Shown: piece after piece, positions 1 to 64,000 of the stretch | Layout of the letters: each line of letters opens with the position of its first letter | How positions within the stretch are numbered: position 1 is the stretch's first letter | Source: Octopus vulgaris | Lineage: Eukaryota | Assembly (NCBI GenBank): GCA_951406725.2 | Contig: OX597817.1 | Coordinates: 57,040,001 to 57,104,000 of the forward strand | Reading direction: 5' to 3' | DNA: 64,000 nucleotides | Position numbers and translations under genes: made by a program | The notes under the pieces: generated by a model | The model's input: only the letters and a program-made list of their open reading frames with translations | Told to the model about the DNA's origin: nothing | Databases searched by the model: none

Positions 1-149
1 CCCATCCTCTCTTCTTTGATTTTTTCAAAAAGCTCGGAGAGCTTTTCCTTTGGTAGTTCGACGTTTTCAGTAGCCACCGCGGTAACTGCTGAAAATTTCT
101 TAACTGGCTCTTCCAGTGAATTTTTCTCTGAAATTATTTCGACCGACAT
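1..149 (-). mobile_element. Start of an ORF running off the window, probably ORF1 of a non-LTR retrotransposon
   Basis: ATG at 147-149 (minus) opens MSVEIISEKNSLEEPVKKFSAVTAVATENVELPKEKLSELFEKIKEERM with no stop to the window edge; it is preceded by tandem ~150-bp repeats and lies near a zinc-knuckle ORF1 remnant. Identity is inferred. Confidence 0.35.
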
Positions 150-179
150 ATTCGTTCGAAATAAATTTATACACAATTT

Positions 180-600
180 AATCCCAGAAAACGGGAAACC
201 TATAATTTTTTTACTTTTTTCCCCTCTCAACGAGGACAACAGTTCAAATCCCACCCCCGCTGGGAGGCGAGACGTAACTACAAAGCCTACAACGGTCGAA
301 ATTAAATTTTTCCCACAATAATAAAAATACGGTATCCTAAAAAAAGGGAAACCTATAATATGTTGTTGTTTTTTTCCCTCATAACGAGGACAACAGTTCA
401 AATCTCACCCCCGCTATGGGGCAGGGTGCCACAATAAAGCCTACAACGGCTAAAATTAATTTTTTCACACAATAATAAATTGATTATCCTAAAAAACGGG
501 AAACCTATATTTTTTCCTCTTAATGAGGATAACAGTTCAATCCCAACCCCGCTGGGGGTGGAGGGCACAACAATAAAGCCTGCAACGGCTTTAACAAGTT
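180..600. repeat. Three diverged tandem ~150-bp units
   Basis: Unit AAAACGGGAAACCTATA...GAGGACAACAGTTCAAATCCCACCCCCGCT...AAAGCCTACAACGG recurs at ~185, ~340 and ~490; a partial inverted copy (CGGGGGTGGGATTTGAAC) lies at ~3355-3373. Confidence 0.85.
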
Positions 601-1220
601 CAATATTTCAACAATTCACAACTGCAAAATGGCCTTACACAAACAATTACTTTCTCCCGTCACCGAGAAAAAGCACAAACATTTTCAAAGTTTAACGGTT
701 CAACAATGTTCAACAGTTCGAAAATGTTCAACAATAAACAGTTAACAATTCCAGCAGAAAAATTATCCAACGTTCAACAAAACGTTTGACTCACTGCCAA
801 AAAAACACTTCTAACCACGAGACAGGCAAGCAAGATACTTTTATTCATTAAATTTGCCATATTCATGTTATTCATTAAATTTGCCATAGATAAGGTAGCT
901 TTGCGGGCTGGACATAGACATTGATGAGGCGAATGATTATGATTCAAAAATGATAAAGATGAGAGAAGACAGAAAGCGTCCGCCAACCCTCTGTTTTTCT
1001 CTAAAACATTGTTCTTTAAAAACGCATATACAGAGGTATTAACCCTCTTGCAATTTAAAATACAATATATCTGGACTAAAAGGTCCTTACAATTATAAAA
1101 CACAATTTATACACAAATTGGAGGCGATAAACCTCTACAATCCTTCCCCGAGTAATTTTCTTGCAACTTGCAGGTATTCCTGCGACCGCAATCCAGAGCT
1201 CCAAAAAAGAATTCTATAAT

Positions 1221-1610
1221 TGGCGCAGGAGTGGCTGTGTGGTAAGTAGCTTGTTTACCAACCACATGGTTCCGGATTCAGTCCCACTACGTGGCACTTT
1301 GGGCAAGTGTCTTCTACTATAGCCTCGGGCCGACCAAAGCCTTGTGAGTGGATTTGGTAAACGGAAACTGAAAGAAGCCCGTCGTATATATGTATATGCG
1401 TGTGTGTGTTTGTGTGTCTGTGTTTGTCTCCCTAGCATTGCTTGACAACCGATGCTGGTGTGTTTATGTCCCCGTTACTTAGTGGTTCGGCAAAAGAGAC
1501 CGATAGAATAAGTACTGGGCTTACAAAAGAATAAGTCCCGGGGTCGAGTTTCTCGATTAAAGGCGGTGCTCCAGCATGGCCGCAGTCAAATGACTGAAAC
1601 AAGTAAAAGA
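1221..1610 (+). mobile_element. tRNA-derived SINE family A, near full length
   Basis: A-box-like TGGCTGTGTGG, B-box-like GATTCAGTCCC, body GGCAAGTGTCTTCTACTATAGCC...GGAAACTGAAAGAAGCCC, internal (GT)n, tail CCAGCATGGCCGCAGTC...GACTGAAACAAGTAAAAGA; more than ten copies in the window. Confidence 0.9.
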
Positions 1611-2460
1611 GTAATTCTCGTTTTCACACGAGTCAATTATCAGATCGCAGTACTTTCTTTCCAGCACCAGAGCAGCCACCTGCGAAGGCCACTCTGGGCT
1701 GTCAATACAAGTCGGGCCCCTCAGGATCCGACTATCCATATCATTCTCCACGAAACTGTCAATAGCCCCTCCCCTGAGGAAGCAGAACATACATTCTTCA
1801 CCACTTTCACTGGGAGGGGCCTCAACTCCCACGCACGGTGGCACACATCCCACTGACGAGGTTATCTTCTTCCCCCTACCTTCGGTGGCACACATACCAC
1901 CAAAGGGGTTTCGGGACATGCCGTCGCCGGCACTGCCCCCTTTATCTTTTTTCTCTTCTTTTTTTCCTTTTACGATGGGAGGGTGCAGTTCCTCCAACAT
2001 CTCCGGAGGAGCCCCTCCCCCCGCCGTCTCAGGATCCATCGGTGGGCAACCATTGTTGCCCACCTTCTTTCTTTTCTTCCTCTTTGCTTTCGAGGAGGTT
2101 ACCTCCTCCTCGACTTTTTCCTCCGCTGGGAGAGCAGGGGACACCTTTTCAATTAACTGTTCCAGGACTCTTGCTTGGTCCCGGCGACAGTTCTTTATAT
2201 GACCCGATTCCAGGCACAGGTGACACTTGCGGGGACGTCCTTCAACCATCACCGGATACCTGGAACCGGCCATTGTTAAAAACAACCAGATCATCGGCTG
2301 ATTGGGTCCATTGGGTCAAAATTGCTTTTGACCCGACCCAATCAACCGCAGGCAACATTTTTACATTTAAGAGCCTGGCAGGGCCGCCACCCAGGCCCCG
2401 ACAGATAGTGTCTTCTATCCACTCGGCTTCTATACCGTTCAGAGAGAGAGGTGGGGATTA
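1611..2460 (-). mobile_element. Degraded ORF1 (gag-like zinc knuckle) of an L1/Tx1-type LINE
   Basis: Translation has VMVEGRPRK-CHLCLESGHIKNC (shortened CX2CX4HX4C knuckle) followed by a Lys/Glu-rich low-complexity region; the last part of track ORF 1557-2294 reads into the adjacent SINE. Confidence 0.65.
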
Positions 2461-3055
2461 AAAAGGGGGAAAATATCCAAAACTGTCTAGCAATAATTTT
2501 AATTGTACAGTGACCTGAGAATGAATTTATCAACGACGAATTGACCGGGGAGAAATTAACCGACGACAAAATAAAAAGTGGACGAATTGTCCTAGCACCG
2601 ATATACAGACATGGCTAATTTTACGTAAATATTGCCTCCCTTGTGCATGCCAGATGTGTGTGTGTGTCTGTCGCCAATGTATCTCGGCAGAGAAAATAAA
2701 AAATCGTTTAGCTAACTGAAAAACGGGTGCTTTTCGATGAGAATCTCTGACAATGTTTGTTCTATCGAACTCTTGACACTCCCTTGTCACTCTCACAAAT
2801 GCAGCGAAATAATTATTGAATCACTGGAGAACTAAACTGCAACAAAGGACGCCATTATTCACCTATTGCTTTGTAAACTAATCCATACAAAAGTGCAGGC
2901 GGGGCCCATGTAGTTTGCTTCTGGTTGAAGACTTCGATCGTGGTTTTTTGCGCTCTGTGAGTTGTCATTTTTTTTTTTATTGTTGATTATTGTAAACTTT
3001 TGTTGAAAATTGTTTTTTTTTTGTTGTGAACTGTTGCCTATTTGCAGGTTGTGTT

Positions 3056-3193
3056 ACACTCATCCGCAATATTTGTACATTCATCCGTTTTTTTCATACT
3101 GTATATAAGAAGCGAGTTCCTACCCTAAATGTCCCTTGTCTGTCCTTGTAATGTCCCCTCTATGTAAACCTTTTATAGGTTAATAAAGAAATA
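3056..3193 (+). mobile_element. 5'-truncated retroposon 3' end with 17-bp target-site duplication
   Basis: TATTTGCAGGTTGTGTT at 3039-3055 and 3194-3210 flanks a 138-bp insert ending AATAAAGAAATA; a related 3' end (TGTCCCCTCTATGTAA...AATAAAG) occurs at ~3915-3978. Confidence 0.75.
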
Positions 3194-3465
3194 TATTTGC
3201 AGGTTGTGTTGGACAATCTTATTCCTCGGTCTTCCGGGGAATAGTAAAAATTTCTGAAGCCATTCGGCAATCGTATATTCGTGGATTCATCAACGGAGTA
3301 CATTTTTTAAATTTAGCCTTTGTAGACACTGTTAAACTGCGCGCGACCCCCAAACGGGGGTGGGATTTGAACTGCTGTTCCTATTACGAGGAATTTATTC
3401 TTTGAACTGTGAGGGGGGGGAGAGGGGAACCTACAATTTTCTTTTGAAAAAAATCTGTATTTAGC

Positions 3466-3795
3466 CGTTCCCTGTATTCAGTCCCACTACGTGGTACCTT
3501 AGGCAAGTGTCTTCTACTATAGCCTCGAGCCGACTAAAGCCTTGTGAGTGGATTTGGTTGACGGAAACTGAAAGAAGCCGTCGTGTATATGTATATATAT
3601 GTGTGTGTTTGTGTCTGTGTTTGTCCCCCCAACATCGCTTGACAACCGATGCTGGTGTGTTAGCGGATCGGCAAAAGGGGCGGATAGGAATAAGTATTGG
3701 GCTTACAAAGAATAAGTCCTGGGATCGATTTGCTCGACTATAGGCGGTGCTCCAGCATGGCCACACTCAAATGACTGAATCAAGTAAAAGAATAA
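3466..3795 (+). mobile_element. SINE family A, 5'-truncated
   Basis: Same body and tail as 1221-1610. Confidence 0.85.
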
Positions 3796-3975
3796 AGGCA
3801 TTATAAACTAGTTTTTTTTTTTTACGGGTATTAACAGGTTCAATGAAGTCACTCGGAGGTGGGGGAGCGAATGGCTTCATTTCATTTTTCATTATATAAA
3901 TTCATTCTTTTCATTCTGTCCCCACCTTGTGCTGTCCCCTCTATGTAAGGCCTTCACGGCCAATTTCATAAAATA

Positions 3976-4285
3976 AAGAAGCTTGCTTCCCAACCACATC
4001 GTTGTAGGTTCGGTTCCACTACGTGACACCTTGGACAAGTGTCTTCTTTATAACCTCGGACCGACCAAAGACATGTGACAGGATATAGTAGACGGAAACT
4101 GAAAGAAGCCCGCCGTGTGTGTGTGTGTGTGTGCGCGTGTTGTCCCCCACCACCGCTTAACAACCGGTGTTGGTGTGTTTACTTTCCCATAACTTAGCGG
4201 TTCAGTAAAAGAGACCGATAGAATAAGTATCTGGCTAAACAAACAAATAAAAGAATGGCCGCAGTCTAATGACTGAAACAAGTAA
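3976..4285 (+). mobile_element. SINE family A
   Basis: GAAGCTTGCTTCCCAACCAC head remnant, body, (GT)n and GACTGAAACAAGTAAA tail. Confidence 0.85.
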
Positions 4286-4539
4286 AGGCTAAATATTTTT
4301 AAGAAATTCGTCTCGAAGTGAAAAACTAGAGATCGAATCACTAGATTAATGTTAATAAAATGTTTTTACCCCCAATTAGTCAGACACTCCTCTGCTATAT
4401 TATATTAACCAGGTGAAGTGGGACACACATCCTCTTGGTTATTCAAACAACTTCCCTGTTGCTCTTTTTTTCTTAATATATTCGTTTATAATTTAACTTT
4501 TGACCTCTTTTAGATTTAACCACCTGCCACTGGAATTTC

Positions 4540-4995
4540 GTGTGCGCATGTGCATGCATGCATGTGGGGGGGAGTTGCGGGTGTGTATATAACGTGTGAA
4601 TGTGTGTATGTTTGAGTCAGTGTATGTGTGCGTGCGGATGTGTGTGTGTGTGTATATGTGTGAATTTTAGTGCGTGTATGTGTGCGCGCGGATATGTGTG
4701 TGCAAGTGCGTGTATCTGTGTATATGCGTTTGTGTGTATATGTATGTGTGCGCGCGGATATGTGTGTGCAAGTGCGTGTATCTGTGTATATGCGTTTGTG
4801 TGTAAATGTTTGAGTACGTACGGATATGTGTATGTGTGCAAGTGTATGTATCTGTGTATGTGTTAATGTATGTTTGCGTGCGTATGTGTGCGCGTGTGTG
4901 TATGTATGTGTGTGCGTGTTGCCGTGCATGTTTGTGCGCCCGTATGTGTCTGTGTGCATGTATATGTGCGTGTGCGCGTACCTGACTGCATGTGC
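4540..4995. repeat. Degenerate (GT/AT/GC) compound microsatellite
   Basis: Continuous purine-pyrimidine alternation, with a ~70-bp internal duplication (4677-4745 vs 4742-4805). Confidence 0.9.
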
Positions 4996-5580
4996 TATTG
5001 TTAGTGGTATGTAGCCCACGGTCAACCGTGGCCATCCCATCTGTTTGTGCATCAGACACTGCACATAGACAGACACACACATACAAGTTGTAGGTACATT
5101 AGTTTGTCTGTCTGCCTGCCTGTTTATGTGTCAGCATTTTGCTGTTGTTTTTTAGACCCAGGCAGAGTCGTATTAAGACCCATAAAGGCCCTACAGCCCT
5201 AAACACTTAAGATTTTGGTGCTCCTGTATATATATAATTCAATATATAAGCAACAATAATCCACAAAATAAATTATTTTTCAAAATGAAATAAAACAATG
5301 ACGGAAAAATAATCTTTATTTTTGTATATATTTGAAAAGTTTTCTATTTTATTTTATTTGACACCATGAGCACGTCGAGATTATATTCCCGATCATATAA
5401 ACCATTTTGGATATTACTTCAGTAAATTTAAGGTGATTTCTTTTGTGCCGTAAACCATTTACTACTTTTGTGGTACCCCACACAAACGCACACTTTCCTT
5501 GATGAAATAAATACAGGCATATTTTGCTTAATGGTTAATCCAGCTCTGACCACAGGCCGCTGATGATCATCTTGTCAGAT

Positions 5581-5628
<48 letters not shown>

Positions 5629-5697
5629 CAACAATTGAGGGTAAAATTAATTAATTAATCAATTTCACCAAGTATTCAGTATGCAAAGGGACCCTTT

Positions 5698-5749
<52 letters not shown>

Positions 5750-6658
5750 GACATTATCCAAATTGTTTGCCTTTTTTTAAAGAGTGAATGATTGACTTCA
5801 AAGAGATTTAGCTACTAATTCTAGCAAGTCGAGGACTGCAGTGTCAATTGTGTGCGTGTGTTTGTGTCGCAAGAACGTAAACTACTTGATTCATTCCTTC
5901 GTTATGGATGACTTCTATAGCCCAAAAGTTTTGAGATGGAATTGACACAAAATTCCTCTGAATGAAAACTCTTATAAGGTGGGCCACTTTGGAGCGACCT
6001 CAGCGAAAATTTAGTTTATATAAATCAGACCCCGACATATTACAGCAGCAAATTAGATCTAGGAAAGAGATGATGATTTGGTTTAAATCCATCGTATAAA
6101 TTTGCAGTCACCACGAACATGGGCGAGAATTTCCCAACTCGAACGAGATCTTCCAGAGGCTTGTGTAAAATCTGTAAAATTGGTGTTCAATGGGAAATTC
6201 CACAGAAAGCATTGTCCGATAATGTTCCTGGGATCAATTGTCTGACCAATACATCCTTTACCTGTCCTGAATCCTGCTTTCTTTTCCCTTGGCTTTTTGG
6301 CCGAGGCTGATTCAAACCATTTATCTTTTTTTTTTTGTCTCTTACTTGTTTCAGTCATTTGGCTGTGGCCGTGCTGGGCACCACTTTGAAGTTTTGGCCG
6401 AATGAATCCACCCTAGTTCTTATTTTTGTTAAACCTGGTACTTACTCCATCGGTCTCTTTGCTTTGAATTTTCTTCAGAAAGTGGTCTATATTTCTGACG
6501 GTTAGTTGGGGTGGGGCGCTAAGATTGTGGCTTGGGTGTTAAGTGGGCGGCAGCCCGAAAAAGTTTGGGAACCACTGCACTAGGCCATGTGCTTCCATGC
6601 AAATCAATCTTGCTAATTTAGCTAAGTATTACTTTGTCAATAATTTACAAAGATAAAT

Positions 6659-7095
6659 GTGGTGAGCTGGCAGAATCGTTAACACGTCGGACAAAATGCT
6701 TAGCGGCATTTCGTCCGACTTTACGTTTTATGTTCAAATAACGCAGAGGTTGACTTTGCCTTTCGTCCTTTCGGGTTCGATAAAATAAGCTCCAGTTGAA
6801 TATTGGTCGATGTAATCCGCTTACCAATTCTACGAAATTGCTGGCATTGTGACCAACATTGAAACTAACATATGCATGGATTAAAGCGGCGAGGAAAATG
6901 GATTAACACACCGGAAGAAATGCTTAGCGGCATTTCGTCCGGCTTTACGTTCTGCGTTCAAATTCTGCTGGGGTTGACTTTGCCTTTCATTCTTTCGGGG
7001 TCGATAAAATAAGTACCGGTTGTCTATTGGGATCGATATTATCGACTTAACCTTTCCCCGAAATTGCTAGCCTTGTACCTAAATTTGAAACCGAT
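6659..7095 (+). mobile_element. Two tandem copies of SINE family B (Nin/Deu-domain type)
   Basis: Head GGTGAGCTGGCAGAATCGTTA...AAATGCTTAGCGG, then GTTCAAATTC and the core GACTTTGCCTTTCATCCTTTCGGGGTCGATAAAATAAGTACC, which resembles the Nin domain of invertebrate SINEs. Confidence 0.85.
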
Positions 7096-8186
7096 TTAAA
7101 GAGAGATTAGTATGAAGTTATATTCTTTTCTGTGCATCTGGAGAATAAGATATATTCAAATTCAAACACGTTACAACTCTAGTCTAATTCTATTAAGTTG
7201 TGTGTCTGCAACAGCAAAATAGCCCTGATTTGCATGTTACCACGGTGTAAGGACACAAAGCTGTATATATATCCAACTTTTAAAATGATATAAATCAAAT
7301 TGAAAAGATTGATCGAGATTAGGATTTTGGGGTGGTTTCACCTGGCGAATTATCAAAAGAACTTGTGAAATATTGCTTATGTCATTCCAGATGGCATGAA
7401 GGATAGTGGGACATGGTAGGAGAGGGCAATAGTGTTTAAAACGAATGACAATCAAGGTGAGGATCCGGTTGGCTTACTAAGTCACCAATGAAAACGCGGA
7501 ATAAAAAAGATAATGAAAAATGAATAGAAAATAGACACAATATAATACCCTGAAATAAGATCGAATTGAATGAAATTTTGTGAGATGTTTAAACATATAG
7601 GCGTTTGCGTGACTGTGAAGTAAGGAGCTTACTTCTCAACTAAATGGTTCTGGGTTCAATCCTATGCGTAGAACTTTGGGCGTCTTCAATAGCCTCTGGC
7701 CAATTAAGGCATTGTGAGTGGACTTGGTAAACGAAAACTGAAAGAAGCCTGTCGTATATGTACATATACATGTTTATATATTCTGTATATTCCGAAAGAA
7801 TCCTAATCTAATCCTTATTGTCTTCTGAAAATCTTGATGAGTTTCCTTATAAGGTATTTAAAAGGCAAAAGTATATCTTTATATATGTTTTGTAATTTTA
7901 ATCTTGGGAAATGAAACAATTGTTGATTAATATGTAGACTAATTAATAAATTAATCTGTATCCATGAGATCTTTCTCTTTTCTAACTCAATAAAAATGTT
8001 TGATATCTTAATATTCTATATAATGTATTCATTGAAGAATTACCTCTTCAAAATTTAATATATTAAACCAGTGTATCTGGGATAAATATCCCTAAAAGAG
8101 CTTTGTATATCCTCATTGTGACTATATATAGGAGCACTCTGTCGGTTATGATGACGAGGGTCCCAGCTGATACGACCAATGGAACA

Positions 8187-8460
8187 GCATCCTAATATGC
8201 TACAAAACCCTTTTGGGGGTCCGAAAAACAGAGTGGGGTGAGGTGGAAGCCTCGGAAATTTCACCACCCGCCCATCCCCACTCATCTTTTTAGGGTTAGG
8301 GAAATCCGTCCCGGATTCATTGGAAAGTTTTTTTTTTCCTTAGTGAAAATCGTGCGGGTGAAAAGATCAATGGGCGTGGGGGTGAAATTTCCGAAGCTTC
8401 CACCTCACCCCCAAACCATTTTTCGGACCCCAAAAAGGGTTTTGTAGTATATTAGGATGT
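8187..8460. repeat. Inverted repeat of ~90 bp (MITE-like fold-back)
   Basis: CATCCTAATATGCTACAAAACCCTTTTGGGGGTCCGAAAAA...GGGGTGAGGTGGAAGCCTCGGAAATTTCACC is mirrored by GGTGAAATTTCCGAAGCTTCCACCTCACCCC...TTTTTCGGACCCCAAAAAGGGTTTTGTAGTATATTAGGATG. Confidence 0.75.
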
Positions 8461-9024
8461 CACAGGAATTCATTCAACGAAAAAAAAATTTCCAATGATT
8501 CCGGAAAGGGGAAGGGTCTCCCCCCTTCGCCCCCTCCCCCGCCTTTTCCGAACCAAAATAAGGGATTTGCAGTATATTAGGTCAGAGTACTTGATTCCAC
8601 GCAAAAAATCCAAGTTTTTTTTTTTTTTTTTTTTTTCAGTGAAAATCGTACTGGAGTTACTCTGAAAATTTACCGACAACTCAATACATTTTCAGCCTGG
8701 ATAGATCTTCAAGGTAGACCTCGTGTATCCTCGGACTCCTCGCTGCTGATTTCCTCTGCAAAATCGGGATAACTGCGGCCCGGCTGAGAAATGAGCGCCG
8801 TCTGGTGGGATGGTTGCTGCAGCGAGTATCGCCGGCCAATCTCCATGGCAACGCTTTTGCAATCATGTTCGTGAGGCGCAGCTGGACACACCATATGGTC
8901 TGGCACATACAACCTCTTGCTCCCCACCCGTCATCTTAACCACTCCACATGCGCACCTCACTTTTTTACTTTTAGGTAGTTATGGGGGGAGGCGGTTCTC
9001 GAAAATTTGATTTTATACTTTTAA

Positions 9025-9400
9025 CTAGCAGTATAGCCCGGCGTTGCTCGGGTTTGTTTCGACCCTTTAGAATTGGAAATTTTGAAAAGTAAAAATTTTG
9101 CATAATGTAGCTTGTTATTCTCTTTAAGGGAAATACACCGAAGAATGGCGACACAGCAGACAAAAAATCGTAAAAAATAAGGATTTTCATAGTAAAAAAA
9201 GCACCTTTTGATGTAAATAATTTTTGGTGTTAACATGGTCCAATTTGAAATTTTTCTTCTACGGAAGGAAGAGCAAGCCTTCTTCTATCATACTCTCAAT
9301 TTTGGTCAACTTGCGCCTCAGGGCCTCGGAGGAGACAGTGTTAGTTGAAGGCTACCAAACCTGCCATACACAGACAACTTCAGCTTTACATATAGAGAGA
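9025..9400 (-). mobile_element. Non-autonomous Helitron
   Basis: On the minus strand it starts A|TCTCTCTATA and ends CTAG|T, with a subterminal hairpin CCCGAGCAACGCCGGG ~12 nt from the end: the 5'-TC / hairpin / CTRR-3' pattern with insertion between A and T. Confidence 0.75.
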
Positions 9401-9996
9401 TTTTCCTTCGATTTTTCCTTTCACTAGATCTATGTTGTTAATAAAACGTCCATTTTGAAAGCAAACACATAAAAATAAAAAAATTTTAAATCAATATATT
9501 GCTAAAACGAACCTGTTTTGTTTTTGTATCCCGAAGACAAAATCAAAATTTCAAAAATTCAACATGATAACAATGAATGTGTTTTTTATTTATATATAAT
9601 TTACTTTTTCTCAATGAAAAAAAATTATAGCAACAATAATATCAATGATTTCAAGTTTTAGCACAAGGCCAGCAACTTTGTGGATGAGGGTTAAGTCGAT
9701 TACATCGACCCCAGTGCTCAACTGGTACTTATTTTATCGACCCCGAGAGGATGGAAAACAAAGTTAACCTCGAAGGGATTGCCTTTTATCCGTTGGAGAT
9801 CGATTAAATGAAACACCAGTTAAGTATTTGCAGGTCCCGTGGTATCGACTTATCGCCCGCTTCAAAATTACTGCCCTTATGCCTAAATTAGAAATGAGTA
9901 TTATTTTTAATAATAATAATAATAATAATAGTAATGATAATGATAAACAAGCATGTTTTAAAACAAAACGCAAAGGAGGACGCCCCATGAAAAACC

Positions 9997-10662
9997 CTAC
10001 TCGTTTTTTTTACAAAGTCCACACATTTCCATGGAAACGTCCCACATTTTCTGGGCTAGTCGTTTGTCTTTCGCATAAGGACTCAAATTTTGAGAAATTT
10101 TCATGTTTTCAAAATATTGACCAGACATGTCCTCCAAGTTGGGATCCATAGCCAAATAGGCAACGGTCAGAGCAGCATCTTTAGGTAACATGTTGAATTT
10201 TCTTGATATCAAATCGAAAAAACGGGAGACTATCTTCGCCAGCAACATACCGTTTGTCTTCTGATCTGTTGTTATCTTGGAACCAGACCCACTGTGAACA
10301 CTGATTGTGCTCACTTGATAATCCTTCAGTTTTTCGCTTAAGATTTTAGCGTGCCAAATCTGAGCCAACTTGCTCATGTTGTAACCAAAAAGGTTTGGAT
10401 ATTTTATGTCTGACTCTTGTGTTAGTTGTCGTGAAAAATCTGGTTCTTCTTTGAGGAACGTGTCACCACATGGAATAACGTTGATAACTCGGCTGGGAGA
10501 AGATTTCTTCAGTAGATCGATCAGTAAATAGGTTAACAGAAATGGTCCCACGTAATTAACGCCAAATACATAATCGTACCCTTGTTTGGTTAATTTAAAA
10601 GGACTTAATCCTAATCCAGCGTTGTTGAACAATACATCAATTCGATCTTCCGATGCAGTGAT
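9997..10662 (-). CDS. Retinol dehydrogenase 12/13-like short-chain dehydrogenase/reductase, exon 2 (last coding exon)
   Basis: Acceptor TGTCTTCAG| at 10663 (phase 0); translation ITASEDRIDVLFNNAG...FGVNYVGPFLLTYLLIDLLKKSSPSRVINV...YNMSK...SGQYF...LAQKMWDVS is typical of the RDH11-14/WWOX-like SDR group; stop at 9997-9999. Confidence 0.9.
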   Translation of the reverse strand: MTASEDRIDVLFNNAGLGLSPFKLTKQGYDYVFGVNYVGPFLLTYLLIDLLKKSSPSRVINVIPCGDTFLKEEPDFSRQLTQESDIKYPNLFGYNMSKLAQIWHAKILSEKLKDYQVSTISVHSGSGSKITTDQKTNGMLLAKIVSRFFDLISRKFNMLPKDAALTVAYLAMDPNLEDMSGQYFENMKISQNLSPYAKDKRLAQKMWDVSMEMCGLCKKNE

Positions 10663-10739
10663 CTGAAGACAGAAACAAAACAACAAAGCTAACAACAAAT
10701 TCCGAATACGAAAAACATTTTTTTAAAGAAACTTTCCCA

Positions 10740-11090
10740 GGCGTGGCTATGTGGTAAGAAGCTTGCTTCCCAACCACATGAATCTAGGTTCAGTCCCACT
10801 CATGGCACCTTGGGCAAGTGCCTTCTATAGCCTCGGGCCAACCAAAGCCTTGTGAGTGGATTTGGTAGATGGAAACTGTGTGGAAGCCCGTCATGTGTTT
10901 GTCCCCCATCACCGCTTGACAACCGGTGTTAATTCGTTTACATCTCCATAATGTAGCGGTTCGGCAATAGAGACTGCTAGGATAATTACCAGACTTCAAA
11001 AGCAGAATAAGTATTAGGATCGGTTTATTCGACTAAAACCAGTCAAGATGGTGCTCCAGCATGGGCGCTCTCCAATATCTGAAGCAAGTA
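10740..11090 (+). mobile_element. SINE family A in the SDR intron
   Basis: GGCGTGGCTATGTGGTAAGAAGCTTGCTTCCCAACC head plus family body and tail. Confidence 0.85.
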
Positions 11091-11121
11091 CTAAATTTAA
11101 AAAGAAAACTATATAAAACGA

Positions 11122-11430
11122 TAATACAGTTCTATATTTAAGAGACGAGGAATTATGTACATTATTTACATTCGACAAAACGTTGTGTTAGCAAACAAAA
11201 AAAGAGCCCACGGACATATGGCGTAGTGGTTAAGAGCGCGGTCTACTCACCCTAAGATTCCGAGTTCGATTCCAAGCAGTGACCTGAACAGCAATAATAG
11301 CGACAACAACATCGAAAAATACCTTAGGAATGAGAACCCAGGTTCGAAATTTCTCCAAGACACCAGCTGAAACGTTGTGTTAATAACAAACAAGATGAGG
11401 ACAAATACCCGTCAATTGTAAATAATGTAA
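11122..11430 (+). mobile_element. tRNA-headed SINE-like element with PLE-type 3' end and inverted tail (hammerhead core deleted in this copy)
   Basis: 9-bp TSD ATAAAACGA (11113-11121 / 11431-11439); A box TGGCGTAGTGG 11219-11229; B box GAGTTCGATTCC 11262-11273; body matches 39135-39320; inverted copy of the 3' tail at 11127-11176. Confidence 0.75.
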
Positions 11431-13559
11431 ATAAAACGAGTCTGACAAAATGGTGGCGCCATTTCTTTTGGCGCTTTACGTTCTGAGTTCCACCGAGGTC
11501 GACTTTGCCTTCCATCCTCTCGACATCAATAAAACAAGTACAAGTTGCATACTGGAGTTGATCTGATCGATTGTCCCCCTTCCCCCTAAAGCTGTTGACC
11601 TTGTGCCAAAATTTAAAACCATTGTGTATCATGTTCCCTGCTTTAGTGTGTAAATAGATGGTCCTCCGTCGGTTTCGACGATAAGTATAGAGTTCTTCAA
11701 TCAATCGAATGACTAACTCTTTGAATTAACGTTTGATGGGGCTGTGTATACCGCAGTCATATGCACGGGTGTAGCCAGACGGGGCGATAGAGTCGGTCCG
11801 CTCCGGGCGGCACTTTTGGGTCTGCTGTCAGCAATATGTTTTTTCTGGGGTCTGGGGGCGGCACACACTCTAGCTACACTAAGGATCATATGTACCCTTG
11901 ATGTAATTCTCAAGGAACATCAGCCTAACACATTATGTGAACAGGGTAGATCTTTCAATTACAAGTGTAAGCCACCCGACAGACTCCTAAACACTTTCTG
12001 TCCACCCAAATCCACACAAAGTTTGTTGATGCCCGGAGCTGTGATAAAATACCCAAATACCTAGCTGTATGATCGAACCCGGAATCTCGTGATTACCAAA
12101 CGAACTTCTTAACTAGTCGATATGCTGCGTTTGTCTTTACTTAAAATATTTATATCGCCTTGCTATTTCCATCGGTTTGATCTCTGATTGTCCTCAGGCA
12201 ACAATTAATCAGATACCCGGGACGACGTTTAATTAAAATTATAAGCCAAGGGGACAACTTTCCTCACGGTCAATTAGCAGGGTGCTCAGGGCGTCGGGTA
12301 AAACGCTTCATGATATTTGTTCCAGCTGTTATTTGAGAGAAGCTTATCAGCTATCTCTAGCGGTGCAGAGGTTCCCTCGACAGCCAGAACTTACAGTGTA
12401 TCAGGGAATGGGTATCCGTGAGATAGCCTTCTTTTGGATATTGCCCGGGGTGAATATGTCTTGCAAGAACGATAGCGTAACAAATGTAAAAATAGTACCC
12501 CAGATTGCGACTTTTACTTAAAAACAAAAGATCAGAAATTGATCCAATCTTGATGTCCTGACGCTAAAGAAAGGAGCTCAGTTATGGGTCTTACATGAGT
12601 TTTGTGGAGGGGTCAGCAATTGATCAAAGCTGACACGTTGAAGAAATGTACACTTTGTGATGCTGCTTTGCCATCAACCCGCCCCCATTAAAGGACATTT
12701 TCAAAATTTATTTCTATAGACGTGGCGCATGTTTTCACATGAGGGGTGTAGATTGCGTGTGGCTGACATCCGTGTATAGAATGTTAAGAAGTATTGAAGG
12801 GTAACATAATCTATGAAGCAGCATGTTTGATTGAAAGCGATAAGAAATACATCATGACTGTACAAAGTGTGGCAGACATCAGTTAACCTTGAAGCAAACA
12901 CACTTCTGTCGTGATCATTCTATCCTAATTTTCATACATAATGTATCAATGACTACATTATCCAATGCATTCTTCCTTGAGGAAGATTTGGTTGCTATTT
13001 CTAGCAAGCTGAGCGATCACATATAGGCTCCCTTATAGGCTTGTCATTCAGTTGTCAACTTTCAACTGTTTAAGGGAAATATTAACCACACTGATCCCAT
13101 TGTTTCTGAGGACATGTTAAGGCCATGGGCAGTTTCTCTGTAAGTCAAGGGAACAGCTTTCCTCACTGGTCAAGAAGGTAGCCTCTCGTTACAGGCCATG
13201 GAATCAGCCATTCCTATGGGCCATGGATATAGCTCCTTCCTAAAGACCAACCCCTTTTAAAAATAACAAAATTATCATCTAAATAATAAGAGGTGACTGG
13301 GGTTCATATTTGCAGAACTTGAGGGACCCGTGCCAAACTAGGTTGAAGGCAGACATTTTATTGGAAAGAATGAGATGTAGTGACATTCATGCCTTTCTCA
13401 GATGTTCAGTGGTTCAGCAGCTTACTTGAAATGGATAAACATAAATCCGGAATGGAAACCAATCGATCTGTTCGATTTACAATGTGTTTAGTTCCATTCC
13501 ATGACAGTTTAACGGAAATGAATAAAACAGAATACACAAAGAATATTTTAAAAACTCAC

Positions 13560-13958
13560 TTTTTTAGCACATTCTCGGACGCTGTTGAGGTCTATAAAAT
13601 CCAAATGGACAACGCTTAACTTTTTCGGGTCGACACCGGTTGAATTTCGAATTTCATTGGCGACTTCCTCCGCTTTAGATAAATTCCTACAGGCCATGAT
13701 TACTTTGGCACCCTGCGCAACAAGATACTCGGCAATCGATCTACCTGTACCCGAAGTAGCTTCAGTAATGAGTATCGTTTTCCCATCCATTCGGAAGTGG
13801 TTTCTATAGTACTTGAAATGATAATGATGTCGGATTTTCGTCGTAATTTTGGAGAGAATATATAAGCAAAACGTTGTGATTATTAACAACAATATCGTGT
13901 AGAAAAGCATCGTAAAGATTTTTCCATTTCTATCGAAATAATTCACTGCAAGTGACAT
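13560..13958 (-). CDS. Retinol dehydrogenase 12/13-like SDR, exon 1
   Basis: ATG at 13958 (alternative 13910), N-terminal hydrophobic anchor, MDGKTILITEATSGTG...GAKVIMACRN...LDFIDLNSVRECAKK, donor |GTGAGT at 13559 (phase 0) joining exon 2 in frame; about 354 aa in total. Confidence 0.88.
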
Positions 13959-14659
13959 TATTACTTTTTGAAAAAAAGCTGCAAGCGCCGTATATTAATA
14001 TATCGAACGAATAACTCTCTCTGTCTCTCCTTTAGCTAATTCGAACGTCTGCTTCAGACAATATCAAAAACACAAATGTCTTAACGGATGAGGAAATGGT
14101 TTCTTTTTTAAAAAATGGAAGAGAAAGTGTTTTAAATTCTGTTTCAGTTGTAGAGACGCAGCCAGAGTGAAACATGTTTCTAACGTGACAATCTTCCACT
14201 CAGTACGCATCATCATCATCATGATGTATGTTCGTTTTTCTATGCTTTGTACGTATTTGTGTATCAACAACAAAACAAAACTGTTTATAAATTCTTTGTT
14301 CTATACTTCCAATTTCTTTATTAGCCACAAGGGCCCAAACATAAAGGGGGTCAACACGGCCTGATTGGGGTCAGACACACCATGATTATATGACTTTTAA
14401 AATTTTACAAAATATAATGAAATCGAATGAGATACAACAAGGACAAGAAATAAACATGAAATGAAGCAGAGAGATGGCTTACGCTCCGACCCCACGAGCC
14501 CCATTCTCCTACTGGAACTTTTGTATACAGACTTATGATATGTTCACGAGGAATCTTTCATTCCCAGCACCCTCGCAACATGCAACCATCTTTCTTTGAA
14601 CATTTTCTTTGACAGGCATCTTCTCTCCAGCCTCACCTTCCTTTTAAGGTGGAAGATAA

Positions 14660-15420
14660 AAAAATCTTTGTGCTATACTTCTCTGAAACTTGGACACGTC
14701 ACAAATATCACTTCGAACTCCTGAGACTATTCTATCAAACATGTTTACGTCCTATGCTGAAAATAAAATGGAAACCTTTCAAATCTAACTCCGATGTTCC
14801 GGCTGCATCTGGTCGCTTCCAAGCAATAATTTTGAAAAAATCAACTGCGATGGTCTGGAAATATTGTCTGCACGGAGGACGAGCCAACCTCGAAGCAATT
14901 GTTCTCTGGTGAAATTGTTCAGGAAAATAAAGTGTGTGATATAAAGAAAAAGGTTCAGGCAACGGATCGCCCAACCTGGCGTTCAAAAAGATAGAATGGT
15001 GTGAAAACGTTTGAGTAAAACAGGCGAATACGAGTAATTGTCAAGAGGAAAATAAGAAAAAAAAAACCAGTTACGAAGCTTGAACTTGATTGACGTAATT
15101 TGTACATATTGTGATAAAACCTGTCTGTTTGGAGCTGGACTTAAATCTCACATAAGAGCACAAAATAGGGCACTTCCTGCTGATTATAGAACATCGTTAT
15201 GGTTGTCCTTATCAACGCCACATATGCCACAGGATCTTCCAATCTGAAAGAAGTTTGAAGAAACAATTCAAGGTTCAACAAGATGAATCACCAGAGGCAG
15301 TTAAAACTACACCAAAACTAGATTGCAATTTATGTGGACGTTTTTTTCAAAATATGTCTGATTTTCAAAAAAACCACGTACGATCTCATGGCAGGATTGA
15401 GAATCGTACACACTGAGACG
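14660..15420 (+). mobile_element. RTE-clade LINE 3' remnant with C-terminal C2H2-like zinc fingers
   Basis: Frameshifted translation includes NQLRWSGNIVCTEDEPTSKQLFSGE (RTE QLRWxGH...PKQLFYGEL motif), then CTYCDKTCLFGAGLKSHIRA, RHICHRIFQSERSLKKQ and CNLCGRFFQNMSDFQKNHVRSH. Confidence 0.75.
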
Positions 15421-15627
15421 GGGAAGCCTTGCATAGAGCGGAAAATCATCATATATATACATACATACATACATACATGCATATATTCAAATGCATAAAT
15501 ATAATATGTGTATATATGTGTGTGTGTATGTGTGTGTGTGTACTATATTTATACACACACACGCGCACAGATATACATATGTGTGTATAAAAATATTCAT
15601 AATTTATGTGTGTATATATGCACATGT

Positions 15628-15938
15628 GGAGGCGCAATGGCCCAGTGGTTAGGGCAGCGGACTCGTGGTCGTAGGATCGCGGTTTCGATTCCCAGACCGG
15701 GCTTTGTGAGTGTTTATTGAGCGAAAAACACCTAAAGCTCCACGACGCTCCGGCAGGGGGTGGTGGCGATCCCTGCTGTACTCTTTCGTCGCAATTTTCT
15801 CTCACTCTTTCTTCTGTTGGCCTGCTCGCTTAGCCAGCGGGGTGGCATCATTTGAAGGCTAAAACAATGCGAAGCGCATTGTGACCAGCGTTGTGTAGCA
15901 GCATCTGATAGCCTGGTCGGTCACGTGATCACGTGATA
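15628..15938 (+). mobile_element. tRNA-derived SINE family C (tail type 1)
   Basis: GGAGGCGCAATGGCCCAGTGGTTAGGGCAGCGGACTCG...GGTTTCGATTCCC head (A and B boxes) shared with 28338 and 47647. Confidence 0.85.
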
Positions 15939-16869
15939 TATGCACATATAAATGTGTGTGTATATGTGTGAGTTAATATATGTCTGTGTGCAAGGCAAGC
16001 ACACACACACACAAGACAGCATAGATCACAGGAAGTAAAATGAATTTCAATCTTATAAAGACTCGCGGTGAATTAAGAAAGACAACTATAAACACTTCTT
16101 TTTATACAATTGATGCGCAGAAAATAAAAGGGATGAAGTCTCCTGACGGACCGTTTCATAGTTTGTTGACTGTTCCTTAGAAAAGACCTAGCTGGCTTCC
16201 TTCCTCAGTCAATAGCATGGAGATGTTACTGGCCTCCCTGAGTTAGTTCTTTAAACTTATTTTAGTTTCTCAAATTTGCGTGTATATAAGTATGTAGCTG
16301 GGTCGGTACGTACGTAGGTAGACGTATGTATGTTATTATTCAATTTTATTTCAAGATTTCTTGCCAATAAAGATCCGGTTTTGAACCTAGATCCAAGGCG
16401 CCTTCATTTGAATTTCATCATCAACAACAGGGTATTTTTATATGTATGTATGTATGCATGCATGCATGCATGTATAATCGAACTCCCTTCACAATATCCT
16501 GTCACTCATATTATTGCATCTGAACCTCAAGGGTATGCCCTGACACTTGCCACTATTTCTCTTCCTTTTCTCAACCATCTCATTTATACTTTGATTCCTG
16601 TTCCTTCTGAGCATGCCCGGCATTTTGCCACCATCTCCATCCTGCGGTCTCCTGCTCTCTCTCCCCACCTCTCTCTCTCCTTCTCCTGCACTTTCCTCAT
16701 GCTGGGCAAATGTGTATTTTCTTTGCGGCAGCGCATTTCTTTCTGTCTTCATTCTTGATCTTTCTCTCTCCGGCCGAGTACTTCGTCTTCAGCAAGACAA
16801 CTACATCTGTCTCACCATCGCCTCCTTCAATGCCTCCTCTCCTCTTAAAAGATTTTGTCTTGGAAGTAC

Positions 16870-17175
16870 TTGGTGACCCTTGGTGACACTTAAAAGCATC
16901 CACTCCTCACTGTAAAGTGGTTGGTGTTCGGAAGAGCATTCTACTGTAAAACAAAAACCTTGCCAAAACTGACCTCGCCTGTGCTTGTGCCGCATAACAA
17001 GCACTAAGTCCACTCTGTTGAATGGTTGGTGTTATAAAGGGCATCCAGCTGTAAAAATCCTGCCAAAACAATCACAGAAGTCCGGTGCAGGCTTCGGCCT
17101 GACCGGCATTTGTGGTACAACCCCACCCATGCTAGCATGGAACACGGACTTTAAATGATGATGATAATGATGATG
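16870..17175 (+). mobile_element. SINE family D (Meta-domain-like, (GAT)n tail), internally duplicated
   Basis: TGGTTGG...AAGGGCATCCAGCTGTAAAA core and CCCATGCTAGCATGGAA...AAATGATGATG tail; also at 41735, 55255, 56060 and 61915. Confidence 0.75.
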
Positions 17176-17220
17176 TATTCTCATGCATATAGTTGCATAT
17201 CTAGACATGCTCATTTATAT

Positions 17221-17560
17221 TTAAATGATAAACTTCGGGAAAGTTTTAGAGATTTTTACAGCTCCATTGATGGATTGGATCCGTGGCCTTCGAATTAGCT
17301 TTCTCCTTTCTGATTTTGAGAAGCCTAATTTCTCAAGATTGGTATTTCGGCAGTGTGTTACATATCCCAGGGCCCCAATAATTACAGGTATAAACCTGAA
17401 CTTGTAATCTCGATAGAGTAACTGCAAAGATCTCAATAGTTCAGCATAGGTGTTCTCTTTTTCACTGATCTTCAGTTTTATGTTAATATCCGCTGAGCAG
17501 CTAATTCCCACAACAGTCCACAGTTTCTCTTCTCTATTCCAAAGCATTATATCATGTATG
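17221..17560 (-). mobile_element. 3' end of a restriction-like-endonuclease LINE (R4/Dong- or NeSL-like)
   Basis: DIMLWNREEK...ISCSADINIKLKISEKENTYAEL...FIPVIIGALGYV matches the PD-(D/E)xK RLE domain (K..KY..L, PxIIGALG). Confidence 0.75.
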
Positions 17561-18212
17561 TATGTATGGATGGATAGATGGATGGATATATGTACATCAG
17601 GTTACTCTAAGTGCTACTGGTAACACGTAACGCAGTACAACCTGCCGCATGATCGAGCTGTCAGCGACTAATCCGGCAACCCTATCGAGCCTGCCTGGTA
17701 AGGCGGATGATTTTTGTTGGACACCCAGCAGGACGAAAAGGAAAACTAAAAAAAAAACAAAAACGGATGAACTCAATAGAGTCAACGGCTGAACAACAGC
17801 TGGGAGTGAGAGACCCCTTAGTTTCTTCTTGGACAAGGAAAACACTGATACGACACCTGCATCTTTGTTTGTATCGCTATGTCCTCCGCTTCCGTTCGGG
17901 GACATAGAAATACCGGATGTAACGCCCAGGCGCGCGATAAACCAGAGAAGTGTCATTGCCTAAACATCCGTTGAAGCAAATATCAAGAATGAAATTCCGG
18001 AATAACAGCCACCTCGTTGTAAAACCGGAGGTGTCGCTCTTACTGGTTTCTGGACTATATGGCTTTGTAGGTGAGAGCCTTGGCGACGTTGTGCAAGCTG
18101 TTTATTGACTTTTAAACTTCAGCACGGCCATTGCTGTCAGCCATTGTGTTCAACATCCAGGATAAGATAAATTGTCAGTGACGATCACGCTCGTCTAACG
18201 AGTTGACAGCCA

Positions 18213-18251
<39 letters not shown>

Positions 18252-18690
18252 TGTCTGTGTGTCCCCACTCGTGTGTGTATGATTATATTCACCTGTCTAT
18301 ATCGATATTTCAGTTTACAACATAGCTTTCACATTGATTGAAGCCAAACAATATCACCGTAATAAACCTTCAATCAGAGCCATGATGTTTATTGCTTTAT
18401 TTATTTTTTTTTTTTACCTTTCTTCGTGTCCTTAATGCTTTCAATTAAGAAGCTTGTTGCTATTGTTGTTGTCGCTGTCCTAATGTTCTTAAAAAATACG
18501 TGTATTTCGATTTTTTTTGTAAAAGTCTCACAACGAGATACTAGCAAAGTCACACTTTAAAAGCGAAAACAAAAATATAAATAATTCTAATAAATCGGGA
18601 ATAGTTATGAAGATATATATACACACACACACATAATACATAGATTAATAGATAGATAAAACTTACTTGGAAATGGATGCGTGGTGTTCG

Positions 18691-18724
<34 letters not shown>

Positions 18725-18725
<1 letters not shown>

Positions 18726-18959
18726 CGAAGTAAACACATAAATGTGAAACAAGGTGGAAAAAAGCGTACTCAAATACCAGTGGTAGAGTAATATGCTTTA
18801 TTTAAAACAGCAGAAAATTCAACAAAACCTGTTACTCTGAGTTTCCCGTTGCCGTTCATCGGATAGTTTTTGCTAGATTCTAGCAAAAACTGTCCGATGA
18901 ACGGCAACGGGAAACTCAGAGTAACAGGTTTTGTTGAATTTTCTGCGTTTTTAAATAAA

Positions 18960-18963
<4 letters not shown>
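18725..18963. mobile_element. Fold-back PLE-end insertion with hammerhead-like motif in both arms
   Basis: Near-perfect hairpin (about 18787-18875 vs 18880-18963) inside (TA)n; each arm reads CTGT-CCGATGA-ACG-GCAA-CGG-GAAAC-TCAGA-GTA-ACAG. Confidence 0.75.
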
Positions 18964-18998
<35 letters not shown>

Positions 18999-19251
18999 TA
19001 TCGAATATAGCGCCAATGACGGAATTCAAACTGTTTCCACGTTTGCGATCCAGAAACATATGTCCGCTATTAACGGTAAGTGGTTGAATTCGTATATTTG
19101 CCACTCCGGTTTTGTGTATGTGAGCCGTAAGGGCCTTCGTTTTTGGATTCTCCACTTATAGAAATTGGAAAAACGGTCTTTGACTGCCATTTCTAATTCC
19201 TTCGGTATGAGGTGAAACAGCCTGCTGTTAGCCTTCTTATTTTTTCTTTAC

Positions 19252-19668
<417 letters not shown>

Positions 19669-19685
19669 ATTTATTATATAGAAGG

Positions 19686-19736
19686 AGCTTCTACAGGACT
19701 AGTACTGTTTCATTCAAGAGAAATCTTCAGGAAGCT
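19686..19736 (-). ncRNA. Type I hammerhead ribozyme (PLE-associated), left-arm copy
   Basis: Exact reverse complement of 26744-26794. Confidence 0.8.
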
Positions 19737-20112
19737 ATTTAACAAGAATTGTATTAGCATTTATACATTTAGAGGAGTGGTGGTGGGGGACTTTTTGGGG
19801 GTAGGCATAGCGCAAAATATCATACTTGGGGGAGTGGTCAAGGTAATAAAAAAATAAAAAAATAAAAAATAAAAAAATAAAAAGATAAAATAAAAGAATA
19901 AAAATAAAAAATATAAAAAATATAAAAAATATAAAAAATATAAAAAATATATATAAAAAAATATATAAAAAAATATATATATAAAATATATATATAAAAT
20001 ATATATATAAAAAAAGGGGGATAGAGTTATAGGTAAATAAGGAGATTCTCACTTATACCTATACACACATGTATACGTATCTACACACACATACGCACAT
20101 ACACATATATCT

Positions 20113-20157
<45 letters not shown>

Positions 20158-20539
20158 CATACCTACACATACACACATACATACATACAAATATACATAT
20201 ACATATATATATATACAATCCAATACAGGCCCATTCCCTAATTTTAATTTTATTATCTTCATTTATTACTTTTGTTATCTTTGATCGCTAAGGCTAAGAA
20301 TCCTGGCAATAGCTGCTTGTCCATTTGTCTGTCTACTAGAAGGCAAGTACTCATTCCCGCACGCACACTCATTAGCACGTACATTCACCCATTCGTACAC
20401 TCATACACATACACGTACGCACGCGTTATATTCATACATACAAACATCTACATACGTTCACGTATATACACATACGTACTCGTACCTACAGATTCGTGTC
20501 TACACTTTAGGAGGCTAGTCTATACATATACACCAATAA

Positions 20540-20572
<33 letters not shown>

Positions 20573-20624
20573 CCCGCATATACATACACACACACACATA
20601 TATACTCCTACATACAGATACATA

Positions 20625-20664
<40 letters not shown>

Positions 20665-20868
20665 TACATATATATATATACATACATACACATACATACA
20701 CATACACACATACACACACATACATACACATATATATACATACACAAACATATATACACACACATATATATACATACACACATACACACATACATACGTA
20801 TACATACATACATACATCTATACATCCATACTTACATGCATTTATACGCATACACACACCCATCTATA

Positions 20869-20907
<39 letters not shown>

Positions 20908-21186
20908 TCACACATACATATACAAATCTACGCACACACATACATACATACACGTATACGCATACACGCACATACACATATACATGCGTACCCATACACG
21001 TGCACACACGCACGCGCATCCATATAAATACACACACACACATATATATATACACGTGTGCAAGCATACATACATACTCATACGCGCACACATACTTACA
21101 AATACATATATGCACACACTTACACACATATATATACATACACATATACATGCATACATACATATATGCATACATACACACACGCA

Positions 21187-21240
<54 letters not shown>

Positions 21241-21860
21241 TATATACATACATAGACATATATACACATACATACACATACACATACGTACACACACATA
21301 TACACATATATATATATACATATATATATATATACACACATATACGCATACATATATACACATATACATACATATACATACACACACACATACATATATA
21401 CATATACACTGATACACATACCCATACATACACATGCATATACTTATATTACTACATACTCACATATATAGACATATATACATATACACACATACATATA
21501 TACATGTACATACACATACGCATGCATATATATATATATATACATACATATATATACACATATATATATATATATATACATATACACACACACACACACA
21601 TACATATACACATATACATGTATACATACGCAAAAATGATACGCATATATACACATACACACACACAGACAGATGCATATACATACATATATATATATAT
21701 AAACTACATATCTATATAAATACATACATAATACACATATACACACACATATATATACATTCATGCATATACATATACAAGTATACATACACAAACATAC
21801 ACACACACGCGCACACATACATATACACACACACATATACAAATACATACATACACACAT

Positions 21861-21895
<35 letters not shown>

Positions 21896-22589
21896 CATAC
21901 ATGTACACATATACATATGTATATATATATCAACAAGGGGGGTAAAGTTAATTAGTTATTAATCAATTTCATCAAGTGTTCAGTATGTAAAGGGACCATT
22001 ATTATTTTGAGTAAACAATGTTAGAGGGAAAAAAATTCTCTAAGTAGTGGAAGAGGCTAAAAAACTTTATTGGCTGCTATTTCTAGAAAGTTTAGTATGT
22101 GGCAAAGTAATTTATTTTATTTTCCTAAGCCCTAATTATATAATATTTTATACATACATACACATACATAAGCACATACATTTACACATACATATGCATA
22201 TACATATATACACATATACATACAAACACATATACACATATACACACACACACACATACAAGCACATACATATATATATACATATATATACACATATATA
22301 TACACATATATATATATATATATATATACATGCAAACATATATACATATATATTTTTTTACATGCATACATACACACACACACACATAATACATGCGTAT
22401 ATTCCTACTGTACCCATGCATTTCTATACATATATACATACATACATACGATACACATATACAAGCGTGCACATATAATATGCGTGCACATATAATATGT
22501 GAAAGGTCTTAGGAGAAAAGGTAATCGGGGGTGCTAGGGGAACAGTGGGGTTGGGGGGGGTTGTAGGGGGGTTGTAGGGGGGGTTGTCA

Positions 22590-23772
22590 TCAATCAGGTT
22601 GCCGGGTAGGTCTATAGTTCTTGTAGTTCGCATACTTCTTATGCATACAGTTTGGGGAGTGTTCTGAAAATTTGTTAAGGAGAGGGCCTTTGGCGAACAA
22701 GATCTCTAGGCTCTCTGATATGCATAGGTCACAGCAGGTATGTCCTCCTGTGTACGAGCGCGCCTTCTGTAGTAGTTTCCACTTGGTCTTGAAGGGGATT
22801 GAGTTCCTTTTAAGGTACCAGATGTGGGCGGCGAGGGTAGTTTGGTTGGATTTATCCTGTCGCCGGAACGAGTGTGTATGTGCATACCAGCGGGTCTTAA
22901 AGCTGTTTGACGTCATTCCAATGTAGGATTTACTTTTATCGTCAAGGCCTGATCTTACCTCGCATTTATATACTAGGTCCCTCTGTAGGCAGTTGTTGTT
23001 GAGGGGGCAGGTGGTTTTATCATGGCAGTTGCAATTGCTATCGGACGTTGGATGGGCCCCGGAGAAAGTAGATATGTTAAGTTTTTTCACATTGTTGTTG
23101 GCTAAGTTCCTGGCTAGGTTGGGCGTGGTAGAGTAGGAGAGTCTAATAGTGTTCTTATTTAGGATAGTGTAGTACTTATGTTGGGTGGGGAAGTGTTTCT
23201 GTAGGAGAGTGAAAAAGATCTTAGCTACAGGTGTAGCGACCTCACGGTTGAAGGGGGGTTATACCAGCTAATGTGTCTTCGTCTATTTTTCCTGGGTTGG
23301 CGTGGGGCTATACTAGTGTAGGTAATCTTATCTTTAAAACCACTGCGGGCCAGGGCCTCGTTGTAATAGGGGGCTGCGGCCTTAAAGATATCTTCCGTGG
23401 CGGACAGGCTAGAGATTCTAATTGAGACACTTTTTACTAGGTTATCTAATATATTTCTGGGGTGGTTGGAATTGATATCTATATATCTAAGGGATTCATT
23501 TGGTTTGTGGTACGGGTAATAAAGTGAGGTTTTTAAGTCGAGGGTGACATCTAGGAAGTTAGCCTTAGTTAAGTTGGATTCTAGGGTAATCCTAAGGCCT
23601 AAGTTTTTAAAGAAGGTGTGAAGATTTTTCCGGAACCCATCCGTGGTCCTGGGGTTTATATTGTGGAGGGCGAAAAGGCCGTCATCTCGGTAAAGACCAC
23701 CGGAGAGGCCTGTGAATAGGGTTTTCAGCCTATGGAGGATGAAAAGGCCCACTAGGTCACTTATTTCAGCAC
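22590..23772 (-). pseudogene. PLE reverse transcriptase (partial) plus GIY-YIG endonuclease, one frameshift
   Basis: SAEISDLVGLFIL...GLYRDDGL...NFLDVTLDL...YHKPN...SNHP...WYNPP; a 1-nt shift in the G6 run at 23253-23258 restores FNREVATPVAKIFFTLLQKHFP...LSYS...CNCHDKTTCPLNNNC...LVYKCEV...YIGMT...FKTRW...CDLC...CMH. Confidence 0.9.
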
Positions 23773-24554
23773 TTATTACAAATTTTCAGAACACTCCCCA
23801 AACTGTATGCATAAGAAGTATGCGAACTACAAGAACTATAGACCTACCCGGCAACCTGATTGATGACAACCCCCCCTACAACCCCCCCCCCAACCCCACT
23901 GTTCCCCTAGCACCCCGATTACCTTTTCTCCTAAGACCTTTCACATATTATATGTGCACGCATATTATATGTGCACGCTTGTATATGTGTATCGTATGTA
24001 TGTATGTATATATGTATAGAAATGCATGGGTACAGTAGGAATATACGCATGTATTATGTGTGTGTGTGTGTATGTATGCATGTAAAAAAATATATATGTA
24101 TATATGTTTGCATGTATATATATATATATATATATATGTGTATATATATGTGTATATATATGTATATATATATGTATGTGCTTGTATGTGTGTGTGTGTG
24201 TATATGTGTATATGTGTTTGTATGTATATGTGTATATATGTATATGCATATGTATGTGTAAATGTATGTGCTTATGTATGTGTATGTATGTATAAAATAT
24301 TATATAATTAGGGCTTAGGAAAATAAAATAAATTACTTTGCCACATACTAAACTTTCTAGAAATAGCAGCCAATAAAGTTTTTTAGCCTCTTCCACTACT
24401 TAGAGAATTTTTTTCCCTCTAACATTGTTTACTCAAAATAATAATGGTCCCTTTACATACTGAACACTTGATGAAATTGATTAATAACTAATTAACTTTA
24501 CCCCCCCTTGTTGATATATATATACATATGTATATGTGTACATGTATGTATATG

Positions 24555-24587
<33 letters not shown>

Positions 24588-24866
24588 ATGTGTGTATGTA
24601 TGTATTTGTATATGTGTGTGTGTATATGTATGTGTGCGCGTGTGTGTGTATGTTTGTGTATGTATACTTGTATATGTATATGCATGAATGTATATATATG
24701 TGTGTGTATATGTGTATTATGTATGTATTTATATAGATATGTAGTTTATATATATATATATGTATGTATATGCATCTGTCTGTGTGTGTGTATGTGTATA
24801 TATGCGTATCATTTTTGCGTATGTATACATGTATATGTGTATATGTATGTGTGTGTGTGTGTATGT

Positions 24867-24897
<31 letters not shown>

Positions 24898-25117
24898 TAT
24901 ATATATGTATGTATATATATATATATATGCATGCGTATGTGTATGTACATGTATATATGTATGTGTGTATATGTATATATGTCTATATATGTGAGTATGT
25001 AGTAATATAAGTATATGCATGTGTATGTATGGGTATGTGTATCAGTGTATATGTATATATGTATGTGTGTGTGTATGTATATGTATGTATATGTGTATAT
25101 ATGTATGCGTATATGTG

Positions 25118-25148
<31 letters not shown>

Positions 25149-25211
25149 GTGTATATGTGTGTGTACGTATGTGTATGTGTATGTATGTGTATATATGTCT
25201 ATGTATGTATA

Positions 25212-25275
<64 letters not shown>

Positions 25276-25556
25276 TGCGTGTGTGTATGTATGCATATAT
25301 GTATGTATGCATGTATATGTGTATGTATATATATGTGTGTAAGTGTGTGCATATATGTATTTGTAAGTATGTGTGCGCGTATGAGTATGTATGTATGCTT
25401 GCACACGTGTATATATATATATGTGTGTGTGTGTATTTATATGGATGCGCGTGCGTGTGTGCACGTGTATGGGTACGCATGTATATGTGTATGTGCGTGT
25501 ATGCGTATACGTGTATGTATGTATGTGTGTGCGTAGATTTGTATATGTATGTGTGA

Positions 25557-25599
<43 letters not shown>

Positions 25600-25795
25600 T
25601 GGGTGTGTGTATGCGTATAAATGCATGTAAGTATGGATGTATAGATGTATGTATGTATGTATACGTATGTATGTGTGTATGTGTGTATGTATATATATGT
25701 GTGTGTATATATGTTTGTGTATGTATATATATGTGTATGTATGTGTGTGTATGTGTGTATGTGTATGTATGTGTATGTATGTATATATATATGTA

Positions 25796-25835
<40 letters not shown>

Positions 25836-25887
25836 TATGTATCTGTATGTAGGAGTATATATGTGTGTGTGTGTATGTATATGCGGG

Positions 25888-25918
<31 letters not shown>

Positions 25919-26308
25919 GTATATTTATTGGTGTATATGTATAGACTAGCCTCCTAAAGTGTAGACACGAATCTGTAGGTACGAGTACGTATGTGTATAT
26001 ACGTGAACGTATGTAGATGTTTGTATGTATGAATATAACGCGTGCGTACGTGTATGTGTATGAGTGTACGAATGGGTGAATGTACGTGCTAATGAGTGTG
26101 CGTGCGGGAATGAGTACTTGCCTTCTAGTAGACAGACAAATGGACAAGCAGCTATTGCCAGGATTCTTAGCCTTAGCGATCAAAGATAACAAAAGTAATA
26201 AATGAAGATAATAAAATTAAAATTAGGGAATGGGCCTGTATTGGATTGTATATATATATATATGTATATGTATATTTGTATGTATGTATGTGTGTATGTG
26301 TAGGTATG

Positions 26309-26350
<42 letters not shown>

Positions 26351-26743
26351 GTGTGTAGATATATGTGTATGTGCGTATGTGTGTGTAGATACGTATACAT
26401 GTGTGTATAGGTATAAGTGAGAATCTCCTTATTTACCTATAACTCTATCCCCCCTTTTTTTATATATATATTTTATATATATATTTTATATATATATTTT
26501 TTTATATATTTTTTTATATATATTTTTTATATTTTTTATATTTTTTATATTTTTTATATTTTTTATATTTTTTATTTTTATTCTTTTATTTTATCTTTTT
26601 ATTTTTTTATTTTTTATTTTTTTATTTTTTTTATTACCTTGACCACTCCCCCAAGTATGATATTTTGCGCTATGCCTACCCCCAAAAAGTCCCCCACCAC
26701 CACTCCTCTAAATGTATAAATGCTAATACAATTCTTGTTAAAT

Positions 26744-26794
26744 AGCTTCCTGAAGATTTCTCTTGAATGAAACAGTACTAGTCCTGTAGAAGCT
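26744..26794 (+). ncRNA. Type I hammerhead ribozyme (PLE-associated), right-arm copy
   Basis: AGCTTC-CTGAAGA-T-TTC-TCTT-GAA-T-GAA-ACAG-TACTAGTC-CTGT-A-GAAGCT: stem I 6 bp, CUGANGA and GAAA cores, stem II 3 bp, stem III 4 bp with palindromic ACTAGT loop, GUA cleavage triplet. Confidence 0.8.
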
Positions 26795-26875
26795 CCTTCT
26801 ATATAATAAATTAATTTTACTCTGCTATGTATTGAGTACCTTACTTACTGTGGTTAACCCCGAATCAACCCGGGA

Positions 26876-26925
<50 letters not shown>

Positions 26926-26962
26926 CATACCTATATATATATATATATATATACATACATAC

Positions 26963-27038
<76 letters not shown>

Positions 27039-27084
27039 CATACATACCTATATATATATATATATTATATATATACATACATAC

Positions 27085-27117
<33 letters not shown>

Positions 27118-27280
27118 CATACCTATATATATATATATATATACATACATACCTACATATGTATATATACATGCATATATAGGTACAGGACGTCAAAACA
27201 AACGAGACGGACAACATAAAGAACAATCCCTACTCTTGTTTCAGTCATTTGATGACGGCCACGCTGGAGCACCGCCTTAA

Positions 27281-27348
<68 letters not shown>

Positions 27349-27369
27349 ACAGTTATTTTATTCCACACA

Positions 27370-27942
27370 TAGGAAAATAGAAGTTGAAAATTTAGCGTTG
27401 GTGATGAATTTTTTGAGGAACTCTGAATGCCTTTTACTTTTGATTATTTTGTATATTTCAAATGCTTGTTTCATTCTTGGATCTCGTCTTAGCAGTGGAT
27501 AATATTATAAACCTCTATGTTTCTTGGGTTGTGTGTTGTAATAAAGGTAAGATTATTGGATATATTTGGAGCGTTTTTCGTTCTTCCTAGTTTTTTGGTT
27601 ATTTATTGATGTGGCACGTTCTATTACGTTGTCTATTAACATTGATGGATATTGTCTTTTTAGTAGTACTTTTTTTTAGTTCTTGGTGTCTTTTATTGCG
27701 AATTTCATGGTTTGAGACAATTGTGTAGATTCTTCTTGCTAGATTGAATGGAATATTATTCTTCGTGTGTTTGGGATGGCACGAGGAGAAGAGTAAGAAT
27801 TGTTTACAATCTGTTTATTTGTAGTGACATGGGTTTCTGTGATTTTTATCTCCTTTGCTGATTAGTATATCCAGGAATTGTAGTTGAGTTTTGCTGTATT
27901 CCATGGTAAAGTTAATACCATTGTTTATGCTGTTAAGTTTAT

Positions 27943-27945
<3 letters not shown>
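27370..27945 (-). mobile_element. Penelope/Neptune-type PLE RT/thumb remnant
   Basis: KLNSINNGINFTMEYSKTQLQFLDILI...K*TDCKQFLLFSSCHPKHTKNNIPFNLARRICTIVS...LLKRQYP matches the PLE thumb motif (FTxE...FLD...KPTD...SCHP.H...IP); contains stops. Confidence 0.8.
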
Positions 27946-28031
<86 letters not shown>

Positions 28032-28239
28032 GTATATTTAGGAATGGTCATTTTGCCAGTTTAGCCAATAAAAACACACGCACTATATATTTGGTGTTAA
28101 TTTGCTTCAGCGTTATTTTTTTTTTACATTAATCTTATTTCGGCCAGAGTTCTTTCGTCACACTTCTGTGACCTCACAGTGGTCCTTTGCTTTCTTCTGT
28201 CTTATTTGTGTGTCTCTCCTTACTAACAAATATATAAAC

Positions 28240-28337
<98 letters not shown>

Positions 28338-28338
<1 letters not shown>

Positions 28339-28631
28339 AAGCACATGGCATTGTGGTTAGTGCAGCGGACTCGCGGTCGAGGAGATCGCGGGTTCGAATT
28401 TCAGACCGGATGATGTGTGTGTTTATGAGCGAAACACCTAAGATCCACGCGGCTCCGGCAGAACTTCTGCTGACTCTTTCGCCACAACTTTCTCTCACTC
28501 TTTCCTCCTGCGTGTTGCAGCTCACCTGTGACGGACTGGCGTCCCGTCCAGGTAGGGAACCTATACGCCAAAGGAACCGGGAAACCGGCCTTTATGAGCC
28601 AGGCATAACTCGAGAAGGAACAAACAAACAA
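28338..28631 (+). mobile_element. SINE family C (tail type 2)
   Basis: Family C tRNA head followed by CCTGTGACGGACTGGCGTCCCGTCCAGG...GGAAACCGGCC...ATGAGCC tail ending (ACAA)n. Confidence 0.8.
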
Positions 28632-28906
28632 TATATATATACACATACATACACATACATACACACACATGTAAGATGGTTTGTCGGTCGGTCTTGAATT
28701 AGAAAATCGGAGTATTTCCAATGCAGCGATCAACCCAAACTCAAGGATATCTGCACTCTTGAATTGTAGCTTCAAGGAAGATTGGAATTCTACTGGCGCA
28801 GAAAATCTAGGTACGACAGAAGTAAATCCAATGTGTAGTCTTAGTGAAGAGTGATATATAATCCTTATAAGAATACAAAGAAAGGGTTTCGCTCATTTCA
28901 ATAATC

Positions 28907-30720
28907 AGTAACAATTGTTTCGGTACCGTTCTGTTTTTACGCCATTTCACGCAAAAGTTCCAAGTGAAAAATTACTTATTTGCAGTTTTATACATTTGAA
29001 TGGCACTTCGTCAGACTTCGTCAAGAGGTGCCTTTTTTTATTGTGCGGCTGACAAGCGTTGTATGTTCTTTATATGAGGAGAAAACAATAATTATAAAAT
29101 AGGAATGAAAATGGTGAACTAGCAGACAGAGCTTAGATAATTGTAATACCAAATTAGATAGTATTAGAAGAAGAATTCAATAATTATCTTTATCTGAATA
29201 TTACCGCAAATATTAAGTAATTTTTCACATGGGACTTCAGTATGCAATGGCTTTACGAACAGAGTGGTGCTGAAACAATTGCAACTGGTCATTGAAGATG
29301 TGCTAATCTCTTTGAGTTGGCATTATTTAGACACGTGAGCTAGCAGAATCGTTAGCGCGCTGCACGAAATGCTTAGCGGTATTTCGTCTGCCGTTACGTT
29401 CTGGGTTCAAATTCCACCGAGGTCGACTTTACCTTTCATCCTTTCGGGGTCGATAAATTAAGTACCAGTTACGCACTGGGGTCGATATAATCGACTTAAT
29501 TCGTTTGTCTGTCCTTGTTTGTCCTCTCTGTGTTTAGCCCCTTGTGGGTAGTAAAGAAATAGGTATTTCGCCCGTCGCTACGTTCTGAGTTCAAATTCCG
29601 CCGAGGTCGACTTAGCCTTTCATCTTTTCGGGGTCGATAGAATAAGTACCAGTAAAACACTAGGGTCGATGTAATCGATCAGTCTCCTCCCCAAAAATCT
29701 CAGGCCTTGTTCCTATAGTAGAAAAGTTTATTTAGACACGATGATGTATGGCCTTGATCTTTCCAAAACGCTCTCCTTAACAGCGTGGAGTACACCGTTG
29801 TCCTTCTGTGTCCAGATATTGTCTGCCAGCGTTGTGTTATTCTTTTTGTAGGCGTTCATGATAGAAGATTGATGGTTGTAGTATCTTCATTTGAAGCTAC
29901 TTTCGAACCCTTCAGTGAAATTTTTACCTTCAGTCCCCTTATTTGGCGCAACGGAGATAATCTCAGCATCGTAGAAGACTGTGTTCACCATGCATACCTG
30001 TTCAACTGGGCATATATCAGGGCCCCTGCAGCTGGATTCTGAAGTGAGCTTCTTTGTCGGTCTACGTGGAGTAATGTTTTTTTGTTTTATTATTAGAGCC
30101 GCAGCTCTAAGAAACTTTCATGGAACGTCCATTGAAAATCTTCTTGTATTTTTGCCTATAGAAACGTTTATCTATCAGAGCCGGGAATTTTCTACCTACA
30201 TCAGTCACAACATTTAAGTAGAAAGCGGGCCGAACCATATAACTTTTCTACGCCTAGTTTAAGGCTCGGCTCTTATTTAGGCCGGAGTATATGAGTAGGT
30301 CTTATTACAGTAGGGAGTTACTTTATCTAAAATTTCTTTTGAAGAAAATGAGGCTGAAAATTTCATCAGTTAGGTTCCCTCTAAGGTTTTTTTTTTTTTT
30401 TTTTGAAAACGATAGAATGTGACAAGAATGTTTGTATACACAAGATTTTCGTTTGGCTTTTGGTAGGACTTCTAAGTGTATAAATCTAGGTCTAGGGAAC
30501 CATCTCAGAAGTCAGATTTGTCGCTACAATGATTTTCAGATTTTATACGGAGGAGTTTGATGCCTGTGATATTGTGAATTGAATATTTTATTTTCGAACG
30601 AGATTCTGTGAAATTGTAGCGAAAAACTTCCTGTGAAGTTTTAAAACCTGCTTTAAAAGTAAAAATAACAAACAAGGGAAACCACTCTGATGATATCAAA
30701 TAATCCAGATTTTGAAAAAG
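28907..30720 (-). mobile_element. Older degraded Naiad-like PLE (RT thumb, GIY-YIG, 3' hammerhead) interrupted by a SINE
   Basis: Minus-strand CPVEQVCMVNTVFYDAEI...SFK*RYYNHQSS...NNTTLADNIWTQK...VLERSRPY at ~29745-30015; SLDLDLYT*KSYQKPNENLVY at ~30430-30500; hammerhead-like motif at 28907-29017. Confidence 0.75.
29336..29727 (+). mobile_element. SINE family B (two tandem units) with 13-bp TSD
   Basis: TTATTTAGACACG at 29323-29335 and 29728-29740 flanks two Nin-type cores. Confidence 0.88.
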
Positions 30721-31021
30721 TAAAGATAACGTAGTTATGAGTAGATCTTGTGCTTAAAGCCAATTGGTGAAAACACACACACACACAAATATGCATGTTT
30801 GTCATTATTTGATTTCATTTCAAAATTTCTTGCTAATAAAGAGCCGGTTTCTAACTTAGATCCAACTTCAACAACAGGGCATTTTTATTTGTATGCATGT
30901 ATGTATGTATATTATTTATGTGTATGTAGGCATATAAATCTCATGTACTCGTGTTCGTATTTTTTTGTTGTACACGTTTCATGACGTCCTGTGCCCGCAT
31001 ATGCATATATATATATATATA

Positions 31022-31240
31022 TAACATAAATGTGAAACAAGGTGGAAAAAAGAGTACTCAAATACCAGTGGTAGAGTAATATGCTTTATTTTAAGCAGCA
31101 GAAAATTCAACAAAATCTGTTACTCTGAGTTTCTCGTTGCCGTTCATCAGACAGTTTTTGCTAGAAAAACTGTCTGATGAACGGCAACGAGAAACTGAGA
31201 GTAACAGATTTTGTTGAACTTTCTGCTGCTTAAAATAAAG

Positions 31241-31242
<2 letters not shown>
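31022..31242. mobile_element. Second fold-back PLE-end insertion of the 18725 family, intact CUGAUGA cores
   Basis: Hairpin 31083-31160 vs 31165-31240; arms read CTGT-CTGATGA-ACG-GCAA-CGA-GAAAC-TCAGA-GTA-ACAG; flanked by (TA)n. Confidence 0.78.
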
Positions 31243-32209
<967 letters not shown>

Positions 32210-32253
32210 GAACTTACATATCTACACACACACACATGTATTCTATTAAACCA

Positions 32254-32635
32254 AGGCGGTGAGCTGGCAGAATTGTTAGCACGCTGGACAAAATGCTTAG
32301 CGGCATTTCGCCCCTCCTTACGTTCTGAGTTCAAATTCCGCCGAGGTCGAATTTACCTTTCATACTTTCGGGTCGATAGTATAAGTGCCATTTGAGCACT
32401 AGGGCCGATGTAATCGATTTACTCCTTCTCCCAGAAGTTGCTGGTCCTGTGACAAAATTTGAAACCATTATTATTAAAGGCAGTTCGAAGTTCAAATTCC
32501 ACCGGGGGTCAACTTTACCTTTCATCATTTCGGGGTCGATGTAATAATTACCAGTTGAGCACTGGGGTCGATGTAATCGATTAGGTACCCCACCCCTAAA
32601 ATTCCATGCCTTGTGCCTATAACAGAAAGGATTAT
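32254..32635 (+). mobile_element. SINE family B (one full and one partial unit)
   Basis: GGCGGTGAGCTGGCAGAATTGTTAGC head and two Nin-type cores. Confidence 0.85.
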
Positions 32636-33151
32636 GATATATGAAACCGACGTAGGATAAAAAGTATGGAATCTCGATGACTAGAAACCTTTGCAGCTGG
32701 ACATTGTACTCACAGGATTCATTTGTATTTAAAAGGTTGAAAAGGAACATTTAAGACTATTACTGACGGAATATTTTTAATGGAATTTTACGGTAATTGG
32801 CGAAAGCGTTGCTGTGTTGTAAAATGTTGACTTTCTAACAATATGATTCCGGGTTCAGTCCCACTTAATAGTACATTGAGCAACTGTCTTCTATTATAAC
32901 CTCGGGCTGACCAAAGCCTTGTGAGTTTGGTAGGCAGAAGCCCGTCGTGTGTGTATATAGAAAGATGGATGGATGGATGGATGGATGGATGGATGGATGG
33001 ATGGATGGATGGATGGAGTTAAGCGCAGGTGTTATTCAAATCTTTATACTTCCGACATATGTTTCAAAGAAAACGTTGGTATTATTCCAAAGGGAATATA
33101 ATTATGCAAAACAATGTGATCTTCTCATCGGGGGAAAAAAAGAGATGCAAG

Positions 33152-33472
33152 ACACATCAATAAGCCATTCTAACCGAATGTGATGACTGTATATGATGAA
33201 GGGAACGCTGGCAAGTTACTTTTCATATTCGACCTTTGTCTTCTTACTTTCCACTAAATATATCTATTTCCATGCCTTTAAGCTTTATTCCTATTCATCT
33301 ATCACACTACATTTCTCCTCTCTTGTTTTTCTGCTAATTTCTTTCTCCTTCGCTTTCTCTAAACTGCATTTGATATTAAATCTATTAACGTTTTTGTTTT
33401 AAATAACTTGCCAGCGTTCTCTTCATCATATACGCAGTCGTCGCATTCGGTTAAAATGGCTTATTGATGTGT
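33152..33472. repeat. Fold-back element with ~70-bp inverted arms
   Basis: ACACATCAATAAGCCATT...ATGATGAAGGGAACGCTGGCAAGTTA mirrored by TAACTTGCCAGCGTTCTCTTCATCAT...AATGGCTTATTGATGTGT. Confidence 0.75.
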
Positions 33473-33486
33473 TTCGTAGACCTCTC

Positions 33487-33940
33487 ATGGTTCCAGCAAG
33501 ATGGGGCAACTGCTCATACTGCAAGAGAAACAATGCAGTTGCTATGGAAGTGATCTGGGGAGAGAATAATCTCCCGTTACAGCAAATGTAAACTGGTCTT
33601 CACGTTCCCCAGACTTGAGAAGCCTGGATTTTTTCTTGTGGGGATACCTGAAAGAGAGGGTTTAAGTCACCAAATCAGAGATCCTGGTGTAACTGAAGGA
33701 GAACATCAATAGAGAAATAGAGAAGTGGGGTCTGAAACACTTGAGGGTGTTATGGTGCAAGTTTTAGAAAGACTATGGGTGTGCAGAGCCGTCTTTTTTC
33801 ATATGTGATGTAGTGGTGTTGTTGACTTGTGCATTTTAATTTGCATTATGTCCTTTATATTGTATCAAAATTTCATGCATTTAATTGTAAAGTTAAGGAA
33901 GTTATTAAAAACTGAGACCCATCAGTTCCTTTTAGGACAC

Positions 33941-33945
<5 letters not shown>
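33487..33945 (+). mobile_element. Tc1/mariner transposase 3' remnant
   Basis: WFQQDGATAHTARETM...WSSRSPDLRSLDFFLWGYLKERV (QQDGA and SPDLxPxDFFLWG motifs); TIR-like end TTTTAGGACACCCTG. Confidence 0.85.
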
Positions 33946-33982
<37 letters not shown>

Positions 33983-34687
33983 CGTGTTCTACTACCGCTT
34001 GACAACCCGTATTGGTTTATTTCCGTCGCTGAAAAATAAGTACTTCGCTTTTTAAAAAAACAGTCCTGGAGTCGATTCATCCTACTAAAAATCCTTCGAG
34101 GTTGTGCCCCAGCATGGCCGCAGTCTAATGACTGAAACAAGTAAAAGATAAGAGTAATCTCATTATAAACGTTTGAAAAAAACTGATTTAGTTACAATTT
34201 TTCTATTGTAGCAGATTATTATAAAATGTCTGTTGTGGTATTTCACGTGACTTTGACATGACTTCGTTGTCGTCTGTTTTATTTGAGTTTTAAAAAAAAT
34301 CCCTTTATTCCGATCTTCACATTTGTTTCGTAAAAATTTCCCTTCTGTTTCGTTGTTTTTGTTTTCATTGTGACTTTACCTATTTGGAAAAACAAATAAT
34401 AAAGTAGCCGCTTGTTTCAAAGTCAGGTTTTGTTCAGCTGGTCGGTGATTGCTTGTAACACCACCCCTAACAAGAACAGCAGTTCGATGAAAAATAATTT
34501 TCCGTGGTTCAACTTTCACAATAAAAATTAAATTTCATTCGTCAAGCAAAAGCTAAGGGTTAGAGACGTTGTGGCACGGCCTATTTGGCCCCGCCAATTC
34601 GGTGTTGGATCCATTTGGTATCACAGGTTTTGGTTCTGAAATATTTTGGTGCTGAAAAGAATAGTATTTTTATTCAACCAACTTCTT

Positions 34688-34902
34688 TTATTCTTTTACT
34701 TGTTTCAGTCATTTGAATGTGGCCATGCTGGAGCACCGCCTTTTAGTCGAAGAAATCGACCCCTGGCCTTATTCTTTGTAAGCCTGGAGCTTATTCTATC
34801 GGTTTCTTCTGCCGAAACGCTAAATTGTGGGGATGTAAATACACCAACATCGGTTGTCAAGCGATGGGGGGGAGGGAAACAAGCACAGACACCCATATAA
34901 AT

Positions 34903-34933
<31 letters not shown>

Positions 34934-35105
34934 CATACATACATACGCGATGGGCTTCTTTCAGTTTCTGTCTACCAAATCCACTCACAAGGCTTTGGTT
35001 GGCCTGAGGCTATAGTAGAAGACACTTGCCTAAGGTTCCACGCAGAGGGACTGAACCCAGGACCATGTGGTTGGGAAAGATGCTTCCTACCACACACCCA
35101 CGCCA
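34688..35105 (-). mobile_element. SINE family A
   Basis: Reverse complement of the full family A consensus. Confidence 0.85.
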
Positions 35106-35383
35106 GGAACATTAATCACAACGACTAAACGAAAAATTGGATAAAGTTATATTTTTGATGAATTAGCAAGCGTTACTGAAAGTTTCCCCAGTAAGGGCTA
35201 AGTCGATTACATCGATCCCTCTGTTTAAATGGTACTTAGTTTTATTGATCCCGAAAGAATGAAAGGCGAAGTCGACCTCGGAGGACTTCGAACTTAGAAC
35301 GTAAAGGACGGACGATATATTGCAAAAGATTTTACTCAGCGTTCTAACGAGTCTCTGCCAGTTCGCCGCCTTTGTCACAATTA

Positions 35384-35847
35384 CCGTAAATCCTCGAGTA
35401 TAGTCCGCCCTTGTGTATAATACGCACCTCTTCTCTAACTTGAGTCGTGTGTAATTAAGCCAGCAGCACCTAGTCGAACAAATACTTCCGCGCATGCGTA
35501 ATACAATAATGGTGATGTTCTTAACTGTTATATGGGAATGTAAATATGTTAGCAAATTGTTTTTGTTACATGTTATTCTGTGTTCTGAATACTTTTATTT
35601 TGATAAATGTTGCTTACTGCAAGTTATGGATGATTCTTTTATGACTTCATTGCTTTCAGGCTTAGCTTAGGGTATTTTCGCGCCCGACATCACAAAATGC
35701 GTCTGAATAAACATTGCCGGACAGCAAATAGAGACTCGGACATTGCTTAGAAATTTTTTTCATTTCTAACCTCGTATATAGTACGCACTAGGGATTTTGA
35801 CCTTTAAATTTTGGGGGGAAATGCGGATTATACTCGAGGATTTACGG
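35384..35847. mobile_element. MITE with ~20-bp TIRs and TA TSD (Tc1/mariner-pogo type)
   Basis: TA|CCGTAAATCCTCGAGTATA ... TATACTCGAGGATTTACGG|TA. Confidence 0.85.
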
Positions 35848-36179
35848 TATATGATCTGTGAACATTATCATCTGAGATCAAAGATTTCGACAGATGAGTT
35901 TACTCCAAGATTGCTTGTTTGTTTTTTTATAATATTTATCTCACCTGAGTAGGAGCTAATGAGTTATTTTACTATGTTATAAAACTGCAGTTCAGTGTTG
36001 ACCAGTGTTGAAAATGGAGTCTTTTTTTATGTAGTGGCGGGAACTGTGTGAGTTGTAGCGTAAAATGTATCCGTTGCATGACCAAGTGGTTCTCTTATTT
36101 GTTTGCATTTTGGTATCGTTGTGTAACTAGTCATTGTACGCAGTGGTCAGTGTATGCGGCGGTCGGTGTAGGTAGCCAG

Positions 36180-36545
36180 TGTATCGGGTCTGTGCATGTG
36201 GTCTCTTATATTCAATCCGTTACGATGTTTAGTGCGCCGGTTTCTATTCATTGTCACTTATTTCTGTTGGCTGAATGCGGGTCTTGTGATTGTTCTCAGG
36301 ATATCTCTGCACCGTTTATTAAATGTGATGTTTTGTAGTATCTGATACTTTATGATGTAGTTCTTGTTTTGGTTAATAAGGAGGGAAACACTGGATTCGT
36401 TGTGGTGGAATCAGACTTTTCGGGTTTCTTGGGGATAAATGTGGACCTGGAATCATTGTGTAGCAGTGCCTGGAGAATTAATGATCGATGTGATTGTGAT
36501 GTCATCTGTATGGTGTAATGAGGTCGGCTGTGTATTTCGTGGAAA
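36180..36545 (-). mobile_element. Highly degraded GIY-YIG remnant of a Naiad-like PLE
   Basis: Minus-strand ...NKNYIIKYQILQNITFNKRCRDILR...KHRN loosely resembles the C-terminus of the endonuclease at 22590-22850. Confidence 0.3.
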
Positions 36546-37349
36546 TGTTCTGGAAGCAAAAGACTGAAAACAAAAATGGGCGGAAGGATGGATCCCAAAA
36601 GTATTCCATTCGGGATATTTCAAGCATTTCTTCCGGCTCTTTACGTTCTGCGTTCAAACCCCACCGAGGTCAACTTTGCCTTTCATAAGTTTGAGATCAA
36701 TAAAATAGGCTTCTTTCAGTTTCTGCCTACCAAATCCACTCACAAGACTTTGGTTGGCCCGAGGCTATAACCTAAGACACTTGCCCAAGGTTCCATGCAG
36801 AGGGACTGAACCCAGGACCATGTGGTTGGGAAAGATGCTTCCTACTATGCACCCACGCCAGGAAATTAATGATAACACACACACCAGTCAAGTGCTGGGG
36901 TCGCTGTAATCACCAAATTCCCTCCCCTTAAAACTTACTTTGGACCTTGCAATAGACTGGCGTCCAGTTCAGCAAGGTGTTGTGACTTTGGTCACTTATA
37001 AGCCATGGAAATCAGGTAATTGGCACAATGAGACCAAGGGCTCAAGAAAAAATTTTGTATACACTGTATAAGGAAAACGAAGCAAACACAAAGATGGTCA
37101 CGGCAGGAAAGCCTTTTGATCCTGGATCCATTTGATCAGAACTGGCCTGAAGCTAAACAACATCAGCAGCATCTTCAGAGAAGATGAGATAAAGTGAGAT
37201 GCCACCAATGGATCAAATAAAATGGATGGGTATTTGGTGGAACTGAAGAGGACGATAGAAATGCGAATGGAAAGCGTTGAAATGGAGGAAGTAAAGGTGG
37301 AGTAACATGGCCACCAACGTTGTCCCTGTTTATAGAAAGTATCGAAGAT

Positions 37350-37509
37350 GCAGATGTGGCTGTGTGATAAGAAGTTTGCTTCGCGGCTATATGATTCCGG
37401 GTTCAGTCCCACTGTGTGAGTGACACCTTGGGCAAATGTCTTCTACTATAGCCTCGGGCAGACCAAAACTTTTTCAGTGGATTTGGTAGACGGAAACTGA
37501 AAGAAGCCC

Positions 37510-37552
<43 letters not shown>

Positions 37553-37750
37553 TTGTCTTCCATCACCATTTGACAACTGGTTTTGGTGTGCTTGCGTCCC
37601 CGTAACTTAGCAGTCCAGCAAAAGAAACCAACAGAATACGTAGCAGGCTTAAAAAGTAAGTCTTGGGGTCGATTTGTTTGACTAAAAGATTCTTGAAGGC
37701 ACTGCCCCAGCATGGCCGCAGTCTAATGGCTGAAGCAAGTAAAAGATAAA
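37350..37750 (+). mobile_element. SINE family A
   Basis: Head, body, (GT)n and tail all present. Confidence 0.85.
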
Positions 37751-38974
37751 TGGCCATCACCATGGAAAGATGTCTCCATAGTTTCAGCTGATTTGGGGCA
37801 ACATCGAGGCCCACATCCTGGAAGCTGCATCATAAGATGTATCTTATATATCAAGCTGTCTTGATGAGAGAGCGGGAGGGGAGGAGGGAGAGGGGGAGAG
37901 AAAGAGCGGGAGGGAAGGGGAGGAGGAGAGAGGGAGAGACAGAGGGAGGTGAGAGAAAAGTAAGAGGAGGATGAGAAAGAGAAAGATAATCGACGAGCGT
38001 CGATATTCGTTATCGATTCTCTCTCTCTCTCTCTCAACACTGAACTATAGATTGTAGACTGGACAGCAAGGGAGGAAGGAAGAGGTGGAGGAGGAGGAGG
38101 AAGTTGGAGAGAAATGATTGATTTTTTTTTATCTTTTACTTGTTTCGATTAACCCCATGACAACGGTTTTATATTTTATCGGGTAACTAAGTTGCGCTGA
38201 CGGTAATCATCTCGGCTGGGATCAGCAAATTAGCGCACGACATCGGTTCGGTGTATATTTTACGTTAACCCCTTTAAAGTATGCGCTGTTTATGTAAATT
38301 GTAATCACTGAGAAAAACTGTAAATTCAACGGGACTGCCGTGGCTGGATGCGACTGTTAATTCCGTGAAGGAGCAGCTGTAGACAATCCTGTAAGCAATA
38401 GTTCTTCTCTTTCTTGGTTTTTCATTGGTTGGTTTCCAAAATCAAGCTGCCAGCCAGAAATACATATTAGTTGCATTCCTTTTTCGTTTTGTAGCAACAT
38501 TGAGTCCATTAAATAACTTGTACGAATTTGATAGGAAGTCGTAGTGGAAATGGTGGTGTGACCAGCAAAACCGCTGCTTTTAAAAAACAGGAAATTTAGT
38601 ACAGTTTATGAAAAAACAGTTGTTAAAAGAAACATTGTTAAAACAGAACGAAAACATGAATGTTAGATGTTGTGCTCAAACTGCTTTCCGTGGTCAGCTG
38701 CACAACGACGTAGATAGTCAAGTTCTAACTTCCAGTCGTCCTTTGGATGACTGCAAGCGGATATTGGTCTGAGCTTCCACCAACAACAGTTTTTAAGGAT
38801 TGTATGTCTGTCCTTTCTCCTCTGGAATTGAAGTTGATGTAACGGTAAACCCTACATGGTAGAATCCATTGTTATGTTAGTTAATTTTTTTAGTTAATTA
38901 ATAAAGTAAAATACGGTAAAATATATGGTAAAAATACATGTGTCAAATACATAATGTAAATCTAAAATTTCCTG

Positions 38975-39352
38975 TACATTATTTACATTAGACGGATATT
39001 TGTCCTCATCTTGTTTGTTGCTAACACAACGTTTCGGCTGATATACCCTCCAGCCTTCTTAGGGAAATTTCAAACCTGGGTTCTCATTCCTAAGGTATTT
39101 TTCGATGTTGTTGTTGTTGTTATTATTATTATTCAGATTCTGAGTTCAATTCCAGGCAGCGACCTGAACAATAATAACATTGAAAAATACCGTAGGAATG
39201 AGAACCCAGGTTCGAAATTTTCCCAAGACACCTGATGAAGGCTAGAGAGTATATCAGCCGAAACGTTGTATTAACAACAAACAAGATGAGGACAAATATC
39301 CATCAAATTTAAATAATGTACATAATTCCTCATCTCTTAAATATAGAACAGC
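38975..39352 (+). mobile_element. Fold-back copy of the tRNA-headed element with minimal hammerhead
   Basis: 11-bp TSD AAAATTTCCTG (38964-38974 / 39353-39363); inverted arm 38975-39133; B-box remnant GAGTTCAATTCC at ~39141; hammerhead GACAC-CTGATGA-A-GGCT...AGCC-GAAACGTT-GT at 39227-39272. Confidence 0.8.
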
Positions 39353-39643
39353 AAAATTTCCTGGCTTTTTTTTTTTTTTTTTTTTTTGGTGGGCACTCTG
39401 TATTATGGTGATGAAGTCTCGAACTGATTTGGAAATATTTACAGGAAAAATCTAAGAAACCTCTCAGATTCCTTGAAATTTGTGCAGTGGCCTCTATTAT
39501 CGATTCCGTGAGTGATGGCGGATATTCATATCAACCGGTACACAAACGGGTACAAACCCGCAGCAGACAGGGTTGCGTATATTTTCGTCATCTGATTCAA
39601 AGCGAGTACACAACGCACAAAAAATGTTATGGAGTTAATGAAA

Positions 39644-39990
39644 TGTGGCCATGCTGGGGCACCGTATTGAAGGCTTTTAGTCGAACAAATCGACCTCAGA
39701 ACATGTTTTTTGGTCTTTTAGTCTGATACTTACCGGTCGCTTTTGCCGAACCGCTATGTTATGGGAATGCAAACAAACCAGCACTGGTCGTCAAGCGAAG
39801 AAGGGGTCACACACACACACACACACACGCATGTAACAGGTTTCCACACAGTTTCCGTCTACAGAATTCACTCACAAGCCATTGATTAGTCCAGGGGCTA
39901 TAGTAACAGACACTCACCCAAGGTGCTGCACAGTGAGACTGAACCTAAAACCACGATTTTACAAAGCGAACTCCTTCACCACACACCCAT
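39644..39990 (-). mobile_element. SINE family A, diverged
   Basis: Reverse-complement match to family A tail, body and head. Confidence 0.75.
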
Positions 39991-40459
39991 ACCTCATGTA
40001 ACTTTTTTGTTTGTTTGATTTTTTTGTTGTTTTTTTTTTTTATTTATGTCTATCGGAAGGAACATTCCTCATCGCCTCACTGATCCTCTCAAACCTGCCA
40101 GATGACTGCAGGAATTGCAGAGAACCAAACATTCTGGTGACGAAAAAAGGGGAAAAAAACGGGTGAATTGATTAGGGAGAGGAGGGATATAGGGGGTGGG
40201 GTGAGCCCAAAATGATGATGGGAAGAGAGACGAGTGGGATGGGATACAAAACTCGCCATCTCTGCAGAACAAAGGCCGTTGTAGTAGCAGTACGAAATAA
40301 TCCTTTCTACCCATAGCACAAGGCCTGAAATTTAGGGTGGGGGTGGTAAGTCGATTACATCGACCCCAGCACTCAACTGGTACTTAACTTATCGACCCCA
40401 AAAGAATGAAAGGCAAAGTCGACCTCGATGAAATTTGAACTCAGAACGTAGCGGCAGTA

Positions 40460-42360
40460 GAAAATAATATGGAGACGTCAGTATGTCTGTGGGTCAGGGA
40501 CTGAAGCCTGTGAGCGAGGGATTTTATATCAATCAGTCGGGTGACCCTTTTGGAGTGGATGTCGTCAAGGATGTCTCTATGTGCAGTAACAGCGCTGCCC
40601 TTAATGTCGAGCGGTGCTGTGACTGTATAATGGACTCTGGCTGCTTTTCGTAGAAGGTCAGTAATTGTTAAAGAGTTGAAGAATATTCAAACTTTGAAAA
40701 GAAGAGCCATTCTTTCAGGATGGTTCTAAGGATGTGTGCTCGCCTGGAGAAACCCTCGGTGATAATGAGGACCCTACTTTTGGAAATATTGTAAAACTGT
40801 GAACAGTTCGAATTAAGGTTTTGTTGTGTGGGGGATGTGAAGAGACTTGTCTAACAGAAAAAGTTTCAAACACAGACTTGTTTCTGGTAAGTCAAAAATG
40901 AAGTATATGTAGTACCAGAAAGAGCATAAAAATTCCGGTGCATCGAACAATCAGCTAATTTTAATTGCCATAGGGCTTGGAGTGGTGGGTGGGGACCGTT
41001 GTGTTGAATAGCTATGATAAGGCAGTGGTCGGACGAAGGCGGCAGCGGGCTGGCAGAATCGTTAGCAGGTCGGACAAATTGCATAGCTGCATTTCTTCCG
41101 ACATGTTGCGATGTGAGTTCAAATCCCGCCGCAGTCAACTTCACTTTTCAGGGGCGATAAAATAAAGCACCAGTCAAGTAATGAGATTGATGTAATCGAT
41201 TTTTCTCTCGACTCTCAAAATTACAGGCCTTGAGTCCTGCGACGAATCGGCGTCCTATTTAGGGAGAAGGGTGTTGTGATCTCTGTCACTTCTACATCAG
41301 GGAAACCGAGTAACCACCGTTATGAGCCCTAAAGCTCAAGAAAATAAGGGATCGGATGACCCTTTATAAGGTGCAGCAACTGTTATGGTCTGGTATAGGG
41401 TGAGAAAGAGACCGCGTGTTTAGGGTGTTCATGTATCGGCCAAGGGTGAAGCAAAATGATGGCAGAGGGTTGAAAATGGTAAAAAATATTCCACTTCTGC
41501 ACCAGCAGTATTGGTATAAGGTGAGTGTGGAATCCAAGAGGAGTTGACAAGGTTGTTGTGATCGACGATGATGCGACAGGAGGGAGATGAAGTGACGCCC
41601 ATGTCCTCGATCAGAAGGAGATGTGATCGAAAGGTTTTTGGCGATTGGAAGAATTCCAAGAGCAAAGGAGGAAAGAAATGCGTTTGGGTGGTGGAGTGGT
41701 GAGTCTTGCGAGCTGCATGGTGACCTCATTAGAGCTGGTGGCACGTAAAAAAAAAAGCACCCAGTACTCGCTGTAAAGTGGTTGTTGACGTTAGGAAGGG
41801 CATCCAGCCGTAGAAACCATACCAAAGCAAAAACTGGAGCGTAGGTCCATCAGATCGTGGCAAACCATCCAACTCATTCCAGCATGGAACATGGACATCG
41901 AAGGATGATGATGATGGTGGTGGCGGCGGCGACGGCAACGATGATGATGATGACAATGACGACGACAGAGTGAGGGAGACTTTAAATCAGTATAAATGAA
42001 AGACTGTTGTTGCTGATGCAGAGGTGGCGCTGCTGAATGGAAGGGAACGTAGAATCTAGGTTGGTGTCTTCACCAGTTTTCGAGGTCAGTCTGAGTAATG
42101 AGTGTAAAGAGTAATGGACACTAGAGATGGACAACGGGTGGGTGTTGAGAAATATGTGCCTTAGAAAGGAATAGGGAGAGGGAGGGCTCTGTGTGTGTGG
42201 CGTGTAAGGGTCATATGAAGCCTTACAGAAAAAGGAGAATAAGCAGCGGGTTTCTCTGTAGTTTTAATGGTGTCATGGAAGGATAAAGGATGATGATGCG
42301 TCGAGAGGTCGTGCAAACACCCTTTAAGAGTGTTTAAGGGGTATGTGGATAGTGTTAAAC
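40460..42360 (-). mobile_element. Fragmented old Penelope-type element interrupted by SINEs B and D
   Basis: Minus-strand LHMTLTRHTHRALPLPIPFLRH (~42160-42230) resembles the PLE thumb motif H..S.HP.H...SLPYSQFLR; PHYHRG...ILRTILKEW (~40700-40770) resembles the linker. Heavily degraded. Confidence 0.35.
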
Positions 42361-42728
42361 CGAAGCAGTATGTTGTTGTTGTTGAGCCCCAGGTCAGCAC
42401 TAACGACAAAACCTGTAATCAACAACAATCAAGCCGTGGCCACACCATCTTTCATTTTATACTCCGGACTAGATTATCCAAGTACCTCTTTATAAGATGG
42501 TCGGGTATGGTTGAAGAGAAAATGACAGGGGCTGTTGCTGTCATCCTTGTTTAAGCTCGACCGGTTCAGCCTTAATCGGGTGGGCCTATGATCAAAGAGT
42601 TGTAACCATGACCATGCCAACTGTTAAAGAGGGTGTCTATGACTACACTGTCTAAGGTGTTCTCTGATTTTTGTAAGGTTTAGTTTGAGAGATTTGGCTG
42701 CTATTACGTGTTGAGAGACCGTATAGAG

Positions 42729-43450
42729 CAGGGGTCACCAAAAGATGTCCAAGGGACCCCCTAGGGATCGGTGAGCAATGACAGGGGGTGGATGATAGCC
42801 AAGTGGTCGAATGGGTGTCGGCGTGCGAAAGACCAGCTCACCCAGATGGATTTCTTGGAATATTTAGTCAGAGCCATGAAACGTGGGAAAAAAATTTCCA
42901 CTGCAGCGAGAGGTCTGCTGTTACTAACGTTCGAAGCCTGTTATCGTAATCGAAGATTGAGGGGATGCGGACTGTCAAGTGTTTGCTTATAGAAATTGCC
43001 CGAACCTGGAGGAACGACGTGATTTGAGACTGAAACTGACCAACATTCAACCAGATACCAATGCCTGGGTTCAGGATCACCATGCTCATTCCTCACATTG
43101 ATGTTGCCAATTTTAATAAAAGATGATTTGTTTTTCACATTTTCTAACCGTGAAAACAGTTTCATAAAACTCGAAAGCTTAATACTCTATATTCGTACAC
43201 GTAATTTTAAATGTAAAAAGTGAGTCATCTTCAATAGAATTTCTTAGTTTGTCGTACATGTATATTTTAGCTAACATTTTAATTGCCAGCATCAGTACCT
43301 GGTACATATTTAAAATATGGTATGGGAGGGTTGGGTATTAGGGTATTTTAATTGAGAAGGGTGGTCGGTGCGGAAGAAGTGGCTAAAGGGGGTCGATGTT
43401 GAAGAAGTGGCTAAAGAGGGCCGATGGTCGAAAAAGCTTGGCGACTCCTG
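42729..43450 (+). mobile_element. hAT (Charlie/Buster-like) deletion derivative
   Basis: TIRs CAGGGGTCACCAA / TTGGCGACTCCTG; 8-bp TSD GTATAGAG / GTACAGAG; internal remnant YRNRRL...LRLKLTNIQPD...HAH of the transposase C-terminus. Confidence 0.8.
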
Positions 43451-44778
43451 GTACAGAGTTTCCTTGATGAGCTGTTATTTCTAGCTATGTTGGTAAAAGG
43501 TGGAAGGAAGGAAGGAAGGTTTGGACCAATGTCGAGAGCAATCGCCTAATTATTGTTGAGATTGAGTGTTCTTATGGAAAGAGAAGAGAAAAACCAAGGA
43601 TCATGAATTGTGTTGGCCCCTTTACATTCTTTCATTTCTATAAATCGGCCAGTTTTAGAGAACTTGCAAGGATTAACGAAAAAGTCGACCCCAGCTGGTA
43701 TTGACACAAATCAGGTCGTTAATAGCCTTGGAAAGGTATGAAAGTCACAACTTCAAATTATTTCTCTTTCACTAAATAAATCATAGGCGCAGGCGTGGCT
43801 GTGTGGTAAGAAGCTTGCTTCCCAACACGTTGGGCAATTGTCTCCTACTGTAGCCTTGGGGGTCTAATTGCACACACTCTACTTACACAGCCAACTGTGT
43901 AAGAGGAATGTTTTCCTAAACCGACTTCAGTACATGACTGGGGTGATGGCCATATTATGTTGGAAACACTGGTTCTCGTCCGATCACTGAAGATGAGCGA
44001 CGTCGAGACGAGTCCGTACTCAGTGACCTCTTGGGGCTGTAAACTTATCGCTTTAGTGCAGGCAGCGTGGTTAAGAAGCTTGCTTTGCAACCGGGAGGTT
44101 TCAGGATCAGTCTCATTGCGCAGCGCACCTTGAGTAAGTGTTTTCTACTATACAAGACACTTGCTCAAGGTCTTTGTGTGTGTGTGTGTGTGTGTCTATT
44201 TCACCCTCAACACAGCGCTTCCACAAAAGATGCCGGTAGAATACGTCCTAGACTTTAGAAGAAAAAAAATCAAGTACTAGGGTCGACTTATTCGACTAAA
44301 CACCTCAAGGCATTGCCCCAGCATGGCCGCAGTCCAGTGACAATCAAGTAAAAGATAAAAGCCCTGAAAGGATGAAAGACACAACTGACCTCGGCGGGAT
44401 TTGAACTAGGTACGTAATGAACAAATACTACATGGTACCCGATGATGCGCTAATGATATTCCCACCCAAACACTATCCTGCACTGTTTCTGATTTAGACA
44501 CAAGGTCCGCGAATTTGAGGGGAGCGGTTTTAGTTGATCATCACTTCTCCCCCACCCAAACACTTCGACGGGTACTTTAGGTCATCGACGCCCCAAAAGG
44601 TGAAAAGCTAAGGTGAGCGCGGTTAGATTTGAACTGAGATTAGATATGTCAGGTTTACATTGGATAAACGGTTTCTCTTCCTACACGTAACCCTTTCACA
44701 CAAATTAGGTCGTTAATAGCCTTGGAAAGGTATGAAAGTCACAACTTCAAATTATTTCTCTTTCACTAAATAAATCAT

Positions 44779-45150
44779 AGGCGCAGGCGTGGCTGTGTGG
44801 TAAGAAGCTTGCTTCCCAACCACACGGTTCCGAGTTCAGTCCCACTGCTTGGCACGTTGGGCAATTGTCTCCTACTGTAGCCTTGGGCCAACCAAAGCCT
44901 TGTGAGTGGATTTGGTAGACGGAAACTGAAAGAAACCCGTCGTGTGTGTATCTTTGTATTTGTCCTCCACCTAACTGCTTGACAACCGGTGTTGGTGTAT
45001 TTACATCCCCATAACTTAGCGGTTCGACAAAAAAACAGATTAAATACCAGGCTTTAAGAAACGAAGTACTAGGTTCGATTCATTCGACTAAAAATCCTTC
45101 GAGGCGGTACTCCAGCATGGCCACAGTCTAATGACTGAAACAAGTAAAAA
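44779..45150 (+). mobile_element. SINE family A, full length
   Basis: GGCGCAGGCGTGGCTGTGTGGTAAG head through GACTGAAACAAGTAAAA tail. Confidence 0.9.
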
Positions 45151-45352
45151 AAAAGTTGATGATTAGAAAAAGGAAATTATAACAGGTTAACATGCAGTTG
45201 AGGGCCATAAAAAAGTGAAAGTAAATTGCCCTAAAAATAATGAATTTCCATAGAAACCGGAAGTGACGACAGTGTCACCCGAAATTTCAAAAAAGAACAT
45301 AAAGATGTCTCCCATTATGTTTCATCCACAGGCACCGACAGGGATCATACAT

Positions 45353-45588
45353 TCTTATTTCTTTATTGCCCACAAAGGGGCTAAACACAGAGAGGACAAA
45401 CAAGGACAGACAAACGGATTAAGTCGATTACATTGATCCCAGCGTGTAACTGGTACTTATTTAATCGACCCCGAAATGATGAAAGGCAAAGTCGACCTCG
45501 GCGGAATTTGAACTCAGAACGTAATGGCAGACGAAATACCGCTAAGCATTTCGCCCGGCATGCTAACGATTCTGCCAGCTCGCCGCTT
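45353..45588 (-). mobile_element. SINE family B
   Basis: Reverse complement of the 29336 unit. Confidence 0.88.
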
Positions 45589-45701
45589 TTGGATCATACA
45601 GTCTAGTGATGTGTTCAGCATTTCAGAAGTAACGACTGTGGTACACCGTTCAAAGAACACCGCAGAGATGTGAGATTGTTTTCAGCTTAGATATATATTT
45701 A

Positions 45702-46042
45702 TGTCTGGGGAGAGTCTTTTTTTTTTGTGCCTTATAATATAACACACTCACGGGTAAAATTTCCACTTATTTCTTATTTTTATTTTCCTAAAATTTTCGT
45801 TGCATTTGCAACCTTTTCAATGGTCGGCCCAAGGCTATGGTAGGAGACAAAACTATTGAAAAGGTTGGAAGACGCAACGAAAATTTTAGGAAAATAAAAA
45901 TAAGAAAAAAGTGGAAATTTTACTGGTGAGTGTGTTGCATTATAAGGCACAAAAAAAATGACTCTCCTGAGACACAACAGAATATGCTTCAACACACGAA
46001 CTCGCATAAAGAATCTTGCAAACCAAATCCAAAAACGAAATT
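45702..46042. mobile_element. Fold-back PLE-end-like insertion (family shared with 61038-61357)
   Basis: Arms ~45702-45822 and ~45855-45975 plus a one-sided tail; degenerate hammerhead-like TTGAAAAG-GTTG(G/C)-AAGAC-GCAAC-GAAA-ATTTTA. Confidence 0.65.
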
Positions 46043-46193
46043 TATATTTATAATTTTCATATTATATTAAATAAAAAGGTGAGCACCGTTAATCAAAATG
46101 TTAACTTCATTAACCTTTAATCCGTTAACCAAAAAATTAACATCGATAAATATTAATCAATTCTTTAAAAATGCAACGGAAGTTATCAATAAA

Positions 46194-46592
46194 CCTATTT
46201 CTTTACTACCCACAAGGGGCCAAACATAGAGAGGACAAACAAGGACAAACAAACGGATTGAGTCGATTATATCGACCCTAGTGCGTAACTGGTACTTATT
46301 TAATCGACCCCGAAAAGATGAAAGGCAAAGTCGACTTCGGCGGAATTTGAACTCAGAACGTAACGGCAAACGAAATACCTATTTCTTTACTACCCACAAG
46401 GGGCTAAACACAGATGGAACAGACAAACGGATTAAGTCGATTATATCGACCCCAGTGCGTAACTGGTACTTATTTAATCAACCCCGAAAGGATGAAAGGC
46501 AAAGTCGACCTCGGCGGAATTTGAACTCAGAACGTAATGGCAGATGGAATACCGCTAAGCCTTTCGCCCGGCGTGCTAACGACTCTGCCGCC
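46194..46592 (-). mobile_element. SINE family B, two tandem units
   Basis: Two Nin-type cores and tails on the minus strand. Confidence 0.88.
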
Positions 46593-46837
46593 CTGAAGTT
46601 AGCAATAAACCGTTAACGTTAGTTTTTATTATAGAAAAAAAAAATCAGTTTTTGCTCTAAAACCACCTAAAGTCACCTTTAAAAAGTGTCGGATTAATGT
46701 TTTGGTGCCCAGGTATGATTAAATCTATGTACGTTCCATACATTGATGACGTCACATTCTTCACATAGAATTATGAAATGTCACATTCATCACTTCCGGT
46801 CTCTGTCCCCAAAATAATGAAAGCAAATTGCGACAAT

Positions 46838-47052
46838 GTGGCGAGTTGGCAGAACCGTTAGCACACTGGACGAAATGCTTAGCGGCACTTCGCCCGTCGC
46901 TGCTTTCAGAGTTCAAATTCTGTCGAGGTCGACTTTGCCTTTCATCCTTTCGGGGTCGATAAATTAAGTACCAGAGAAACACTGGGGTTGTTATAATCGA
47001 TTAGTCTCCTCCCTACAAATTTCAGGCCATGTGCCTATAACAGAAAGGGTTA
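46838..47052 (+). mobile_element. SINE family B
   Basis: GGCGAGTTGGCAGAACCGTTAGC head and Nin-type core. Confidence 0.85.
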
Positions 47053-47646
47053 TTTTTAGGACAATTTATTTTCACTTTTTTTATACCTGAATATTATTAA
47101 ATGTTCTATTTTTGTGTCTTGGGATTTTGTTGGGGTGGAGAAAAGGGTTTCGAAATACTTGAATTTGTTCTGGAGCTTTGATTCTCTAAAGCGTGCAAAG
47201 TGATTTAGCTGTTATTTCTAGCAGGGCAAACGAACGCGTAGAGGCTTCTTAGTTGAATGATTTGATTTTTGCTTTGTTTTTTTTATTTTATTTCTTACGC
47301 TTTCGATGGGAAAGCAGGGAAATAATATTGGACATTCAGCTTCTAAGAGATAGATTTAAAAGGATGCTGTTCATATGAAATATTTAGGGACTAACAGGGA
47401 CCTTTTACTAATACAAACGAATCGCTACCTCAAACACAGAGGTATCGTTATCGCCAATCTAGAGAGAACACTACCTCCAATATAAAGGTAACGCTACTTC
47501 CACTGCAAAGGTAACACTACCTCCAATGTGGAGGTAATACCACTTTTGATGATACGAATTCAGTTTCTATTGAAACAGTGAAATACTAAGGGCACTACTT
47601 AAATACAGAGCTCCCGTAGGGTTACGGTTAGTTTTTAGGGTTTGTT

Positions 47647-47990
47647 AGGAGACGCAATGGCCCAATGGTTAGGGCAGCGGACTCGCGATCATAGGATCGC
47701 AGTTTCGATTCCCAGACCGGGCGTTGAGTGTTTATTGAGCGAAAACACCTAAAGTTCCACGAGGCTCTAGCAGGGGGGGGGCGAACCCTGCTATACTCTT
47801 TCACCACGAATTTCTCTTACCCTTCTTTCCTGTTTCTGTTGTACCTGTATTTCAAAGGGGCCAGCCTTGTCACACTCTGTGTCACGCTGAATCTCCCCGA
47901 GAACTACATTAAGGGTACATGTGTCTGTGGAGTGCTCAGCCACTTGCACGTTAATTTCACAAGCACGCTGTTCCGTTGATTGGATCCGTA
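47647..47990 (+). mobile_element. SINE family C (tail type 3)
   Basis: Family C head followed by GTTTCTGTTGTACCTGTATTTCAAAGGGGCCAGCCTTGTCAC...GCTGTTCCGTTGAT tail. Confidence 0.82.
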
Positions 47991-49256
47991 ACCGACGGAG
48001 TTAGGTTAGTTTTAGGGACCTCTTGGTTAGGATTAGTTTTTAGGGACCTCTAAGTTTAAATAGTGCTATAATAAGTCCCCGTCTGACCACAAACTACCCA
48101 TCTTTACCATCAACCAGCCATCTTATTCCGTAACTAACCAGCTTCACCCTAAACTACCTCGTGATGTTATATTCCCACGCATTGCACTTTCTACAAGAGG
48201 TGTATTAAAATACAAGAACTCGGAAGCAAATGCGTGGGGAGCAAAAGAAAATAGGGAATCCCTATAGATTGGAACGTAACACTATAATGATGGGTAAGAA
48301 TTTTGAAAGATTCGGTCGGCCGAGCTGCAATTCATCGCAACATTTTGTGTAAATGGCCGAGGGTGCAGCAGTAAGGTGGGTACACTGCCTCAACGATAAT
48401 TTGATTTCAAATCGCCGCCTCATTACTTTTATACTTTTGGAATCGATTTTTAAAATATCAGAAATCAGCTGGAGTAAATTCAGTCGATAATTTCTTTCTG
48501 CTATATTTGAATTTGTGTTAGTGAAAAAAACGTTGGCTCTGCATCTCGGAATAAATGGGTTAGTATTTTGTCAATGATTAGATTATGGTTAATTAAAAGG
48601 TTAGCTTATAATTAGTCAGAAATTGGTTTTGTGCTTAGTCAAGTATTGGTGTATGCCTTGCCAAGGTTTAGCCAATACCTTCTCAAGACTTGGCATGTGT
48701 TTAGTTAAATGTTGATATGCGCCTGGACAAAACCAGGCGTTATCTAGCAATGCTGCTTGTTCGAAGTAAATGTTAATTAAGGTAATAAAAAACAAAAAAG
48801 TCTTCAAACGTCGCATGAGATAACGAGAATGGGAATAGTCATTAGGGGGAGAAAATCAACACTCATATCTTTCTTCTGATCGTCGAGCCGGGTGATAGAA
48901 AAATATCCTCAAACCCAAAACATGACCCGAATGCTTGCAACAGTATGAACTCAACAAAAGCAAGCGAGGGCCGACGGAATAAAATCGTGCTGGGCCATAT
49001 TAAGGCCGCCACCCATATTAGCAAAGAAAAGACAATTCATATATATCTGTGTGTGTATGTATGTATATATATATAAATGATATATATATATACATGTATC
49101 CCATCTAATAGAATTTTATTTTGAATTGAAGGATGTTTAGTAAGAATTGGTGGAAGATGTCAATAAATAAATATAGCTGCACAAGAGAACCTGTGCCAGC
49201 AAGAATGTCAGGCAGAAGCCTACAACTTTAATGCCATTGACCATTTTCAAATGCTG

Positions 49257-51899
49257 TTAGTTATTTTGGGAGGATTTAAATTCGCAAATAAACGAATGTT
49301 CCACGCTTTTCTTCGAATTCCAACAATACTTATCCAACCATTTAAACCCCCAAGCTTTTTTAATTTGATTACATCGTGTTTTTCTGAGAGTGTCAGGTCG
49401 GCCGGGGAAGTAATTGGTATAAACAACAGGTTCGTTTGTACTTGCCCATTTCCACTTGCCATCATTATCCAGAAAGGTCGGTGATAACCATACAGTATTA
49501 GGGGTCCCTATAGTAACCATAAAGTTCTCCAACATGAGTTCCTTTTGAAGATCTTTAACCGTGACTAAATTAGCTCCAAGACGCTTGCAGGTCTCTATGG
49601 CTCTTTTGTTCGACTGTTTCACAGGAATGTATTTAAAACAATAACCGCCAATTTCTTTAGCAAATGCGGGGCACAACTGGCTGTGTACTGAAGCGTTTTT
49701 CCAGTGTGAAGGCAGGGTATTTTCACTCATAGCATTGCTAGGGTTCTCGTTGACCATCTTTATTTGTATTGTCACATTAACTGGATTTCTGTTGTCGTGT
49801 GTGGATAATGGAAGTTCACATATGGTCCCATAACGATTATCAGAATCGCAGGAAACTAGTGACAATTTAAAATTATTGCTGGGATCCAAAACTAAACAAT
49901 TTTCGTCGTATTTTCGCGACAAGTCCTTTGAATTGAACGGCATAATCATATGTGCTTTAAATTCTTTCGGGTTCAACGAAGCAATGCTGTCTTTTGACAG
50001 CCAGAGCGGGATATTGAGATCAGAGTATATTGCCAAAAATATTTTCATATCAGTCCACTCTTCTAATGAAAACAGGGTAGCAACTCGTGAGTCAATATTT
50101 TGACAATCCGATACCGCTCCTTTCCAAGAAACACGCCTCGGCATGAAATGTAAACAGCGACGAACAGATTTAAACCAATTCTCTGGGCAAAATTTCACAG
50201 GTTTGACATTTGGTTTGGCAGTAGCAGAAAATGAAGGTTTCAAGAAAGCATGATAATTACTGGAAGAGGCCGCTTCCTTTTGGGCTCCTTCAATGTTAAA
50301 AGTAACTTGTGATGGTTTAACCATATCCATTCGGGCGATGGGGTGAGGAATCTTCCCGTTTTTTCTTTTGCTTTGCAATTCAATAAAATTGGGGCTAGAA
50401 TGGGTCATGTTCATGTGAAAACTGCTCGAAGGTTTTGCTGTACTTGAATGCACATTGCCCTTGCCACCTAGTATATTACTTCTAAATAGGTTCTGCGCTC
50501 TTTTAATTTCCGACTTAAATCTTTCTTCCTCGCTGCAGCTGGTACAATTTATACGTACTGCCTTTAAGTCAGTTACTTTGTCTTTAAGTCGAGCAATTTG
50601 ATTTTCATGAGAATTTCGACTATCTTCGACACTTTTGAGTCTTAATTTAATTTTCTCTTGCTCTGTTTCTAGGCTTTTCACTTTGGAATGAGTATTAAGG
50701 TCCTTTAATGCATCGAGTTCCTTCTTAAAAGATTTAAGAGTCGATCGAAGATCTCCAATTTCTCTCACGGAATCTTTGTAAGCTTCAGACAGTGATACCA
50801 TTTTATCTGAACATGTTTTGAACTTTAAACTTTGTTGCGTTAAAATATTTCCAAACTCTCGTTGTCCGTTCTTCACCTCGCTAAGACCCTGACGGGAATA
50901 ATTTAGTCTGTTCTCAATGGTTTTCAATCTTAAACCTATGTTAGACACATGGGATTCATTTTGTGGACGGAAATGGTTCTTACCTGGTGTCATTACATCA
51001 GAGAAATTGCTGTTCATTTCAGTAATCGCGGATTTAACTTCTTCCATTTCTTCCTTCAGTTCATCCACAGTTACAACAAGGCCTTGCATTTCTGGGTTGT
51101 TGTCCGTTGGCGTCCATGAGGTTACCGTATTCCCCTCACCTTTTGGTTCCTGTTCGCGTACGTCACCTTTACAAGATTGTTTGCATGCTTCTTTTTTATT
51201 AAGGACCAACGTTCTTAAATTCTCTGCTGATTTCTTTAAATTCTTCACCTGAACAGACAAAGATGTTAGTTCGCTTGATGAATCTTTTACTTCCAGGGAG
51301 ATAATGTCAAACAGGTTCTTCATGCCAGCCAGCTGCCTCAGAAACTGGTGTATTTGGGCCTTCACCGTAGCAAAGTCCGCCTTTCCTTGATTTTCTTTAA
51401 ATTCCAATTCTTTCACTTTACGGTCAAGAGCAGCGACGGTAAGTTCTTGACGCATAACTGTTTCTTTAAATTGTTTCCCTGTCATCATAAGAGACTTCGA
51501 TTCTTTGTTAGCTTTCATTTTCAGCTCTGCAATGCTATCACTTATTTCATCTAAATAAGAATATTTTTCGTACAGTTTATCGATCGAATCCCTTAAGTTC
51601 GATATTTCCTTAAACAATGCTCTTTCTATAGACTTGCTGGTGTATTTCTTGATCACTTCCATGTCATCACCGGATATTAAACAAATGCCATTATTGTCAA
51701 CGTATTTATAATATTTACACTCAAACTCTGACTCCGAACGACAAGCTTCGGAACATGCCCTTCGGGTAAGACCAAATTTCTTTTTAAGTTTCGGATCAGC
51801 TTGGATCGAAGAAGTCAAGTAAGGAAATACGATATGTACAAAAACAGATTCATAAATGAGGCAGAGAAGCAAAACCCTCTGACTGTGAGAGAAATACAT
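49257..51899 (-). CDS. Secreted PAN/Apple + coiled-coil + two C-type-lectin-domain protein, 880 aa
   Basis: Uninterrupted 2.6-kb ORF; hydrophobic N-terminus; PAN-like ACSEAC...ECKYYKY...CLIS; long heptad region; two CTLDs (FCPENW...C...W..A...C...LWL...C...C...ICE and LCPAF...C...C...VWL...WKW...YTNY.PG.PD...C...WLD..C...FICE); AATAAA about 140 nt after the stop. Confidence 0.9.
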   Translation of the reverse strand: MYFSHSQRVLLLCLIYESVFVHIVFPYLTSSIQADPKLKKKFGLTRRACSEACRSESEFECKYYKYVDNNGICLISGDDMEVIKKYTSKSIERALFKEISNLRDSIDKLYEKYSYLDEISDSIAELKMKANKESKSLMMTGKQFKETVMRQELTVAALDRKVKELEFKENQGKADFATVKAQIHQFLRQLAGMKNLFDIISLEVKDSSSELTSLSVQVKNLKKSAENLRTLVLNKKEACKQSCKGDVREQEPKGEGNTVTSWTPTDNNPEMQGLVVTVDELKEEMEEVKSAITEMNSNFSDVMTPGKNHFRPQNESHVSNIGLRLKTIENRLNYSRQGLSEVKNGQREFGNILTQQSLKFKTCSDKMVSLSEAYKDSVREIGDLRSTLKSFKKELDALKDLNTHSKVKSLETEQEKIKLRLKSVEDSRNSHENQIARLKDKVTDLKAVRINCTSCSEEERFKSEIKRAQNLFRSNILGGKGNVHSSTAKPSSSFHMNMTHSSPNFIELQSKRKNGKIPHPIARMDMVKPSQVTFNIEGAQKEAASSSNYHAFLKPSFSATAKPNVKPVKFCPENWFKSVRRCLHFMPRRVSWKGAVSDCQNIDSRVATLFSLEEWTDMKIFLAIYSDLNIPLWLSKDSIASLNPKEFKAHMIMPFNSKDLSRKYDENCLVLDPSNNFKLSLVSCDSDNRYGTICELPLSTHDNRNPVNVTIQIKMVNENPSNAMSENTLPSHWKNASVHSQLCPAFAKEIGGYCFKYIPVKQSNKRAIETCKRLGANLVTVKDLQKELMLENFMVTIGTPNTVWLSPTFLDNDGKWKWASTNEPVVYTNYFPGRPDTLRKTRCNQIKKAWGFKWLDKYCWNSKKSVEHSFICEFKSSQNN

Positions 51900-52059
51900 A
51901 CGTTACAGAATGTATATCGATTACCACAATATTGTAAAGGCATTCACTTAGTTAAATCGTTGCCAGAGGAGAAATTTAAACTTGACACACAAAACGCTAC
52001 TTGCTGTGACGTCATCTCAATCTAAACACTTCCATCTGTTTGTTTATTTTCATTAATAG

Positions 52060-52480
52060 CGGAGCGTTGGAGAGAGAGAGTTGCTTCCGTCGTTGGACAG
52101 ATGTAGAGGAAAAACTATGGTGTGTGTGTCCCCTTCAGCCACTGTGGCTAGACCGAAGAGATAGTAAAAGGCCCGACGATATGACAGCTTCCCCGTTCCG
52201 TGATGGCAGGCCCCCTCATCTGATATTTCATATACAGTGACACCTTCGCTGCTCATCAAGACGAGAAGGGCAAACTGTCAAAGTATCGGCCGTTCTCTGA
52301 CAAGTTTATGGTCGAACCTGTGGTAGTAGAGACGTCCGGCGTTCTCGGAGTCCGGACCACATCCCTGCTCTCCGCTATCAGGGTGGAGATGGCTCCCAGA
52401 AAGTGCAAGCCCTCAGTCGTCGTTCAAGTGCATCTCCCTCTCCATCCTCCGGGGCAATGCCTTTTTTGTTTTGTTCGCTG
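52060..52480 (+). mobile_element. CRE-clade LINE endonuclease remnant
   Basis: LDRRDSKRPDDMTASPFRDGRP...EKGKLSKY...FMVEPVVVETSGVLG matches the CRE RLE pattern DGKRPDG.T..PW..G...K..KY...P.A.ET.G. Confidence 0.7.
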
Positions 52481-52759
52481 GGACCATAAAGCGGACCGAA
52501 AAACCTTTTTTAGATATTACGTGATACCTGGTCATCTCTCCTAAATATACAGATACCACGAACTACTTTCTATATTACACCACCATAGAAATATTTCAAA
52601 GGAAATAATTAAGAATAAAAAAGAAAATGTATGGTTTTTCTTTGAGTTTTATTTAAGTTTTTCTTGAGAGTTCAGGCCAGTCACTAACAAAGCGACATGA
52701 CTGTTTGAGGTCAGAAAGTTGCCGGTGCTTGACATGGTTCGCCTGTCGATGCACACACC

Positions 52760-53300
52760 CAAGTGCGTGCATCTACTCACATAAGAATCTCAGATGGAGG
52801 ACTTTCGGAGTGTCTAACAAATCTTCCATATTCCACTTATAGATTTGATTAGGAGAATCTGCTTCAGTTTCTTTTGCTCTTTCTCCGTGTTGGTAAATAA
52901 CCGAATGCACGACGATAGGTGCGAAAAGAGAATTTTTAGTCAGGGCACAAAAGCTGTAAGTTCCACATTAATTCATCATAAATGTTGTCTGTTGTTTTTC
53001 TGGGCTTCTAATGGTACATTAACATCCGCTGGGCAGCTGACCCCAACAACAGTACACGATTCCTGTTCCACAGAACAATATCAAGTCTGTTATGTTTGCA
53101 CCAAATTGAGGTTTTCATTGATATGTTCCACCAGTATCCCTTGCTCATAAAGGTGTGGATACCTGCTGGTTCTGACATGCTTTTGATGTCAGGGTAATCC
53201 TTCCCGTCGATAGCATTGTATATACAATTTGCAACTGTTTGTTCTCTTTTTAATTTTAATTTCTCTTTAATTTTGGTGACCGGTGAACCTTTACCAGCCA
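52760..53300 (-). mobile_element. R4/Dong-like RLE LINE remnant
   Basis: YWWNISMKTSIWCKHNRLDIVLWN...VSCPADVNV, same type as 17221-17560. Confidence 0.7.
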
Positions 53301-53428
53301 CCTACTTGGTAGCAAGGATGTGAAGCTGCACTCTCCCGCCAAGATCCCAGTTTCAGCCATACTCTGCTCCAGACGGGTTGGTATGTACCCCGTTGTTCTA
53401 ATTATCTGTATGCATGTATATTTGAGAG

Positions 53429-54877
53429 ACGGTAGCTCTGATGTAATACATTTGTCAGTAGTCTTGATCTGCTAAGACTTCGGTTTAAGAATTGTGCTGT
53501 ATGTATGATAGCTATGAAAAAAAAAAACTTCAATGAGATGGAATCTGCATCGTTGAATGAGTGCTAGAAATAGCGGCCAAATCATCTTCAAATCTCACTT
53601 TACCGTTTTCGGTAGAATGACAAAAAAAAAAAAATCAGCACAGAATTGAATACTGTAATCCTAGATGCGCCATGCCTGAAAAATAAACGACGAGATGGTC
53701 ACAACTAGAACGCCTGTCATCATAGGTCTGCTAGGTAAAGAACCACAACGGCAACCAGCGCTACCACTTGTACATATTTGGATTAAACGAATTTCACACA
53801 TTTTAAGGTAATTAATTAACAAAAAGGTGCTGCTGTTGCTTTGTCAGGTGAGAAAGGCGGGGCTCATGATCCCTATTCAGGGCTTCCGAGATGGTGGGTG
53901 GGTGGGGATGACAAGGAGTTGTCAAAATCGGTGACCTGGTTCAATTATCCGAATACTGGTAACAGAGTGCTTGTACCCTAAACAGGAGGGGGGCACGCTC
54001 CCCACCCCCTCAACACACACACAGAGGGACGTAAGCCATGGTGAAGCTTAAACCCGAATTTCCAAAAGCTGGACCAAATAATTCCGTTAAACATCGCGTT
54101 TATGGTTCTCGTGTTTCTGTACATCCACCAACCGACGACTTCAGCGCGATTTGAACTCACAACCCCCAAAACTGAAATAAAAACAGCAACGCCTTCGTCT
54201 CATATTCTAACGGTCCTACCAATTTGTCGCTCGACCATAAACTGTATCGCCAAGTGGTACCTATTTACAGCCAGGCGGACTGCGTGCAGCAGTGAACTGT
54301 GCCTCCACGTGGTACCCATTTACAGCTAGGTTTGACTGGTTGTGATGATGATGATGAAGGTGGTAACAATAGTAGTGTTAGGTGTGGTCATGACAGTGCT
54401 CGATGTTGCGGTGATGAAGCTATGGCAGTAACGGTGGTGGTGGGAGTGGAGAATTAGGTCATCCGTCGTTGTCGACGATGACCGAAGACATCATACGGGA
54501 GAAATGTGAAATTCGTTTAATCCAAATATGTACAAGTGGTAGCGCCGGTTGCTGTTGTGGTTCTTTACCTAGCAGACCTATGATGACAGGCGTTCTAGTT
54601 GTGACCATCTCGTCCAGGCATAGTGTATCTAGGATTACAGTATTCAATTCTGTGCTGAGTTTTTTTTTGGTTTTTTTGTTTGTCATTCTACCGAAAACGG
54701 TAAAGTGAGATTTGAAGATGATTTGGCTGCTATTTCTAGCATTCATTCAACGATTCAGATTCCATCTCATTGAAGTCGTTTTTTTTTTCATAGCTATCAT
54801 ACATACAGCACAATTCTTAAACCGAAGTCTTAGCAGATCAAGAACACTAGCAAATGGATTACATCAGAGCTACCGTC
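53429..54877. repeat. Inverted repeat with ~370-bp arms and ~700-bp spacer
   Basis: 53429-53798 is the reverse complement of 54505-54877 with scattered mismatches. Confidence 0.9.
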
Positions 54878-55254
54878 ACAGTGTGGCCGATCAGTGCGAG
54901 AAGCGGCATGCTTGGAAGGCTCTGCTGCAGGCCGGGCATTGGTGGTCTGCTGCGACTGAAGACGAAGAATTGGTTCTGGACTTGCGTAGTTTGCATTTTT
55001 TTTTTTTTGTGCCCTTGCAATCCTATTGCTCGTGGGAGGTGGCACACACACACACACACACACACACACATTCAAAATCTAGATTAAAGTGAATCATTTC
55101 TCAAATAACTCGATACGTTTCTCTAAGCAAAAGTGTGTATGTATTTGTGTGTGTACAAATGTGTTTATGTATATGAGATGGTGTGTGTGTGTATAAACAT
55201 ATATATATATAGAGATATATAACTGTGAGAGATGTATGTATACAAAATTGTGTG

Positions 55255-55530
55255 TCATCGTCATCATCGTTTAACGTCCGCTTTCCATGCTAGCATGGGT
55301 TGGACGATTTTGACTGAGGGCTGGCGAACCAGATGGCTGCACCAGGCTCCAGTCTTGATCTGGCAAAGTTTCTACAGCTGGATGCCCTTCCTAATGCCAA
55401 CCACTCCGAGAGTGTAGTGGGTGCTTTTACGTGCCACCGGCACGGGGGCCAGTCAGGCGGTACTGGCAACGACCTCACTCGAATCTTTTTACACATGCCA
55501 CCGGCACAGGTGCCAGTAAGGCGACGTTAG
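55255..55530 (-). mobile_element. SINE family D
   Basis: Reverse complement of GGTGGCACGTAAAAGCACCCACTACACTCTCGGAGTGGTTGGCATTAGGAAGGGCATCCAGCTGTAGAAA...CCCATGCTAGCATGGAAAGCGGACGTTAAACGATGATG. Confidence 0.85.
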
Positions 55531-58500
55531 TGTCTGTGCAGGTCTGTCTTTCTAACAATGTGTGTGGTTCTTCAGATCTACGTGTGTATAACTTTGATAT
55601 GTTTCGGGCAAAGACTGGCCCTGGGCATGTCTAACTTAGAAGCACCACCAGACAGAATCTGTTAAGACATTTTTAAGGCAAGTATGATGATATCGTGGCC
55701 CATTCAAGTAGGGAGTTGTTGTTGGCTGAGAAGTATCCAAGTATAGTGGGGGCTTATCTGGGAGCCCTTAAGAAATTTGTCCAAATATCATTTGAAGGTG
55801 ATGGGCACTTTTCCTTCTCTGATTTGTTTTGGGGATCACGGCTTGTTAAGGAAAAATAACTGAATTGCGATTAATTTGTGTTTTGAGCCTGCATTGTGTA
55901 GGGGGCATGTCACACACGGAATTCTGAATCTAATGTTAAGGTCATTTGGGCAATGCTGGTGGTATGTTTCCCACATGATGCAAATGATGTAGCACTTAGC
56001 ACTCATGGTAGCATGGGAGAGAATAAAAACTCTGTTTTAAGGTGGGTCCAACAATCAAGATCGTCCGATTTCCATGCTGGCATGGATTGGACAGTTTGAC
56101 TGAGGGCTGGCAAGCTAGAAAGCTTGAGCCTTCTAGCTTGCCAGCCCTCAGTCAAACTGATCTGGCAAGGCTTCTACAGCTGGATGCCCTTCCTAACACC
56201 AACCACTCCGAGAGTGCAGTAGATGCTTTTTACGTGCCACCAGTACAAGGGCCAGTCAAACAGTACTGACATCAGCCACGCTTAAACGGTGCTTTTTACA
56301 TGCCATTGACACAGGAGCCAAATATGTGTGTGCTTCTATAGATGTCTATTTGTAAAAGCTCTGATATGTGTTGAGTACGGTATGACTGTGGTGTGTATAA
56401 GAACACATACAGAGTGTGAACGGTATTTGAGGACAAATTTATGGTTTTTAAGAAACGCTTATATAATAATAATAGAAAAAAAACTGTATTTTTATAAAAG
56501 TAACATAAAGCTAAATAATCAATTTAATAATTTCATTCAATAAAACCATCATGTGGTATGCTTACGTCCCTGACCTTAGTGGTTTGGCAAAAGAGTCTGA
56601 TAGAATAAGTACTAGGCTTACAAAGAATAAGTCCAGGGGCCGATTTTCTCGACTAGACTAAAGGCGGTGCTCCAGCATGGCCACAGTCAAATGACTGAAA
56701 CGAATAAAAGAATATATTTATATTGGAAAGAAAGTCGAATACAAAGCTGGTGTCTATATGTATCAGTATACAGAAAATACGTAATGTATTTAAAGGTGTG
56801 TGTGTGCGCACACACACCAATGCATAAATGTATGTACAAATAAAGCAGAAAATTGTAATCATAGAATAAAGCAGTATTCACAGTAAGCACTCTCACAAGG
56901 AATTGGCTATCAGTTCACATCATAATTAAATTACAAAGTAGTTTAACTTCATCCATGCAATCAGAACTCCAGGATCATACAAATAATATTTTCATGAGTT
57001 GCAAATAATAATCACAAAATCAGGTGTGTATGTATGGACGTCTGCGATTATGGGGCTGTAAATAATGTACGGACAATTGATGTGTACATGTGCATGCAAA
57101 CAGAGAAAATAAGAAACTAAATGTATATGAAGTTGGCCATTATATTTTATTGCAATTTAATTTGTCATATCTTTAAAATCCATCGTCAGTTTATCAGAAA
57201 TGGAATGGAACATGGTTAAGAAGCAACGCCAGCCTGACAGCTAGAAGAGCTCCTCGCACATACAGAACATATAGACAGACAGACCAGAGAACAAGGGCTT
57301 TAGAGAGAAGACAGACAGCTAGCAATAGCCATCACAGTATACAGTGTGAAGATAAAATCAGACATTTTGCTATCAAATATAAGCTGCAGAGTTTCACTCC
57401 AGAGAAGGAACTGTACTAGTGGAAGAAGTCTTTTAGTGTGTGTGCGTGTGTGTGGTGTTTGTTACAGTTGAGAGATGTCTTTGCCATTCAAGCAGTCCTA
57501 ATCGTAGTAGTAGCACAGAAGGAGGTACACACACACAAGCTACAGTCAGTGTCTGAGTTCACCTGAAATCCAAACTGCATGACAGAGAAGTTTCATTACA
57601 GCATGATGGGGGGGGGGGGGAGAGGAGAAATAATTAAAAACAACAACAATAATAATTAAAATAATAATAACTGTCAATTTTCAGCACAAAGCCAGCATTT
57701 TTGAAGGGAGTGGGGGGTCGTTTCATACCATCGACCCCCCCCACCTCCAGTACTGGTTCCTTACTTCATCAATCCCAGATGGGACGACCAGGCAAAGTTG
57801 AGCTGGATAGGATTTGAGCTCAGAACGTAATAACCTTAATAATATTGCTGATGACTACGATGATGATGACGAAAGTGTTTAGGGGGCAGTAGAGTCAGTC
57901 CACAGATAGAAGTCTGTGGTATCGTTAGAGGTTTGGTTAACTGAAGATGAAGACCCATTAAACCAAATTTATTATTATTATTATTATGCACACAGCAACA
58001 ATAGTTGCTGCTGCTGTTGTTTTAAATCAAAACGTAAAAATGTACAAAAGAATGGAGCACCCTATCTATTGGGCTTCCTTACTGAAATAGTTTCCATTTC
58101 AATTATCAATATTATTATTATTATTATAATTATTACCGAAGTGCTCCCAAGGAGTGGTGGCATTAGACAGCATATCAAGAAAGCTACACATGAAAATTTT
58201 GCAGATTTAAAAAGAAGAACATCTCAACATGCTACAGTTGCAGGTTCAAATAATAGTGGAAGCGGCAAATGGGATGATTTTACCTTTTTCTTTTTTTAAA
58301 TAAATATGGAAGGCTATGGCAGAATCTTAAAAAAAAATTTAATGAAATGGAAATGAAATGAAATGAAATGAAAGACTTTCCTCAAAAAAGGGAGAGAAAA
58401 AAATGAATTGCAAAATAATGAGCAAATAAAGAACAAAACTGTAGAAACAAGATGTAACTGTATGTGATAGGAGAGGATATGCTCTTAGGCAAGAGAGGAG

Positions 58501-58983
58501 TTCTTGTATGACGAGATACATCAGAAGTTATATCTTCATACAAGAGAGAATGTTAATACAAGTCCATCAGACAAGTGAGAAGGTTTGATGAAATCTTTGG
58601 TTAATACAATGGGGAGTCAGGATTTTTTTTTTTTTAATAGATGTCAGTTTAGTCTAAGTTTATGTCAGATGTTATCAATGGCTTGATCTAACACAGAAAG
58701 AGAGACAGGGACAACTACAAGACTCAATTTAAAGAACTACTAATCTTTATTTACGATTCTAATACTTTGTCATTGGACTGTGGCCATGTAACAGCACTGC
58801 CTTCCATTGAAGATTTCATAACCTAAAACACTGCAATTTATTCCCAGAAATTTATGTGTCATGCATGCATGTATGTATGTGCATGTATGTATATGTATAA
58901 TGTTTGTTTTTATGTCAGGTTATAATAAAAACAATTTCATTATTAAACTGAAGGATTATTCTGTACATAATTGTTACATTTTA

Positions 58984-59092
58984 ACAAGAAGAGGTGGGTG
59001 ACAGTGACATCAAAGTTTCAACCCGCTTGTCCTCATCAGGCAGTCCGACAAAGGCTGGCAGACTGCGAAGTCACTATCACTCCTCTTCTTGT
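58984..59092 (-). ncRNA. Candidate type III hammerhead-like structured RNA
   Basis: Minus strand: outer stem, UUC, 8-bp hairpin GCAGUCUG/CGGACUGC, CUGAUGA, weak stem II, GAAA, then the complement of the outer stem. Confidence 0.4.
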
Positions 59093-60833
59093 ACAAGTAC
59101 AATAAATATGTTTGTGTGTGTGTGTGTGTGTGTGTGTTATACATAAAGAAATGAAGTGCAATTTTATGTTTGAAGTTCCAATGAAGCTACAGAGCATTCA
59201 ACTACAAGTGCCTCGCATGAACTATAGCAGCAACGACTGTAAGCTAATGGAATTCAATTTCTTATTCCCCTGTCATTCTAACTCATTACTGCTCTGTACT
59301 CGACTGACATCTTGAAGCATATGAGGACTGAAGTCCGAACACCAGGATATATTAGTATCACTATGCTGTAGCAAAATAATAATAATACACACACACACAA
59401 TACAAAAATTGTACCTCTTCCTCTTTTGTTTTCATGTCTGTTTGTAGAAGTGGATTTGTGTGATAACAGACTTAACCAATAAGTCAAACTAAGACTGCCA
59501 GGGCAGGAGACAGAGAAAGCAAAAGAGATGATGATGATGATGAAGTTCTGCAGGAGGGGGATGGGGGAATACATGGAGATGATGAAAGGGTGATTGTGGT
59601 CATATGGTCGTTTGAACATTTGTCTGGTCAAACTGACCACTTCTAGAAAAGACAAAAAAAAATGAAAAAAAATATATATATATATTTACAGAAATTTACA
59701 TAAATAAGCTGAATTTATAATTTAATTTTAAACAAAAAAGAAATGAAAACAACAAATTGATAAGAAGTGAAAAATTACAAAAGTTAATTAAGAACGGCTA
59801 TATTTATAATATTAACGAGACAACAACAACAAGTTCAATGACAGTATCACAATTACAGGAGAAAAAAAAACAAAACATTAGAAGCAGAAAAACATTAGGG
59901 TGTCTGTTTGAAAGTAATTGAAGCTATGTACATATTGACAGAATTGGTAATGAGAGAAAGCGAAAGAGAGCTACCTTCCTTGGGAGGCAAGGTTAAGAAA
60001 AGAACTAAGAAATCATTTCTTTTATTGTTGTTGTTTTTAAAATATTAAAATAATCGACAATATCAAGGAAGAAAAACTCAACAGCCCCTCCCCTCTTCCC
60101 ATTTTAAATTTTATTTTCTTATATTTTTTTTTCTTTCTTTTAATGAATATTTAAATTTTCTCTAATCCTTCAGAACTGACGTTATTTATACACCATACAC
60201 AGACGGACAGTATCCACAAACAGTCGTTAAAAGTCAATTGACTTTCTTTTTTTTTTTTTATTATTTGGAGTTTTAAATTGACATATTTCAAATATATAAA
60301 CATTAACTAGCTTTTTTTTTTTTTTTCTGGTGAGAGAAGTTAGGGAGAAGAATTAAAGCCCCCTACTCCCTCTAAATCAGAAGAAACATGGAAAGAGAGA
60401 GGGAAAGACAGAGACAGACAGACAGAGAGAGACACAAGTCAATGGTGCCTGCTTGAAGCAGTGCAGATATCAAAAAATTGATAAAGTTTCTTCTAACAAC
60501 TCATATTATTAGCATTTGGAAAAAAAAAATGTTTAAAATGTATGTGAAAGGGGAGGGCGACATTTGTTAACGAGCAGATTTAGCTCAATGGTAAATGTCG
60601 ACAGTGTGTGGCAGCTAAACTTAATAGCTTCAGATCCCCCCTCCTCCCTCCGAGACAACCCACCAAAAGCCGACAGCACAGCTGACCATACTCAGATGCT
60701 CACGTACTAGTCCCAAGTCCCTAATACTTCAGCACTTGCCGTTATAAATACAAAGGGGTTGGTTATATAGAGAGAGAGATAGGGGGGGAGATATAGGTCA
60801 GCACTGAGAAAGACTCCCCTCTGCTTGGTATCA

Positions 60834-60960
60834 TTATCGTCGGCCCGTAGGCATCCGGGAACTTTTCCACAAACTGCCATTGATAACGATAGCATCAATG
60901 GATACAGATAAATGTTTCGTAGATGTCACTTCAGCAAAACTTTTACCACCAGAGTTGTAC
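60834..60960 (-). CDS. CAMSAP: CAMSAP/Patronin last coding exon (end of CKK domain)
   Basis: Acceptor TTGTTCCAG| at 60961 (phase 2); (K)YNSGGKSFAEVTSTKHLSVSIDAIVINGSLWKSSRMPTGRR* matches the CKK C-terminus; absent from the ORF track. Confidence 0.92.
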
Positions 60961-61037
60961 CTGGAACAAGCGAATAAAAAAATTGTTAATTAGAGAAACT
61001 AACGGGTACAAATTTAAGCAGAACAATTATAAGTTTA

Positions 61038-61357
61038 TTTTGTATTTGGATTTGGTTTGCAAGATTCTTTATGTGAGTTCGTGTGTTGAAGCATATTCTG
61101 TTGTGTCTGGGGAGAGTCATTTTCTTTTTGTGCCTTATAATGTAACACACTCACCGGTAAAATTTTCACACTGACCCACACACATGCGCACAAACAAACA
61201 AAAGAGAAAGCAGCGTAAATAATGGACAGAGTCAAAACTATTGAAAAGGTTGCAAGACGCAATGAAAATTTTAGGACAGTAAAAATAAGAAAAAAGTAGA
61301 AATTTTACCAGTGTTACATTATAAGGCACAAAAAATGACTCTCCCCAGACACAACAG
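61038..61357. mobile_element. Fold-back PLE-end-like insertion in the last CAMSAP intron, 13-bp TSD
   Basis: AATTATAAGTTTA at 61025-61037 and 61358-61370; inverted arms homologous to 45702-46042. Confidence 0.75.
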
Positions 61358-61460
61358 AATTATAAGTTTAGTTTAACGAATATAACATAACCAACATCAA
61401 ATAAACAATCACCACCAAATGTTCAAGATATTATCCAACAATCATTAAAGAATTGCCATC

Positions 61461-61818
61461 AGGCGTGGCTGGGTGGTAAGGTTCAGTCCCACTGCATGGA
61501 ACACTGGGCAAGTGTTTTCCTTTAACAGCCTCAGGCTGACCAAAGCCTTGCCAGTGGATTTGGTAGACAGAAACTGAAAGAAGCCCATCTTCTATATATA
61601 TACACACAGATATATTCTGCAAGTGTGACTGAGTCTGTGTTTGTACCCATCACTGCTTAATAACCAGTGTTGGTTCATTTACGTCCCCGTAACTGAGTGG
61701 TTCAGCAAAAGAGACTAATAGAATAAGTGCTAGGTTTCTTAAAAAAAAAATAAGTACTGGGGTCAATACAGACAGCTAAAAATTCTTCAAAGCATTGCCG
61801 CAGTCTAATGACTGAAAG
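61461..61818 (+). mobile_element. SINE family A, internally deleted
   Basis: GGCGTGGCTGGGTGGTAAG head plus body and tail. Confidence 0.8.
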
Positions 61819-62192
61819 ACCCAACTGCCAACTGTAAAACAGAGTTATGTGTCTCAACACCTGACATAAAGCCACTTCCCATATGCTCAACAGGGGCTTT
61901 TCCTTTGGTTACTTGGCAACCTCACTAGTGCTGGTGCCATATATAAAAGCACCCAGTACATTCTGTAAAATGGTAAATGTTAAAAAGAGCACCGAACCAT
62001 AGAAACCATACCAAGGCATGCACAGGAGCTTGAGATAGTCCTGCAGCTCACGGGATCCTCTGTAATCACCTAACCCATGCCAACATGGAAAAAATTGACG
62101 TTAAATGATGATGGTAGATTAACTTCCTTATAACATTGTTATAAACCTATTTAATTCAAACACTGTAATTAACCAATTTAATTAGAACTTAC

Positions 62193-62356
62193 TTGTAATA
62201 TTTTTCAATATTTTTGCTAGTCACCAATTTTGGTCCAATTCCATGAATTTTAACAGCCTCTTCACGCTCTGGGTAATAGGCATATAGTGACCGAAATGCA
62301 CAACCTGTGTCCCGGAATAATATCACAAAATGCTTTGCATCGGATTTCGCAATTTC
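62193..62356 (-). CDS. CAMSAP: CAMSAP/Patronin penultimate coding exon (CKK domain)
   Basis: CTGCAG| acceptor and |GTAAGT donor; EIAKSDAKHFVILFRDTGCAFRSLYAYYPEREEAVKIHGIGPKLVTSKNIEKYYK matches the CKK motif HFxILFRDxGCxFRxLY; 164 nt, phase 2, splices in frame to 60960. Confidence 0.93.
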
Positions 62357-62849
62357 CTGCAGTAGAAAACACACACATATATTAGTTTATTCCTGATAAA
62401 TTACTTAATCAGTCCTGTTGGTTGTACAAAAATACTAATTGATCTGACAGAACCCAAAACCAAACCATTTGTAAAATTATTTGAAGTCAAAGAGGGTTTC
62501 TATAAGAAGAGGGAAGGATCGTTACCTAGCAGGGAGAAACATCTACAGGAATTGCCAGCAAATAGTCAAAAATGATCATTTAAGGATATGAAGACAAAAT
62601 AAGCAGATTCAACCATCAGAGATGGTTGCTGGCACACAGAATATTTGACAACGAGATAAGGCAGAACAGAGGTCATCCCGTATGACTGCCATAGTAGTAT
62701 AATGATAATAATAATAATCAACTGGTACAAGGACAAAGGGAAACTCTAGAAAGATGCAGTTATAGAGGAGAGGATGATGAAATATTAGTTTGTGGTTCCT
62801 AATCTGTGGTCCGCAAAGGTAGTGTTGGAGGGTCCTTGAACTAAATTTG

Positions 62850-62888
<39 letters not shown>

Positions 62889-63379
62889 AGAGTAAACATA
62901 CTACTATCATGTTCTTAAGAATGAAATCAACCTCTCTGTCTGTACATCTACCCTCTTTATAATGTTGGAAAATGAAATAAGGGTAAGAATGTGCATTGTC
63001 CGTTTAATTGGAAAATTCTGTAAGTGGCTGAAGATTGCTTGACATTTTAAAACTGATGTAATACTTACAGTGTTTAATAAAATGAAGTAGCATGAAACAA
63101 TTGTACTACTCTACCTCGGATATACTTGTTGCTTATTTTGATTATAATCACCCCATTTGATTTATATGGATAACAACATACCAAATTCTGGTGCCTTTAA
63201 CTTAAGTACCATATTCATCTGAATCTAAATGTTGCTATATATATATATATAAATATATATATAAGCATATTAAAAGTGGGTCCGTGGGAAAACTCATTTA
63301 AACACGAAGTCCTTAGTAATGAAAAGACTGGGAAATTGTCAAGAAGGCTGAGGGTGTCTTGGCTCACTCACCAAATCCT

Positions 63380-63985
63380 TTGTGAGCCGCTCTCCGGCTA
63401 TCTATCTGCGGCTTTATATAGCTATGGTAAGACCTCACCTGGAATTTGCATCACCGGTCTGGAACCCCTATCTTGCCCAGGATATCAATCGTCTGGAAGC
63501 TGTTCAGCGACGTGCAACCAAAAGTATACCCTCCATCAGGCATTTGCCATATCCTGAACGCCTTACTTCCCTGGGCATGGACACATTGAAACTCCGACGT
63601 CTGGCAGCTGACTTGGCAGACACCCATAAAATTATCAACCATCGTACAAACAATAACTCTGAGCACCTTTTCAAACTCCACCCATCTAACACCTGTGGAC
63701 ATATTTACAAAGTAAGAAAACAGCACAGATCCCATGACTTCAGGAAACATTTTTTCAAGCTGAGAGTTGCTGAAGCATGGAACAAACTGCCGGCATCAGT
63801 TGTTAGTTGTCGGAGCACTGCATCCTTCAAAACTTCCATGCTTCCTGAGATTCGCCAACACTACACTTGATTTTCTCCCCTCCATACACACACAAGCATG
63901 TATCTGTGTCATACATTGTTCGCTTTCCAGACATTTCTACATTACTGCATGTACTTTATATGCACTTTATATGTACCAGTTGATT
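63380..63985 (+). mobile_element. CR1-clade LINE 3' end
   Basis: LYIAMVRPHLEFASPVWNPY...LEAVQRRATK...Y.ERL..LG...L..RR...RKHFF..RV...WNKLP...FK followed by a short 3' UTR and (ATT)n. Confidence 0.9.
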
Positions 63986-64000
63986 ATTATTATTATCATT

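What the first reader, a model, noticed from the sequence alone, without database searches (positions are those of the whole stretch)
19669..26880. 7.1-kb palindrome: young Naiad-like PLE with 3-kb inverted arms carrying microsatellite cargo
Seen: arms 19669-22675 and 23778-26811 are near-identical reverse complements differing mainly in repeat counts. The 1.1-kb spacer and the inner end of the left arm encode RT (YRDD) and GIY-YIG with a CxCx5Cx5C linker. About 2.85 kb of (TG/TA)-rich sequence separates the stop codon from the terminal hammerhead, and the host (TA)n/CATACATACC repeat continues in direct orientation on both sides. Known: PLE insertions often carry an inverted 5' copy of the 3' end, usually a few hundred bp. 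Inference: an unusually long pseudo-LTR, either intrinsic or 3'-transduced up to the next hammerhead, making this PLE a vehicle that duplicates kilobases of microsatellite and a possible long dsRNA source.
Basis: partly seen in the sequence, partly recalled or inferred. Interest (0 to 1): 0.75.

Follow-up and report, generated by a model that had tools for sequence, protein, structure and literature searches.

The report
Microsatellite-laden Hydra Penelope, two-ended insertions
This 7-kb palindrome is one recent insertion of a Penelope-type jumping gene whose every long copy carries about 3 kb of simple-repeat DNA; its mirror-image layout, with one long and one short end, is the family's normal footprint and was likely made by copying one source RNA from both sides of a cut.

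Summary
The palindrome is real: arms 19669-22679 and 23778-26811 differ by 3 substitutions and 16 small gaps. It is not Naiad-like: RT precedes the endonuclease, and the Hydra-clade motifs, a hammerhead and (TA)n targeting are present. The microsatellite 'cargo' is intrinsic: 70 of 80 other ORF-bearing loci carry the terminal hammerhead island, median 3.2 kb after the stop, so the unit is 5.1-5.7 kb, about twice described Hydra elements (at most 3.0 kb). Inversion is routine: 14 of 80 loci have inverted arms reaching the ORF. Two-ended insertions have one long (tail) and one short end: 43 of 48, 33 of 33, and 13 of 13 in a second family. Both arms share their source haplotype (37 of 42), and here neither arm contains the other, which excludes simple fold-back copying. 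Best reading: two-sided priming on same-source RNA, then end joining (inferred). The frameshift is probably a homopolymer read error. This locus's junction is not read-confirmed; dsRNA and editing are unshown; the genome-wide microsatellite contribution is small. Inverted copies and tails are published; this scan noted the two-fixed-end pattern earlier on other DNA of this genome.

The parts
19252..19668 (.). left target flank, (TA)n with CATACATACC units
19669..23771 (-). ORF-bearing arm, 5'-truncated inside RT, ending at the family's short 3' end (about 23 nt past the predicted hammerhead cleavage site)
19686..19736 (-). type I hammerhead, left arm
   Evidence: mirror
19737..22589 (-). intrinsic microsatellite-rich 3' UTR, left arm
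22590..23258 (-). C-terminal part of the ORF: CxCx5C linker, GIY-YIG endonuclease, CxxC and CxH motifs
23253..23258 (-). C6 run giving an apparent frameshift; likely homopolymer under-call
23253..23771 (-). RT motifs 5-7 and thumb (residues 320-493 of the 713-aa family protein)
23772..23777 (.). 6-nt insert at the head-to-head junction, the same six letters as 23760-23765 (possibly templated)
   Evidence: sequence
23778..26811 (+). inverted arm: last 27 codons of the ORF, whole 3' UTR (73% tandem repeat) and hammerhead
26744..26794 (+). type I hammerhead in Hydra format; predicted cleavage after 26788
26812..26882 (+). about 70-nt tail = start of the next unit's 5' UTR, ending after a stem-loop with an AC-rich loop; the family's long 3' end
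26881..27181 (.). right target flank, same compound microsatellite in direct orientation

Best explanation
This is a recent insertion of a Hydra-clade Penelope-like retrotransposon with an intrinsic 3-kb microsatellite 3' UTR, and its palindrome was likely made when both ends of a cut in a (TA)n tract primed reverse transcription of RNA from one source element. Shown: the unit (hammerhead, tail, 713-aa RT-EN ORF, about 3.2-kb UTR, hammerhead); the head-to-head layout; one long and one short outer end about 70 nt apart; same-haplotype arms; locus-specific junctions. Inferred: the endonuclease cuts both strands; one 3'-OH primes at the short start and the other at the long start, each at TA-like microhomology just 3' of a hairpin; the two cDNAs stop at different points and are joined by microhomology or short-insert end joining. 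Because priming is at the hammerhead end, everything between stop codon and hammerhead is copied first and twice, so the UTR is obligatory cargo. Whether one RNA molecule or two RNAs of one locus are used is open (about 60:40).
For: Intrinsic UTR: 70 of 80 ORF-selected loci carry the hammerhead island downstream, and each of the islands I3-I5 also in 70 of 80; stop-to-hammerhead 2055-3565 nt, median 3176, n=71 including the window; 63-81% tandem repeat in 7 of 7 UTRs tested across subfamilies versus 6-7% in the rest of the window. Long+short rule: 43 of 48 loci with both outer ends scorable, 33 of 33 diverging pairs on C1 (3 of them overlap the first set), 13 of 13 scorable in a second Hydra family at 44% protein identity. 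The ORF-bearing arm has the short end in 23 and the long end in 20; where it has the short end, as in the window, neither arm contains the other. Arms identical at 69 variable columns in 37 of 42 insertions, permutation mean 11.7, maximum 20 of 10,000; within one subfamily the own arm is closest in 11 of 17, p<1/20,000; 25 substitutions private to a locus are shared by both arms. No two mapped junction pairs are the same; roughly 30 of 51 have 0-7 nt overlap and 21 have 1-34 nt inserts. 214 of 218 ends abut (TA)5+. In vitro, a Poseidon PLE cleaves and extends both strands and starts at two internal sites that bound the tail (PMC11167929).
Against: No read or contig listed spans this locus's own junction (no joints; contigs at 23771 continue into the full ORF). 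5 of 48 loci break the rule (4 short+short, 1 long+long in a compound locus). Haplotype concordance can also come from one source being active at a time or from later gene conversion between arms, so it does not prove one RNA molecule; 36 private substitutions lie on one arm only, and one mini element (L144) has different loop alleles on its arms. Several junctions are near-perfect fold-backs (L051, L057, L061, L063, L094), as the self-priming model predicts. Junction mapping inside microsatellite is ambiguous. No phylogeny with named references was built.
Confidence: 0.72

Rival explanations
1. Self-priming or fold-back: one cDNA folds back, or switches to an antisense transcript, and makes the second arm (model in PMC3846280).
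For: Explains shared private variants and the near-perfect fold-back junctions, including the mini palindromes centred at the 5' edge of hammerhead stem I.
Against: In 23 of 43 long+short loci, and in the window, each arm has sequence the other lacks, so neither can be a copy of the other; an antisense-template switch remains possible but does not explain the even split of which arm is longer.
Confidence: 0.15
2. Locus-specific 3' transduction of host microsatellite DNA up to the next hammerhead, as with the Pen1_Av spacers.
For: Precedent in PMC3846280 (0.9-1.5 kb spacers unique per copy); the UTR looks like repeat-rich host DNA and may have been captured long ago.
Against: The same islands in the same order follow the ORF in 70 of 80 loci, and the UTR is alignable (79% over 2.3 kb) with a copy whose EN is 7% diverged.
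Confidence: 0.03
3. Fold-back sequencing or assembly artefact.
For: Arms are almost identical; the assembly shows homopolymer errors; the junction is not bridged in the four short-read runs laid.
Against: Flanks are direct, not mirrored; the ends are asymmetric in a fixed way at many loci; a 1.1-kb unique spacer; an independent short-read contig joins antisense ORF at 23651 to sense UTR island sequence, an inversion junction of the same kind from another copy.
Confidence: 0.04
4. The palindrome was inherited whole from a palindromic source transcript.
For: Would give identical arms; may hold for part of the minis, whose junction position recurs.
Against: Long insertions all have different junction pairs.
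Confidence: 0.06

Closest known systems
Hydra clade of C-terminal EN+ PLEs, incl. Hydra-1_Obim (Craig et al. 2021, PMC8557442)
   Same: RT then EN in one ORF, DKT, RW(K/R), CxCx5C linker, CxxC and CxH, canonical hammerhead with the same layout, (TA)n target, partial tandems and inverted copies
   Different: Listed families are 1.1-3.0 kb (27 rows); this unit is 5.1-5.7 kb with a 3.2-kb microsatellite UTR; hammerhead sequence differs from Hydra-1_oBim; tail about 70 nt rather than 30-40
Poseidon PAc of Anolis, in vitro (Frangieh et al. 2024, PMC11167929)
   Same: Two RT start sites that bound the tail, both strands extended, AT-rich targets, start near an AC-rich stem-loop
   Different: Other clade; in the half of the text read, it does not report one long and one short end per insertion or same-source arms
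Adineta vaga Pen1-Pen3 (Arkhipova et al. 2013, PMC3846280)
   Same: Inverted pLTRs, tail on one of them, palindromic junctions, spacer between ORF and 3' pLTR
   Different: Spacers are 0.9-1.5 kb and differ between copies; very low copy number; explained there by antisense self-priming
Microsatellite-carrying retroelements: shrimp Penelope (PMC7878876), snake1 CR1 (PMC3157835)
   Same: Simple repeats move with the element
   Different: There short or terminal SSRs, or SSR content not resolved by family structure; here about 2 kb of compound SSR sits inside the obligatory 3' region and is often copied twice per insertion
Naiad clade (PMC8557442)
   Same: (TA)n preference, inverted and tandem layouts
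   Different: Naiads have N-terminal EN, DKA, CCHH and no canonical hammerhead

Membership tests
Naiad | N-terminal GIY-YIG EN before RT | tested here: not met
   EN is C-terminal in the natural intact 713-aa ORF of L088
Naiad | DKA motif; no canonical hammerhead | tested here: not met
   SDKT; hammerhead present
Hydra | single ORF, C-terminal EN | tested here: met
   unit map
Hydra | RWK motif and DKG changed to DKT | tested here: met
   RWR (RWK in 6 of the 9 aligned relatives) and DKT
Hydra | CxCX5C linker; CxxC and CxH near the EN end; no CCHH | tested here: met
   CNCHDKTTC, CDLC, CMH; CCHH judged absent by eye
Hydra | canonical hammerhead | tested here: met
   fold matches the layout of the Hydra table; cleavage not assayed
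Hydra | insertion into (TA)n | tested here: met
   214 of 218 ends
Hydra | generally short (<3 kb); a described tendency, not a diagnostic | tested here: not met
   unit 5104-5743 nt in 5 natural copies
Hydra | RT phylogeny with Hydra references | not testable with these tools
   no named reference proteins were returned (118 of the 120 listed hits unnamed, 2 'hypothetical protein')
Neptune / Poseidon | CCHH in EN; CX2-5CxxC linker (Neptune) or no linker (Poseidon) | tested here: not met
   linker is CxCx5C
Non-LTR retrozyme | short non-coding tandem units each with a hammerhead | tested here: not met
   unit is coding and over 5 kb

The most novel reading that the evidence does not exclude
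A PLE protein dimer loads one RNA molecule at two fixed start sites and primes both ends of the cut at once, so every insertion is a two-armed palindrome; with a 3-kb microsatellite UTR this family keeps planting multi-kilobase near-perfect inverted repeats, a renewable source of long dsRNA for editing or silencing and of duplicated microsatellite, in an animal known for heavy RNA editing (host identity inferred).
Probability: 0.3. Interest if true: 0.7.

Novelty: new variant of a known kind. Interest (0 to 1): 0.45.

Why it matters
How PLEs form their inverted structures and tails is stated as open in PMC8557442 and only partly answered in vitro (PMC11167929). This family gives thousands of ends (1998 + 5793 exact hammerhead-end matches) with a near-strict one-long-one-short rule and a fast-changing UTR that works as a barcode for the template, so single-RNA, two-RNA and fold-back models can be told apart. 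It also doubles the known size of Hydra elements, and automatic annotation would likely split such a unit into ORF plus simple repeats. It is not a major source of the genome's microsatellites.

Tried and rejected
Pfam and NCBIfam gave no significant hit for the ORF. Rfam at E<=5 gave microsatellite-driven miRNA noise and no hammerhead in the 150 rows shown. Programmed frameshift between RT and EN: considered because 56 of 68 pure C runs are read as six; rejected because all 6 runs broken by one substitution have the in-frame length, short-read contigs of all four runs show the extra base (16.9/16.9, 50.8/50.8, 3998/8076, 3200/28717), and EN shows more synonymous than replacement changes (e.g. 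31:13). Editing: no A>G excess among private variants (2 of 25 shared, 1 of 36 one-arm), and the A>G differences in RNA-guessed runs also stand in DNA runs; contigs cannot show editing. Expression: no RNA holder listed (RNA status only guessed). An idea that inner and outer hammerheads of tandem loci differ was dropped: the difference was in indels, not diagnostic bases. One search returned 0 because the pattern was mistyped; one search counted only the window's own subfamily (38 matches). 13 loci were left out of the arm tests as overlapping, duplicate or compound, 10 out of the junction test. The search of earlier findings by sequence and near place returned nothing. My note gave 14/14 for family B; one locus is cut by the region edge, so the count is 13 of 13.
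Full report
Observation. The arms align over about 3.0 kb with 3 substitutions and 16 gaps, nearly all in repeat counts. The left arm continues for 1.1 kb into an RT fragment; the right arm continues for about 70 nt before the flank. The compound microsatellite on both sides is in direct orientation (6 and 6 units, 0 reversed), as expected for an insertion into one array; a target-site duplication cannot be read in (TA)n. The genome is 2.8 Gb in 227 contigs; I infer an octopus-like host from size and repeat content, without identifying the record.

What it is. The EN part has 150 scored matches at 94-100% identity in the genome (a lower bound). A natural uninterrupted copy gives a 713-aa ORF with RT first and EN last. 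Section 11 of PMC8557442 (read whole) defines Hydra by C-terminal EN, RWK, DKT, CxCX5C, CxxC/CxH, no CCHH, canonical hammerhead and (TA)n targeting; all are met (RWR for RWK), whereas the Naiad features (passages) are not. The hammerhead folds as a three-way junction in the layout of the paper's Hydra table (supplement part 2 of 59) but differs in sequence from Hydra-1_oBim. Relatives at about 40% identity are many and unnamed, so no reference tree was built. The one-base offset between RT and EN is most likely a homopolymer under-call.

The cargo. I fetched 80 of the 150 ORF hits as 10-kb stretches (60 of the best and 20 picked from the more diverged). 70 of 80 have the hammerhead island downstream, with the unique islands in the same order; three pairs of these loci overlap in tandem arrays. 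Stop to hammerhead is 2.1-3.6 kb, median 3.2. Full units in five natural copies are 5104-5743 nt, against 1080-3045 nt for the 27 listed Hydra families. The UTR is 63-81% tandem repeat in all seven copies tested, tenfold the local background, and it changes faster than the ORF: 79% over the aligned part where EN is 93% identical. A second Hydra family in this genome (44% identical) has a 1.0-kb UTR, 22% repeat. So the cargo is part of the element; how it first arose (old capture, slippage, self-insertion into its own TA tracts as in L085) is not shown.

The palindrome. Exact hammerhead-end motifs occur 1998 times and 5793 times for the older allele, the EN motif 168 times. Of the first 100 hits on C1, 68 form diverging pairs. 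14 of 80 ORF loci have an inverted arm reaching the ORF and 19 reach island I2, so the window's copy is ordinary for its family. Outer ends fall in two classes about 70 nt apart, both at TA-like microhomology just past a hairpin. One of each per insertion is found in 43 of 48, 33 of 33 (three shared with the first set) and 13 of 13 in the second family (7 of 20 loci not scorable). Either arm may be the longer (23 versus 20). Arms share haplotype far beyond chance and share private variants. Junctions are locus-specific, with short overlaps or inserts (rough). 25 of the 60 C1 loci fetched are minis of about 200-300 bp whose arms stop near the 5' edge of stem I with varied junctions; the junction pattern has 1027 strand matches genome-wide.

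Mechanism. PMC11167929 (parts 1-2 of 4) shows a PLE protein cleaving and extending both strands, starting at two internal sites that bound the tail, with a predicted dimer. My reading joins this to the genomic rule: each cut end primes at one of the two sites on RNA of one source, and the truncated cDNAs are end-joined head to head. The main rival is self-priming (PMC3846280, parts 1-4 of 5); it fits the fold-back junctions but not the loci where each arm holds sequence the other lacks. The data do not separate one RNA molecule from two RNAs of one locus, and gene conversion could add to arm identity.

Limits. No evidence for or against transcription or editing of the hairpin was obtained. The 33 pairs total 71.6 kb in the first 112 Mb of C1; adding the unpaired loci by eye gives about 0.1% of the genome for the young subfamilies, small beside a 6-7% local repeat background.

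Prior knowledge. Inverted truncated copies with a tail at one end are described (PMC8557442 Fig. 2 legend; PMC3846280); opposed hammerheads 100-700 bp apart were noted in Schistosoma (PMC4209133, passages); SSRs moving with Penelope in shrimp (PMC7878876, passages) and CR1 in snakes (PMC3157835, passages). PMC13282606 (part 1 of 3 and passages) counts recently active Penelope families in an octopus without structures; its supplements were not opened. 10.64898/2026.07.22.740005 (part 1 of 5) and PMC7229834 (passages) added nothing specific. Searches (listings, apart from the papers named) showed no report of a Hydra element with a multi-kilobase microsatellite UTR or a counted long/short rule; the library lacks most subscription papers. 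Earlier AI notes of this scan report two fixed ends for retrozyme-like repeats and Hydra ends elsewhere in this genome; my classification and counts preceded that look-up, and the notes are not independent support.

Verdict. Real feature; new variant of a known kind; interest 0.45.

Noticed in passing
window 18724-18961: Mini palindrome of the second Hydra family: hammerhead on both strands (18862, 18894), long end left, short end right.
   Followed up: partly
window about 31100-31230: Another opposed hammerhead pair of the second family (31150, 31174), next to a 1.1-kb TA-rich array.
   Followed up: no
window 29746-30552 (-): Older Hydra-like ORF remnant, 27-47% identical to the two families (tblastn).
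   Followed up: no
window 27340-27960 (-): Degenerate AT-rich reading frame that resembles a PLE RT thumb by eye; no tblastn hit to either family.
   Followed up: no
L171-L190 (G000): Second young Hydra family: 727-aa open frame in most copies, unit about 3.36 kb, tail about 70 nt, long+short in 13 of 13.
   Followed up: partly
L112-L170 minis (G000:C1): Recurrent stop of both arms at the 5' edge of hammerhead stem I with varied, often locally templated junction inserts; unexplained (RT stall plus a 4-nt palindrome, or minis that propagate themselves).
   Followed up: partly
L085 / L134: A mini element inserted into a TA tract of the family's own 3' UTR.
   Followed up: no
L144: Mini whose two arms carry different hammerhead loop alleles; point mutation or two templates.
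   Followed up: partly
window 49257-51902 (-) and 9997-10722 (-): 881-aa open frame with C-type lectin and PAN-like domains, and a short-chain dehydrogenase frame; whether the palindrome lies in an intron was not determined.
   Followed up: no
window 1557-2315 (-) and 63352-63870 (+): LINE-like fragments by eye (zinc-knuckle ORF1-like; CR1-like C-terminus), no Pfam hit; labels recalled.
   Followed up: no
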